Shown here: positions 1 to 37,522 of the stretch, in pieces
How the letters are laid out: the number at the start of each line of letters is the position of its first letter
How positions within the stretch are numbered: position 1 is the stretch's first letter
From: a virus
Lineage: Duplodnaviria; Caudoviricetes
IMG/VR virus record: IMGVR_UViG_3300022670_000561
Location: 1 to 37,522 of that record
Length of the DNA: 37,522 nt
Reading direction: 5' to 3' (one strand)
Notes under the pieces: generated by a model
Database searches by the model: none
What the model was told of the DNA's origin: nothing
What the model saw: the letters and a program-made list of their open reading frames with translations, nothing else
Program-made: the position numbers and the translations under genes

Positions 1-1074
1 CGGCGCGAGAAGCAAGCTCAGATAGCGTATAGAAAAGAAGCGGAAACGGCGGTTTTAGCGGCTGTAGAAAGCCGTGACCCCAAGCAGATTGAACGCGCCA
101 TGATCAAATACCCTGAATTCAGAGATGTTACACGTGAAACATTCGGGTTAGCTAATGAGCGGACCGAAGCTATTGTTACGGAAACTTATAGGCGAATTAT
201 TGCGGACCCTGAAAGGGCTGAAGATTCTTTAGAATCAGGCATCCGAGAAGTGGCGGCCGAAGGCGGGCAACCCACTAACATGCTTAAGGATTTGGAAGCT
301 TTTGGGCGTGATCCTGAGAAAGCTTTATTAGATGTCAAGCTTGGCGTCGCACGAATGGACCCTGCGTTGTCAAAAGAATGGCGAGAAATATCTGAGCCTA
401 AGGATACAGTATTAAAGATGGGCTCAGGTGCCATGGCGGGTTATTCCTTTGACGATGCTACAGGTGAGTTCAGCATTCAGCCTGAAATCCAGGCCATGCT
501 TGACGCAAAGACAAAAAAGATGTTGGCAGATAAGAAAGGTGATGAATTCGGGTTTAAAGAAAAACGCGGAATTTCAAGCGATGTAACAAAGTTAATTTCG
601 TCATCTCAAAAAATACACCAATCAACGTTAGCCATGGAAGCGCTTAGAGGCTCAGGATCGCCAGCGGCTCAAATTGCCGCTGTGTATACGTTTATGAAAG
701 CGCTTGATGAAGGCTCGACAGTTAGAACGCCGGAACAAGAGCAAGTATACGAGGCTCGTGGTGCGGCAATAGGACTATATAACAAGCTTAATAAATTGCT
801 GAGCAAAGGTGGCTTGTCTGACACAGGATTTGACGATCTTGTGGACACGGCCAGAGTATTAGCTAACAGAGCGTTGAGTTCGACAAACACGGCGGTTGAT
901 AGTTTCCTTAAAGGTTTCGGTGATGCAATCCCAGGCGATTTCTCAGAGCTTCAAATGAAGCGGATACCTGGATTGTTTGACATAAAGAAATCAGGACAAG
1001 GTGCCGCGCTGTCACATGATGAGATAGCAAAAAGATATCATGTCTCTGCAGACCCTGAAGATTTGATAGATTAG
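1..1074 (+). CDS. DNA ejection/internal virion protein (P22 gp20-like position), 5'-partial
   Basis: Frame is open from base 1 (RREKQAQIAYRKEAE...), so it extends beyond the ATG at 100. Helical composition; lies just before a gp16-like gene and the tailspike, as in P22. Confidence 0.65.
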   Translation, partial: RREKQAQIAYRKEAETAVLAAVESRDPKQIERAMIKYPEFRDVTRETFGLANERTEAIVTETYRRIIADPERAEDSLESGIREVAAEGGQPTNMLKDLEAFGRDPEKALLDVKLGVARMDPALSKEWREISEPKDTVLKMGSGAMAGYSFDDATGEFSIQPEIQAMLDAKTKKMLADKKGDEFGFKEKRGISSDVTKLISSSQKIHQSTLAMEALRGSGSPAAQIAAVYTFMKALDEGSTVRTPEQEQVYEARGAAIGLYNKLNKLLSKGGLSDTGFDDLVDTARVLANRALSSTNTAVDSFLKGFGDAIPGDFSELQMKRIPGLFDIKKSGQGAALSHDEIAKRYHVSADPEDLID

Positions 1075-1084
1075 GAGTTAACGC

Positions 1085-3106
1085 GTGTCGTTAAATGATT
1101 ACAGCAAAGAAGAATTGTTTGGAATGCTGACGCAAGCGGCAGAGGCAAACGATGAGTCAAGCGCTAATGAAATATCTGACGTCTTGAGAGAAAAGCAGGG
1201 CTTAACAAAGCCTGGTTTCTTGCAGAAAGCCATGGGAGCCATTGGCAGTGCAGCGGGCGCTGTTAGTGACGTGTTCACGGGTGCGGATCGTGCTACAGAC
1301 GTCACGGAGCAGCTCCCTGAGCTGCACCAGTCTGGATTGTTATCTAATGTCGACCCATGGTTAATAGCCAAGATATCACCAGCCATTCTGACAGCGACAT
1401 CGACTCAAGAAATTTCAGACATTATCACGTCAAATGTACCTGATATAATTGAGGGTGAGAGTATTGACGCTCAGGGGAACGTGTTCCCCGTGTTGACGAA
1501 CAGAGTAACCGGCGCGGCAACGATGATTAACCGCCCTGGATTATCACCATACGACATACTTCAAGGTCTGGGTATTGTAGCCGCGCATGCACCGGCGGCT
1601 AGAGTTGCCAAAGGTGCGGGGCTGCTTAAAGGAGCGTTCCAAGTAGGCGCTAAATCCCTCGGAATAGAAGCGGGCTTACAAGGCGTCCAGCAAGCCGCTG
1701 GTGGAGCATTTGACCCGTTGGATGTTGCGTTAGCTGGAGGCATGGGCGCAGGCGGAAAAGCTCTTGAGAAGGCTATGACCATAGGATCACGCTTGATTCG
1801 AGGGCAGCCCAAGCCGCAGGCCCAGGCTGCTGTAGAATTTGGCGAGCAGGCGGGTGCTCCTGTATTTACAGCGGATGTAGTGCCACCAACAACATTTGCT
1901 GGAAAATCAGGGCTAACTTTAGCTGAAAAAATACCATTGGCTGGCACCGGTGGAATTCGAGCAGCACAACAAGAGAAACGAAGCGAGCTAGTCAAAGAAT
2001 ATGTCAAAAACTTTGGTGAGTTTAGTCCGAGTGAGGTTTATCAGAGCCTTGAGCGACAAACAAGCAAGATTAAGCGTGCAGCGGGTAATCGACGCGGCAA
2101 TATTATTGATCAGTTGGAAGGCACAAACGTAACCAGCACCGGTGCAATTGATGCAATTGATAAAGAGATCGGGCGGTTATCAAAAACAGCAGGTACGGGT
2201 CAGCTAAAGAAAACGGCTGACACTCAAACAATTGGGGTGCTTGAAAATTATAGAGACGATCTTGTAGCCGATCCTACATTTGCGAATTTAGAAGAACTTA
2301 GAACGACTTTCAGAGAGTCAGTAAAGCTGGGCGCAAAAGGTGACAGAATCGTTTTACCTAACCGCGCAGAGTCTTCTGTTCAGCGTATCTATGGTGCTAT
2401 GACTGAAGATATGGATAAAACCGTATTAGAGAACTTAGGCCCTCAAACTAAAACGAAATGGAAACAAGCCAATGCGATCTATGCTAATGAAGTATTAAAA
2501 GTCAAAAATACACGTTTAAAGAATATTTTAAAAAAGGGTGAGCTTACGCCTGAAGCTGCAAATACAATGCTTTACAGCAATAAGCCTAGTGAGTTCATGA
2601 CGTTATTTAAGTCACTCGATAATAAAGGCAAGTCAGCGGCGCGCGGTGGGTTAATTGCCAAGGCATGGGAAAAGGCTGGGGATTCACCCGACCGATTTCT
2701 GAACAACATCAATAAGATATCAAAGCAAACGGGCGTATCATTTATCGGCAAAGACAAGGTCTATTTAAAGGGGTTAAAAAATTATCTCTCACATACGAAA
2801 CGCGCGGCTCAGGCTGCTGTTACGACGAAGACGGGTCAAGAAGTCCAAATATATGCTGTTGTCGCTTCTGTTCTGACTGATGTTATGACAGCGACAAAAG
2901 GGGTGATAACAGGAACGGCGGCAATGTACGGCGTAATGGCCAAGATGTACGAAGGTAAAGCCGTGCGCAACGCAATGATGAAGCTTGCCAACACTAAACC
3001 TGGCGAGGTGCCCTTTGAGCGTGCTATAGTTGACATAAATGAGAGAATTTTACCTTTAATACAAACACAGAAGACAGAAAAGGACAAAAAGAGTGGCAGA
3101 AACTAA
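1085..3106 (+). CDS. Large DNA ejection protein (P22 gp16-like)
   Basis: 673 aa with Ala/Gly-rich amphipathic segments; GTG start with AGGAG RBS; position immediately before the tailspike gene. Confidence 0.7.
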   Translation: MSLNDYSKEELFGMLTQAAEANDESSANEISDVLREKQGLTKPGFLQKAMGAIGSAAGAVSDVFTGADRATDVTEQLPELHQSGLLSNVDPWLIAKISPAILTATSTQEISDIITSNVPDIIEGESIDAQGNVFPVLTNRVTGAATMINRPGLSPYDILQGLGIVAAHAPAARVAKGAGLLKGAFQVGAKSLGIEAGLQGVQQAAGGAFDPLDVALAGGMGAGGKALEKAMTIGSRLIRGQPKPQAQAAVEFGEQAGAPVFTADVVPPTTFAGKSGLTLAEKIPLAGTGGIRAAQQEKRSELVKEYVKNFGEFSPSEVYQSLERQTSKIKRAAGNRRGNIIDQLEGTNVTSTGAIDAIDKEIGRLSKTAGTGQLKKTADTQTIGVLENYRDDLVADPTFANLEELRTTFRESVKLGAKGDRIVLPNRAESSVQRIYGAMTEDMDKTVLENLGPQTKTKWKQANAIYANEVLKVKNTRLKNILKKGELTPEAANTMLYSNKPSEFMTLFKSLDNKGKSAARGGLIAKAWEKAGDSPDRFLNNINKISKQTGVSFIGKDKVYLKGLKNYLSHTKRAAQAAVTTKTGQEVQIYAVVASVLTDVMTATKGVITGTAAMYGVMAKMYEGKAVRNAMMKLANTKPGEVPFERAIVDINERILPLIQTQKTEKDKKSGRN

Positions 3107-3656
3107 TGAAGTACTGAGTCCGTTTCCTTATTATGCGGACCCGACCAGAGGGCGTCCTGTAACTAATGGTTTTTTGTTCATTGGTGAAGCGGGCAGTTTA
3201 GACCCTCGGGCCACAGTCAATCAAAAAACAGTGACGGCCATACAAGCTGATCAATCGACGTTCACCATTGGCCAGCCGATCCAGCTAGGCGCTGGTGGCT
3301 TGGCTGAATTTAACGGTACTCCTGTGGTTCTGCAAGTCGAGGGCGCATATTCAATTCTGGTAACCGATAGCAACAAAAACCAAGTATTGTTTTTTGACAC
3401 GGTTGTAAATGGCACCGCACCTTCTTTGCTGATACGTAATATCTTTTCTGATGTCAATTTAGGTATTCCAAGGCGGCTCATCAATGCAACTTTGTTTGCG
3501 GCAAATACACTGTTTATTGATCTTTATAACGCTAATACACCATTCATTGATTACGGTGTATTCACTGAGCCATCACCATTCGAATTATCGGATTTACCTG
3601 TTAATAGAATCGACTATTTTCAAGGCAATTCCATCATAGATTTTGGAGAAATTTAA
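3093..3656 (+). CDS. Tailspike head-binding domain adaptor protein
   Basis: N-terminal ~105 aa resemble the P22 tailspike head-binding domain (V.NG.LFIG...DP...NQ..V...QPI.....G...NG..V......YS..V.D....QV). Short C-terminus with ID(Y/F)G-type motifs; no beta-helix. Confidence 0.85.
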   Translation: MAETNEVLSPFPYYADPTRGRPVTNGFLFIGEAGSLDPRATVNQKTVTAIQADQSTFTIGQPIQLGAGGLAEFNGTPVVLQVEGAYSILVTDSNKNQVLFFDTVVNGTAPSLLIRNIFSDVNLGIPRRLINATLFAANTLFIDLYNANTPFIDYGVFTEPSPFELSDLPVNRIDYFQGNSIIDFGEI

Positions 3657-4768
3657 TGTCAGATCAGGTACAAATTAAAGGCGGTTCAACTTCAGCTCAT
3701 TCCTCATTTACAGGAGCAGAAAGAGAGTTAACCGTAGATACAGATAAAAAAGCTATTGTTGTTCATGATGGTGTGACAATAGGCGGGTTTCCGCAAGCTG
3801 TTCAACAAAGGGTTGATAATGGCACTAGACTCTATACTGATGCCGTTGGCAGCGGTTCAATTGCAGACAGTTACATATTTGAACCAAAAGATACCAGCTT
3901 TTTGCCGGATGTTTATGAAGATGGCTTACAGTTCACTTGTTTCATTGAAAACCCAAATACTGGCGTAGCCGTAACAATCGATCTCATTGGCCTGGGGCCA
4001 ACGGATACGCGGACTCAGGATGGCTCTATACCTATAGCTGGCACTATAAGCGGCTATACCACTTTTGCTTTTAACGACACGGCTGGACGTATTGATATTA
4101 TTCCGAGGGGAGAGGATAATATTGTTACGTTAGTTACATTAAACACAGTGTATATTACTGCAACAGGCGCATATAATCCATCTCTTGGCACAGTATATAT
4201 TAAATTTACTCCTACTGCCGGTGGCGGCGGTGGCGGCGGTGTTGATGGGCAAGGAGCAGGAACAACAGCAAATGGCCACCCTGGTGCGGCTGGAGGAACT
4301 TTAATAAAAGAAACAAGCATTATTGAGGCATCTTATGCAATCGCTATTGGCGCTGGAGGAATTGCTGGCCCTTCTGGCTCTAATTCTGGCGGGAATGGAG
4401 GTGATACAACAATTACATCTGTTAATGTCAATACAACTAGTTTTGGTGGTCCGGGTGGCACTGGTGTGACTGGGACGTCTGGTGACTTAGGGCTAGGAAA
4501 TATAGTATTAGGAGGGTCAACATCAGGGGGCGATATAGAAATTATCGGCGGTCCGGGCATCCAAGGTGGTGTTGTTGGTGGCAAAATTTCAAGCACGGGT
4601 CAATCGGGTCAATCATATTGGGGTCCTGGTGGGCACCGCTTGAGTTTGAATGCTTCAAATAAAGGAAGCGGTGGTGGTTCACAAATAATATCTGGAGTTG
4701 CAACCAACTTTGCTGGCGGTGCTGGTGCCCCCGGTATTGTTGTAGCTCAAGAGTTAATAAATATCTAA
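3656..4768 (+). CDS. Receptor-binding/tail fiber protein: Mtd N-terminal-like domain plus glycine-rich C-terminal domain
   Basis: MSDQVQIKGGSTSAHSSFTGAERELTVDTDKKAIVVHDGVTIGGFP closely resembles the N-terminus of Bordetella phage BPP-1 Mtd. C-terminal GGGGGG...GGAGAPGIVV region. TAATG coupling to the adaptor gene. Confidence 0.8.
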   Translation: MSDQVQIKGGSTSAHSSFTGAERELTVDTDKKAIVVHDGVTIGGFPQAVQQRVDNGTRLYTDAVGSGSIADSYIFEPKDTSFLPDVYEDGLQFTCFIENPNTGVAVTIDLIGLGPTDTRTQDGSIPIAGTISGYTTFAFNDTAGRIDIIPRGEDNIVTLVTLNTVYITATGAYNPSLGTVYIKFTPTAGGGGGGGVDGQGAGTTANGHPGAAGGTLIKETSIIEASYAIAIGAGGIAGPSGSNSGGNGGDTTITSVNVNTTSFGGPGGTGVTGTSGDLGLGNIVLGGSTSGGDIEIIGGPGIQGGVVGGKISSTGQSGQSYWGPGGHRLSLNASNKGSGGGSQIISGVATNFAGGAGAPGIVVAQELINI

Positions 4769-4793
4769 CAAGAACCCCTCCGTTATGGAGGGG
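4767..4793 (-). terminator. Intrinsic terminator between converging tail and leftward operons
   Basis: CCCCTCC-GTTAT-GGAGGGG hairpin (4775-4793), followed on the minus strand by TTCTTGTT. Confidence 0.75.
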
Positions 4794-4807
4794 CAATGTC
4801 TCGCTGG

Positions 4808-5113
4808 CTACGATTGGTTGTTGTAGAAATCAGGGTCAGTAATTTTAAAAGGTATTTTGTCTAACCTTTTCTCGACTCTTTCAAGGCGTTTATCGATTAT
4901 CTCTATTGAGTTGAAAAGTTGTGAAAATTTAGCATCATAAAGAATCGTGATCTTTTCAAGAATTGATATAATTCCCGCCCAATTAAAAAAAACAGTTAAT
5001 AAAATTAATTGTTTATTGCTTAATGCGTTAACCTCCCAATTGCCACCCCAGCTCCATGATGAGAAAGCCCACATATAAAAAAACAATCCAGCTATAATTA
5101 TATATTTATTCAT
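4808..5113 (-). CDS. Hypothetical membrane protein (2 TM segments plus coiled coil)
   Basis: Likely start MNKYIIIAG at 5113 (TAATG overlap with the upstream gene); two hydrophobic segments. Confidence 0.6.
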   Translation of the reverse strand: MNKYIIIAGLFFYMWAFSSWSWGGNWEVNALSNKQLILLTVFFNWAGIISILEKITILYDAKFSQLFNSIEIIDKRLERVEKRLDKIPFKITDPDFYNNQS

Positions 5114-5307
5114 TACTCTATCCGTATAACTTGATACGCGGAGTAAACCGGCACATTGACGCCCCATTTCTTGAAGTCTGAGGGCTCGGCGTTGCAGTTA
5201 GAAGTAAAATGCAATACTGCGGCTATCAGCAGCAAACAGAAAACAATGCTTATGGTGCATGATTTAAAGGTGTTTTTAAACTCTTGTATTACTCGGTAAT
5301 CATTCAT
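5113..5307 (-). CDS. Small hypothetical membrane protein
   Basis: AAAAGGATGATAC RBS; one TM segment. Confidence 0.6.
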   Translation of the reverse strand: MNDYRVIQEFKNTFKSCTISIVFCLLLIAAVLHFTSNCNAEPSDFKKWGVNVPVYSAYQVIRIE

Positions 5308-5310
5308 TTT

Positions 5311-5339
5311 GTATCATCCTTTTAGTTAGTGTCGCTAGC
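5311..5339 (-). repeat. Leader/RBS repeat, copy A
   Basis: 28/29 nt identical to 6559-6587. Confidence 0.9.
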
Positions 5340-5343
5340 AACA

Positions 5344-5586
5344 CTATTTCATAGCGAGTGCAATTATATTTTCATTTAAAGCTTGGGTAGTTTCGAGCAA
5401 TCCCGTTATTTGAGCTTCATTGTTTTCTATACGTCTCTCTATTGCTTCCAGTTTTCTTTTCATCTGTTCGTCAATTTTTTTTATAGATTTAATATCATTA
5501 AGAACCTCATCCGTTTCCACTTTCCATCCCTGCACCACCGTAATCAGGTCATCAATTTTTTCTATAGTCGCGTTATATTCTTTCAT
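5344..5586 (-). CDS. Coiled-coil hypothetical protein
   Basis: AAGGATGACAC RBS; EKIDDLI...GWK motif shared with 6202-6555. Confidence 0.65.
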   Translation of the reverse strand: MKEYNATIEKIDDLITVVQGWKVETDEVLNDIKSIKKIDEQMKRKLEAIERRIENNEAQITGLLETTQALNENIIALAMK

Positions 5587-6020
5587 TATGTGTCATCCTT
5601 ATAGTTAATGGCGTTTACAATATTGTTGTTTTCTAGCTCGGTTAATGGGTCTATTGTTATGTATTCATGATTACGATATTTACCATTATCATCTATAAAA
5701 TAAACATTTATACATAGAGCTTTGGCAATATCAACAAGTTCTCCGTCGCTCATAGGAAAATCAAAGTCGACTTTTTCAATTTTGACAAGTTTTGTTATTG
5801 AAATATTTGTTTTTGAAGATAGCCAGTCAAGATGCAATCCTTTTTCTTCTCGATGTTTTTTTATTTTCTCGCCAATTGCTAACCGGGTCCCATTTGAATC
5901 CCCTTCAAAATTTCTTTCTCGCCGTATCTTTTGAATAGAGCGGTCAATATGTTTCTTTATTCCTTCGAGTTCTTCCTCAAATAATGTGTGCAGTTCGTTG
6001 TTATTCATTGTTAGGAGCAC
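5586..6020 (-). CDS. XRE-family HTH domain protein
   Basis: IGEKIKKHREEKGLHLDWLSSKTNISITKLVKIEK...LVDIAKAL is a typical HTH_3 pattern. Confidence 0.8.
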   Translation of the reverse strand: MLLTMNNNELHTLFEEELEGIKKHIDRSIQKIRRERNFEGDSNGTRLAIGEKIKKHREEKGLHLDWLSSKTNISITKLVKIEKVDFDFPMSDGELVDIAKALCINVYFIDDNGKYRNHEYITIDPLTELENNNIVNAINYKDDT

Positions 6021-6205
6021 TCACCAACTAAATAAAAAATTACCCCTAGTATCACTAACAAAGTGCAAAAAAAGATAAACGTCCAGGAGGCCGCGCTATC
6101 CCAAAGTTTTTTAATGTCTTTGTTATTCTGCAAAGCCATACAAGCAATAGCGTCTAGCTTTGTGCTGTCGTCTATATCTCGTGCTGCGATTTCTTCTTTA
6201 GTCAT
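6011..6205 (-). CDS. Small protein with C-terminal TM helix
   Basis: AAAAGGATGGCAC RBS; ATGA overlap; hydrophobic C-terminus. Confidence 0.6.
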   Translation of the reverse strand: MTKEEIAARDIDDSTKLDAIACMALQNNKDIKKLWDSAASWTFIFFCTLLVILGVIFYLVGECS

Positions 6206-6555
6206 TGTGTGCCATCCTTTTCTAAGATTGAGATTCTATCATCCATATCGGCCATGGTTTTATTTGCTCCAATTCTCCATTTCTCCATTTCTTCTTTGCT
6301 TTTAAACCATTCTTTCTTCCAAGCTGATATCAAGTTAATAACTTCTTCAATTTTTTCCTTCTCCATTTCGTCATCCTTACGTTCGCTTTCCAGTTCAGCT
6401 ACTCTATCTTTGAGTAAAAGCACTTCAGCGCTTATCCTCTTTGCCCACTCCAAACGATGTTCACCTCCTTCTTTAATTTCTTCAAATGTTGAAGAAAAAT
6501 TTTCTTTAATAATTAGGGTTATTTCTTCCGTCATTTTTAATATATCGTTATCCAT
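6202..6555 (-). CDS. Coiled-coil hypothetical protein
   Basis: Follows the repeated leader; heptad-like helical composition. Confidence 0.65.
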   Translation of the reverse strand: MDNDILKMTEEITLIIKENFSSTFEEIKEGGEHRLEWAKRISAEVLLLKDRVAELESERKDDEMEKEKIEEVINLISAWKKEWFKSKEEMEKWRIGANKTMADMDDRISILEKDGTQ

Positions 6556-6558
6556 CGG

Positions 6559-6598
6559 GTATCATCCTTTTAGTTAGTGTTGCTAGCTGCGATTGATT
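6559..6598 (-). repeat. Leader/RBS repeat, copy B
   Basis: Shares 28/29 nt with 5311-5339 and a perfect 21-mer TGTTGCTAGCTGCGATTGATT (6578-6598) with 19671-19691. Confidence 0.9.
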
Positions 6599-6601
6599 TT
6601 T

Positions 6602-6697
6602 TTAAGTTTGAGTGATGGCAACTACAATCAAAATTATAGCCAGGGCCATCAGTATTAAACAGAGAATTTTCCCTATCGTGTCCAGGATTCTATCCAT
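6602..6697 (-). CDS. 31-aa membrane peptide (not in ORF track)
   Basis: MDRILDTIGKILCLILMALAIILIVVAITQT; overlaps the end of 6690-6914 and fills the gap to the next leader. Confidence 0.55.
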   Translation of the reverse strand: MDRILDTIGKILCLILMALAIILIVVAITQT

Positions 6698-6914
6698 TAT
6701 CGTTATCGTGGGTTTCTTTTATCCCGTCCGCCATAATCTTAACCCTTTCACGATACTGATCACAACAATCCTGAAGAACCTCTACGGATGTCTGTAGTAT
6801 GAGCAATAATGCATCTGTATGATGAATTAACGAATCATACAACTCTCTATCTCCTAAATTCTTTATTGTTCCTTGAGCTAATTGCTCTAATTCTTTTAGA
6901 GTAAGGTTATTCAT
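6690..6914 (-). CDS. Hypothetical protein, paralog of 7181-7426
   Basis: Shared TLKELE.LA...I..LG and LQDCC.QYR.R.KIM.DGIKE.H.NDN motifs. Confidence 0.75.
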   Translation of the reverse strand: MNNLTLKELEQLAQGTIKNLGDRELYDSLIHHTDALLLILQTSVEVLQDCCDQYRERVKIMADGIKETHDNDNG

Positions 6915-7200
6915 TAGCGTTATCCTGCGCGTTGTTAATTATGATTTGTGCAATTGTCTTGTTTAAAATAATAATTGTATGGTCGAGTTTGTCGGCCGGT
7001 ATTTCGTCTACAATAATGTCAACAGACGGTCCATTTATTGTACAATCTGGGTGCTCTATTTTAAACATAGCTAAGTTTCGGTAAATTTCTGAGTACCTAT
7101 CTTTAAACACAATCTGTGATGATTCCGGTAATTTCTTTACCTCATCTTTGATATACTGCCTTGAGCGTTTTTGCTGTTCTTCATTCATTATCGTTACCAT
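6907..7200 (-). CDS. Hypothetical protein
   Basis: Overlaps neighbours within the operon. Confidence 0.6.
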   Translation of the reverse strand: MVTIMNEEQQKRSRQYIKDEVKKLPESSQIVFKDRYSEIYRNLAMFKIEHPDCTINGPSVDIIVDEIPADKLDHTIIILNKTIAQIIINNAQDNANE

Positions 7201-7426
7201 GCATTTCTTTTATGCCATCCTCCATTATTTTAATCCTTGCTCGATACTGATTGCAGCAATCTTGAAGAGTATCTACAGATTTGTTCAGTATGCAGACTAA
7301 TTCATTCAGATGAGAGCTTAACGCATCTGCTAACTGTTCATTCCCTAAAGTTCTTATTGCGCTTTCCGCTAAATCCTCTAATTCTTTTAGAGTTATTTTT
7401 TCCACTCTTAGTGTTATTTTATCCAA
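7181..7426 (-). CDS. Hypothetical protein, paralog of 6690-6914
   Basis: Same motifs as 6690-6914. Confidence 0.75.
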   Translation of the reverse strand: MDKITLRVEKITLKELEDLAESAIRTLGNEQLADALSSHLNELVCILNKSVDTLQDCCNQYRARIKIMEDGIKEMHGNDNE

Positions 7427-7640
7427 TTTCGATATTCTCTTTTAGCAAAGCTAACGTCTCAGCGTGTTCATCCCCGCATAACTTTTCTAGTAGATCGGTT
7501 GCCAAGTCAATCTTTTTCTGCATTTCATCGATTAATTTAACATGCCTCTTTAGACAAAATGCGGCGGTTCCTACCCATGCTCGTAGCTCAGTGTCCATCC
7601 ATTTAATAGTTTCTTCAATTTTTTCTTGATCCATTAACAT
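7419..7640 (-). CDS. Hypothetical helical protein
   Basis: AGGGGGATG RBS; overlapping operon arrangement. Confidence 0.6.
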   Translation of the reverse strand: MLMDQEKIEETIKWMDTELRAWVGTAAFCLKRHVKLIDEMQKKIDLATDLLEKLCGDEHAETLALLKENIEIG

Positions 7641-7851
7641 CCCCTTGTTTTTTTATGCTCTCTTCAAGTTTTTTAATTCTGTCAAAATACGTTTCATGAG
7701 ATTCTTTTAAACGATCCAAGGCATAGTATAAAGTCTCAAATGAGATTCCACTATCATGCATATACCTTTTTAAATCTTTTGCCGGTAAAGATAAAAATTC
7801 AATCATACTGATTGTGTATTTTGACAAAATTTTCAACCCATCGTCATCCAT
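7615..7851 (-). CDS. Hypothetical protein
   Basis: TAAGGATAG RBS; C-terminus Y..RIK.LEESIK resembles the 6690/7181 paralogs. Confidence 0.6.
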   Translation of the reverse strand: MDDDGLKILSKYTISMIEFLSLPAKDLKRYMHDSGISFETLYYALDRLKESHETYFDRIKKLEESIKKQGDVNGSRKN

Positions 7852-7865
7852 TTTTCTATCCTTAT

Positions 7866-7925
7866 TTAAACAAAGTGATCAATAATAATTATTAAAATAG
7901 CGATGATTAGGACAGCTATTTTCAT
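7866..7925 (-). CDS. Possible 19-aa hydrophobic peptide (not in ORF track)
   Basis: MKIAVLIIAILIIIIDHFV fills an intergenic gap; RBS is weak. Confidence 0.35.
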   Translation of the reverse strand: MKIAVLIIAILIIIIDHFV

Positions 7926-7954
7926 TGGCCTGGGTATATAAGAGAGGGGCTTTT

Positions 7955-8356
7955 TCATTTTAATCTTTCAGCGTGACAGTGCATATCATTAAAACGGATG
8001 ATCGGATGACATGGATCAAAGATAGAGTTTGACGCTGAGTATTTTAATATTATTTTGCCGTTGTCAGTTTTCGGGCCTCTAACGAGATAGGCGATATTCA
8101 TACTGTAATTGCGAGGCGGAGTCATTGGCGGTGCAGGATAAAAACCGTCGTGCTCTCTTTCGTATCCTTTTGCATAAATGCTGTCTGATAATCCTGTTCG
8201 TGTGTCAGACGCCCCGTTATTAATAAATAATATAAATTCAACACAGCAAGTCTGGTCAACTTTAAAATTGAAATTAAAATAAACATGGTATAAATCCCCA
8301 AGAGATTCATCAATCACATTGCCCAGCGGTATGCTGCATCCTTCTATTTCTAACAT
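7955..8356 (-). CDS. Hypothetical beta-rich protein
   Basis: 133-aa ORF with GGGA RBS, downstream of a promoter and a structured RNA element. Confidence 0.55.
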   Translation of the reverse strand: MLEIEGCSIPLGNVIDESLGDLYHVYFNFNFKVDQTCCVEFILFINNGASDTRTGLSDSIYAKGYEREHDGFYPAPPMTPPRNYSMNIAYLVRGPKTDNGKIILKYSASNSIFDPCHPIIRFNDMHCHAERLK

Positions 8357-8376
8357 TGCTTTATCCCGTGTATATT

Positions 8377-8489
8377 AAAAGCGAGGTGATGGCCAACTGA
8401 TTTCCGACACAAGGATGAAATGTAACGTAGCAGCTTCCGTCGAATCAAAAGGGCAATTTCATTATGATTAAACGGTCTACCATCACCTC
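8377..8489 (-). ncRNA. Candidate structured small RNA or 5' leader
   Basis: Ends pair via a perfect 10-bp stem GAGGTGATGG/CCATCACCTC; starts at the predicted TSS; followed by GCUUUU. Confidence 0.55.
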
Positions 8490-8496
8490 AAAACCA

Positions 8497-8525
8497 AGTA
8501 TACACACGAAATGGATGCGGGTCAA
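8497..8525 (-). promoter_or_regulatory. Sigma70-type promoter
   Basis: TTGACC-17nt-TATACT on the minus strand. Confidence 0.75.
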
Positions 8526-8543
8526 GAGTATTTGATATTTATT

Positions 8544-8792
8544 TTAAGTACGGTGCAGATAGACTAATATAGCAGCCAACTGATTAACACGTTTGAATAC
8601 TTTGCCAGCTTCAATGTATTGAACTGTGCGTAGATTAATGCCAAGGGCCTTGGCAAATTTAGGCTGTGACAAGCCCAGATCAACTCGAATTTTAACAAAA
8701 TCAGACGGTGTCACTGTCGGTAATTTCGTTCCTTTTTTGTAATCCATCTTGATTAATTTGAAATTGAATTTCTTATCTAGAGATTTAGACAT
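8544..8792 (-). CDS. Small XRE-family HTH regulator
   Basis: IRVDLGLSQPKFAKALGINLRTVQYIEAG. Confidence 0.8.
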   Translation of the reverse strand: MSKSLDKKFNFKLIKMDYKKGTKLPTVTPSDFVKIRVDLGLSQPKFAKALGINLRTVQYIEAGKVFKRVNQLAAILVYLHRT

Positions 8793-8849
8793 GCTATAAT
8801 ACCCATTATATAATTAACTTATTATACCGAAATTATAGCATGATCTCAA
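8790..8849 (-). promoter_or_regulatory. Promoter with inverted-repeat operator candidate
   Basis: TTGAGA-17-TATAAT (8849-8821); 11-bp inverted repeat CATGCTATAAT (8790-8800) / ATTATAGCATG (8832-8842). Confidence 0.6.
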
Positions 8850-8854
8850 TAGCA

Positions 8855-9160
8855 CTAGTTAAACGATAATTCAACATACCTGTTTTTTGCTAGAGCTAGT
8901 ATGCTTGCTATTTGCGAGTAATCGTCGGCTGCATCTTGAAAGTGCTTAGACATTGCCGCGTACTTTTCAGCACCTTCGTGAAGCTCTATAGTGTTTTCCA
9001 TGTACAGTTTTTGAGCCATAGTCTGTTCTACAAATTCGTTGATTGCATCGCATACCGTCGCATCTATTTGTTTAATCGTTTTGCAATCATCTAGAGATAT
9101 CCCTAGCGTTATTTGATCCATCTCTATAAGCGAGTTTTTTTTATCAATTGATTCATTCAT
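8855..9160 (-). CDS. Hypothetical helical protein
   Basis: AGGAG RBS before the ATG at 9160 (MNESIDKK). Confidence 0.6.
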   Translation of the reverse strand: MNESIDKKNSLIEMDQITLGISLDDCKTIKQIDATVCDAINEFVEQTMAQKLYMENTIELHEGAEKYAAMSKHFQDAADDYSQIASILALAKNRYVELSFN

Positions 9161-9249
9161 AATGAAGCTCCTAAAATTAATGATATAACTATAATTTCCC
9201 AAAACAGCACATCCAGCACATCCATGTATTCTACATCATTGAGCAGCAT
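9157..9249 (-). CDS. 30-aa membrane peptide (not in ORF track)
   Basis: MLLNDVEYMDVLDVLFWEIIVISLILGASL; ATGA overlap with the downstream gene; alternative start at 9225. Confidence 0.5.
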   Translation of the reverse strand: MLLNDVEYMDVLDVLFWEIIVISLILGASL

Positions 9250-10510
9250 TTCCTTTATCTTCAATATTGTCATTCCTTTGCTCCTGTATTTGATTTGTAG
9301 CTTCTGCATCCTGAATTTCTTGTACAAAATCTTGACATTCTTGCGGTAAATCGGTCTCTATATCTTCTTTAACATCATCAAGCTCAGCGTTCAAGCATAA
9401 ATCTTTAATAACATCTTTATCATGAGATATACCCTCTTTGTCGAATATGTTTTTTATCTCTTTGATTTTTTTTGCAGCTGATTCAAGTTTATCAACTTTA
9501 GATAGTTTAATTTCAGTCCAGCTCGTAGTTTTAAACAAATGATCAAGAATATTCAGCTTAGCTTGTTTGTCTTTTCCGGTGCCAGCCGGATAAATAGCTA
9601 CCAATCTATCTTGTATATTTTCAATCGCTATTGTTCTTCGTCGTCTAATTAATGATAGACCTTCGTCGAATTGATCGTCAAATAGAAGCTTAGAGTTTCC
9701 GGGGTTAAATCCGATATGCTCACCTGCTAAATTCAATCTTTGAATATGAGGCATTATATCCATAAAAGGTTTATTCTCTTTTAAAGCTTGTTCGTTTGTC
9801 ATTTTAGAGTAAGTAAATGTTTCGCCGTCAATTATATTGAAACGCTCTTTCATGATAATAACATTGCGTGTAAATCTATCAGAGCCTTTTTCCATTCGTC
9901 TTTGCATTTCAATTAATATTGAGGGTTCATGAGCGCTCTCTGTTTCGCTTCGTGCTCCAGTACCGACAATTTGCGACTTGAACTGTTCACGCCCTGTTTG
10001 CGAGCTTGCGAGATCATCTAGCACATCTTCAAATATATTTTTAGCACGCGAGCACCAGATTATATGAATGTTAGAATTAACGTAGGGTGTGCTAAAATAG
10101 TTTCTCCACGTTTCTTTGATCGGCCCCCAATCTTGCATTCTAATAAAATTGGTTCCATCTTTTTTGTGCTTAATATAAGTTGAGCAAACTTCTTTGTAGA
10201 TATGAGTGATAGAATCGACAATCAAGCCGAAACATTCCCTTTCGGCTTCCATTATTCCATCGTGAAGCGTTTTTAAGTTTTGCGCTTTTGCGGTAATAAG
10301 CTCTATATTTGCCTCTTCAAATAACGGTTTAATGAAGTCTGATCCGGTCTCTGTATCAAAGAAAGCCACCGGCTTGTCTGAGCCGGAAAATTTATGAAGT
10401 CCTATCATATAGAGTGAGGCCGTAAATGTTTTACCACTGCCTTCAAATCCATAGATGCCCATCTTCAATCTGGCCTGTGTATTTTGTGGTTTTTTAAATA
10501 TACTACCCAT
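9236..10510 (-). CDS. Sak4-like / AAA_24 P-loop ATPase (ssDNA annealing/recombination)
   Basis: Walker A GFEGSGKT, FFDTETGS, Walker B LIVDSITH; likely start MGSIFKK at 10510 with AAGGGGG RBS. Confidence 0.8.
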   Translation of the reverse strand: MGSIFKKPQNTQARLKMGIYGFEGSGKTFTASLYMIGLHKFSGSDKPVAFFDTETGSDFIKPLFEEANIELITAKAQNLKTLHDGIMEAERECFGLIVDSITHIYKEVCSTYIKHKKDGTNFIRMQDWGPIKETWRNYFSTPYVNSNIHIIWCSRAKNIFEDVLDDLASSQTGREQFKSQIVGTGARSETESAHEPSILIEMQRRMEKGSDRFTRNVIIMKERFNIIDGETFTYSKMTNEQALKENKPFMDIMPHIQRLNLAGEHIGFNPGNSKLLFDDQFDEGLSLIRRRRTIAIENIQDRLVAIYPAGTGKDKQAKLNILDHLFKTTSWTEIKLSKVDKLESAAKKIKEIKNIFDKEGISHDKDVIKDLCLNAELDDVKEDIETDLPQECQDFVQEIQDAEATNQIQEQRNDNIEDKGNAAQ

Positions 10511-10673
10511 TGTCAACCCCCTTATTTTCTTTAGTGCCGTAATCAATATAAAGATGCTTAATTTTACCCTCTTTGATTGCGTCGATAACTCTCATTGCGT
10601 CGTCTTTATTGATGATATCTCGAAGCCACATATAAGCCTCATGTTCAATCTCTTCTTTTTTACTTCTTTTCAT
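10503..10673 (-). CDS. 56-aa hypothetical phage protein (not in ORF track)
   Basis: MKRSKKEEIEHEAYMWLRDIINKDDAMRVIDAIKEGKIKHLYIDY...; overlaps both neighbours. Confidence 0.6.
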   Translation of the reverse strand: MKRSKKEEIEHEAYMWLRDIINKDDAMRVIDAIKEGKIKHLYIDYGTKENKGVDNG

Positions 10674-10953
10674 ATTCACTTTCTAAAATCTCCTGTTCTA
10701 AAATTTCGATTTGAACATCTGAAAATAAATCAAATATCCAATCTGCGTTTATTGCTGTGCTATCGTCATAAAAAGTAAATACTTTAGAACCGGTTATATT
10801 TACTGTTTCTTGTGTGTCAGGCTCTAACTGAAAACCCGTTGTAGCTTCTCTGAGACCGACTGACGCAGGGATATAGTCATACATTAACTGAACACGCGTT
10901 TCAACGTCATGCCCGAGTATTCCAATCGTTATTGTTGTCTCATGGAATTTCAT
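10660..10953 (-). CDS. Hypothetical acidic phage protein
   Basis: YDYIPASVGLREATTGFQLEPD motif; ATGA overlap. Confidence 0.65.
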   Translation of the reverse strand: MKFHETTITIGILGHDVETRVQLMYDYIPASVGLREATTGFQLEPDTQETVNITGSKVFTFYDDSTAINADWIFDLFSDVQIEILEQEILESEYEKK

Positions 10954-11405
10954 TTTATTGAACTCAGAAGACTTAAAAATCCGTCTCTATATTCATAGCG
11001 ATTGTTATTATTATTATAATCGTTCCTAAGTTCGTAAAGTTTACCGCATAAATTATACGAGAATAATTCGGACCCTACATTGATAGATTTAAGAAAAGCT
11101 TCAGGGAAAAACAATGCGCCTCGCGGCCCCAGCGGATATAATCTTTCAAAGATATAATCTTGCATAAGAGCGATACGCTCAGGAATTCCGAATCTTTCAT
11201 AAGAAGAATGAGTGCTTTCATCTAAATCACTACCCGTCAATAGATTATAAGAATGTATAGAGCATCCCACAGCGCATCCGTGAAATATTCCTTCCTGATC
11301 GTATTCAGCATAGACCTTTCTCACTAACTGATCATTTTCGCGATGCTCTGCAACAATTCTCAGAAGATCGGCTTTTAATTGAGGATCGTTATTAAATGCT
11401 TTCAT
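10950..11405 (-). CDS. Conserved hypothetical phage protein (GCAVGC motif), first gene of the leftward operon
   Basis: AF.NDP..K...H...D and GCAVGC.IHS motifs; AAAGGAT RBS. Confidence 0.7.
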   Translation of the reverse strand: MKAFNNDPQLKADLLRIVAEHRENDQLVRKVYAEYDQEGIFHGCAVGCSIHSYNLLTGSDLDESTHSSYERFGIPERIALMQDYIFERLYPLGPRGALFFPEAFLKSINVGSELFSYNLCGKLYELRNDYNNNNNRYEYRDGFLSLLSSIK

Positions 11406-11470
11406 TGATATCCTTTTTTTATTTTCTTAATCATCCGTGATTTTTATTGAAGTGAATATTTGAAGATGCT

Positions 11471-11499
11471 ACAGTAACACTCTGTGTTGAAGTTTTCAA
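11471..11499 (-). promoter_or_regulatory. Putative leftward promoter
   Basis: TTGAAA-17-TACTGT with TG extension. Confidence 0.45.
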
Positions 11500-11597
11500 G
11501 CACAAATCAAACATTTCTGCAAGATGAAATGGAAGCGTCATAAAACGGAGAGCAAACGTTAACTGTTCAAACACTCACACTTAAAAAAGGTATATAT

Positions 11598-11774
11598 ATG
11601 AAAACAGGGCTGCACACGCAATGGATTTCTGACATAGAAAAGCATGGCAAGAATTTGTCAGAATGGGACGATGGATTCGTTGACAGTTGCGACAGTATTT
11701 TAGGAAAAGGAAAGTCGTTAAGCGAAGATCAAGTTAAAATTTTGGAGAAAATTTATGACGAGAAAGTGGGGTGA
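11598..11774 (+). CDS. 58-aa hypothetical phage protein (not in ORF track)
   Basis: MKTGLHTQWISDIEKHGKNLSEWDDGFVDS...LSEDQVKILEKIYDEKVG; AAAGG RBS. Confidence 0.65.
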   Translation: MKTGLHTQWISDIEKHGKNLSEWDDGFVDSCDSILGKGKSLSEDQVKILEKIYDEKVG

Positions 11775-11777
11775 GTA

Positions 11778-12167
11778 ATGAGTGGGGAATCAGGTTTTTT
11801 AGAGCTTTCAGTTAAAGAAAGAATAACTCAGCAACTTAAATACTGTCTAGGGTCTTATCAAGCAATTGTAAAATTTACTCTTAGTCGGAATGATAAAGAG
11901 AGTCGTCTTCATAATTTAAATATATTTGATTGTGAATTTAAATTTAAATTTATGGACGAGAGTCTAGAAATGATTGATTGCATTCATCTCTTTATAGATG
12001 AAAAAGAAAAAGAGCGTAATAATGCATATGTTAGATTTCATTTGCAAGACACATTGCTACAACACAACGGCTGGGAACAGCTTACTAAAGAAAAGTTATA
12101 CCGACATTTTTTCCATAATTGTTTGCATCATATCTGGGAAATTGAATGTCAAGAGATAGATGAATAA
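11778..12167 (+). CDS. Hypothetical protein
   Basis: 129-aa ORF tightly packed in the rightward operon. Confidence 0.55.
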   Translation: MSGESGFLELSVKERITQQLKYCLGSYQAIVKFTLSRNDKESRLHNLNIFDCEFKFKFMDESLEMIDCIHLFIDEKEKERNNAYVRFHLQDTLLQHNGWEQLTKEKLYRHFFHNCLHHIWEIECQEIDE

Positions 12168-12945
12168 AGAAAAAGAGCCAGGATTTACAATGATTAAAAA
12201 TGAGCTGTTAGATGAAATACTAAGACAAGATTTTAGCAAAACAGAGCTTAAAGTTCTGTTGGCAATAGCACGTCAAACCTGGGGCTGGCAAAAAGAAGTT
12301 GACGATATTTCGCTGTCAAGGCTGTCAGAAATGACAGGAATTAGCAAAGCTAACTTGTCCAGAGCCGTCAATTCATTGTCTGAAAAGGGCGTTATAAGCA
12401 AAAAAAATGGCGAATATGGCCAATCATTGCAGGTCAATAAATGCGCTAAAGAGTGGGTTTCTGACTCAGGCGTTGTTAAAACAACAACCCCCGGCGGGTT
12501 GTTAAAACAACAACGGGGGGGTTGTCAAAACAACAACTCAGGGGTTGTTGTTTTAACAACTACAAAAGAAACTATCAAAACAAACTATCAAAAGAAAAAA
12601 AAGAAAGTAAAGAAAAAGGAAATCTCTCTTGTCGATTTTCTGAAAGAAATGTCAGAGAAGGGCGAAAAGGGGATTCAGCCAAATGATAAAATTTTTGACT
12701 ACGGCAGGGCGGTCGGTGTAAGCGACGAAATGTTGATGACGGCATGGCACAAGTTCAAAGATTTCTACATTGGAAAAGTTGACAAAAAACAAAAAGACTG
12801 GCGGGCGGTTTTTAGAAATTGTGTAAAGGACAATTGGTACGCATATTGGGGTATTCCCGATCATGATGATGAACCGGCCTACTGGACAAGCAAAGGCAAA
12901 CAAAAGCGGAGAGAGGTTAAAAAATTTAATCATGGTTTTGAATAA
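12160..12945 (+). CDS. Replication initiator, lambda O-like
   Basis: GFTMIKNELLDEIL...ELKVLLAIARQTWGWQK..D.IS.S.LSEMTG N-terminal domain; internal iterons; upstream of DnaB. Confidence 0.9.
   Translation: MNKEKEPGFTMIKNELLDEILRQDFSKTELKVLLAIARQTWGWQKEVDDISLSRLSEMTGISKANLSRAVNSLSEKGVISKKNGEYGQSLQVNKCAKEWVSDSGVVKTTTPGGLLKQQRGGCQNNNSGVVVLTTTKETIKTNYQKKKKKVKKKEISLVDFLKEMSEKGEKGIQPNDKIFDYGRAVGVSDEMLMTAWHKFKDFYIGKVDKKQKDWRAVFRNCVKDNWYAYWGIPDHDDEPAYWTSKGKQKRREVKKFNHGFE
12472..12620. repeat. Replication origin: four 17-bp iterons plus A-rich tract
   Basis: GTTGT(T/C)AAAACAACAAC at 12472, 12498 and 12521; inverted copy at 12544-12560; A-rich tract follows. Confidence 0.85.
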
Positions 12946-13267
12946 AAAAGCAGGCGATCTGGAAAGCGAAGTTTTAGAAGATTTTTTAGAATATTGTTTC
13001 GGAGACTGGGGTTTCATTATTGATATTGAGTTTGAAGAAACGTCATTTGACGAAGGACAAGAATTCAGTTTTTTTTGTTGCAAAGTAAGACACGAAGGTT
13101 ATGAAAATTTCAGTTATGATTTGTATCTTCGTGTCGAATATGATGAAGTTTATCTCTATCGTGACGAGGACTGCGGGGACAAGGGTTATGAAATGCCTCT
13201 TCAGTCTGATATTTTTATCATGATGTTTTTCGATCAGCTAGCTTGTTGCAAAAATGCAAATAAATAA
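12932..13267 (+). CDS. Hypothetical acidic protein
   Basis: Between initiator and helicase; likely start MVLNKK at 12932. Confidence 0.55.
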   Translation: MVLNKKAGDLESEVLEDFLEYCFGDWGFIIDIEFEETSFDEGQEFSFFCCKVRHEGYENFSYDLYLRVEYDEVYLYRDEDCGDKGYEMPLQSDIFIMMFFDQLACCKNANK

Positions 13268-14648
13268 CAACATAGAAAATTTAAGAATTCCGCCGCAATC
13301 GGTGGAAGCTGAACAATGCGTGCTCGGCGGATTGATGATTCGCAATGAAGCGTACGATGAAATTGTTGATAAAATTTTCGAAGATGTTTTTTATCGTGCT
13401 GACCACAGATTAATTTTCAGAGCTATTTCGTATTTGTTTGAACACAATAAACCGATGGACTTAATCACTGTCTCTGAAATTTTAGAGCACAGGAAAAAAC
13501 TTGAGGAAGCCGGTGGCCTGGCTTACATCGGCACGCTAGTAAATGACATTCCGAGCGCTGCAAATATTCAAGCTTATGCGGAAATTGTTTATGAAAAATA
13601 TTATTTACGCTCGGCGATTGAGATCGGTTTCAATCTTGTCGAGAGCGCTTACAGCACTAGCGACATCTCAGCGAGTGAAATTGTTAACGCGGCAGAAACA
13701 TCAATGCTTGCCCTTTCTGCGAGCGGTCAAAAAACTGGCCCGATGCGAGCTAGCGAGTTTGTTCATACGCTCGTTTGCGAGCTTGACGAGAGATTTAACT
13801 CAGGCGGGGGGCTTACAGGGCTCGGGACTGGGTCTAATTTTGTTGACAGGATGACTTCAGGGCTTCAGAGGGGGTCACTGGCTGTATTGGCTGCGCGTCC
13901 GTCCATGGGCAAGACAGCGTACGCTATGGGGATAGTTGCTAATGTGGCGTTAAAGTCAAAACTTGCCGTTTTAGTGTTCAGTTTAGAAACAACGTCAAAG
14001 AATTTACTTAACAGAATGGCGTCAAGTATCGGTGGAATTCCGCTTGAGAGAATCACTCACGGAAAAATGATGGATTCAGATTGGCCGAAATTCACAGACG
14101 CTATGCGGCAGCTTAAGGAAGCTGATATATACATCGATGACACGTCAGGTTTAAATTTTATGCAAATTAGAACGCGTGCACGAAAATTAAAAAGAGAAAA
14201 AAACTTAGGATTAATTATGGTGGATTTTTTGCAGCAAATGGGTGATGTTGAAACAAGAATAAATACAAATAAAAACTTGAGTGTCGCAGCTAATATTCAA
14301 GCGTTGAAAGTGTTATCAAAAGAACTTGATGTTTGCGTTTTATGTTTAAGTCAGCTTAATAGAGACTTAGAACGACGTAACAATAAAAGACCGATCATGT
14401 CAGATTTGAGAGACTCGGGAGCAATTGAACAAGACGCGGATTTAATAATGTTTTTGTATCGCGATGAAGTTTATAATACCGACACTAATCATAAAAATAT
14501 TGCTGAACTAAACATAGCTAAAAATAAAGATGGGCCGATAGATACGGGTTATTTATTTTCTGAGTTAGAGAAAGTAAGGTTTACTGATTACATCGGTGAA
14601 GTACCGAAACATGCACAGGGTAATAACACAAATCAGGGGTTTGATTAA
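13254..14648 (+). CDS. dnaB: Replicative DNA helicase DnaB
   Basis: PPQSVEAEQCVLGGL; Walker A AARPSMGKT; MVDFLQ; LSQLNR.LE.R..KRP.MSDLRDSGAIEQDAD. Confidence 0.97.
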   Translation: MQINNNIENLRIPPQSVEAEQCVLGGLMIRNEAYDEIVDKIFEDVFYRADHRLIFRAISYLFEHNKPMDLITVSEILEHRKKLEEAGGLAYIGTLVNDIPSAANIQAYAEIVYEKYYLRSAIEIGFNLVESAYSTSDISASEIVNAAETSMLALSASGQKTGPMRASEFVHTLVCELDERFNSGGGLTGLGTGSNFVDRMTSGLQRGSLAVLAARPSMGKTAYAMGIVANVALKSKLAVLVFSLETTSKNLLNRMASSIGGIPLERITHGKMMDSDWPKFTDAMRQLKEADIYIDDTSGLNFMQIRTRARKLKREKNLGLIMVDFLQQMGDVETRINTNKNLSVAANIQALKVLSKELDVCVLCLSQLNRDLERRNNKRPIMSDLRDSGAIEQDADLIMFLYRDEVYNTDTNHKNIAELNIAKNKDGPIDTGYLFSELEKVRFTDYIGEVPKHAQGNNTNQGFD

Positions 14649-14875
14649 TGAGATTTAAATATTTAGTTGCAGCAGATAAGCCGGACGATATAACTGAAGA
14701 GCAGGCAGTAGGCGAAAGCATTCGAAACGCAGCGAATTATTTTGAATACGTGCTTAAGAATTCGAAGGGGAAAGCCTTGAGCCCTTTGTTTTTGCGCGAT
14801 AAAGATATAGATACAATTAATTCGATAGCAGACATGATGAGTACGTATGCCAAACTTTACGGTAATGACTCGTGA
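14648..14875 (+). CDS. Hypothetical protein
   Basis: TAATG coupling to dnaB. Confidence 0.55.
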   Translation: MRFKYLVAADKPDDITEEQAVGESIRNAANYFEYVLKNSKGKALSPLFLRDKDIDTINSIADMMSTYAKLYGNDS

Positions 14876-15054
14876 ATCGATCAGGGCGTCCTTTGTACAT
14901 TTCAGACGAAGACAAGGATTTAATGTGTTTGTTGAAAGAGATCTACGGCTTTACTGCAAAGCAAATATCGGAAAAATGGGACGATAAGTTAAAAGTCTCG
15001 ACAATGACGGCTTGGAGAATTACACGATACACCTGGAAAGGAGATATAGAATGA
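14872..15054 (+). CDS. Small putative HTH protein
   Basis: GRPLYIS...YGFTAKQISEKW...VSTMTAWRI...TWK, a terminal HTH-like pattern. Confidence 0.5.
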   Translation: MNRSGRPLYISDEDKDLMCLLKEIYGFTAKQISEKWDDKLKVSTMTAWRITRYTWKGDIE

Positions 15055-15236
15055 ATTACAGAGTAGAATGCGTACAGCGGAAAGATCAAACAAGATACGT
15101 GGTCAGAAAATATAACGGCGATATCGTAAATAATTGCTATCACGAAGAAAAAAGAGCAGCTGAAAAACAGTGTTCGCTGCTTAATGCTTTTTTTGATAAC
15201 CCCGAAAAAATTGTAGAGCAGCTTAAGGATAAATAA
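15051..15236 (+). CDS. Hypothetical protein
   Basis: AAGGAG RBS; ATGA overlap at 15051. Confidence 0.55.
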   Translation: MNYRVECVQRKDQTRYVVRKYNGDIVNNCYHEEKRAAEKQCSLLNAFFDNPEKIVEQLKDK

Positions 15237-15566
15237 ATGAATATTGACTGGCCCGAAATGGAGCGAGCGTTTAAATATCTGGGTGATACAGATGATTCGT
15301 GTGCGCATGCAAAAGCATTAGTTGAGTTTCTCCGATTGAAAACAAAAACAATAAAAGCAACGCTATTTCTAGATGAAAACAATGGCAAGTCTGTCGCTGA
15401 TAAAGAGAGTTACGCATATAGCCACGAAAAATACGTTGAACATTTAGATAAAATAAGGGATGCTGTTTATGATTACGAACTTCAGCATAACAAGAGAGAG
15501 CGTGCGAATTTGATTGTCGATGTTTGGCGGTCAACGAATGCTAATAGACGTGCGGGGAATATTTGA
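15237..15566 (+). CDS. Conserved helical phage protein (possibly UvsY-like)
   Basis: SVADKESYAYSHEKY...IVDVWRSTNANRR pattern; AAGGA RBS. Confidence 0.6.
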   Translation: MNIDWPEMERAFKYLGDTDDSCAHAKALVEFLRLKTKTIKATLFLDENNGKSVADKESYAYSHEKYVEHLDKIRDAVYDYELQHNKRERANLIVDVWRSTNANRRAGNI

Positions 15567-15919
15567 GGGTAAATATGAAAACAAAAGCAGAATTAGAAAA
15601 ACTTGTTAAAAAGCATTTAACGAAAAAGGGATTTTTAAACTGGGCTCAAGCTAAAAATGACGGTGTTATATTGGGTTATTCGAATGACTGCGACCAGTGT
15701 CCAATTTCAAATTACATGTCTGAAAAAGCCGGTCAATTAACAACCGTTACTTCAGGTGAGGTGGGCTTTGAATATGAGCACTTGTATTGTAATCTGCCAA
15801 GTTGGGCTATAAAATTGATTTGGAGGATAGATGCATTGAGCGAATCTGATGACAGGGGTGACGGTTGCGCTGTTTATAAAGATGATGTGGAGACATTTTT
15901 AGGCTCGGTTATAATATGA
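15563..15919 (+). CDS. Hypothetical protein, paralog of 16593-16913
   Basis: Shared LG...C..CP.S....EK.G, W...LI..D and VYK.D motifs. Confidence 0.65.
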   Translation: MRVNMKTKAELEKLVKKHLTKKGFLNWAQAKNDGVILGYSNDCDQCPISNYMSEKAGQLTTVTSGEVGFEYEHLYCNLPSWAIKLIWRIDALSESDDRGDGCAVYKDDVETFLGSVII

Positions 15920-16305
15920 AATATATTACTGACGATGATATGAAAAACATTGATGCTCGGTTTAAAGAACTCAGAACATTGCGAGACGGCTGGGACGGTT
16001 ACAGCGCTGGACCGATATATAAATATGTTATAAAAGCGGCAAAAAAAATACTTGAACATACAGCGTCGATTCTATGCGCAATTCCTCAAATTGTTCCGGG
16101 TTCCGACGGTTCATTAAATCTTGAATGGCACGTTAAAAGAAAATACAAGGAATATTCAATAGAGATCAATGTCATTAGCAATTCTCATATTTTTTATTTT
16201 GATAATATCAAAGATATTAGCATGGAGTTAAAGATGGATCAAGATGACATTATGCGTATAATATACACGGTTATTACGTACGGAGGATTAGGCAAATGCG
16301 ATTAG
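15916..16305 (+). CDS. Conserved hypothetical protein
   Basis: L.DGWDGY.A.PI and PQIVP..DG.L.LEWH motifs. Confidence 0.65.
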   Translation: MKYITDDDMKNIDARFKELRTLRDGWDGYSAGPIYKYVIKAAKKILEHTASILCAIPQIVPGSDGSLNLEWHVKRKYKEYSIEINVISNSHIFYFDNIKDISMELKMDQDDIMRIIYTVITYGGLGKCD

Positions 16306-16314
16306 GCGAAGAAC

Positions 16315-16590
16315 ATGTTTAGTATAATACACGATTTTCAAGCTAAGATAGAATTATTGCCGTCGGTTACAAAATCAAGGCTGATGATAGAGACGGCGTA
16401 TAATTTTTATATACCGGCGGAGAAAAAAATACTGGCAATTAGATGGATGGTGTCAATAACGGACGAAGATACATTAAATGCTTGTCATGTTATTAGTGTT
16501 GATATTACTAAGAAACAATTAACTATCATGCTAGATGATATACTAAGTGATCTTAAAAAAGATATTAACAAAATAGCGAGTAACAAATAA
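16315..16590 (+). CDS. Hypothetical protein
   Basis: In-operon ORF. Confidence 0.5.
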   Translation: MFSIIHDFQAKIELLPSVTKSRLMIETAYNFYIPAEKKILAIRWMVSITDEDTLNACHVISVDITKKQLTIMLDDILSDLKKDINKIASNK

Positions 16591-16592
16591 TC

Positions 16593-16913
16593 ATGACTAG
16601 CAAAAGTGATTTTATTGATAAGCTTAAGAGTCTTAAAGAATCTGATTTTGTTGAGTGGGTTAATAATGCAGATGAATCTAAACAGCTCGGAATAACGTGT
16701 TGTTGTGAATCGTGCCCGTTATCAGAGTTCATTTATGAAAAAACAGGTGTTCGCATATCTGTCGGTCATGATTCTTTGTGCTTAGCAGATGATAAATATT
16801 CAGCAATGATGGAGACTCAAAAATGGATGACTATTTTAATATCTAAAGTAGACAACATTCATTATCTTCGCGAAGAATTTGTTTATAAAAGGGATATTTT
16901 GGCGGTCTTATAA
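16593..16913 (+). CDS. Hypothetical protein, paralog of 15563-15919
   Basis: Same motifs as 15563-15919. Confidence 0.65.
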   Translation: MTSKSDFIDKLKSLKESDFVEWVNNADESKQLGITCCCESCPLSEFIYEKTGVRISVGHDSLCLADDKYSAMMETQKWMTILISKVDNIHYLREEFVYKRDILAVL

Positions 16914-16915
16914 TC

Positions 16916-17218
16916 ATGCATAAAACCTTTTTTAAAGTAAAGCCCGTGATTTCTGTTGGATATCTGAAATGGGTTGCTAGCTTACCCAGCTCTTTAAGCC
17001 AAGTGCCGGGCGGGCATGCTCATCACATTAAACGCCCAGGTTATTGCGGCGGCGTTAAAGCACCAGATATATTTAGTATGCCACTTACTCTTGAAGAGCA
17101 TACAGACTTTCATAAAATGGGATGGGAATCGTGGGAAGAAAAGAACAACGTAGATCAAAGAGACTTAGTGCTGCAGACTATCGAGTTAGCTGTTAGAGAT
17201 GGTATAATAAAAATATGA
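16916..17218 (+). CDS. DUF968-like (HNH-related) nin-region protein
   Basis: YLKWVASLP...AHHI...G.KAPD.F.MPL...H..FH..G...WE. Confidence 0.7.
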   Translation: MHKTFFKVKPVISVGYLKWVASLPSSLSQVPGGHAHHIKRPGYCGGVKAPDIFSMPLTLEEHTDFHKMGWESWEEKNNVDQRDLVLQTIELAVRDGIIKI

Positions 17219-17225
17219 TATTCAA

Positions 17226-17533
17226 ATGAAAAAACTAGTAATTGAACTACCGATACCATTGCCACTATGCAACCTAATCGTAAAAATGCACAGAATGCAA
17301 TATTATCAAATGTCATGTTTGATAAAAAAGTTCACATCACTGTCCATTCAATACGCCGTGGGAGACCTGACCGCGACGCAGTATCAATCAAAGCAGCTCT
17401 TGATGAACTCGTCAAAATGCAAGTACTTAAAGATGATACGACCGAAGAGGTCGCAAACATCGACTATACGTTTGAGAACGTCAAGCGGGGGCAAGAAGAG
17501 AAGACGATAATTACAATAGAGGAGATAGAATAA
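17226..17533 (+). CDS. rusA: RusA-like Holliday junction resolvase encoded over two overlapping frames (putative -1 frameshift)
   Basis: Frame 17226 gives the RusA-type N-terminus (IELPIPLP..N). Frame 17267 gives the catalytic core R.D.D....K...D.L....L.DD. A_AAA_AAG at 17324-17330. Confidence 0.65.
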
Positions 17534-17820
17534 TGGCTGTAATAACTGTGGAAGTAAGAGATAATCTTGGTGAGTCTGACGAGCAAAAGCTTCTTAATGC
17601 GATCGCTATGTTGAGAGGTGTGTCTTACGTTGGATGGCGCGCAAAAGAACGCTATAAAGAGAATAGAAAGCTTGTGGAAAAAGCTAAGGATGTTATTCTT
17701 GAGGAAGTTATCGCAACTATAGATAATATGCAGGATGTTATTCTTGAACAAGTTAAAGAGACTATAACTAATCTGGATTATTCATCGCTGACGAAAGAAA
17801 CTGATGGTATCGCAGAGTAA
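17533..17820 (+). CDS. Hypothetical phage protein
   Basis: GAGGAG RBS; TAATG coupling. Confidence 0.65.
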   Translation: MAVITVEVRDNLGESDEQKLLNAIAMLRGVSYVGWRAKERYKENRKLVEKAKDVILEEVIATIDNMQDVILEQVKETITNLDYSSLTKETDGIAE

Positions 17821-17872
17821 GCGGTCATATTCTTTAAGTTCTTTGATAACAGATGCTTTATGAAGCTGATAG

Positions 17873-18136
17873 TCAGTGTCCAATTTTAGCGTTTGACTTG
17901 TAGAGTTCTTTGATGAGATCATTGTTTTTCGAAATATTCGATTGAATAAATGACCACAGCTCTTTAGTCTCAGTCGTATGCTCAGCTCTGATCTTTCGAA
18001 GTTCATCAACGTGCTTTTCCCATAACTTGCTGTTTTGATTGAATAAATGTATAATGGCTTTCATAGAAAGACCGAGAACAGCGCATAGCACTATTAACGC
18101 GATGTTCTCATAATTGACAGTTGATAGCAAATCCAT
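17873..18136 (-). CDS. Holin-like single-TM protein
   Basis: AGGGAG RBS before MDLLST; N-terminal TM plus coiled coil; divergent from the lysin candidate. Confidence 0.45.
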   Translation of the reverse strand: MDLLSTVNYENIALIVLCAVLGLSMKAIIHLFNQNSKLWEKHVDELRKIRAEHTTETKELWSFIQSNISKNNDLIKELYKSNAKIGH

Positions 18137-18196
18137 TGTTATATCTCCCTGAGATTTACCACATAATAACACATTTAAGGCAACAAATTAACGCGC

Positions 18197-18634
18197 ATGA
18201 TGATAACACTTGAACGATTTGCTTATTTATATGAAGGTACATTTGGGCATTTTACGATAAATGATGAGGATTTTTATACTGTAGAGTGCCCGTGGGCAAA
18301 CAACGAAAAGTTTGTCAGCTGTTTGCCAGAATCTATTTATGATCTAGAGCCGCACGAATCAAAAAAATACGGCTCAGTCTATGCGCTTGTTAATAATGAA
18401 CTCGGCATAACGCATTACAAAGAAGCAAACAGTACACGCTATGCCTGCTTAATGCATGTTGCCAACTGGCCGAAAGACGTAAAAGGCTGCATTGGCATTG
18501 GAAAATCGATAGATATAATTGATAATAAGATGCAGATATTAGACAGCAGAGCGGCATTAAACATAGCCGCCCATTTGATAGAAGATTTGGTTATAACTCG
18601 CATAGAGATCACTCATGCTGAAGCTAAACTTTAG
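18197..18634 (+). CDS. DUF5675-family protein (candidate endolysin)
   Basis: L.R......T.G...YTVE.PW..N....SC.P...Y...H.AN...D..GCI..G...SR.A. Confidence 0.75.
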   Translation: MMITLERFAYLYEGTFGHFTINDEDFYTVECPWANNEKFVSCLPESIYDLEPHESKKYGSVYALVNNELGITHYKEANSTRYACLMHVANWPKDVKGCIGIGKSIDIIDNKMQILDSRAALNIAAHLIEDLVITRIEITHAEAKL

Positions 18635-18906
18635 CAGTTGCAGTTATAACCTGACACAATCTCTCTTAAATCGCGCTCTAATTCTATTTCACGTTCGTGA
18701 GCTTCTTGCATATCTTCTTTGTGTTGTGCTTTTAATTCTTTGATTTCGGCTTCAAGTGGATTTGGTATACAGTCTGCACTTTTATATAACCCGTAATTTT
18801 CACTACCGCCTTGGACAACCTCGGAGACGATTTTTATTTGATCTTTAGTAGCCGTTATTTTAGCGTCGTCAAACGCTTCTGATATGCATTCAAGCCAGTA
18901 ACCCAT
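18631..18906 (-). CDS. Hypothetical phage protein
   Basis: YW.ECISEAFDDA.I.AT..QI motif; AAAAGGAT RBS. Confidence 0.65.
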   Translation of the reverse strand: MGYWLECISEAFDDAKITATKDQIKIVSEVVQGGSENYGLYKSADCIPNPLEAEIKELKAQHKEDMQEAHEREIELERDLREIVSGYNCNC

Positions 18907-18936
18907 TTGATATCCTTTTATTAATTATGTTATAAT
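18907..18936 (+). promoter_or_regulatory. Antisense-oriented promoter
   Basis: TTGATA-18-TATAAT with TG extension. Confidence 0.55.
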
Positions 18937-18984
18937 CCTCATTCTATGAAGATACTGTATCATGTATTGATTGTTGTTCGAACT

Positions 18985-19016
18985 AGGGCTGGGTATGTAA
19001 GTGCCTTGCCCTTTTT
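18985..19016 (+). terminator. Intrinsic terminator (+ strand)
   Basis: AGGGC-T-GGGTAT-GTAA-GTGCCT-T-GCCCT followed by TTTT; G-U pairs favour the + strand. Confidence 0.65.
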
Positions 19017-19368
19017 AATCAATATATTCAAACTCTATTCTGTTTAGCGAGTCTCTCATTGAGCGTTTTTTCAGCATATTGTACTGTTTTCGCAGCAAAT
19101 TAATAAGCTCGTAGGAGTTTAAATCTGGAAAACCTTCTTTAACACATTCTTCGTGATTAATTTTAAACATTGGTGATTTCTCGGCTGATAAAATCCTGAT
19201 CTTATCAAGATGTACGATTTTTTCCCCTTTTTTGAGACCCGTCGTTTTTTCTACCGCGTTCACTTCAACACCGGGAATTAAAAATCCCCATCCCAATCTT
19301 CGAGTAACTGTTTTCGTTCTATTCTTAATTTGCGGGATTGTCAAATAAAAACTCATGTTGAGTGGCAT
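19015..19368 (-). CDS. ASCH domain protein
   Basis: NMSF.LT..QI..RTKTVTRRLGW..L.PG....AVEK..GLKKGEK...EGFP...NRIEFEY. Confidence 0.85.
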   Translation of the reverse strand: MPLNMSFYLTIPQIKNRTKTVTRRLGWGFLIPGVEVNAVEKTTGLKKGEKIVHLDKIRILSAEKSPMFKINHEECVKEGFPDLNSYELINLLRKQYNMLKKRSMRDSLNRIEFEYID

Positions 19369-19390
19369 AATTTGCCCTTTTTGTTTTGGT

Positions 19391-19651
19391 TTAATCTTTG
19401 TCTATTATGTTAATTCTAACATTGACGTCAAGATCAAGCTTTAATTTTACAAGCTCTTTACTTACATCGTTAACCGCATCGTCAAGCATGTAGTTGTAGA
19501 TTTGTGCGGCAATGTCGGGGATTGTTTTATACTTAAGGTTTCCAGACGTGTTTGAGTATATGTATTTAATGCGCTCAACCGTGCGAGTTGGTAATTTTTG
19601 AAGCGCTGATTTAATATAACCTCTATACAATTCTTCTAGATACTTATTCAT
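19391..19651 (-). CDS. Hypothetical protein
   Basis: Preceded by leader repeat copy C. Confidence 0.6.
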   Translation of the reverse strand: MNKYLEELYRGYIKSALQKLPTRTVERIKYIYSNTSGNLKYKTIPDIAAQIYNYMLDDAVNDVSKELVKLKLDLDVNVRINIIDKD

Positions 19652-19658
19652 CTGTCGT

Positions 19659-19691
19659 CATCCTTATCGTTGTTGCTAGCTGCGATTGATT
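19659..19691 (-). repeat. Leader/RBS repeat, copy C
   Basis: 21-mer identical to 6578-6598, followed by the AAGGATGA RBS. Confidence 0.9.
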
Positions 19692-19696
19692 ATTTA

Positions 19697-19918
19697 TTAA
19701 GAAATAGTAACGACTCCGTCACCCGTGACTGACCTAAAATGACTCTCCAAACAATCAGGACATTGTGTCATAGTGTCCCAGACCTCATTGACTGCATCAT
19801 CAAATGGTTTGAGAGCTCGAATATTTGTTTTGCAGTCAGGACATTTATATTCTGTTATCCTTTCACCGCTAAATTGATCCATATATAAATCGTGTTTCTT
19901 CCTTAGCTCAGTTGTCAT
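19697..19918 (-). CDS. Small zinc-ribbon protein
   Basis: Two CPDC motifs; CAGGGATGATAC RBS. Confidence 0.7.
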   Translation of the reverse strand: MTTELRKKHDLYMDQFSGERITEYKCPDCKTNIRALKPFDDAVNEVWDTMTQCPDCLESHFRSVTGDGVVTIS

Positions 19919-19950
19919 TGTGTATCATCCCTGTTGTTTACATGTATTCT

Positions 19951-20337
19951 TTAATTTAATTGATAAATGTTTTTACGAAAATCTGTAAGCTTCATATCAT
20001 CTTTTATGAATCGATCCGCGTCAAGAGATTGGTGCAGTCTAAATGATCCTTCTTTGTTCATTTTTATATGCTCAATTGCATCGTGAAGATTAAAGATTAA
20101 AAGGTCTTTTAACTTTGATTTTTTATAATCGACCCATATTTTATAATCATCTGAAGAAATCGGAGCTTTGTCATCATCGTCTAAATCAGCCTCAATTTGA
20201 CACGTGGTAACAAAATCCGCTTTATCTTCATAAGTTTCAACGTAGCCAACCCTTTGTTGTTCGATCGGTAGAAAAAATAAAACATCAGGGTAAGCAAGTT
20301 CCTCTTCTTTATTGATAGTGATTTTCATTATCATCAT
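19951..20337 (-). CDS. Hypothetical acidic protein, paralog of 20402-20803
   Basis: Shared AD.D..D....SDD...W.D.......I.N....IEHI motif. Confidence 0.7.
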   Translation of the reverse strand: MMIMKITINKEEELAYPDVLFFLPIEQQRVGYVETYEDKADFVTTCQIEADLDDDDKAPISSDDYKIWVDYKKSKLKDLLIFNLHDAIEHIKMNKEGSFRLHQSLDADRFIKDDMKLTDFRKNIYQLN

Positions 20338-20371
20338 CCTTGTTTGTTTAATTTCTTAAGTTGTTAAACAT

Positions 20372-20400
20372 ATTATAACGAAACTATTGCGTTATGTCAA
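20372..20400 (-). promoter_or_regulatory. Consensus sigma70 promoter
   Basis: TTGACA-17-TATAAT, a perfect consensus. Confidence 0.9.
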
Positions 20401-20401
20401 G

Positions 20402-20803
20402 CTATTCGTCTTCCATTTCGATGAAACCGCGACTAAGAAGCGCTCTGCACAAAGGAAAGACAGCGGGCTTTGAATCATTGATATGCTCAATCACTTCGTC
20501 AATATTCATTATCTTGCAAGATTCAAAATCTTTTGCATAAAAATCTAACCAGACTTGAAGATCATCGGAATCAGGGATATTGTCGTTGTCTGTATTATCG
20601 CAATCTGCTAATAAAAGAGTCCATTTTCTTTTCGTTATTTCTTCAAAAAGCTCATTTTTATCTTTAACTGCCCAGCCGCATGCGGCACGTGGATCATCAT
20701 CGCCAATTGGTGTGGTTACAACAAACGTCATGTTTGGATAGAAATCTACTGCTTTTTGATTGATCGCGTATGTTGTATTTTCAACTGTAATTTGTCGGTC
20801 CAT
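20402..20803 (-). CDS. Hypothetical acidic protein, paralog of 19951-20337
   Basis: Same motif; AAAGGATGATGAC RBS. Confidence 0.7.
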   Translation of the reverse strand: MDRQITVENTTYAINQKAVDFYPNMTFVVTTPIGDDDPRAACGWAVKDKNELFEEITKRKWTLLLADCDNTDNDNIPDSDDLQVWLDFYAKDFESCKIMNIDEVIEHINDSKPAVFPLCRALLSRGFIEMEDE

Positions 20804-20844
20804 GTCATCATCCTTTGTTTATGTTTTGCTGATTCGTTAAAGAG

Positions 20845-20873
20845 AGTATAGCGAAATAGTTGCGGCATGTCAA
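20845..20873 (-). promoter_or_regulatory. Near-consensus sigma70 promoter
   Basis: TTGACA-17-TATACT. Confidence 0.85.
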
Positions 20874-20886
20874 GCGTATTTACCTG

Positions 20887-20914
20887 TTGATATAAACTAA
20901 TTTCAGAGTATAAT
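20887..20914 (+). promoter_or_regulatory. Divergent rightward promoter
   Basis: TTGATA-16-TATAAT. Confidence 0.7.
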
Positions 20915-20947
20915 GACGGTATTGTTTCGTTTAAAGGATTGCGCTTT

Positions 20948-21376
20948 ATGATTATTACTTTATCTAAATTAGAACGTGAGCTTGAATTATTTGGGCTTAA
21001 TATACATGCGGAAAAAGGACTTGGAGTTATAATAACTGAGCTTGTTAAAACTTATATGCTCAATAGCGACGGCTATGGTCAGGGGCAGGCTGATAATGAA
21101 GCCTTAGGGTTATTTGTTAGATTTGTGCAAACTGGCTTGCTGTCGCCGTTAACCGGCGAGAATGACGAATGGGATGAGGTTGGACATCAGAATAAACGTG
21201 ACAGCGATGTGTTTAAAGACGTTCACGGCGAAGCGTACTGGACAAAAGGTAAAATATTTAGAAAATATGGCGGCTCAAAATTTTTAAATAGAGATAGTTG
21301 GGTTTATATAGATTTTCCTTGGAGCAAACCAGGGTCTACAATTGTTGATGTTGATGACGATGAAAACGTTTTATAG
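20948..21376 (+). CDS. Conserved phage protein (SPLTGE.DEW family), copy 1
   Basis: LSPLTGENDEW...QNKR...FK...AYW..G.IFR...I.FPW; AAAGGA RBS before the ATG at 20948. Confidence 0.7.
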   Translation: MIITLSKLERELELFGLNIHAEKGLGVIITELVKTYMLNSDGYGQGQADNEALGLFVRFVQTGLLSPLTGENDEWDEVGHQNKRDSDVFKDVHGEAYWTKGKIFRKYGGSKFLNRDSWVYIDFPWSKPGSTIVDVDDDENVL

Positions 21377-21389
21377 ATAAGGAAAAATA

Positions 21390-21665
21390 ATGGTGACTTT
21401 GACTGGAAAACGAGAAGAATGGGATGAAAATTTGCATCAAAATGCACGACATAGTGATAAATTCTTTCATCAAAACAAACTCGACCCTGAGGTTTTCCTT
21501 GAGCCAGGAAAATCTCAGGCTTGGTGGATTGCAGGCAGGATATTCAGGGCGAAAAATGGCTTAACTTTCACAGCCAGGGAAAGCTGGGTAAAAATATCGT
21601 TTCCGTGGGATAAACCGGAGCCTGAAATTATTGTTGAGCAGCCAGACTATGAAAACATTTTATAG
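21390..21665 (+). CDS. SPLTGE.DEW family, N-terminally truncated copy 2
   Basis: LTGKREEW...QNKL...AWW..G.IFR...ISFPW. Confidence 0.65.
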   Translation: MVTLTGKREEWDENLHQNARHSDKFFHQNKLDPEVFLEPGKSQAWWIAGRIFRAKNGLTFTARESWVKISFPWDKPEPEIIVEQPDYENIL

Positions 21666-21882
21666 TTTATGTGTAGGAATAATTCTGGGACTGGCCGGTT
21701 TATTGTTTGGATACAGGCAAAAGTCAAAATATTTAGCACAAGAAAATAGAAATATTAAGAAAGCCAGCGACGTCCAATCTAATATTAACGAGGCTTATGT
21801 AGATGGTGAAATTAGAGCAGAGAAAGAAAGAGCTGAAGCACTGGAGAATGCTCATAGCGGTCGCCGCGATCATTTTGAGTAG
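21649..21882 (+). CDS. Putative i-spanin (Rz-like)
   Basis: N-terminal TM plus helical domain; overlaps a lipoprotein gene. Confidence 0.65.
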   Translation: MKTFYSLCVGIILGLAGLLFGYRQKSKYLAQENRNIKKASDVQSNINEAYVDGEIRAEKERAEALENAHSGRRDHFE

Positions 21883-22066
21883 CTGCACTAGCACACCCAT
21901 AGTTATATCAATCAGCGTACCCCCGAGGCCGTCACTGCCTAGTATTCATGTTGATGAACTCGAATGCTTAAGCGATGCTACATATATACGTTTAGTTGAT
22001 CGGGACATCACACAGAAAACATATATTGACCGGGTTTTGAAGATAATAAAAGCACACAATCAGTAG
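21848..22066 (+). CDS. Putative o-spanin lipoprotein (Rz1-like)
   Basis: Signal peptide with lipobox LSSC followed by a Pro-rich segment. Confidence 0.7.
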   Translation: MLIAVAAIILSSCTSTPIVISISVPPRPSLPSIHVDELECLSDATYIRLVDRDITQKTYIDRVLKIIKAHNQ

Positions 22067-22124
22067 ATTAGAGTTTCATTATACGATACAATGACGCATT
22101 CATTTCATAAAAAGGATTTCAATT

Positions 22125-22580
22125 ATGGGTTTAATTGAGCACGCTAAAAGAGAATTTGAAGTTCAAGGCTGGCCTGGCGATGACGTTGATAGTATGCAAA
22201 AAATCGTCTGTGATAACATCATGGAATTGATAGAGGTCTTTTCAAAGCAAGGACATTCAGGTACTACAGCGCCTTACGTTATAAATCTTTTCAAAAGATT
22301 GGCTGGGTATGAGCCAATATCACCGCTCACCGGTGAAGATAATGAATGGCGGGATGTTGGTCATGACCGTGATAGCGGTGACAGCCTTTTCCAAAATAAA
22401 CGCGCCACTGGGATTTTTAAAGATAAATCAGGAGCCTATTGGTCAGATGCTGTCATATTTAGAGACCCGGACGGTGGCACTTATGTGAACGTAAATAGCC
22501 GTGGGCCGATAGAGTTCCCCTGGACTTGGCCTGAAAAACGGGAAATTATTGACGTGGATAAGGACGGCAATCCTTTTTAA
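22125..22580 (+). CDS. SPLTGE.DEW family, full-length copy 3
   Basis: LIEHAKRE...ELIEVFSKQGHSG...PISPLTGEDNEW...FQNKR...IEFPW. Confidence 0.75.
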   Translation: MGLIEHAKREFEVQGWPGDDVDSMQKIVCDNIMELIEVFSKQGHSGTTAPYVINLFKRLAGYEPISPLTGEDNEWRDVGHDRDSGDSLFQNKRATGIFKDKSGAYWSDAVIFRDPDGGTYVNVNSRGPIEFPWTWPEKREIIDVDKDGNPF

Positions 22581-22740
22581 CGGAAAGATCACAGGTTAAT
22601 ATTTCATTGTAAATTCGTGACGCTGGTAAGCGGCGGCTTGTGATCGGAAAGGCAGGCTGCCGGCTTAACTCTCTATTCGTCATGATTTCGTGCAAACAAT
22701 CACGTTTTACGTCCATAAAACGTGAAAAAGGAGAAAATAA

Positions 22741-23406
22741 TTGACTACTATAGTAGCGGTACGCAAAGACAATAAAGTATGCATCGGAGCTGATTCGTTG
22801 GTGACGGTCGGTGATAATACGGCTATGAGATCTTCTTACTCGAATGATTTTAGTAAAATCATAAATATTCATGAAAATTATATTGGAATGTCGGGCAGTT
22901 GTGCACATGCTGAAGCAATAAAAGATATTGCAAGGCGCAATCTTTTTGGAGAAAATTTAGTATTAAATGGCGTTGATACAGACAAAAGAGTTTTGACGCT
23001 AAAGACAAGAAGTGATGTTTTTAAGTTTTCGCTTTATTTGCATTATATTTTGAACGATGAGTATTGTTTAAACACAAAGCCAGTCGATGACGATGTATAT
23101 AATCCAAGCCATTTCAGTTTTTTGATTGCCAACAAATACGGGATATTTGGCGTCTATCACTATAGAGAAGTTGACGAGTTGACCAATTTTTGGGCAATAG
23201 GTAGCGGTGCTAAATTTGCGCTTGGTGCAATGTATTCAGAAGATGACTCGATTGCAGGAATGAGCGAAGACAGTGTGGTGACAGCAGGCAGAGTAGCACG
23301 GGCAGGTTTACTTTCTGCAATTGAGTTTGATTCTTCTACAGCCGGGCCGATTGAATTAATATCACTTGATCTAGTAAGCGATAGCAGTGATAGCGATGAC
23401 GATTGA
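22741..23406 (+). CDS. Proteasome beta-subunit/HslV-family Ntn protease, most like BPH (betaproteobacterial proteasome homolog)
   Basis: N-terminal (M)TTIVAV...IGADS, KI, IGMSGS.AH, LIAN.YGIFGVY..REV, FWAIGSG..FALGAM, EFD; TTG start with AGGAG RBS. Confidence 0.85.
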   Translation: MTTIVAVRKDNKVCIGADSLVTVGDNTAMRSSYSNDFSKIINIHENYIGMSGSCAHAEAIKDIARRNLFGENLVLNGVDTDKRVLTLKTRSDVFKFSLYLHYILNDEYCLNTKPVDDDVYNPSHFSFLIANKYGIFGVYHYREVDELTNFWAIGSGAKFALGAMYSEDDSIAGMSEDSVVTAGRVARAGLLSAIEFDSSTAGPIELISLDLVSDSSDSDDD

Positions 23407-23824
23407 ACGTATTGAGAGCATTTTAAAAGACATAGGCTTGAGTGATGCTGACTATGAAATAATCAAATGCTCAGAAGAAAGGGCCAAATATTGGCCGTTT
23501 GGTGTTTTTCCTGAGTACCCTGATAATTTCGAATTTTTTGAGTTTGTACGATTAGAAAAAGGCTATTTTAAATATATTGCGCCACTTCAATTCATACACT
23601 TAGAAGCAGATTCAGAATGTGACATTATGGTTCATGATTACATGAATAGATTCTATTATCTTGAATTAGACTCGGATAGTATTGAGCAAGCTGACGCGGA
23701 GAGCTCGCTAGTATCAGGAAGAGCGTTGCATCAATACACTGCAAATCTTACCAGGGACCAATATCCTGATGCTATAAAAGACATTTTAAGGCTCAAGATG
23801 AACGAAATTCCAGGCGATTTTTGA
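23387..23824 (+). CDS. Hypothetical acidic protein
   Basis: Overlaps the end of the protease gene. Confidence 0.55.
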   Translation: MIAMTIERIESILKDIGLSDADYEIIKCSEERAKYWPFGVFPEYPDNFEFFEFVRLEKGYFKYIAPLQFIHLEADSECDIMVHDYMNRFYYLELDSDSIEQADAESSLVSGRALHQYTANLTRDQYPDAIKDILRLKMNEIPGDF

Positions 23825-23896
23825 ATAATTCAATAACTTATGTCATAATACGTCAATTATTAAACTTGCTAAAATAGGAATGGTGGAGGAATTGAC

Positions 23897-24349
23897 ATGG
23901 CTGATTTAATCGTTAGGAATTTAAAAGGGCAATTCGAAAAAGGGTATAGTGGCAACAGCACAGGCAGGACCCAAGGATCTAGAAACAAAGCAACTCTCGC
24001 GATATTAGAGCTATTCAATGAAGAATCAGAAGCGTTAAGCAGACAAGCTATTGAGTCAGCTAAGAAAGGGGATAGCGTAGCACTGAAGCTATGCATCGAT
24101 AAGATAGTACCGCAAGCCAAAGAAAGTCCGATCCGTGGCTTGACACTGCCCGCAATTAACGATGCAAAAGACGTGCTTGAAGCATTGAATTTAGTTACTC
24201 AGCTGTTGGCAGACGGTGAGTTATTGCCGACCGAGGCTGACAAAGTATGCTCAATATTGGAACAATTCAGGAAGCACTTTGATACAACAGAGTTTCAGGA
24301 TCGGCTTGAAGCGCTTGAGCTGATAAATGAGGTTAGTAAAGCGGGGTAA
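23897..24349 (+). CDS. terS: Terminase small subunit-like (DUF5681-type N-terminus)
   Basis: GQFEKGYSGNSTGRTQGSRNK motif, A..GD..ALKLC.DK..P; GGAGG RBS; heads the operon leading to TerL. Confidence 0.7.
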   Translation: MADLIVRNLKGQFEKGYSGNSTGRTQGSRNKATLAILELFNEESEALSRQAIESAKKGDSVALKLCIDKIVPQAKESPIRGLTLPAINDAKDVLEALNLVTQLLADGELLPTEADKVCSILEQFRKHFDTTEFQDRLEALELINEVSKAG

Positions 24350-24354
24350 TTCTA

Positions 24355-24564
24355 ATGAATATAAGCGCAGGCTGGTCAGGCTGGAAGCCTTGTTACAAAA
24401 GAGAGCATTTAATAGAAGCTGCTGCAGAAATGGGAAAGAGTCTTGAAAGAGAGCAGGACTTTTATGAGTTATTGTCTGACATGAATGAGGCTTTTATAGT
24501 GTCAAGAGATGCCAGGGCAGCTAGGGCATCGCTGATACCGCTCCCTTATATTGAGAGAAGGTAA
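24355..24564 (+). CDS. Small helical protein
   Basis: KREHLIEAA..., a possible diverged member of the array. Confidence 0.5.
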   Translation: MNISAGWSGWKPCYKREHLIEAAAEMGKSLEREQDFYELLSDMNEAFIVSRDARAARASLIPLPYIERR

Positions 24565-24570
24565 GGGTAA

Positions 24571-24798
24571 GTGAATAAAAAAGACACACTTGAGGCTGTT
24601 AATAACGTGCTAAAAAAAGCGCTTGCGGGAGAATATGACGTTCATGAGTTTCTTGCTGAGACGCTTCAAGCGCTTCAAATGTCAGTTGATTATATGATCG
24701 AGGATCGAGAGCCTGCCAATAATCTTACGGATGAGTATATAGAAAGCCTCGAGGCTGATTATCTTAGAGCAAAGAAAGAAGAGCATGAGCGTTGGTGA
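24571..24798 (+). CDS. Helical-hairpin array protein
   Basis: MNKKDTLEAVNNVL...QALQMSVDYM. Confidence 0.6.
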   Translation: MNKKDTLEAVNNVLKKALAGEYDVHEFLAETLQALQMSVDYMIEDREPANNLTDEYIESLEADYLRAKKEEHERW

Positions 24799-24803
24799 CG
24801 CAG

Positions 24804-24950
24804 ATGACTAAAGAAGAGGTTATAAAGAAGATTGACGACGCATTTGTACATATCAAAGAGCGTACATTGCTTACGCAAGAACGCATCCAAAAGTTTAATT
24901 TTGCGCTGTATCATGCAAAGAAATTCATCGAGGGAGATTATGAAGAATGA
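24804..24950 (+). CDS. 48-aa helical-hairpin array protein (not in ORF track)
   Basis: MTKEEVIKKIDDAF...FALYHAKKFIEG; ATGA overlap with the next gene. Confidence 0.6.
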   Translation: MTKEEVIKKIDDAFVHIKERTLLTQERIQKFNFALYHAKKFIEGDYEE

Positions 24951-25168
24951 CAGAACCGACTGACCTTATCAACGGGGTTTTAGACTCTCTTATTGAGAGG
25001 ATTGAAAGGAACGAAGAAGCTAAACAAGACGTACTTAAAACTATCGACGAAGCGCTCAATAGTCGGACAGATGGTAGCAGGACATATGATATCATGAATA
25101 TTATGGAGGGTGCACTGGCAATGGCTAAACACTACATTGAAAATGATGATCCGAGGACAAAGGACTAG
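24947..25168 (+). CDS. Helical-hairpin array protein
   Basis: KQDVLKTIDEAL...GALAMAKHYIEN. Confidence 0.6.
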   Translation: MTEPTDLINGVLDSLIERIERNEEAKQDVLKTIDEALNSRTDGSRTYDIMNIMEGALAMAKHYIENDDPRTKD

Positions 25169-25170
25169 AC

Positions 25171-25419
25171 ATGACAATGAATAAAGAAGATTTATTGGAT
25201 GCAATAAACAATGTGCTTGAGGTGGACTGCGAGCATGATATAGGTATTGAAGCGGCTCAAGCTCTTGTTGAAGCAAGGAAATACATAGTGTTATGTGACT
25301 GCAACGACGATGACAAGCATCAAGTGTCAGATGAGCTTAAGCAAAAGCAAGGCGAGACGTTAAAGGAAATGCTTGAAACGAATAAACACGTAAACAGCAG
25401 CTTTAGAGCTGCGTTCTAG
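25171..25419 (+). CDS. Helical-hairpin array protein
   Basis: MNKEDLLDAINNVL...QALVEARKYI. Confidence 0.6.
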   Translation: MTMNKEDLLDAINNVLEVDCEHDIGIEAAQALVEARKYIVLCDCNDDDKHQVSDELKQKQGETLKEMLETNKHVNSSFRAAF

Positions 25420-25476
25420 GAAGCACGGAGTATAGTTAAATTTAACTATGTTAGCAGCTGAAACGAGGAGTTAGCA

Positions 25477-25764
25477 ATGACAGTTGAAACGATAGCAATG
25501 ATATGGATGATAGGCGGAATAGCTGCTGGCACTATATTGATATTATCAATACTAGGATTTCTCGGTAAAAGGTTCGGTGTTAAAGAGCCGGATGATCTAT
25601 GGCTTGACGATGATGAAGCCTGGGCAGGGTATAATCCCGCGATTGTTGCAAGAAGCAAGGATGAATACAATTATGTGTGGTGTGGTGACGGTAAGCCGTG
25701 GTCGAGTCAAGAATCTGCTGATGAATTTATGGGCGTAAATATGGAGGGTGACTCAGATGACTGA
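25477..25764 (+). CDS. Single-TM protein
   Basis: GAGGAG RBS; N-terminal TM. Confidence 0.6.
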   Translation: MTVETIAMIWMIGGIAAGTILILSILGFLGKRFGVKEPDDLWLDDDEAWAGYNPAIVARSKDEYNYVWCGDGKPWSSQESADEFMGVNMEGDSDD

Positions 25765-25936
25765 GATAATAGTAGCATCAATAATATGTTTAATAATCGG
25801 CGGAATGTTTGGTTATCATTATGCAACGTTGTGTAATTATGAAGATTATGAGCCGAGTCGTAGAGAAATAATAAAGGCGCAAGAGGAAGCGGTTAATCAT
25901 CTGAAAAGAAATGATCTGCAGAGGCTCAACTCATGA
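25748..25936 (+). CDS. Single-TM small protein
   Basis: GGAGG RBS; N-terminal TM. Confidence 0.55.
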   Translation: MTQMTEIIVASIICLIIGGMFGYHYATLCNYEDYEPSRREIIKAQEEAVNHLKRNDLQRLNS

Positions 25937-26154
25937 TTGATATATTACTTATAGTTACGTTGATAGTGATAACGATCTGTACATGCATCTCTACTTACCA
26001 CAACTATCAAGACAAGAAAAGACAGCGGGTAGTTGCAAGGCAATGGCACTCTGAAATTGTTACGGCTGCGAGTGGTAGAAAATACAGGGTTTCAACCGAC
26101 GGGTGTCAAGTTTATATGGATCAAATAGATAGTGTTTCGGAGAATAAGCAATGA
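25933..26154 (+). CDS. Single-TM small protein
   Basis: ATGA overlap; N-terminal TM. Confidence 0.55.
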   Translation: MIDILLIVTLIVITICTCISTYHNYQDKKRQRVVARQWHSEIVTAASGRKYRVSTDGCQVYMDQIDSVSENKQ

Positions 26155-26372
26155 AAAATAGAGTTCAATTACTTGAAGAAATAGATGATTTGTTACATCT
26201 CTACGACAACAGGTTTCATCCTAAATTTGCTGGCTGTCTTAAATCTATACGGGATTTTTTAAATGATGAGGGAAACAGACCGACATTTGCTGTTGAGAAT
26301 CTAACGGACCGTGAAAAACATGACATTGTAAATAGTATAGAAAATAGATTAGGAGAGAGTGATGCAGGATAA
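26151..26372 (+). CDS. Helical-hairpin array protein
   Basis: MKNRVQLLEEIDDLLHLYDNRFH.K.A..L..IRDFL..EGN matches internal repeats of 26359-27486. Confidence 0.65.
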   Translation: MKNRVQLLEEIDDLLHLYDNRFHPKFAGCLKSIRDFLNDEGNRPTFAVENLTDREKHDIVNSIENRLGESDAG

Positions 26373-27486
26373 AGCTCAAATGATTGGAGAGGAAACTTTG
26401 GTTGGCATGTTGCGAAATATGATGGTTGTTTACAAAGATGAGTCGAGACATTCAGGTCTATTAGAGTGTCTTGGATTTGCTGAGGGGTACATAGACAAAG
26501 TCATTATTGAGAGAATTAACAGTCAAAGAGAGAGCGGAAAAATGAAAAGCAGAGATGAAACAATATTAGAGCTTAAATATGTTATTGAATCAGTTAGCGC
26601 TCATCATCCGCATGATTCAAAAGTATCGACATATCTGCGCAGTATCAGAGATTATTTGCACGGCGAAGGAAATGATAGTGAAAGTGAGGCCGAAGCGCTA
26701 AAAACCAAAGCTGAAATTACAAGGGACTTGGACGATGCACTTGTTATGATTGACGCATATCATCCGGCTGATTCAAGAATACGTCAAATAATTTGTAACA
26801 CGCAAAGCTATTTAGCGCAGGAAAATGAAGACGGAGACAAAAGAGAAGAAATGACAATTAAAAAAGAGCAATTGGAATTGCTTGTAGGTGTATATGATAT
26901 GTTGGATTTCTATGATAACAGGATGCATGACAAGCTTGCTGAGTTTCTTAAGCGCGTTCAGAGTTTTTTAGAAACACACGGTAATGAACAAGACGTAGTT
27001 TACTGTGAAGAGCGCATAAAAGAGCACAGGTTAGCCGGTCAAGAAGAATATGAAGTTACTTGCAAATATGAAGTTACTTGCAACAAAGAGGTCAAAGCAG
27101 CGAGTAGAGAAGAGGTAATAAGTGACTTGGGAAAGGCTCAGCTAAGGATTAATGAATTATCGGTATCAAGAGCAATCGTGCAAGCGCGGGAATATTTAGA
27201 GCGTGAGTCAAAAGAACTTAAAGAAAAGGAAGATGAAAAGCTTGCTGAGTATCGCGTATCAGTTGACGCGAGCACATTGAACATGTTCGCGAGAGGCGAG
27301 AGATTCTTTTGTAGGAAGAACCCTAACGTTAAGGATGGGTATGAAACGCAGTTTCAAGTAGGTATAGGTGTTGAAAAAGAAATGCTGATAGATAATCATG
27401 CAGCTAAAGTGTGGGACGAAGATCACGCCAAGGCAATAGTGGACGCAATGAATGTGCACTACAGTACAAAAATAGGCGTAGGTTAG
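26359..27486 (+). CDS. Multi-repeat helical protein (about 5 tandem modules), in frame with TerL
   Basis: Internal repeats HPHDSK/HPADSR, YDNRMH and AIVQAREYLE; AGGAG RBS. Confidence 0.7.
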   Translation: MMQDKAQMIGEETLVGMLRNMMVVYKDESRHSGLLECLGFAEGYIDKVIIERINSQRESGKMKSRDETILELKYVIESVSAHHPHDSKVSTYLRSIRDYLHGEGNDSESEAEALKTKAEITRDLDDALVMIDAYHPADSRIRQIICNTQSYLAQENEDGDKREEMTIKKEQLELLVGVYDMLDFYDNRMHDKLAEFLKRVQSFLETHGNEQDVVYCEERIKEHRLAGQEEYEVTCKYEVTCNKEVKAASREEVISDLGKAQLRINELSVSRAIVQAREYLERESKELKEKEDEKLAEYRVSVDASTLNMFARGERFFCRKNPNVKDGYETQFQVGIGVEKEMLIDNHAAKVWDEDHAKAIVDAMNVHYSTKIGVG

Positions 27487-27573
27487 GTCAACAGCTCAAC
27501 ACTCAAGCGACTGAAGCTCTTAGAAAGTCAAGTAACAGTCGAACAAGTCAAAACGTCAACGGTTGTCGGGGTT

Positions 27574-29142
27574 GTGCACCCCGATGGCCATCATTTACAC
27601 TCAATCAAGAAACAAGGCTCAGGCTGGGGTAGAACTGACGAGCCGTATAGCCTGCTTATACCGCAAAAATGCGAGATTATATTAACGTCAAACAAGCGCT
27701 TCATTGTTCTATACGGTGGCCGTGGCAGTGGTAAGTCGGTGGTTGGTGTTGATATTAGTATCATTGGTGCACGTGATGACCAAGACAAGACGTTCTGTTT
27801 GAGAGAATACTATTCAAGCATCAAAACGTCAATATACAGTCAAATCAAAGACGAGGTAGAGCGTCTAGAGTTTGACGGCTTTGACATCAAGTCAACTTTT
27901 ATACGATTTAATGGTAAAGATGTCTTTGAATTCGGCGGATTGTCAAAGAATGGATCAAACATTCGGTCATCATTTGGTTTTAAACGATTCGTTGTAGAAG
28001 AAAGTCAATTTATAAGCGTTCAATCTATGCTGGATTTGACGCCAACAGCTCGTAAGAAACCGCAAAAAGGATTGCCTGGGGCGGCGCTTGAGGAAGATGA
28101 CGCGCTAAAAGGTGTATCGATACTGTTTATAGCAAACCCAGGTTCAGCAGCTGACCCATTTAGTCAACGCTTCATCGTTCCTTTTCAAGACAAACTAGAT
28201 AAAAACGGCGTGTACGAAGACGATCTACACCTGATTGTCAAGATGAACTACACAGACAATCCATGGTATAAAGACTCAGGTTTAGAAGTTGAACGGCAAT
28301 GGGACTACAAGCATCGATCACGTGCGATGTACGATCACATATGGCTTGCTGCGTTCAATGATAGCGTAGAAGATGCGCTAATCATGAGTGAGTGGTTTGA
28401 CGCATGCATTGACGCACACATCAAGCTAGGCTTCGAGGCTCGGGGCTCTAAGATAGCAGCTCATGACCCGGCTGATAGTGTTGATGACAAGACGCTGGCA
28501 ATAAGACATGGCTCAGTCGTTACACATCTGTATAAAAAATCTGACGGTGATGTAAATGAGGCGTGTGATTGGGCAACTGGCTTGGCAATAAATCACGGTG
28601 TAGATTTGTTTAATTTTGATGGTGATGGCCTTGGCGCTGCTTTGAATCGACAAATAGCTGAAGCTTTTATACTAAAATTAACAGATGTCGCTATGTTTCG
28701 AGGCTCTGAAGAGCCTGACTTTCCGGACGCTATCTACGCATACACTGACAAACATCCGGTGAAAGACCAAAAAACCAACAAAGATGCGTTAAGAAACAAG
28801 AGAGCGCAGTATTATGCCCAGCTCGCCTGGAGTTGTTTTTTGACATATAGAGCGGTCATATTTGGTGATGAATTTGACCCGGATGATTTGATAAGCTTTT
28901 CTTCAGATATGGAACTACTCTCAGAGTTGCGGTCCGAGCTATGCAGAATGCCAAAAAAGCCAAATCGCAACGGTTTCATAGAGCTATATACTAAAGCAGA
29001 AATGAAAGGCCCCAAGTTTAAGTTCAAGAGTCCAAATCTTGGCGATGCTGTCATGATGAGCGGTCGCTGTGTTAACATAGAAGAATTTGACGTGCAATCA
29101 GTTATGCCAAGGGATATAACGACTATGAGGCTAGGTAAGTGA
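27574..29142 (+). CDS. terL: Terminase large subunit (true start uncertain; frame open from 27487)
   Basis: Walker A YGGRGSGKS, CLRE, Walker B FVVEESQ, ANP motif, nuclease AHDPA and SPNLGDAVMM. Confidence 0.93.
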   Translation: MHPDGHHLHSIKKQGSGWGRTDEPYSLLIPQKCEIILTSNKRFIVLYGGRGSGKSVVGVDISIIGARDDQDKTFCLREYYSSIKTSIYSQIKDEVERLEFDGFDIKSTFIRFNGKDVFEFGGLSKNGSNIRSSFGFKRFVVEESQFISVQSMLDLTPTARKKPQKGLPGAALEEDDALKGVSILFIANPGSAADPFSQRFIVPFQDKLDKNGVYEDDLHLIVKMNYTDNPWYKDSGLEVERQWDYKHRSRAMYDHIWLAAFNDSVEDALIMSEWFDACIDAHIKLGFEARGSKIAAHDPADSVDDKTLAIRHGSVVTHLYKKSDGDVNEACDWATGLAINHGVDLFNFDGDGLGAALNRQIAEAFILKLTDVAMFRGSEEPDFPDAIYAYTDKHPVKDQKTNKDALRNKRAQYYAQLAWSCFLTYRAVIFGDEFDPDDLISFSSDMELLSELRSELCRMPKKPNRNGFIELYTKAEMKGPKFKFKSPNLGDAVMMSGRCVNIEEFDVQSVMPRDITTMRLGK

Positions 29143-29378
29143 GTAAGGGCAAAGTTAGAATAATTGAATGGCGCAAATTCGAATTGCCCGACCAATCATA
29201 TTATATTGAAATAGCTGACCCTAAGTGCTGTGAGCCATTATCTCGCACAGAGCGATATAAGCTCAGGCTCGTGTATTTAGCAGAAGAGCTGGCAAGGGCA
29301 TTTCATAAGTTGAAAATTAAATTTTATTTTTTTCTCATTAGAATATTGGATAATCTTATCAAAAGGCTAGATAAATGA
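29139..29378 (+). CDS. Hypothetical protein between TerL and portal
   Basis: GTGA and ATGA overlaps on the two sides. Confidence 0.5.
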   Translation: MSKGKVRIIEWRKFELPDQSYYIEIADPKCCEPLSRTERYKLRLVYLAEELARAFHKLKIKFYFFLIRILDNLIKRLDK

Positions 29379-31450
29379 GCTTTGAAATAGAAGAATTGAA
29401 GGACATGCACGAGCGTGCGCATGTTGCTAATCGAGACAATGCGAAAGAAGCAACCGACGATGCGTACTTTCATCATATCAGTCAATGGGATGCTGACATT
29501 AAGAGCGCGTCATCTCTTCGACTCGAAGCTACATTTGATATTACAAGCAAAGCGGTTAGGAGAATGACAGGCAAGCTTGAAAATGCTCAGGTGAATATTG
29601 ATTTTGAAGTTGAGGACGAAGACAGGCGAGACGGTGCGGATGTTGCTGACGGTATGTATTTGAACGACAATCGTTTGAACTCATCGAAAGAAGCCGTTGA
29701 TAATGCAATATTAGAAATGGTTGTAAGCGGCATGGGTGCATGGGAGGTGTACACGACATACAAGACCAACAGCATGGGTGACAATCATCAAGTCATTCGT
29801 AGACGCCCCATTTTCGAAGCATATAGAACATGTTTAATTGACCCTGACGCGACTCTGCGTGACAAATCTGATGCTGATTTTATGTCAGTAATCACTGGCT
29901 TTACTGAAGATGGTTACAAAAAGGCTGTTAAGGATTTGACAGGCGAGGAGCCAAATATAATTGACTCGTTCTATGAGCCTGAGCGTGATTATAAGTTTCG
30001 GTGGTATTCACGTGGGATTGAAGAAGTCATATACATAACGTCATTTTATCATCGCGAAAAAGTCAAAGACAATATATTAAGGCTCGTAAATCCATACAAT
30101 GAAGAGATGTTAATAAGTGAACACAGTATTGAGTCGGTGATGGATGAATTAGTTGAAGGCGGCTATCAAATTGACTTCGTTAAAGAGATCGAGCGCTGGG
30201 AAGTCATGCGTTACATAGCCACAGGCGAAGACATAATTAAAAGAGAAGCTGTAGCGGGTGAGCATATCCCGATAACCCCGATGTATGGGGAGCGAGGGTA
30301 TATTGACAGGATCGAGACATACCAAGGTTTCATAAGAAAAGCTAAAGACCCTCAGCGACTCCACAACTTTCAGAATTGTTATGTAATGGATGTCGTGTCA
30401 ACATCTCCTGCGGCTAAACCTATGTTTTATCCAGAACAAATAGCCGGGTTAACTGACATGTATCAAGAAAATGGAGCCGATAATCGGTTTCCCTATTATT
30501 TGATAAGAAAAACCACGGCAAAAGGCGAGCAGTTACCTGAGGGGCCTGTCGGTCAAATGCCTGGGCCAATTCTACCTGATGCGATACTTCAGTCAATTGA
30601 GCTATCGCGCCGCTCTGTTGAGGATGTAGCGAGCGTAGGCGTTGAAAAGGATATGCGAGACCCTGATCTTTCGGGCAAGGCGTACGAGGTCATTCAGGTC
30701 AATACAGACGAACAGACTGCCATCTATTTGAACTTTGTGAAATATGCCAAACGTCGTGATGCTGAGATATGGGCATCCATGGCAAGTCAAACGTATGACA
30801 CACCGCGAACTGTCAACATATCAAGAAGGGATGGCTCACGTGATAGCGTCGAGCTAATGAAAACAGTAATTGATGAAGAGACCGGTAATGTTGCTGTATT
30901 AAACGACATTACCAACATTCAATTTGAGGTATATGCTGAAGTAAGTACTAGTTATTCGACTAAACGTGATCAAACGATTGACAGGCTGTCAAATTTACAA
31001 GCAAAAATGGACCCGTCTGATCCTAAGAGTTCTATTTTGACACTGAAAGTGATGGAGTTAATGGACGGTGTTGACCTAGATGACATACGCAAATACGCAC
31101 GCAGAGAGCAAATGATCCAGGGTATAATAGAGCCAGAGTCAGACGAAGAGAAAGAATTCATGCAACAAATGGCAAATAAAGAGCAGGAGCCATCAGCTGA
31201 GATGGTCTACGCACAAGCTGCGCAGATGAAAGAAGAGCGCGAAGCAATCAAAGACCAGGCCAATAATGAGATAGCGAGATTAAAAGAGCAAACATCTACA
31301 TTTAAGGCAATAACTGAACGCGAAAAGGTCAAGATAGCAGCACATGAAGCTGGTGCAGAAATCAACTTCAAGAATCTTAGGGCTACAGGGCAGCAGATTG
31401 ATAATGTATTAAAACTTGGCGGGTCACTGAGGGCGAATGTTAATGGATAA
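29375..31450 (+). CDS. Portal protein, P22 gp1-like
   Basis: 691 aa; QW, SGMGAW, DP.A...DKSDA, GEHIPI.P.YGE and AKDPQRL.N motifs; Gln/Ala-rich C-terminal barrel region. Confidence 0.93.
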   Translation: MSFEIEELKDMHERAHVANRDNAKEATDDAYFHHISQWDADIKSASSLRLEATFDITSKAVRRMTGKLENAQVNIDFEVEDEDRRDGADVADGMYLNDNRLNSSKEAVDNAILEMVVSGMGAWEVYTTYKTNSMGDNHQVIRRRPIFEAYRTCLIDPDATLRDKSDADFMSVITGFTEDGYKKAVKDLTGEEPNIIDSFYEPERDYKFRWYSRGIEEVIYITSFYHREKVKDNILRLVNPYNEEMLISEHSIESVMDELVEGGYQIDFVKEIERWEVMRYIATGEDIIKREAVAGEHIPITPMYGERGYIDRIETYQGFIRKAKDPQRLHNFQNCYVMDVVSTSPAAKPMFYPEQIAGLTDMYQENGADNRFPYYLIRKTTAKGEQLPEGPVGQMPGPILPDAILQSIELSRRSVEDVASVGVEKDMRDPDLSGKAYEVIQVNTDEQTAIYLNFVKYAKRRDAEIWASMASQTYDTPRTVNISRRDGSRDSVELMKTVIDEETGNVAVLNDITNIQFEVYAEVSTSYSTKRDQTIDRLSNLQAKMDPSDPKSSILTLKVMELMDGVDLDDIRKYARREQMIQGIIEPESDEEKEFMQQMANKEQEPSAEMVYAQAAQMKEEREAIKDQANNEIARLKEQTSTFKAITEREKVKIAAHEAGAEINFKNLRATGQQIDNVLKLGGSLRANVNG

Positions 31451-31472
31451 AGAATGGTTAAATAGAAAACCC

Positions 31473-31499
31473 GTTCCGCGTTATTATGAACTGCGGAAC
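31473..31499. terminator. Hairpin after the portal gene (possible terminator or processing site)
   Basis: GTTCCGCGTT...AACTGCGGAAC; a U-rich tail is present only on the minus strand. Confidence 0.4.
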
Positions 31500-31588
31500 A
31501 GACTTAATGGCAATGTTGTACAAATCAGCAACTGGCGTTCACACTCTGTATTTAACAAGTGGCGAGTGATATAAGAGGGCAAACGTAA

Positions 31589-31840
31589 ATGGATAAAGAT
31601 AATAGCGAGTATTACCGTCAATTTGCTGAAGGTATGGCGCGACATACGTCAAATAATTTTAATGCAGAAAATATTGAACTTCTTTTACAAGCGTTCGAAA
31701 CGGAATACGAAAAACACGGCCCGCATAATGAAAGCGGATGTTTGGATATTTCGAAGATAAAATTTAATCATCCGATTTATTCAGATGAAGAGATTGAGTG
31801 TATGCTTGAACAACTTGAAGCAATACAAGGCGGGGAGTGA
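31589..31840 (+). CDS. Hypothetical acidic protein
   Basis: GAGGG RBS; 83 aa. Confidence 0.55.
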   Translation: MDKDNSEYYRQFAEGMARHTSNNFNAENIELLLQAFETEYEKHGPHNESGCLDISKIKFNHPIYSDEEIECMLEQLEAIQGGE

Positions 31841-31846
31841 TATAAT
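31838..31846 (+). promoter_or_regulatory. Extended -10 promoter
   Basis: TGATATAAT (TGnTATAAT); predicted TSS ~31853 at the base of the first stem. Confidence 0.6.
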
Positions 31847-31852
31847 AGCGGG

Positions 31853-32224
31853 ACTAGAGTGATTGAAATATGGCTAGTTTAGACCGGAAAGCATACCTAA
31901 ATTACTCTAGATATAGGAAGAAACAGCGGGTTGATTTTGATGGATTGATCGACAGCTAACCGGCTTAGCGCGCTCTGAAAGTTCTTCTTATCGGCCACGG
32001 TTACGACAGAAACCCAGGCGCTCTGCAACCGGGGCGCCGACACATTATTTCTGGTATAATGCAGGGGATTATAAGAGGTTGACGCAGTTAAGCGAGGCTG
32101 CGCATTTGATGAGAATAGACGCGGTATACGCACTTTGATATACCATATTTTCTTATTCAATTTGGTTAAGTGCAGGCAACTTGAGCACCTCAATCGACGT
32201 AGCAAAGGCTGCTTGCACTTGATC
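31853..32224 (+). ncRNA. Candidate large structured RNA or cluster of small RNAs
   Basis: At least 7 consecutive stem domains with many G-U pairs, including a 15-bp stem 32164-32178/32210-32224; no long + strand ORF. Confidence 0.65.
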
Positions 32225-32234
32225 TTTGATTTGT

Positions 32235-32310
32235 AGCGGGGTAGCTCAGTCTGGTAGAGCATTGGACTCAAAACCATGTGCGCAGGTTCGAATCCTGCCC
32301 TCCCCGGCCA
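32235..32310 (+). tRNA. Aberrant tRNA-like gene (nominal anticodon CAA; possibly a pseudogene)
   Basis: Canonical D-arm (TAGCTCAGTCTGGTAGAGC), T-arm (GCAGG-TTCGAAT-CCTGC) and 3' CCA; anticodon and acceptor stems are imperfect. Confidence 0.7.
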
Positions 32311-32320
32311 GCAATCATAT

Positions 32321-32797
32321 TCACTTGCAAAAATAATGTAACGGCGCGTCAATTATTTTGCCTGAGAACATAACATAACAGCAGTATTCAAAAAAGATCA
32401 CTAATCGCTCAACACCGTAATCATCTTTATCATAAGTTGTATTTATAATCTTCTTATCTAAAGACAGCTCTACATTTCCTCCAAGAAGAAAATGCGGCGC
32501 ATCAGGTTTACGGTTGAGTCTTGCTGTCAGCGTTTCGATACATCGATCATGAATCATGCCTTCTTTAAGTTCCAGCGCGTTTAACGAATCCATACGCATT
32601 CTTGAACTATTATTTATAATTGAATAATCCCTGTCCGGCATTTCTGCACCTGCTGGTATTTCTATGTTTAATTGAGATACATTGTGGTGAGTGGTGAATA
32701 TTAATGGTTTTTCTCTCTTCTCCGCATGAATTCTCACGGTCTGTAGACCGAAGTCATCGTTTTCTACTTTAATGCTGGTGATTAGATCATATGCCAC
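32321..32797 (-). CDS. Hypothetical protein (moron-like, antisense to late genes)
   Basis: GGAGGT RBS before GTG; 158 aa. Confidence 0.65.
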   Translation of the reverse strand: MAYDLITSIKVENDDFGLQTVRIHAEKREKPLIFTTHHNVSQLNIEIPAGAEMPDRDYSIINNSSRMRMDSLNALELKEGMIHDRCIETLTARLNRKPDAPHFLLGGNVELSLDKKIINTTYDKDDYGVERLVIFFEYCCYVMFSGKIIDAPLHYFCK

Positions 32798-33146
32798 GGT
32801 TAACCTCCATTTATTGACTCCTTGTTAATTGCCTAAGCCGCAATTATATCATGTTTCATATTTCAGTTATAGCAACTACCAATACATTCGCTTAAATCCT
32901 TGATTCCATTTCGACCCAAACTAAGCATTATTTTCTTCGCAGTTTGGGTCGACAGCTCACCTGCCCTGTGCTAAGGACGAGATTACTCGACACATACATG
33001 CGACAACATGTATGCATGGAGTTGATTTACCTGGAAAGAGCAATACGATCACGCTGTGACAAATCATAAATACACAAAGAGTGTTTTTACATTATACGTC
33101 CTATATCGACATAACCGTTACCCTTATGTCGAATAAGTCAATCTAT

Positions 33147-33174
33147 TTGACTTATGTCAATATGTGAGTAAAAT
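33147..33174 (+). promoter_or_regulatory. Scaffold/coat operon promoter with overlapping inverted repeats
   Basis: TTGACT-16-TAAAAT; IRs TCGACATAA/TTATGTCGA, ATAAGTCAA/TTGACTTAT and TTGAC-TTAT-GTCAA. Confidence 0.65.
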
Positions 33175-33180
33175 AGTAAA

Positions 33181-33280
33181 TACTGAGGCGACCAGGTAAA
33201 CGCAGCCCTACTCACGGGGTTAATCATGAGTACTACTGAGGTGTACAGGTAAACACGACCTTACTGGCGAGGCGCGCCAG
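33181..33280 (+). promoter_or_regulatory. Structured 5' leader of the scaffold gene with two 32-nt repeat units
   Basis: 33181-33212 and 33234-33265 are 25/32 identical with a compensatory C-G/T-A change; each is followed by a 6-bp hairpin. Confidence 0.7.
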
Positions 33281-33307
33281 GCAATCGTTTTATAAGCGAG
33301 TAAAAAA

Positions 33308-34384
33308 ATGGCAGAGACCTTGACCCTAGACGGGTTAAAAGCACAAGTGCAGAAAGAAGAGCTTGAAGCTAGTCAACAAGTTGATAAATCTGGTACGGAT
33401 GAAACCGTTAAAGATGATATTGACGCTGGCAGCTCTGGTGAATCTGAAACGTCTGAAGCTGACGATAAGTCAACCGATGGCATTGAAGCATGGCAGCAAG
33501 TTGACGATAAAGAGGGTCAATCAACAACTGATAACAGCCAATCTGGTTTTACGGGTCGAGATATAGCCGCAGCTAAAACAAAGCTAAGGGCAAAACTTGA
33601 TCTTAAAAAAGCAGATGAAATAAGTGATATCAACGCTAAACATGAGCTTCAGCTTGAAGAGTTGCGACGTAGCCTAAGCGGCAAAACGAATAACACTGTT
33701 AAGCCGAAGCATGATGATTTTGAAACGACTGATGACTATGAAACCGCTTTATATACGTGGCAAGAGGAACGTATAGAAGCACGTATTGATGCGAGAGTCA
33801 GCGATCATCTATCAAAATCGCAGGCTCAAAATGCTCAAAATCAAGCGGATACTGACTTAGAAAAATCTGTTACTCAGCACTACGAACGAGCAGCACAATT
33901 AGTTGATAAACATGAAGATATAACCGCCGAGGTGTATCACCAAGCTGACGCTAACGTGCGACACATGGTTGAAACACTGTATCCAGGCGCTGGTGACAAC
34001 GTGACTGACAGGCTTATTAAAGCACTCGATACTGTTGGCGGATCAGATAAAGTTTTTCTTAGAGTTGGTAGAAATAAAAAGCTACTCGCTCAATTAGAAA
34101 CAAGTTTGACGAGTGATCCCGATGGGTTCAAAGCCGTTGCCTTTTTATCAAATTTATCAGCTGAGAATACTGCACTCATTAAAAATAAAACGAGCCAAGC
34201 GCCAGAACCGCTATCTAATATAAAAGCTGCAGCCCCGATGGGGGATAAAACTTCGAATAATTTGCATAAGAAGTTTAAAGAAGCCGACAATTCTAAAACA
34301 CTTAGCGAAGCAGCTAAGATAAAAACAATGTTGGCAGCAAAAATTGAAGCTAGGAAATTAGGGGTGAATACTGACGTATGGTAA
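33308..34384 (+). CDS. Scaffolding protein, P22 gp8-like
   Basis: Acidic flexible N-terminus, KP..DDF....DYE.AL..W, HYERA..L; between portal and coat. Confidence 0.85.
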   Translation: MAETLTLDGLKAQVQKEELEASQQVDKSGTDETVKDDIDAGSSGESETSEADDKSTDGIEAWQQVDDKEGQSTTDNSQSGFTGRDIAAAKTKLRAKLDLKKADEISDINAKHELQLEELRRSLSGKTNNTVKPKHDDFETTDDYETALYTWQEERIEARIDARVSDHLSKSQAQNAQNQADTDLEKSVTQHYERAAQLVDKHEDITAEVYHQADANVRHMVETLYPGAGDNVTDRLIKALDTVGGSDKVFLRVGRNKKLLAQLETSLTSDPDGFKAVAFLSNLSAENTALIKNKTSQAPEPLSNIKAAAPMGDKTSNNLHKKFKEADNSKTLSEAAKIKTMLAAKIEARKLGVNTDVW

Positions 34385-34396
34385 AAAGGTTAAGTC

Positions 34397-35680
34397 ATGG
34401 CGTTAACTACCGCGAAAACAATTACTCTAGTTTTAGATAATTATCTTGAAACTTACGAGCATCAAGATTCATTAACAAATCAAATTTCAACTTATCAAGC
34501 CAGCCCGGCTGATCTGCAAAACTCAAACGATGTCATTGTACGCAGAGTTCAGCAACACGCTCCGATAATTAAAGGCTTGGACATTACCGGGCAAGAAACC
34601 GGCATCATCGATCAAAACTATTCAACTCAGCTTATTAAAGATGATATTACCAATGATTTTGTCAAACTTGATATTACTGAAGTACGCGATGAACGTTATT
34701 GGATAGATCGAGCTAAACAATCAGCAAAGCAGCAAGTCACAGAGAAAAACAACGCAATAGCAAATGCAATTGCAACAGACGGCAGCTTGTACTATCGTCA
34801 TGATCTTTCAGTGCCTGCCAACAATAATGGTTTTACTTTCATATCAAGAGCGCAAACGTTGTTAAACGAACGTGAAGGCTATCACTCTACGCGTTGTTTT
34901 ATGCTTAATGACAGGGATTCTGAGAAATTTGCAAATGAGTTGTCGGGTCGACAAACATTAGCAGGCAGACCGGAATCTGATGCATGGAAACTAGGTCAGA
35001 TTGGTGAAGGTGTCGCTGAATTTAATTTATTTAAGGTTCCATTCTTGCCGATTCAAACCGGCGGCGTTAATCCTGCGACTACCGTTGTTGGCAATCAATC
35101 ATTTAAGCCTGAGGGCTCTACAACGATTGGCAAATCACCGGTTAATATAGATTATCGAAGCGCAATAGTATCGGTTGCTAATTCTTCCTTATACAACGTC
35201 GGTGATAAAGTAACTTTCCCTGGCGTATTTGCACTAACTGAAGCGAGTAAAGTTGATACGCAGCAATTGATGCAATTCACAATACCTTCAATTCCCGACG
35301 GCACCTCAATTGAGATATATCCTAAGCCCATCGCTATAAATGATCCGGCTTTAACTATATTAGAGAAAGCGTCTGCAATAGTAACGAATCGAATATTAAA
35401 CGGTGTAACGGTTGATCGAGTTAATATTGATGACCAACGTACTAATTTATTTTTCGATAAAGAAGCTATTGAAATAGTAACGGGTGACTTACCGGTTGAA
35501 TTGTACAGCGAATTTGCAGGGCAAACGGTTATCAGTGAGCGGTTATCAGATGGTCAATCTGTGTATATTATTTATGATGCAACCATCGGCGATCTTAGCG
35601 TTACGATGCGTATATTGATGTGGTACCGCATTGAAATAGCTGACCCTAAACGTTGCGGTGTTGCTGTTACATTTAATTAA
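34397..35680 (+). CDS. Major capsid protein, P22 gp5-like
   Basis: 427 aa; Q.S.D.I.R.V.Q.A....G.D.TG N-terminus; insertion-domain segment GDKVTF.GV...F.I.......IEI.PKPIA..D..L. Confidence 0.92.
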   Translation: MALTTAKTITLVLDNYLETYEHQDSLTNQISTYQASPADLQNSNDVIVRRVQQHAPIIKGLDITGQETGIIDQNYSTQLIKDDITNDFVKLDITEVRDERYWIDRAKQSAKQQVTEKNNAIANAIATDGSLYYRHDLSVPANNNGFTFISRAQTLLNEREGYHSTRCFMLNDRDSEKFANELSGRQTLAGRPESDAWKLGQIGEGVAEFNLFKVPFLPIQTGGVNPATTVVGNQSFKPEGSTTIGKSPVNIDYRSAIVSVANSSLYNVGDKVTFPGVFALTEASKVDTQQLMQFTIPSIPDGTSIEIYPKPIAINDPALTILEKASAIVTNRILNGVTVDRVNIDDQRTNLFFDKEAIEIVTGDLPVELYSEFAGQTVISERLSDGQSVYIIYDATIGDLSVTMRILMWYRIEIADPKRCGVAVTFN

Positions 35681-35687
35681 AATCTAT

Positions 35688-35716
35688 AGCGCAGGTTAAC
35701 GCCTGCGCTTATTTTA
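35688..35716 (+). terminator. Intrinsic terminator after the coat gene
   Basis: AGCGCAGG-TTAACG-CCTGCGCT followed by TATTTTA. Confidence 0.8.
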
Positions 35717-35728
35717 TGGAGTAATCAG

Positions 35729-35980
35729 ATGTCTGTACAAGTGTTCATAAAAAATGAAGATGGAACAGTGAGAGAGAGTCTAATAGCGCCTAGCTCTGTA
35801 AACAATTACCGTAATAACGGTTGGACTGTTGAAGACCCTGCAAAAATCAAGCACGAGCCTGAAGCTGAAAATAAAAAGTTTTCTGAAGCTGAGGATTTAT
35901 TAAAAGAAGCCAAGGACGAGGGTGCGGGTGAAAGATTCATGAGTAATCTTCTTAAATTTGTTGAACGCAAGTGCACCTAA
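35729..35980 (+). CDS. Small hypothetical protein after coat
   Basis: GGAG RBS; GW...P motif; same position as the small post-coat ORFs of P22-like phages. Confidence 0.65.
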   Translation: MSVQVFIKNEDGTVRESLIAPSSVNNYRNNGWTVEDPAKIKHEPEAENKKFSEAEDLLKEAKDEGAGERFMSNLLKFVERKCT

Positions 35981-36720
35981 AAATTGATTTAATACAAAAA
36001 ACATTTGCTAAGCTCAGGATATCGGGCATAACGGTAACGCCGAGCGTTGCTGACAATGTTAAAGCCCTCGATATACTTGAGCTCATGGCAAGTGATCTGC
36101 AGGATTATGAAGGTATTAATATTAATTATAACTTTCAAGATGTGCCGGATTTAAATAGTTTTTCAAACATTCCGAGGTTTGCCCAGTCTTGTTTTATAAC
36201 TTATTTAGCGGTGTTGTTAATTCCAGAATATAACAAGAAAGTGCCCGCTGAACTTCACTCTCTGGCCGCTCAACATCTAGAAAGGTTAGTCACTCGGTTT
36301 GCATTAGATAACTTACGCGATGTTCCGTATCCAAGCCGGATGCCTGTGGGCCGCTCAAATGAACTGTTTTTTGGAAATGGTATCAATCAAGACTTTTTTG
36401 TAGAGTCTGCGTTTCCGCCTAATGATGGGAAAATAGAACAATTAATAATAGGCGATACCAATGATTATACAGAGCACTATGATTCTTATCTTAAAGAAGA
36501 AGAGTTGATCGTTAGCTTTGTTATAACAGCTGACCCAGGCTTAAGTGTTCTATCAAGCGAGCTTGTCGGTGCTGATATTAACTATAGAATTAAAGCACTT
36601 AATTTTTCAACAGCTGAAAGTTTTCAGCAATTAAAAATTATTGTTGTAACGGATTCGGGCCGGCAAATTACGAGGTTGATAGATTTTAAGTTAATTAGTA
36701 ATCAAACTATTGGCTCTTAG
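35971..36720 (+). CDS. Head-to-tail adaptor (P22 gp4-like) with extra C-terminal domain
   Basis: K.DLI...F.KL.I......P......ALD.LE.M, LAV.L.P.Y and YPSRMP.G..N motifs; about 95 additional C-terminal residues. Confidence 0.8.
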   Translation: MHLKIDLIQKTFAKLRISGITVTPSVADNVKALDILELMASDLQDYEGININYNFQDVPDLNSFSNIPRFAQSCFITYLAVLLIPEYNKKVPAELHSLAAQHLERLVTRFALDNLRDVPYPSRMPVGRSNELFFGNGINQDFFVESAFPPNDGKIEQLIIGDTNDYTEHYDSYLKEEELIVSFVITADPGLSVLSSELVGADINYRIKALNFSTAESFQQLKIIVVTDSGRQITRLIDFKLISNQTIGS

Positions 36721-36737
36721 AAATAGGATTTAATGAA

Positions 36738-37522
36738 ATGAGTTTCACGCAATTTACATTAGAAAGAACAACAAACCAAACGCGGGGCATATTCAATGAA
36801 TATATCTATGCAACGGATGACTTAATAGTTGAGGTTACAACTGCCGGTTATTTTGATGCCAGTCGTTTTGCCGGGTTAACGCCCGACGAATGGATTGACT
36901 CAGTTATTAAGTGTGATTGTTCGGATGGTTTTATCGAGGGTCAGATTAACGATTCAGGCACTCTTGATCAAATAGCCGGTGGCGGTGGCGGCGGGCCAAC
37001 GACTCCACCAAATCCAACTGAAGATAATTTGGTCACATGGTTAAGCGGTGCAGCAATAAAAGATGCAACAACGATATCCGCTCTAGGTGATCTATTGAAG
37101 CTTAGCTCTGCATCGCCATCGGGTGTTCCTCAGATTGAATTCAGGGACTCTTTTGCCGCGCTGCAAAACTTTATATTCTCAAGCGAGTCAGCTGAAATTT
37201 TCGCAATTGGTGCAAATAATTATGATTTGTCAATGTCGATTGATGATTCTACAAAGCGTTTAAAGATAACAGGTCTTGCTCACAGCGACCAGACTGCTTT
37301 AATAGAGTACACGACAACTCAAGCAAACGGCGCAACCGTTGGCCTTCTGTTTGGAACACAAGACCCAAACGGTAATGTAACTGCGCCTAAAGGTTTTGTT
37401 TATTCTAGAGTGGCGGCCATCGCAAGTGATTGCGCTAGCTTCATGCACGCAGAAAACAACACGAACACAGGGTGGATAAATCAAACAAGGCAAGCGCCTT
37501 CGAAAACGATTGTCTCATCAAT
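36738..37522 (+). CDS. Fiber/decoration-like structural protein, 3'-partial (not in ORF track)
   Basis: Open to the window end: MSFTQFTLERTTNQTRGIFNEYIYATDD...AGYF..., GGGGGGP linker, GTQDPNGNVTAPKGFVYSR...TGW motif; AGGA RBS. Confidence 0.7.
   Translation, partial: MSFTQFTLERTTNQTRGIFNEYIYATDDLIVEVTTAGYFDASRFAGLTPDEWIDSVIKCDCSDGFIEGQINDSGTLDQIAGGGGGGPTTPPNPTEDNLVTWLSGAAIKDATTISALGDLLKLSSASPSGVPQIEFRDSFAALQNFIFSSESAEIFAIGANNYDLSMSIDDSTKRLKITGLAHSDQTALIEYTTTQANGATVGLLFGTQDPNGNVTAPKGFVYSRVAAIASDCASFMHAENNTNTGWINQTRQAPSKTIVSS

Follow-up and report, generated by a model that had tools for sequence, protein, structure and literature searches.

The window analysed here is the whole stretch of 37,522 nucleotides, positions 1-37,522 of a virus record that is 93% complete and represents an uncultured, P22-like phage. 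A likely source run, labelled marine sediment metagenome, matches the window without differences and is therefore no independent copy. When its 74 proteins were compared with PHROGs, the head, portal, and terminase proved P22-like, and a lambda O-like initiator, DnaB, and a Sak4-like recombinase were also identified; none of the 74 was recognised as an integrase, and the only HTH matches were weak and short. The closest Sak4-like relatives are P0003 (68%, 13.8 kb), P0007 (57%, 44.7 kb), and P0008 (55%, 34.0 kb). The closest cultured capsids are those of Pseudomonas phage AH02 and Vibrio phage 1.275.O (48% and 39%, respectively), and the related major capsid proteins are at most 50% identical, so that only distant relatives are at hand; the hosts of the nearest cultured relatives are gammaproteobacteria. 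The annotations of AH02 and 1.275.O list neither an integrase nor a full-length CI, the former having only a 60-aa Cro/CI protein and the latter an antirepressor. Elsewhere in the window, the O-like gene holds direct and inverted repeats at 12469-12563 in the manner of a lambda-type replication origin, and the small ORFs 6692-6913 and 7183-7404 are tandem duplicates, 72% alike over 222 nt. A tRNA-like gene at 32234-32310 on the plus strand, with a malformed anticodon loop (tRNA-??? in ARAGORN, 44 bits in Rfam), is possibly a degenerate tRNA, and the stretch around it, 31840-32300, has no recognised gene.

The RNA locus occupies the intergenic space that separates an 82-aa HTH gene (8544-8792) from a 133-aa orphan (7955-8356). 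RNA and genes share the minus strand, and both flanking proteins are orphans, a homologue search with the HTH protein having been negative (Table 1). The promoter of the HTH gene (8849-8821) bears a variant of the spacer motif CGCA-N4-TTTCG, and the region ahead of this gene, 8786-8849, contains overlapping divergent promoter-like sites that score 11/12 each and are flanked by an 11-bp inverted repeat; the plus-strand site would run antisense to gene 8855-9202. The 133-aa ORF, which is encoded among early genes and not tail genes, is predicted to adopt an all-beta, jelly-roll-like fold (pTM 0.80 in the Atlas, pLDDT 57 in a second prediction). A structure search with it returned nothing at E ≤ 0.001, the resemblance to jelly rolls of the TNF/C1q type and to phage fibre tips being weak and non-significant. 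Two minus-strand ORFs overlap the beginning of the 133-aa gene out of frame with it, a hydrophobic one of 63 codons (8313-8122) and one of 9 codons (8339-8310) whose stop overlaps an ATG of the longer ORF, an arrangement that is probably due to chance.

Table 1. Coordinates of the RNA locus, its predicted targets, and the mycobacteriophage hairpins used for comparison
Feature	Position	Strand	Basis or remark
82-aa HTH gene, directly upstream of the RNA	8544..8792	-	weak HTH matches below the Pfam cut-off
Sigma70-type promoter-like site, TTGACC-17-TATACT	8497..8525	-	10/12 consensus matches
Spacer motif CGCA-N4-TTTCG	8507..8519	-	also in the promoters at 20873 and 20400
Predicted three-way-junction RNA, 107 nt	8383..8489	-	folding
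5' arm of closing stem, SD-like	8479..8489	-	folding
3' arm of closing stem	8383..8393	-	folding
Loop 1, 17 nt (8464-8448), with seed 1 (8456-8447)	8447..8464	-	P(7 nt open) 0.23
Loop 2, 9 nt (8420-8412), with seed 2 (8418-8409)	8409..8420	-	P(7 nt open) 0.97
Pair of 7-nt boxes in the first codons of the 133-aa gene	8318..8343	-	8343-8337 matches loop 2, 8324-8318 matches loop 1
133-aa ORF, first after the RNA	7955..8356	-	orphan; homology search returns only itself
First strong downstream terminator-like hairpin	4774..4797	-	likely end of the leftward operon headed by the RNA
Sister promoter with the spacer motif, preceding a tagged gene	20845..20873	-	motif match
Sister promoter with the spacer motif, preceding a tagged gene	20372..20400	-	motif match
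Tag before gene 20402-20803	20808..20815	-	AAGGATGA count
Tag with perfect 10-nt RNA match, before ATG 20328	20334..20343	-	seed match
Tag variant before gene 19697-19918	19925..19934	-	10 bp, one G-U
Tag before gene 19391-19651	19658..19665	-	AAGGATGA count
Tag before gene 6202-6555	6562..6569	-	AAGGATGA count
Tag 4 nt before in-frame internal Met (6366) of gene 6202-6555	6371..6378	-	AAGGATGA count
Tag variant before gene 6011-6205	6212..6219	-	start scan
Tag before gene 5344-5586	5593..5600	-	AAGGATGA count
Tag before gene 5113-5307	5314..5321	-	AAGGATGA count
Loop-1 target, ribosome site of gene 19015-19368	19372..19381	-	10-nt match
Loop-1 target, ribosome site of gene 31589-31840	31574..31582	+	best-scoring start in the seed model, -9.8 kcal/mol net
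Reversed-SAS hairpin, Adephagia, gene 92-93 gap	L317:30662-30717
Reversed-SAS hairpin, Anaya	L318:31850-31904
Further aligned hairpin loci	L319-L324

The preliminary description of this locus had placed a promoter of the form TTGACC-17-TATACT ahead of the RNA, with transcription starting at about 8489, and as sequence this is borne out: the site runs from 8525 to 8497 on the minus strand with 10 of 12 matches, and a G at 8489 lies 7 nt past the -10 box. A score of 10/12 alone says little, as promoter-like sites number 34 per 7 kb in the real sequence versus 27 in shuffled sequence. The spacer motif CGCA-N4-TTTCG is found exactly at three genome sites, against 0.19 expected, all of them within promoter spacers, and the three promoters that bear it (at 8525, 20400, and 20873) share the form TTGAC-17-TATA(A/C)T. 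Those at 20873 and 20400 stand directly ahead of genes tagged with the 8-mer AAGGATGA, which places the RNA promoter in the same class as the promoters of its predicted targets. The motif is likely an operator, and the HTH protein encoded at 8544-8792 is a candidate to bind it. A promoter pattern with the spacer motif also matched 12 other viral contigs, none with the RNA, so the motif may partly reflect a general spacer preference. Among 353 promoter-like sites in 2.08 Mb of partly redundant DNA, a promoter followed by a closed stem at +1 was found at six distinct places, one being this RNA and another looking tRNA-like. Two promoter-led structures from this wider set are worth recording: a closed 134-nt structure of -64 kcal/mol on the minus strand of L111, a Sak4-bearing metagenome contig (promoter 16188 bases from the strand start), and an 87-nt closed stem at L028:13517-13603 (+), downstream of a Sak4-like gene and just before a putative replication gene. 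The latter was considered as a counterpart of the RNA and set aside, its sequence being unlike and its loops matching no enriched start motif.

From 8489 to 8383, the transcript has a predicted folding energy of -32.9 kcal/mol: a closing stem of 11 bp leads into two hairpins whose loops, of 17 and 9 nt, are open, and four of the pairs are G-U. The perfect 10-bp terminal stem proposed previously is thus confirmed, with arms at 8489-8480 and 8392-8383 and 11 bp when a U-G pair is counted. The fold has a z-score of -2.9 at 107 nt and -3.4 at 108 nt, with none of 200 shuffles as stable, and 14 of 1168 GC-matched windows (1.2%) are as stable as the RNA window. Perfect inverted repeats of at least 10 bp spanning 60-150 nt number seven in the genome versus a mean of 4.6 in 20 shuffles; the closing inverted repeat alone is ordinary, and the whole fold is unusual. 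The plus strand folds at -27.0 kcal/mol (z -1.85), which favours the minus strand, and a plus-strand RNA was rejected for its weaker fold, single GGA, and lack of a good promoter. The three-way junction is the minimum-energy fold at all six lengths tested, from 107 to 589 nt, with a mixed ensemble at 300 nt. In folds of transcript prefixes, seed 2 is open at only 0.04-0.12 when 85-95 nt have been made and at 0.97 at 107 nt; the SD-like 5' arm is thus predicted to sequester seed 2 until the 3' arm has been transcribed.

The two mutually exclusive folds that the preliminary description had drawn fare less well. Both of their pairings exist, but at -28.9 and -29.0 kcal/mol the folds are about 4 kcal/mol worse than the three-way junction, and with pair probabilities of at most 0.005 we reject them as the main folds; the favoured fold leaves both loops open, and a two-fold switch controlling 7955-8356, as drawn there, is unsupported on the same grounds. 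The AUGAAA/UUUCAU helix, one of those pairings, links loop 1 to loop 2, and as a 7-bp helix of -3.4 kcal/mol it could only be a weak loop-loop kiss. A role for the SD/anti-SD likeness of the closing stem as a start gate was likewise discarded, as no plausible start would be gated and the sole ATG lies within the motif. No intrinsic terminator was found after the 107-nt stretch, and nothing terminator-like turned up as far as 5234. The best reading is accordingly that the RNA heads an operon of 13 ORFs, and processing would be needed to release a free RNA. The locus is probably a real structured RNA element.

The tag AAGGATGA occurs nine times versus 1.61 expected, a count that none of 100 shuffles reached. 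Six copies lie 4-6 nt before leftward starts and one before an in-frame internal Met; one of the remaining copies is inside a rightward gene (the plus-strand copy at 25657, on the sense strand), and the other, a reversed copy at 8411-8418, is the RNA loop itself, loop 2 being the exact complement of AAGGATGA. Two tag variants add genes 19697-19918 and 6011-6205. The broader pattern A[AG]GGATG[AG] has 14 sites, of which eight lie 4-6 nt before an annotated ATG and one before the internal Met; all eight tagged starts belong to small leftward ORFs, and the tag is absent from the head, tail, O-like, and DnaB genes of the window. The seed in the RNA and its 10-nt match to a ribosome-binding site, both claimed earlier, hold up, with the seed at 8418-8409 and the match at 20334-20343, one base away from where it had been placed. 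In seven other phage records or loci examined, six of them scanned together with the window, there was no comparable tag, the top 8-mers occurring 2-3 times; the distant relatives likewise lack it. The tag can pair with the 16S tail at -5.4 kcal/mol with a bulge, and several copies share longer upstream repeats, which suggest duplication, so that the tag is explicable without an RNA reader. Upstream of several tags and at the operon end, at 6578-6602, 19671-19695, 5302-5339, and 4799-4823, there recurs a leader roughly 25-40 nt long whose core is palindromic (repeat families D6 and D10); it suggests an early-gene cassette array shuffled by repeats.

The relation between loops and gene starts was assessed on 65 starts picked by hand. 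Counted blind to the RNA, the commonest 6-mers ahead of them are AAAAGG and AAGGAT, with 12 each; loop 1 complements the former and loop 2 the latter, and seed 1 in loop 1 also complements AGGGCAA ribosome sites. In a seed model that includes opening costs, with a cut-off of -4.5 chosen after a gap in the energies had been seen, loop 2 matched 11 of the 65 starts (9 of 24 leftward) versus 2 of 400 random windows, and loop 1 matched 6 of 65 versus 4 of 400. Permuted loops reached these match counts in 7/300 cases for loop 2 and 6/300 for loop 1, and the summed energies in 9/300 and 16/300, respectively; by summed energy loop 1 is marginal, and its seed is predicted to be open at only 0.23. The small rightward gene (11778) adjoining the O-like gene was matched in the model, and the starts of the O-like, DnaB, head, and tail genes were not. 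The seeds are short, 8 bp amounting to -9.2 kcal/mol and net energies to -5 to -10 kcal/mol, and pyrimidine-rich loops pair with SD-like sequence from composition alone. Among 45 overlapping sites complementary to a top-5 upstream 7-mer, a set that excludes the antisense strands of annotated starts, none has a more stable surrounding fold than the seed 2 site, which is itself open at 0.97, and an open seed of this kind arose in 7 of 1500 shuffled RNAs. The view of the RNA as a multi-target anti-RBS repressor, put forward in the preliminary description, has gained support from the second seed in loop 1 and from the complementarity to each of the top two 6-mers, and it stays a tentative one.

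The covariance in relatives to which that description had looked did not materialise, as searches found no homologue of the RNA, and the element rests on one sequence without covariation. Blastn against 50,697 phage records gave no match, and blastn and nhmmer over 185 loci gave nothing under E = 1; a covariance model built from the single sequence, and weak for that reason, reached a best E no better than 0.15 in 99 loci and found only a short coding hairpin in AH02. Pattern searches for the closing stem returned two matches in viral contigs, both within a coding gene, those for the leader repeat one chance match, and those for hairpin 2 none. Two-seed patterns gave 91 viral and 31 genome matches, and none of these 122 resembles the RNA or has both seeds open in a stable fold, under a filter strict enough that the window's own copy falls just below the loop-1 cut-off (0.27 vs 0.3). 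A literature search of incomplete coverage found no published multi-target anti-RBS phage RNA, and no RNA addressed to a shared RBS tag appears in the available excerpt of a review of phage small RNAs (PMC12197685).

Our preferred reading, to which we give a little less than even weight, is that the RNA is an anti-RBS RNA that heads an early operon and shuts off tagged accessory genes as a timer. The promoter match, spacer motif, complementarity, and tag positions behind it are sequence, and the fold and loop accessibility are predicted. Driven by an early-type promoter, the RNA would adopt the closed three-way junction, and its two open loops would mask the ribosome tags of about ten small non-structural genes and block ribosome loading, loop 2 covering the tag class and loop 1 a second class of ribosome site. 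It would head a run of 13 leftward ORFs, from 8356 to about 4800, as one operon in which four starts are tagged, and could either be freed by cleavage in the A/U-rich stretch past the stem or be active within the long transcript. Unfinished transcripts would be inactive while the 5' arm holds seed 2. Because its promoter is of the same class as that of the tagged cluster at 20873 and 20400, the RNA would accumulate alongside its targets and end the early burst, acting as a timer for early accessory genes and not as a lysogeny repressor. The earlier suggestion that the RNA stands in for a missing CI is highly improbable: the O-like, DnaB, head, and tail genes are untagged, and the two closest cultured relatives lack any listed integrase or full-length CI.

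Several other explanations must be weighed against the anti-RBS reading. The element may be no more than a structured 5' leader of the leftward operon, serving in 5'-decay protection, as a processing signal, or as an antitermination site, with coincidental loop matches and a tag that is simply a good SD spread by cassette duplication. A stem beginning at the predicted +1 with no terminator after it, the longer upstream repeats shared by the tags, permutation p-values of only 0.02-0.05, and the persistence of tags without a mirror in the mycobacteriophage SirPhilip would all fit such a leader. We nevertheless think it rather unlikely, as it leaves unexplained both the match of the two loops to the two commonest upstream 6-mers and the presence of an exact 8-mer complement in a loop open at 0.97, which by composition is expected at about 0.002 per 100 nt. 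That the arrangement is mere chance in an intergenic gap, with no functional RNA, is very improbable. It would require the coincidence of a promoter bearing a private motif, a stem that starts at +1, a z-score of about -3, and two matching loops; in its favour, inverted repeats of 10 bp are common, 1.2% of GC-matched windows are equally well folded, and nothing is conserved elsewhere. Slightly more improbable than chance is that the tag is a protein site, read by host CsrA/RsmA or a phage factor, with the RNA loop at most competing for the same site or pairing with GGA loops in RNAs of the CsrB type. Of the 12 positions in the CsrA consensus given in PMC4347634, the tags agree at 8-10, and the gammaproteobacterial hosts of the nearest cultured relatives would suit this idea. 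However, the invariant ACA is present in only two of nine tags, the last base is A in eight and G in one but never the consensus U, and either A or G pairs with the RNA; moreover, the GGA is not in a stable hairpin loop, the tag regions being nearly unstructured.

The antisense RNA C4 has a two-box a'/b' arrangement and is processed by RNase P. A cis regulator of the C4/CI type, in which the loops pair with two downstream 7-nt boxes, stall translation of the 133-aa gene, and cause premature termination of the operon, is an improbable explanation here, and one that can coexist with the anti-RBS reading. In its favour, the boxes in the first codons of the 133-aa gene lie in antiparallel order 40-65 nt downstream of the RNA, and no other non-self pair in the genome draws on both C-rich seeds; such a pair is held by 78 of 20,000 shuffles (p ~0.004) and by 27 of 2990 genome windows, self sites included. 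Against it, the boxes, at +14 to +39 of the coding region, are predicted to be mostly paired (accessibility 0.11 and 0.005), the full RNA duplex ranks just 20th in the genome, and the genome-wide pair list contains no upstream target pair on the same strand that would correspond to C4 a1-b1 or CI seqA. No icd/kil-antirepressor or replication operon was recognised under the RNA (PHROGs, 74 proteins; Pfam, 30 proteins), nor was an antirepressor or icd-like gene recognised downstream. Models of the C4 antisense RNA (RF01695) and P4 CI RNA gave no match at the gathering score in the window and none at E ≤ 10 in 7600-9400, and the RNA is not a C4 member. The comparison with P1 C4 and P4 CI made in the preliminary description survives as a way of working and fails as a matter of membership, there being neither an Rfam match nor an upstream pair. 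In the excerpts available, P4 CI RNA acts by pairing with seqA and seqC (PMC4825925) and C4 blocks icd-ant (PMC8198154), and the C4-type comparison is also drawn from PMC2864571.

An analogous layout is found in cluster K mycobacteriophages. As described in the available excerpt of Pope et al. (PMC3203893), SAS is a 13-bp motif that precedes the ATG of non-structural genes by 3-7 bp; four K1 phages have a single copy in reverse, and the reader of the motif was left open in 2011. According to the corresponding excerpt of the 2024 Adephagia paper (PMC11373665), its role is still 'not known', and late transcription in Adephagia starts between genes 92 and 93; in neither excerpt is an antisense role proposed for the reversed copy. 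[quoted passage not shown] The hairpin matches 126 mycobacteriophage records, and in an alignment of eight of these, chosen for spread, 95.5% of stem cells pair and 2 of 17 pairs have changed on both sides. The covariation score is reached by 4 of 500 shuffles, which as a control take no account of relatedness. Seven of the eight phages keep the anti-SAS loop, a conservation that is partly built in, because the loop was part of the search query. For Niklas, an 89-nt piece has another minimum-energy fold, in which the loop is still unpaired. SirPhilip retains the hairpin and has eight SAS tags in a 17.9-kb stretch of its 61.9-kb genome, but its loop is not anti-SAS and no reversed SAS copy was found in that stretch; tags can thus persist without a mirror, and the mirror is not indispensable. 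By analogy, SAS renders the design of a tag and its mirror plausible, although the SAS hairpin is not homologous to the window's RNA. It is a doubtful but not unreasonable generalisation that unrelated phages have repeatedly evolved such a tag-and-mirror system, in which a private early-gene RBS tag is paired with one structured RNA silencing the whole set, with a two-seed version for two tag classes here and with the K1 reversed-SAS hairpin at the start of late transcription being the SAS reader missing since 2011.

If the anti-RBS reading is true, this phage would time a whole gene set with a single small RNA that recognises a tag at ribosome sites, and would need no protein repressor to do so. 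The same layout in cultured mycobacteriophages, for which the function of SAS was stated to be unknown in both 2011 and 2024, would make an old question directly testable in Mycobacterium smegmatis, and a tag-addressed RNA switch would offer a compact tool for shutting off groups of genes.

Set beside known systems, the proposed mechanism overlaps with several of them. The phage antisense RNAs sar, OOP, C4, and CI each act on one gene or operon, as far as the excerpted literature describes them. Like P1/P7 C4 and P4 CI, the window's RNA is by prediction small and branched and would head the operon under its control, with a candidate pair of short complementary boxes, predicted to be poorly accessible, farther along the transcript; unlike them, it has no Rfam match, upstream pair, icd, or ant, and its main predicted targets are many unlinked ribosome sites. 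The tags share with CsrA/RsmA sites an AGGAUG core overlapping the SD, but most of them lack the ACA, their last base departs from the consensus, their GGA sits in no stable hairpin loop, and the proposed reader is an RNA. Salmonella Gifsy-1 IsrK, which is encoded by a prophage, offers a parallel in doubling as a 5' leader and as a short RNA that acts in trans on its own long transcript. As described in PMC4825925, IsrK switches on translation of a single downstream ORF and ends at a terminator of its own, whereas the window's RNA is without a terminator and would repress many sites. The resemblance to SAS is that, in both cases, non-structural genes have an asymmetric, private motif in place of the RBS, a few nt ahead of their ATG and in one orientation, and that a single reversed copy lies away from gene starts, in a predicted hairpin loop. 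The two differ in phage group and in sequence, the window's tag being a different 8-mer and not the 13-bp SAS itself, and the mirror in the window lies in a predicted, promoter-led three-way junction with a second seed, whereas that of the K1 phages is a single hairpin in the gene 92-93 gap.

Follow-up and report, generated by a model that had tools for sequence, protein, structure and literature searches.

The question raised by this locus is what is carried by the insert of 1,857 nt that separates the portal gene from the scaffold gene in the viral record IMGVR_UViG_3300022670_000561, and how the RNA candidate that sits in this insert is to be read. The window, i.e., the whole stretch of DNA analyzed, comprises the 37,522 bases of the record, which is 93% complete and belongs to a P22-like podophage with genes for terminase, portal, scaffold, capsid, DNA-transfer proteins, an O-like initiator and DnaB. 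Among the sequencing runs, the phage was best represented in a marine sediment run, which may be its source, and no RNA run was listed as containing it; a gammaproteobacterial host is a guess, made because its DnaB is about 44% like the DnaB of enterobacterial phages. The phage is isolated, with the nearest relative of its scaffold among 5.8 billion proteins being 38% identical and the related portals and capsids that were found reaching at most about 51% identity. The position of the candidate between portal and scaffold, proposed in the earlier note from the letters of the sequence, was borne out by the two genes bordering the slot:

29375..31450, plus strand: P22-like portal gene, left border of the slot (phrog_156, E 1.6e-95).
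33308..34384, plus strand: scaffold gene, right border of the slot (phrog_8865, E 4e-5; nearest relative 38% identical).

Comparison of 78 distinct related slots revealed that 45 were shorter than 300 nt and 33 carried varied inserts; the portal–scaffold slot is a hypervariable accessory site, and an insert is dispensable for this head module because more than half of the slots are that short. For the packaging-associated role suggested in the earlier note, no evidence was obtained in either direction. An ORF-free gap of at least 300 nt was found in one of the 78 slots, although the same rule would hide the present element, which is crossed by an antisense frame. Twelve long related slots were scanned, and an RNA was found in two of them:

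L083, 9868-9941: intact tRNA-Pro(TGG) in a related slot.
L031, 7206-7269: int-alpA RNA in a related slot.

Three frames adjoin or cross the candidate:

31589..31840, plus strand: orphan gene of 83 amino acids, whose stop overlaps promoter P1 (codon score +0.27, like real genes).
32321..32797, minus strand: ORF158, an orphan gene of 158 amino acids that runs towards the RNA and is preceded by an extended -10 box of its own at 32843-32851.
31897-32352, minus strand: antisense frame of 151 codons through the element, with a TTG start and without a ribosome-binding site.

The product of the 83-aa gene matched only itself among 5.8 billion proteins; the protein search with ORF158 also found only itself, with no usable Atlas match and with two weak partial matches to Golvesin_C-domain proteins. 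The codon score of the 151-codon frame was -0.24, in the range of six of the seven shadow frames and lower than in any of the 13 likely genes that were scored; searches of Pfam and PHROGs with this frame gave nothing. Between ORF158 and the scaffold gene, a gene-free stretch of 510 nt contains a perfect 12-bp inverted repeat (32911-32952) and more hairpins (33075-33199), and the gene-free part of the slot at 32875-33199 has local z-scores of -3.5 to -3.75.

The motif TGnTATAAT, i.e., an extended -10 box, has nine copies in the genome where 2.8 would be expected, a number that none of 100 shuffles reached. Two perfect copies lie in the candidate, both facing the tRNA-like element described below, and a further one at 32843 precedes ORF158:

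31838..31846, plus strand: P1, a perfect extended -10 box with G/C-rich bases behind it (motif match; predicted start at about 31853).
32052..32060, plus strand: P2, a second perfect extended -10 box (predicted start at about 32067).

P2 coincides with what had been described as a fourth RNA helix (TATAAT/ATTATA); both strands of that helix are present, but they form the extended -10 box within a 6-7-6 palindrome (32043-32061), and elements 4 and 5 fold with a z-score of only -1.08. Two nested transcripts are likely because the box is perfect at both 31838 and 32052, and, as judged from these motifs, the region is likely transcribed by the host polymerase. The promoters of the cassette are of the sigma-70 type, and the cassette measures about 500 nt. 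On the plus strand, no terminator was found behind the element, and the first terminator on the minus strand is at 31788. P1 and the promoter of ORF158 form an inverted pair (13/14). Elsewhere in the genome, two back-to-back extended -10 boxes lie in an inverted repeat at 8792-8840, before a helix-turn-helix gene (8544-8792, minus strand).

Downstream of P1, the following folded elements were delimited:

31854..31910, plus strand: hairpin 1, an 11-bp stem with an inner helix (pair probability 0.99; z = -3.41 for 31853-31911).
31913..31991, plus strand: domain 2, a branched fold that depends on the chosen boundaries (z = -1.56).
32017..32038, plus strand: hairpin 3, 9 bp, G/C-rich (probability 0.97-0.99 up to 32310; z of domain 3 = -1.35).
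32083..32160, plus strand: hairpins 5 and 6 (z = -2.19 for hairpin 6, 32105-32160).
32164..32224, plus strand: stem 7, 15 bp, the strongest element (probability 1.00; z = -4.61 for 32157-32229).

All 18 helix strands named in the earlier note were found at the expected positions; stems 1 and 7 were confirmed with 11 bp (1 G-U pair) and 15 bp (3 G-U pairs), and stem 3 has 9 bp including 2 G-U pairs. The closing helix of domain 2 is also present, although as 10 contiguous bp (31913-31922/31982-31991) and not as strands of 12 and 11 nt. The region 31838-32224 folds with -113.2 kcal, corresponding to z = -2.46 on the plus strand (1 of 100 shuffles equally good) and z = -1.47 on the minus strand. 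The comparison with shuffles that had been proposed thus gave a modest positive result for the whole stretch, with only hairpin 1 and stem 7 standing out alone (0 of 200 shuffles each). Helices of at least 9 bp numbered six against 1.9 in shuffles (P = 0.016), and a 15-bp helix arises in 1% of 500 shuffles. In the genome control, the 377-nt tile 31853-32229 ranked fourth among 99 plus-strand tiles by z (background mean -0.56, sd 1.24), second by raw energy and first after regression on GC and skew. Folding of the stretch is modestly above the genome background and not extreme; 11-bp helices are common in the genome (51 on the plus strand), the 15-bp stem 7 is the second longest on that strand, and comparable folding exists in other parts of the slot and in coding DNA. 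G-U pairs had been put forward as a sign of RNA-level selection, which did not hold: the difference between plus- and minus-strand energies ranked 24th among the 99 tiles (14th when corrected for skew), and the fold shows no strand preference beyond skew.

In every context folded up to 32310, pair probabilities of 0.94-1.00 were obtained for stems 1, 3 and 7 and for the inner helix of hairpin 6; domain 2 and elements 4 and 5 switch partners with the chosen boundaries, the 5' strand of domain 2 pairing with 32148-32156 instead if the fold extends to 32236. The 3' strand of hairpin 3 overlaps the left arm of an inverted repeat and is partly displaced if the transcript reaches 32350. Hairpin 5 can pair instead with the T arm of the tRNA-like element and does so in the free fold; this pairing was considered as a switch and rejected, its cost being ordinary (82 of 150 shuffles). 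Hairpin 1 contains what we take to be a tetraloop-receptor-like pair. Three loose GACG...GCAY(T)TTGAT frames around variable hairpins were drawn by eye within 32081-32223 on the plus strand (32081-32110, 32118-32140 and 32196-32223); the motif occurs nowhere else in the genome, was never doubled in 5000 shuffles and is kept in run X2 (see below). No tandem array is claimed, since an unbiased self-alignment was matched by 15 of 150 shuffles. A pattern search with the thrice-repeated motif gave 7 viral and 24 metagenome matches, which were judged to be chance; they had neither a tRNA nor nhmmer support, and 21 of the 24 metagenome matches were in open frames of at least 115 codons.

Behind stem 7 lies the element that gives the locus its most recognizable feature:

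32237..32310, plus strand: tRNA-like element (Rfam tRNA model, ARAGORN, constrained folds).

The tRNA-like gene that had been announced is real (Rfam tRNA model, 44.2 bits; ARAGORN, tRNA-???). Its D stem (4/4), T stem (5/5) and T loop are intact, and CCA is at 32308-32310. The anticodon arm is one base short (a one-base gap in the Rfam alignment, with two letters as the ARAGORN anticodon) and does not form the canonical 5-bp stem with a 7-nt loop; a 7-bp acceptor in register with the T stem would contain three non-pairs, and the acceptor folds best as five G-C pairs with a 3-nt bulge, at a cost of 0.6 kcal versus 5.9 kcal in register. The lesions are confined to the acceptor and anticodon arms, and the elbow and CCA are untouched. 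It should be noted that the intactness of the D and T arms is partly a matter of ascertainment, since the same arms make tRNA remnants detectable. The element was 77-81% like phage Phe, Arg, Asn, Trp and Ile tRNAs and 84% like bacterial tRNA-Arg over 61 nt, and tRNAs with the CAU anticodon matched it up to 32270 with loose ends; since it is about equally like several tRNAs, no amino acid can be assigned to it.

An imperfect inverted repeat of about 40 nt encloses the 3' half of the candidate together with the tRNA-like element:

32034..32070, plus strand: left arm, with an 8-nt insertion holding P2 (17/20 complementary to 32328-32347).
32316..32347, plus strand: right arm, which also holds the last ORF158 codons and a minus-strand promoter-like site (-35/-10 match at 32342-32314).

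The 45 nt behind CCA pair with 32030-32070 at -30.4 kcal. With that trailer, none of 200 shuffles and none of 94 tiles reached this value; across the genome, it was reached by 12 of 412 placements of equal geometry, and by 2 of 277 when GC was similar. The arm having been noticed before testing, a fair P is 0.01-0.03. In a read-through transcript, 15 of the 20 core stalk pairs had probabilities of 0.75-0.94, and folding of the tRNA elbow cost 2.5 kcal with the stalk versus 8.3 kcal without it. The module 32034-32347, whose ends were chosen by hand, had z = -3.4 on the plus strand and -4.1 on the minus strand, values by which RNA and DNA are not told apart, and for the 495-nt span 31853-32347 z was only -1.7 on the plus strand. 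No target duplication was found in the sequence beside the arms, the arm motif is confined to these two sites, and neither a transposase nor an integrase was present among the 65 frames scanned in PHROGs. Because the inverted repeat closes behind the tRNA-like element, the unit probably ends at about 32347 and not at 32224. The idea of a single ornate RNA of 370 nt ending at 32224 thus found no support, the more so as a perfect extended -10 box stands mid-way in it.

Run X2 yielded pieces, covered at low depth, of a phage that is about 94% alike. They had 0 differences over 102 nt at 32215-32316 and 46 differences over 801 nt in the five other listed phage pieces; the unchanged 102 nt are weak evidence, since 6 of the 30 X2 pieces are at least 99% alike. 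X2 differs upstream of 32215 and behind 31707, its pieces being without cover over 31840-32107. Upstream of 32215, it keeps a 12-nt word (10/12 alike to 32195-32206), followed by 8 extra bases before the end of stem 7; the last 10 bases of stem 7 are kept, its inner part differs, and its partner arm is outside the X2 cover. Read by eye from one contig of depth 2, the comparison is weakly in accord with conservation of the stem, apart from a variable top, and of the damaged tRNA.

The supposition that no known family would be matched proved correct, the Rfam scan giving only tRNA. The search for homologs that had been suggested as a check (blastn, nhmmer, patterns, covariance models) yielded none for 31838-32234. 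Annotated phages matched only in the tRNA part or in words of at most 33 nt; no homolog was found in plasmids, in the 175 loci around related portal or capsid genes (blastn, nhmmer), in 50 more slots, or in viral and metagenome contigs searched with tRNA-like patterns. Among the 50 whole records behind those loci, 10 matched, all in the tRNA part or in words of at most 16 nt, and a homolog was found in 0 of 400 genomes of the class of G050. Single-sequence covariance models, run on 77 of 276 loci and on the window, gave a best outside match of E 0.9. The element is not described in the literature searched, of which few subscription papers formed a part; 10,006 viral candidate RNAs are catalogued in PMC10690425, and the cassette or the scaffold-leader motif treated below could be among them. 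Judged by its sequence, the RNA cassette is a non-coding-looking, promoter-led singleton that is new to the libraries searched.

The best explanation, which is tentative and to which a probability of about 0.45 is assigned, is that of a host-transcribed non-coding cassette from which host tRNA-processing enzymes would release a tRNA mimic unable to decode, together with a leader RNA, with a likely anti-defence role. It starts from direct observations (the position, the promoter matches, the helices, the pattern of tRNA damage, the inverted repeat and the lack of a family match) and continues with predicted steps. The P1 transcript would run from about 31853 to beyond 32347, and the arms of the inverted repeat would pair into a stalk that encloses hairpins 5-7 together with the tRNA-like domain, so that the elbow would fold at lower cost. 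Cleavage by RNase P is predicted at about 32237, with CCA becoming exposed when the 3' end is trimmed; the products would be a mimic of 74 nt ending in CCA and a leader of about 385 nt. A precursor starting from P2 would be shorter and would lack the stalk. Mimic and leader might then act as decoys against host defences that attack tRNA. This last step, the weakest one, is suggested by a CCA and an elbow that are intact without a usable anticodon, and by two anti-defence genes of the same phage:

20939-21376, plus strand: Tad3 gene (type I Thoeris inhibitor; E 1.8e-12).
22125-22580, plus strand: second Tad3 gene (type I Thoeris inhibitor; E 1.5e-33).

Beside the second Tad3 gene lies a gene encoding an HslV/proteasome-subunit-like peptidase (22741-23406, plus strand).

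For the cassette count the enrichment of TGnTATAAT, the codon score of -0.24 of the antisense frame, the first rank among 99 tiles in GC-adjusted energy, hairpin 1 and stem 7 beating all 200 shuffles, the lesion pattern, the X2 identity over 32215-32316, the trailer pairing of -30.4 kcal, the slot RNAs of L083 and L031, and the Tad3 genes; from the literature, RNAs of the T4 tRNA region (PMC3014915) and the action of RNase P on Y RNA (PMC4201824) can be added. Against it count the lack of a homolog, the modest overall z, the lack of strand preference, the better folding of 32034-32347 on the minus strand, the invasion of the T arm by hairpin 5, the lack of a terminator, the ascertainment of the D and T arms and the thin X2 data. 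In addition, the 5-bp acceptor may escape cleavage by RNase P because PMC4201824 ties it to 7 bp. A more specific proposal, which is unlikely, is that 31853-32347 represents a class of RNAs of about 500 nt in which an anticodon-stripped tRNA that retains its elbow and CCA is held by a stalk and released as a decoy against tRNA-attacking toxins and nucleases of the host; if true, the class would be an RNA-only counter-defence cassette moving like a moron gene. If a tRNA copy is indeed kept in a non-decoding form under a promoter of its own, it would offer a compact way to ask whether the shape of a tRNA is by itself enough to protect a phage, and with about 500 nt and sigma-70-type promoters the cassette is suited to testing in E. 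coli, independently of the host of the phage.

As the main rival reading, the same region could be a decaying tRNA cassette that was acquired with its promoters, consisting of a pseudogene, leftover processing or termination hairpins, chance folds and a roleless leader, which we regard as possible though rather doubtful. Decay fits the lesions in two tRNA arms, the singleton status of the cassette, the four of seven elements that are not significant alone, the divergence of the X2 relative upstream of 32215 and behind 31707 and the intact tRNA-Pro in the same slot of L083. Decay is opposed by the perfect match of P1 and P2 to the extended -10 motif, by the lack of damage in the elbow and CCA, and by the X2 relative, about 94% alike elsewhere, which has the same damaged tRNA without a change; it would also make relics or coincidences of the 15-bp stem and the inverted repeat around the tRNA-like element (P about 0.01 each). 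It is quite unlikely that the span from about 31853 to 32347 is one large folded RNA of a new family, i.e., a GOLLD/ROOL-like RNA-only assembly with an embedded tRNA-like domain. Its size, phage location and tRNA link would fit, GOLLD sometimes containing tRNAs according to PMC12286853, as would the closing stalk, the self-complementary CCGG in two loops (31886, 31960) and the tetraloop-receptor-like pair of hairpin 1 (2.6% of 3000 shuffles, three such pairs genome-wide); nevertheless, the GOLLD and ROOL models gave no matches, the z of the 495-nt span is only -1.7 on the plus strand, and the internal promoter and the singleton status are unlike the widespread GOLLD and ROOL.

There is a slim chance that the signal acts at the DNA level, 32034-32347 being a small inverted-repeat element or a pair of facing operator-promoters, with sense and antisense transcripts regulating ORF158. 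The inverted repeat works on both strands, a -10-like site adjoins each arm, P1 and the ORF158 promoter form the 13/14 inverted pair, and the ORF158 message could cross the whole element, since the first minus-strand terminator is at 31788; this reading is opposed by the lack of a target duplication beside the arms, the restriction of the arm motif to the two arm sites and the lack of a transposase or integrase in the 65 frames, and it leaves stems 1 and 7 unexplained. That the 151-codon minus-strand frame is a real gene and the folds are its by-products is very improbable: an open run of 140 codons appears in only 0.5% of 2000 shuffles, whereas the codon score, the TTG start without a ribosome-binding site, the course antisense through the tRNA, the lack of a Pfam or PHROG match and the 8 nt by which X2 is longer between shared anchors, which would shift the frame (by eye, one contig), speak against a gene. 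The reading preferred here remains that of a transcribed cassette cut into a tRNA mimic and a leader.

At the right end of the slot, a second RNA feature was found:

33233-33310, plus strand: conserved RNA motif directly before the scaffold start.
33181-33219: partial second copy of the motif.

The scaffold-leader motif consists of a short stem with a possible pseudoknot, a variable hairpin and a third stem at the start codon. Of 50 matches found in viral contigs with a pattern, 43 stood immediately before a scaffold homolog. An alignment of 15 distinct sequences has pairing bases in 93% of the cells and changes of both partners in 12 cells, which none of 500 shuffles reached, the structure having been drawn from the same alignment as was tested and the possible pseudoknot being invariant. 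The motif had no Rfam match and is better supported than the portal–scaffold cassette. Because the P22 scaffold is reported to autoregulate its own translation (bioRxiv 10.1101/2022.12.13.520362), the motif is, by analogy, likely a site of scaffold binding or autoregulation, and it would pinpoint where on the RNA such autoregulation acts in phages of this group. Elsewhere in the genome, the longest helices (17-18 bp, both strands) lie inside the O-like initiator gene at 12482-12632, a region that is probably the replication origin; a tail protein with a major-tropism-determinant N-terminal domain is encoded at 3656-4768 (plus strand), and no reverse transcriptase was found among the frames scanned. 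Among the related loci, eleven contigs (L158, L161-L168, L170 and L173), each with a related capsid gene, belong to one GTDB bin labelled Sansalvadorimonas; several are of whole-phage size, and they represent either many prophages or phage contamination of the bin.

To our knowledge, no function has been assigned to the phage RNAs that lie beside tRNAs (T4 RNAC/RNAD, GOLLD and ROOL), and the usual view of phage tRNAs is that they serve in decoding. The D arm, T arm and CCA are common to a canonical phage tRNA and the cassette copy, whereas the latter has no readable anticodon and its acceptor is out of register. The cassette was not matched by the model of GOLLD (RF02032, with its conserved 3' region), which had 0 matches in the genome at E 10 (cut-off 150 bits); likewise, ROOL (RF03087) had 0 matches, also in the Rfam scans (cut-off 99 bits), the control of the dedicated search having matched nowhere. 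Like GOLLD, the cassette occurs in a phage and adjoins a tRNA-like gene, and tRNAs sometimes lie inside GOLLD, according to PMC12286853; however, GOLLD and ROOL are large and widespread phage RNAs near tRNAs, whereas the cassette is smaller, has an internal promoter and is a singleton. An antitoxin mimic, also suggested in the earlier note, found no backing, as the ToxI model gave 0 matches and tandem near-identical repeats of 35-55 nt were lacking; there were also 0 matches to a group I intron core (control matched) and no tmRNA by ARAGORN or Rfam.

PMC3014915 and PMC12685909 describe T4 RNAC and RNAD (species 1 and 2) as small RNAs of unknown role from the tRNA region. These are about 138 and 118 nt long and lie beside working tRNAs, whereas the predicted leader of the cassette would comprise 385 nt before one damaged tRNA in a head operon. 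Y RNA of the YrlA type is, according to PMC4201824, a tRNA-derived RNA with the D and T arms inside a closing stem, which also occurs in phages and whose tRNA-like domain is cut by RNase P, cleavage being tied to a 7-bp acceptor. With the YrlA model (RF02553), the cassette scored 14.7 bits against a cut-off of 69 (E 0.07; control matched in 13 of 14 genomes), the Y_RNA model gave 0 matches in the genome, and no Ro60/TROVE gene was found in this one genome (record 93% complete), unlike the setting of Y RNA. The arms of the cassette are in normal tRNA order, and CCA follows the T arm. In signals of the mascRNA type, which are eukaryotic, a longer RNA carries at its 3' end a tRNA-like fold that has no anticodon function, and in RNase III stalks, known from rRNA, a long stem surrounds a stable RNA; by analogy, the cassette may be likened to both, with its non-decoding tRNA-like fold and the long stem that encloses it.
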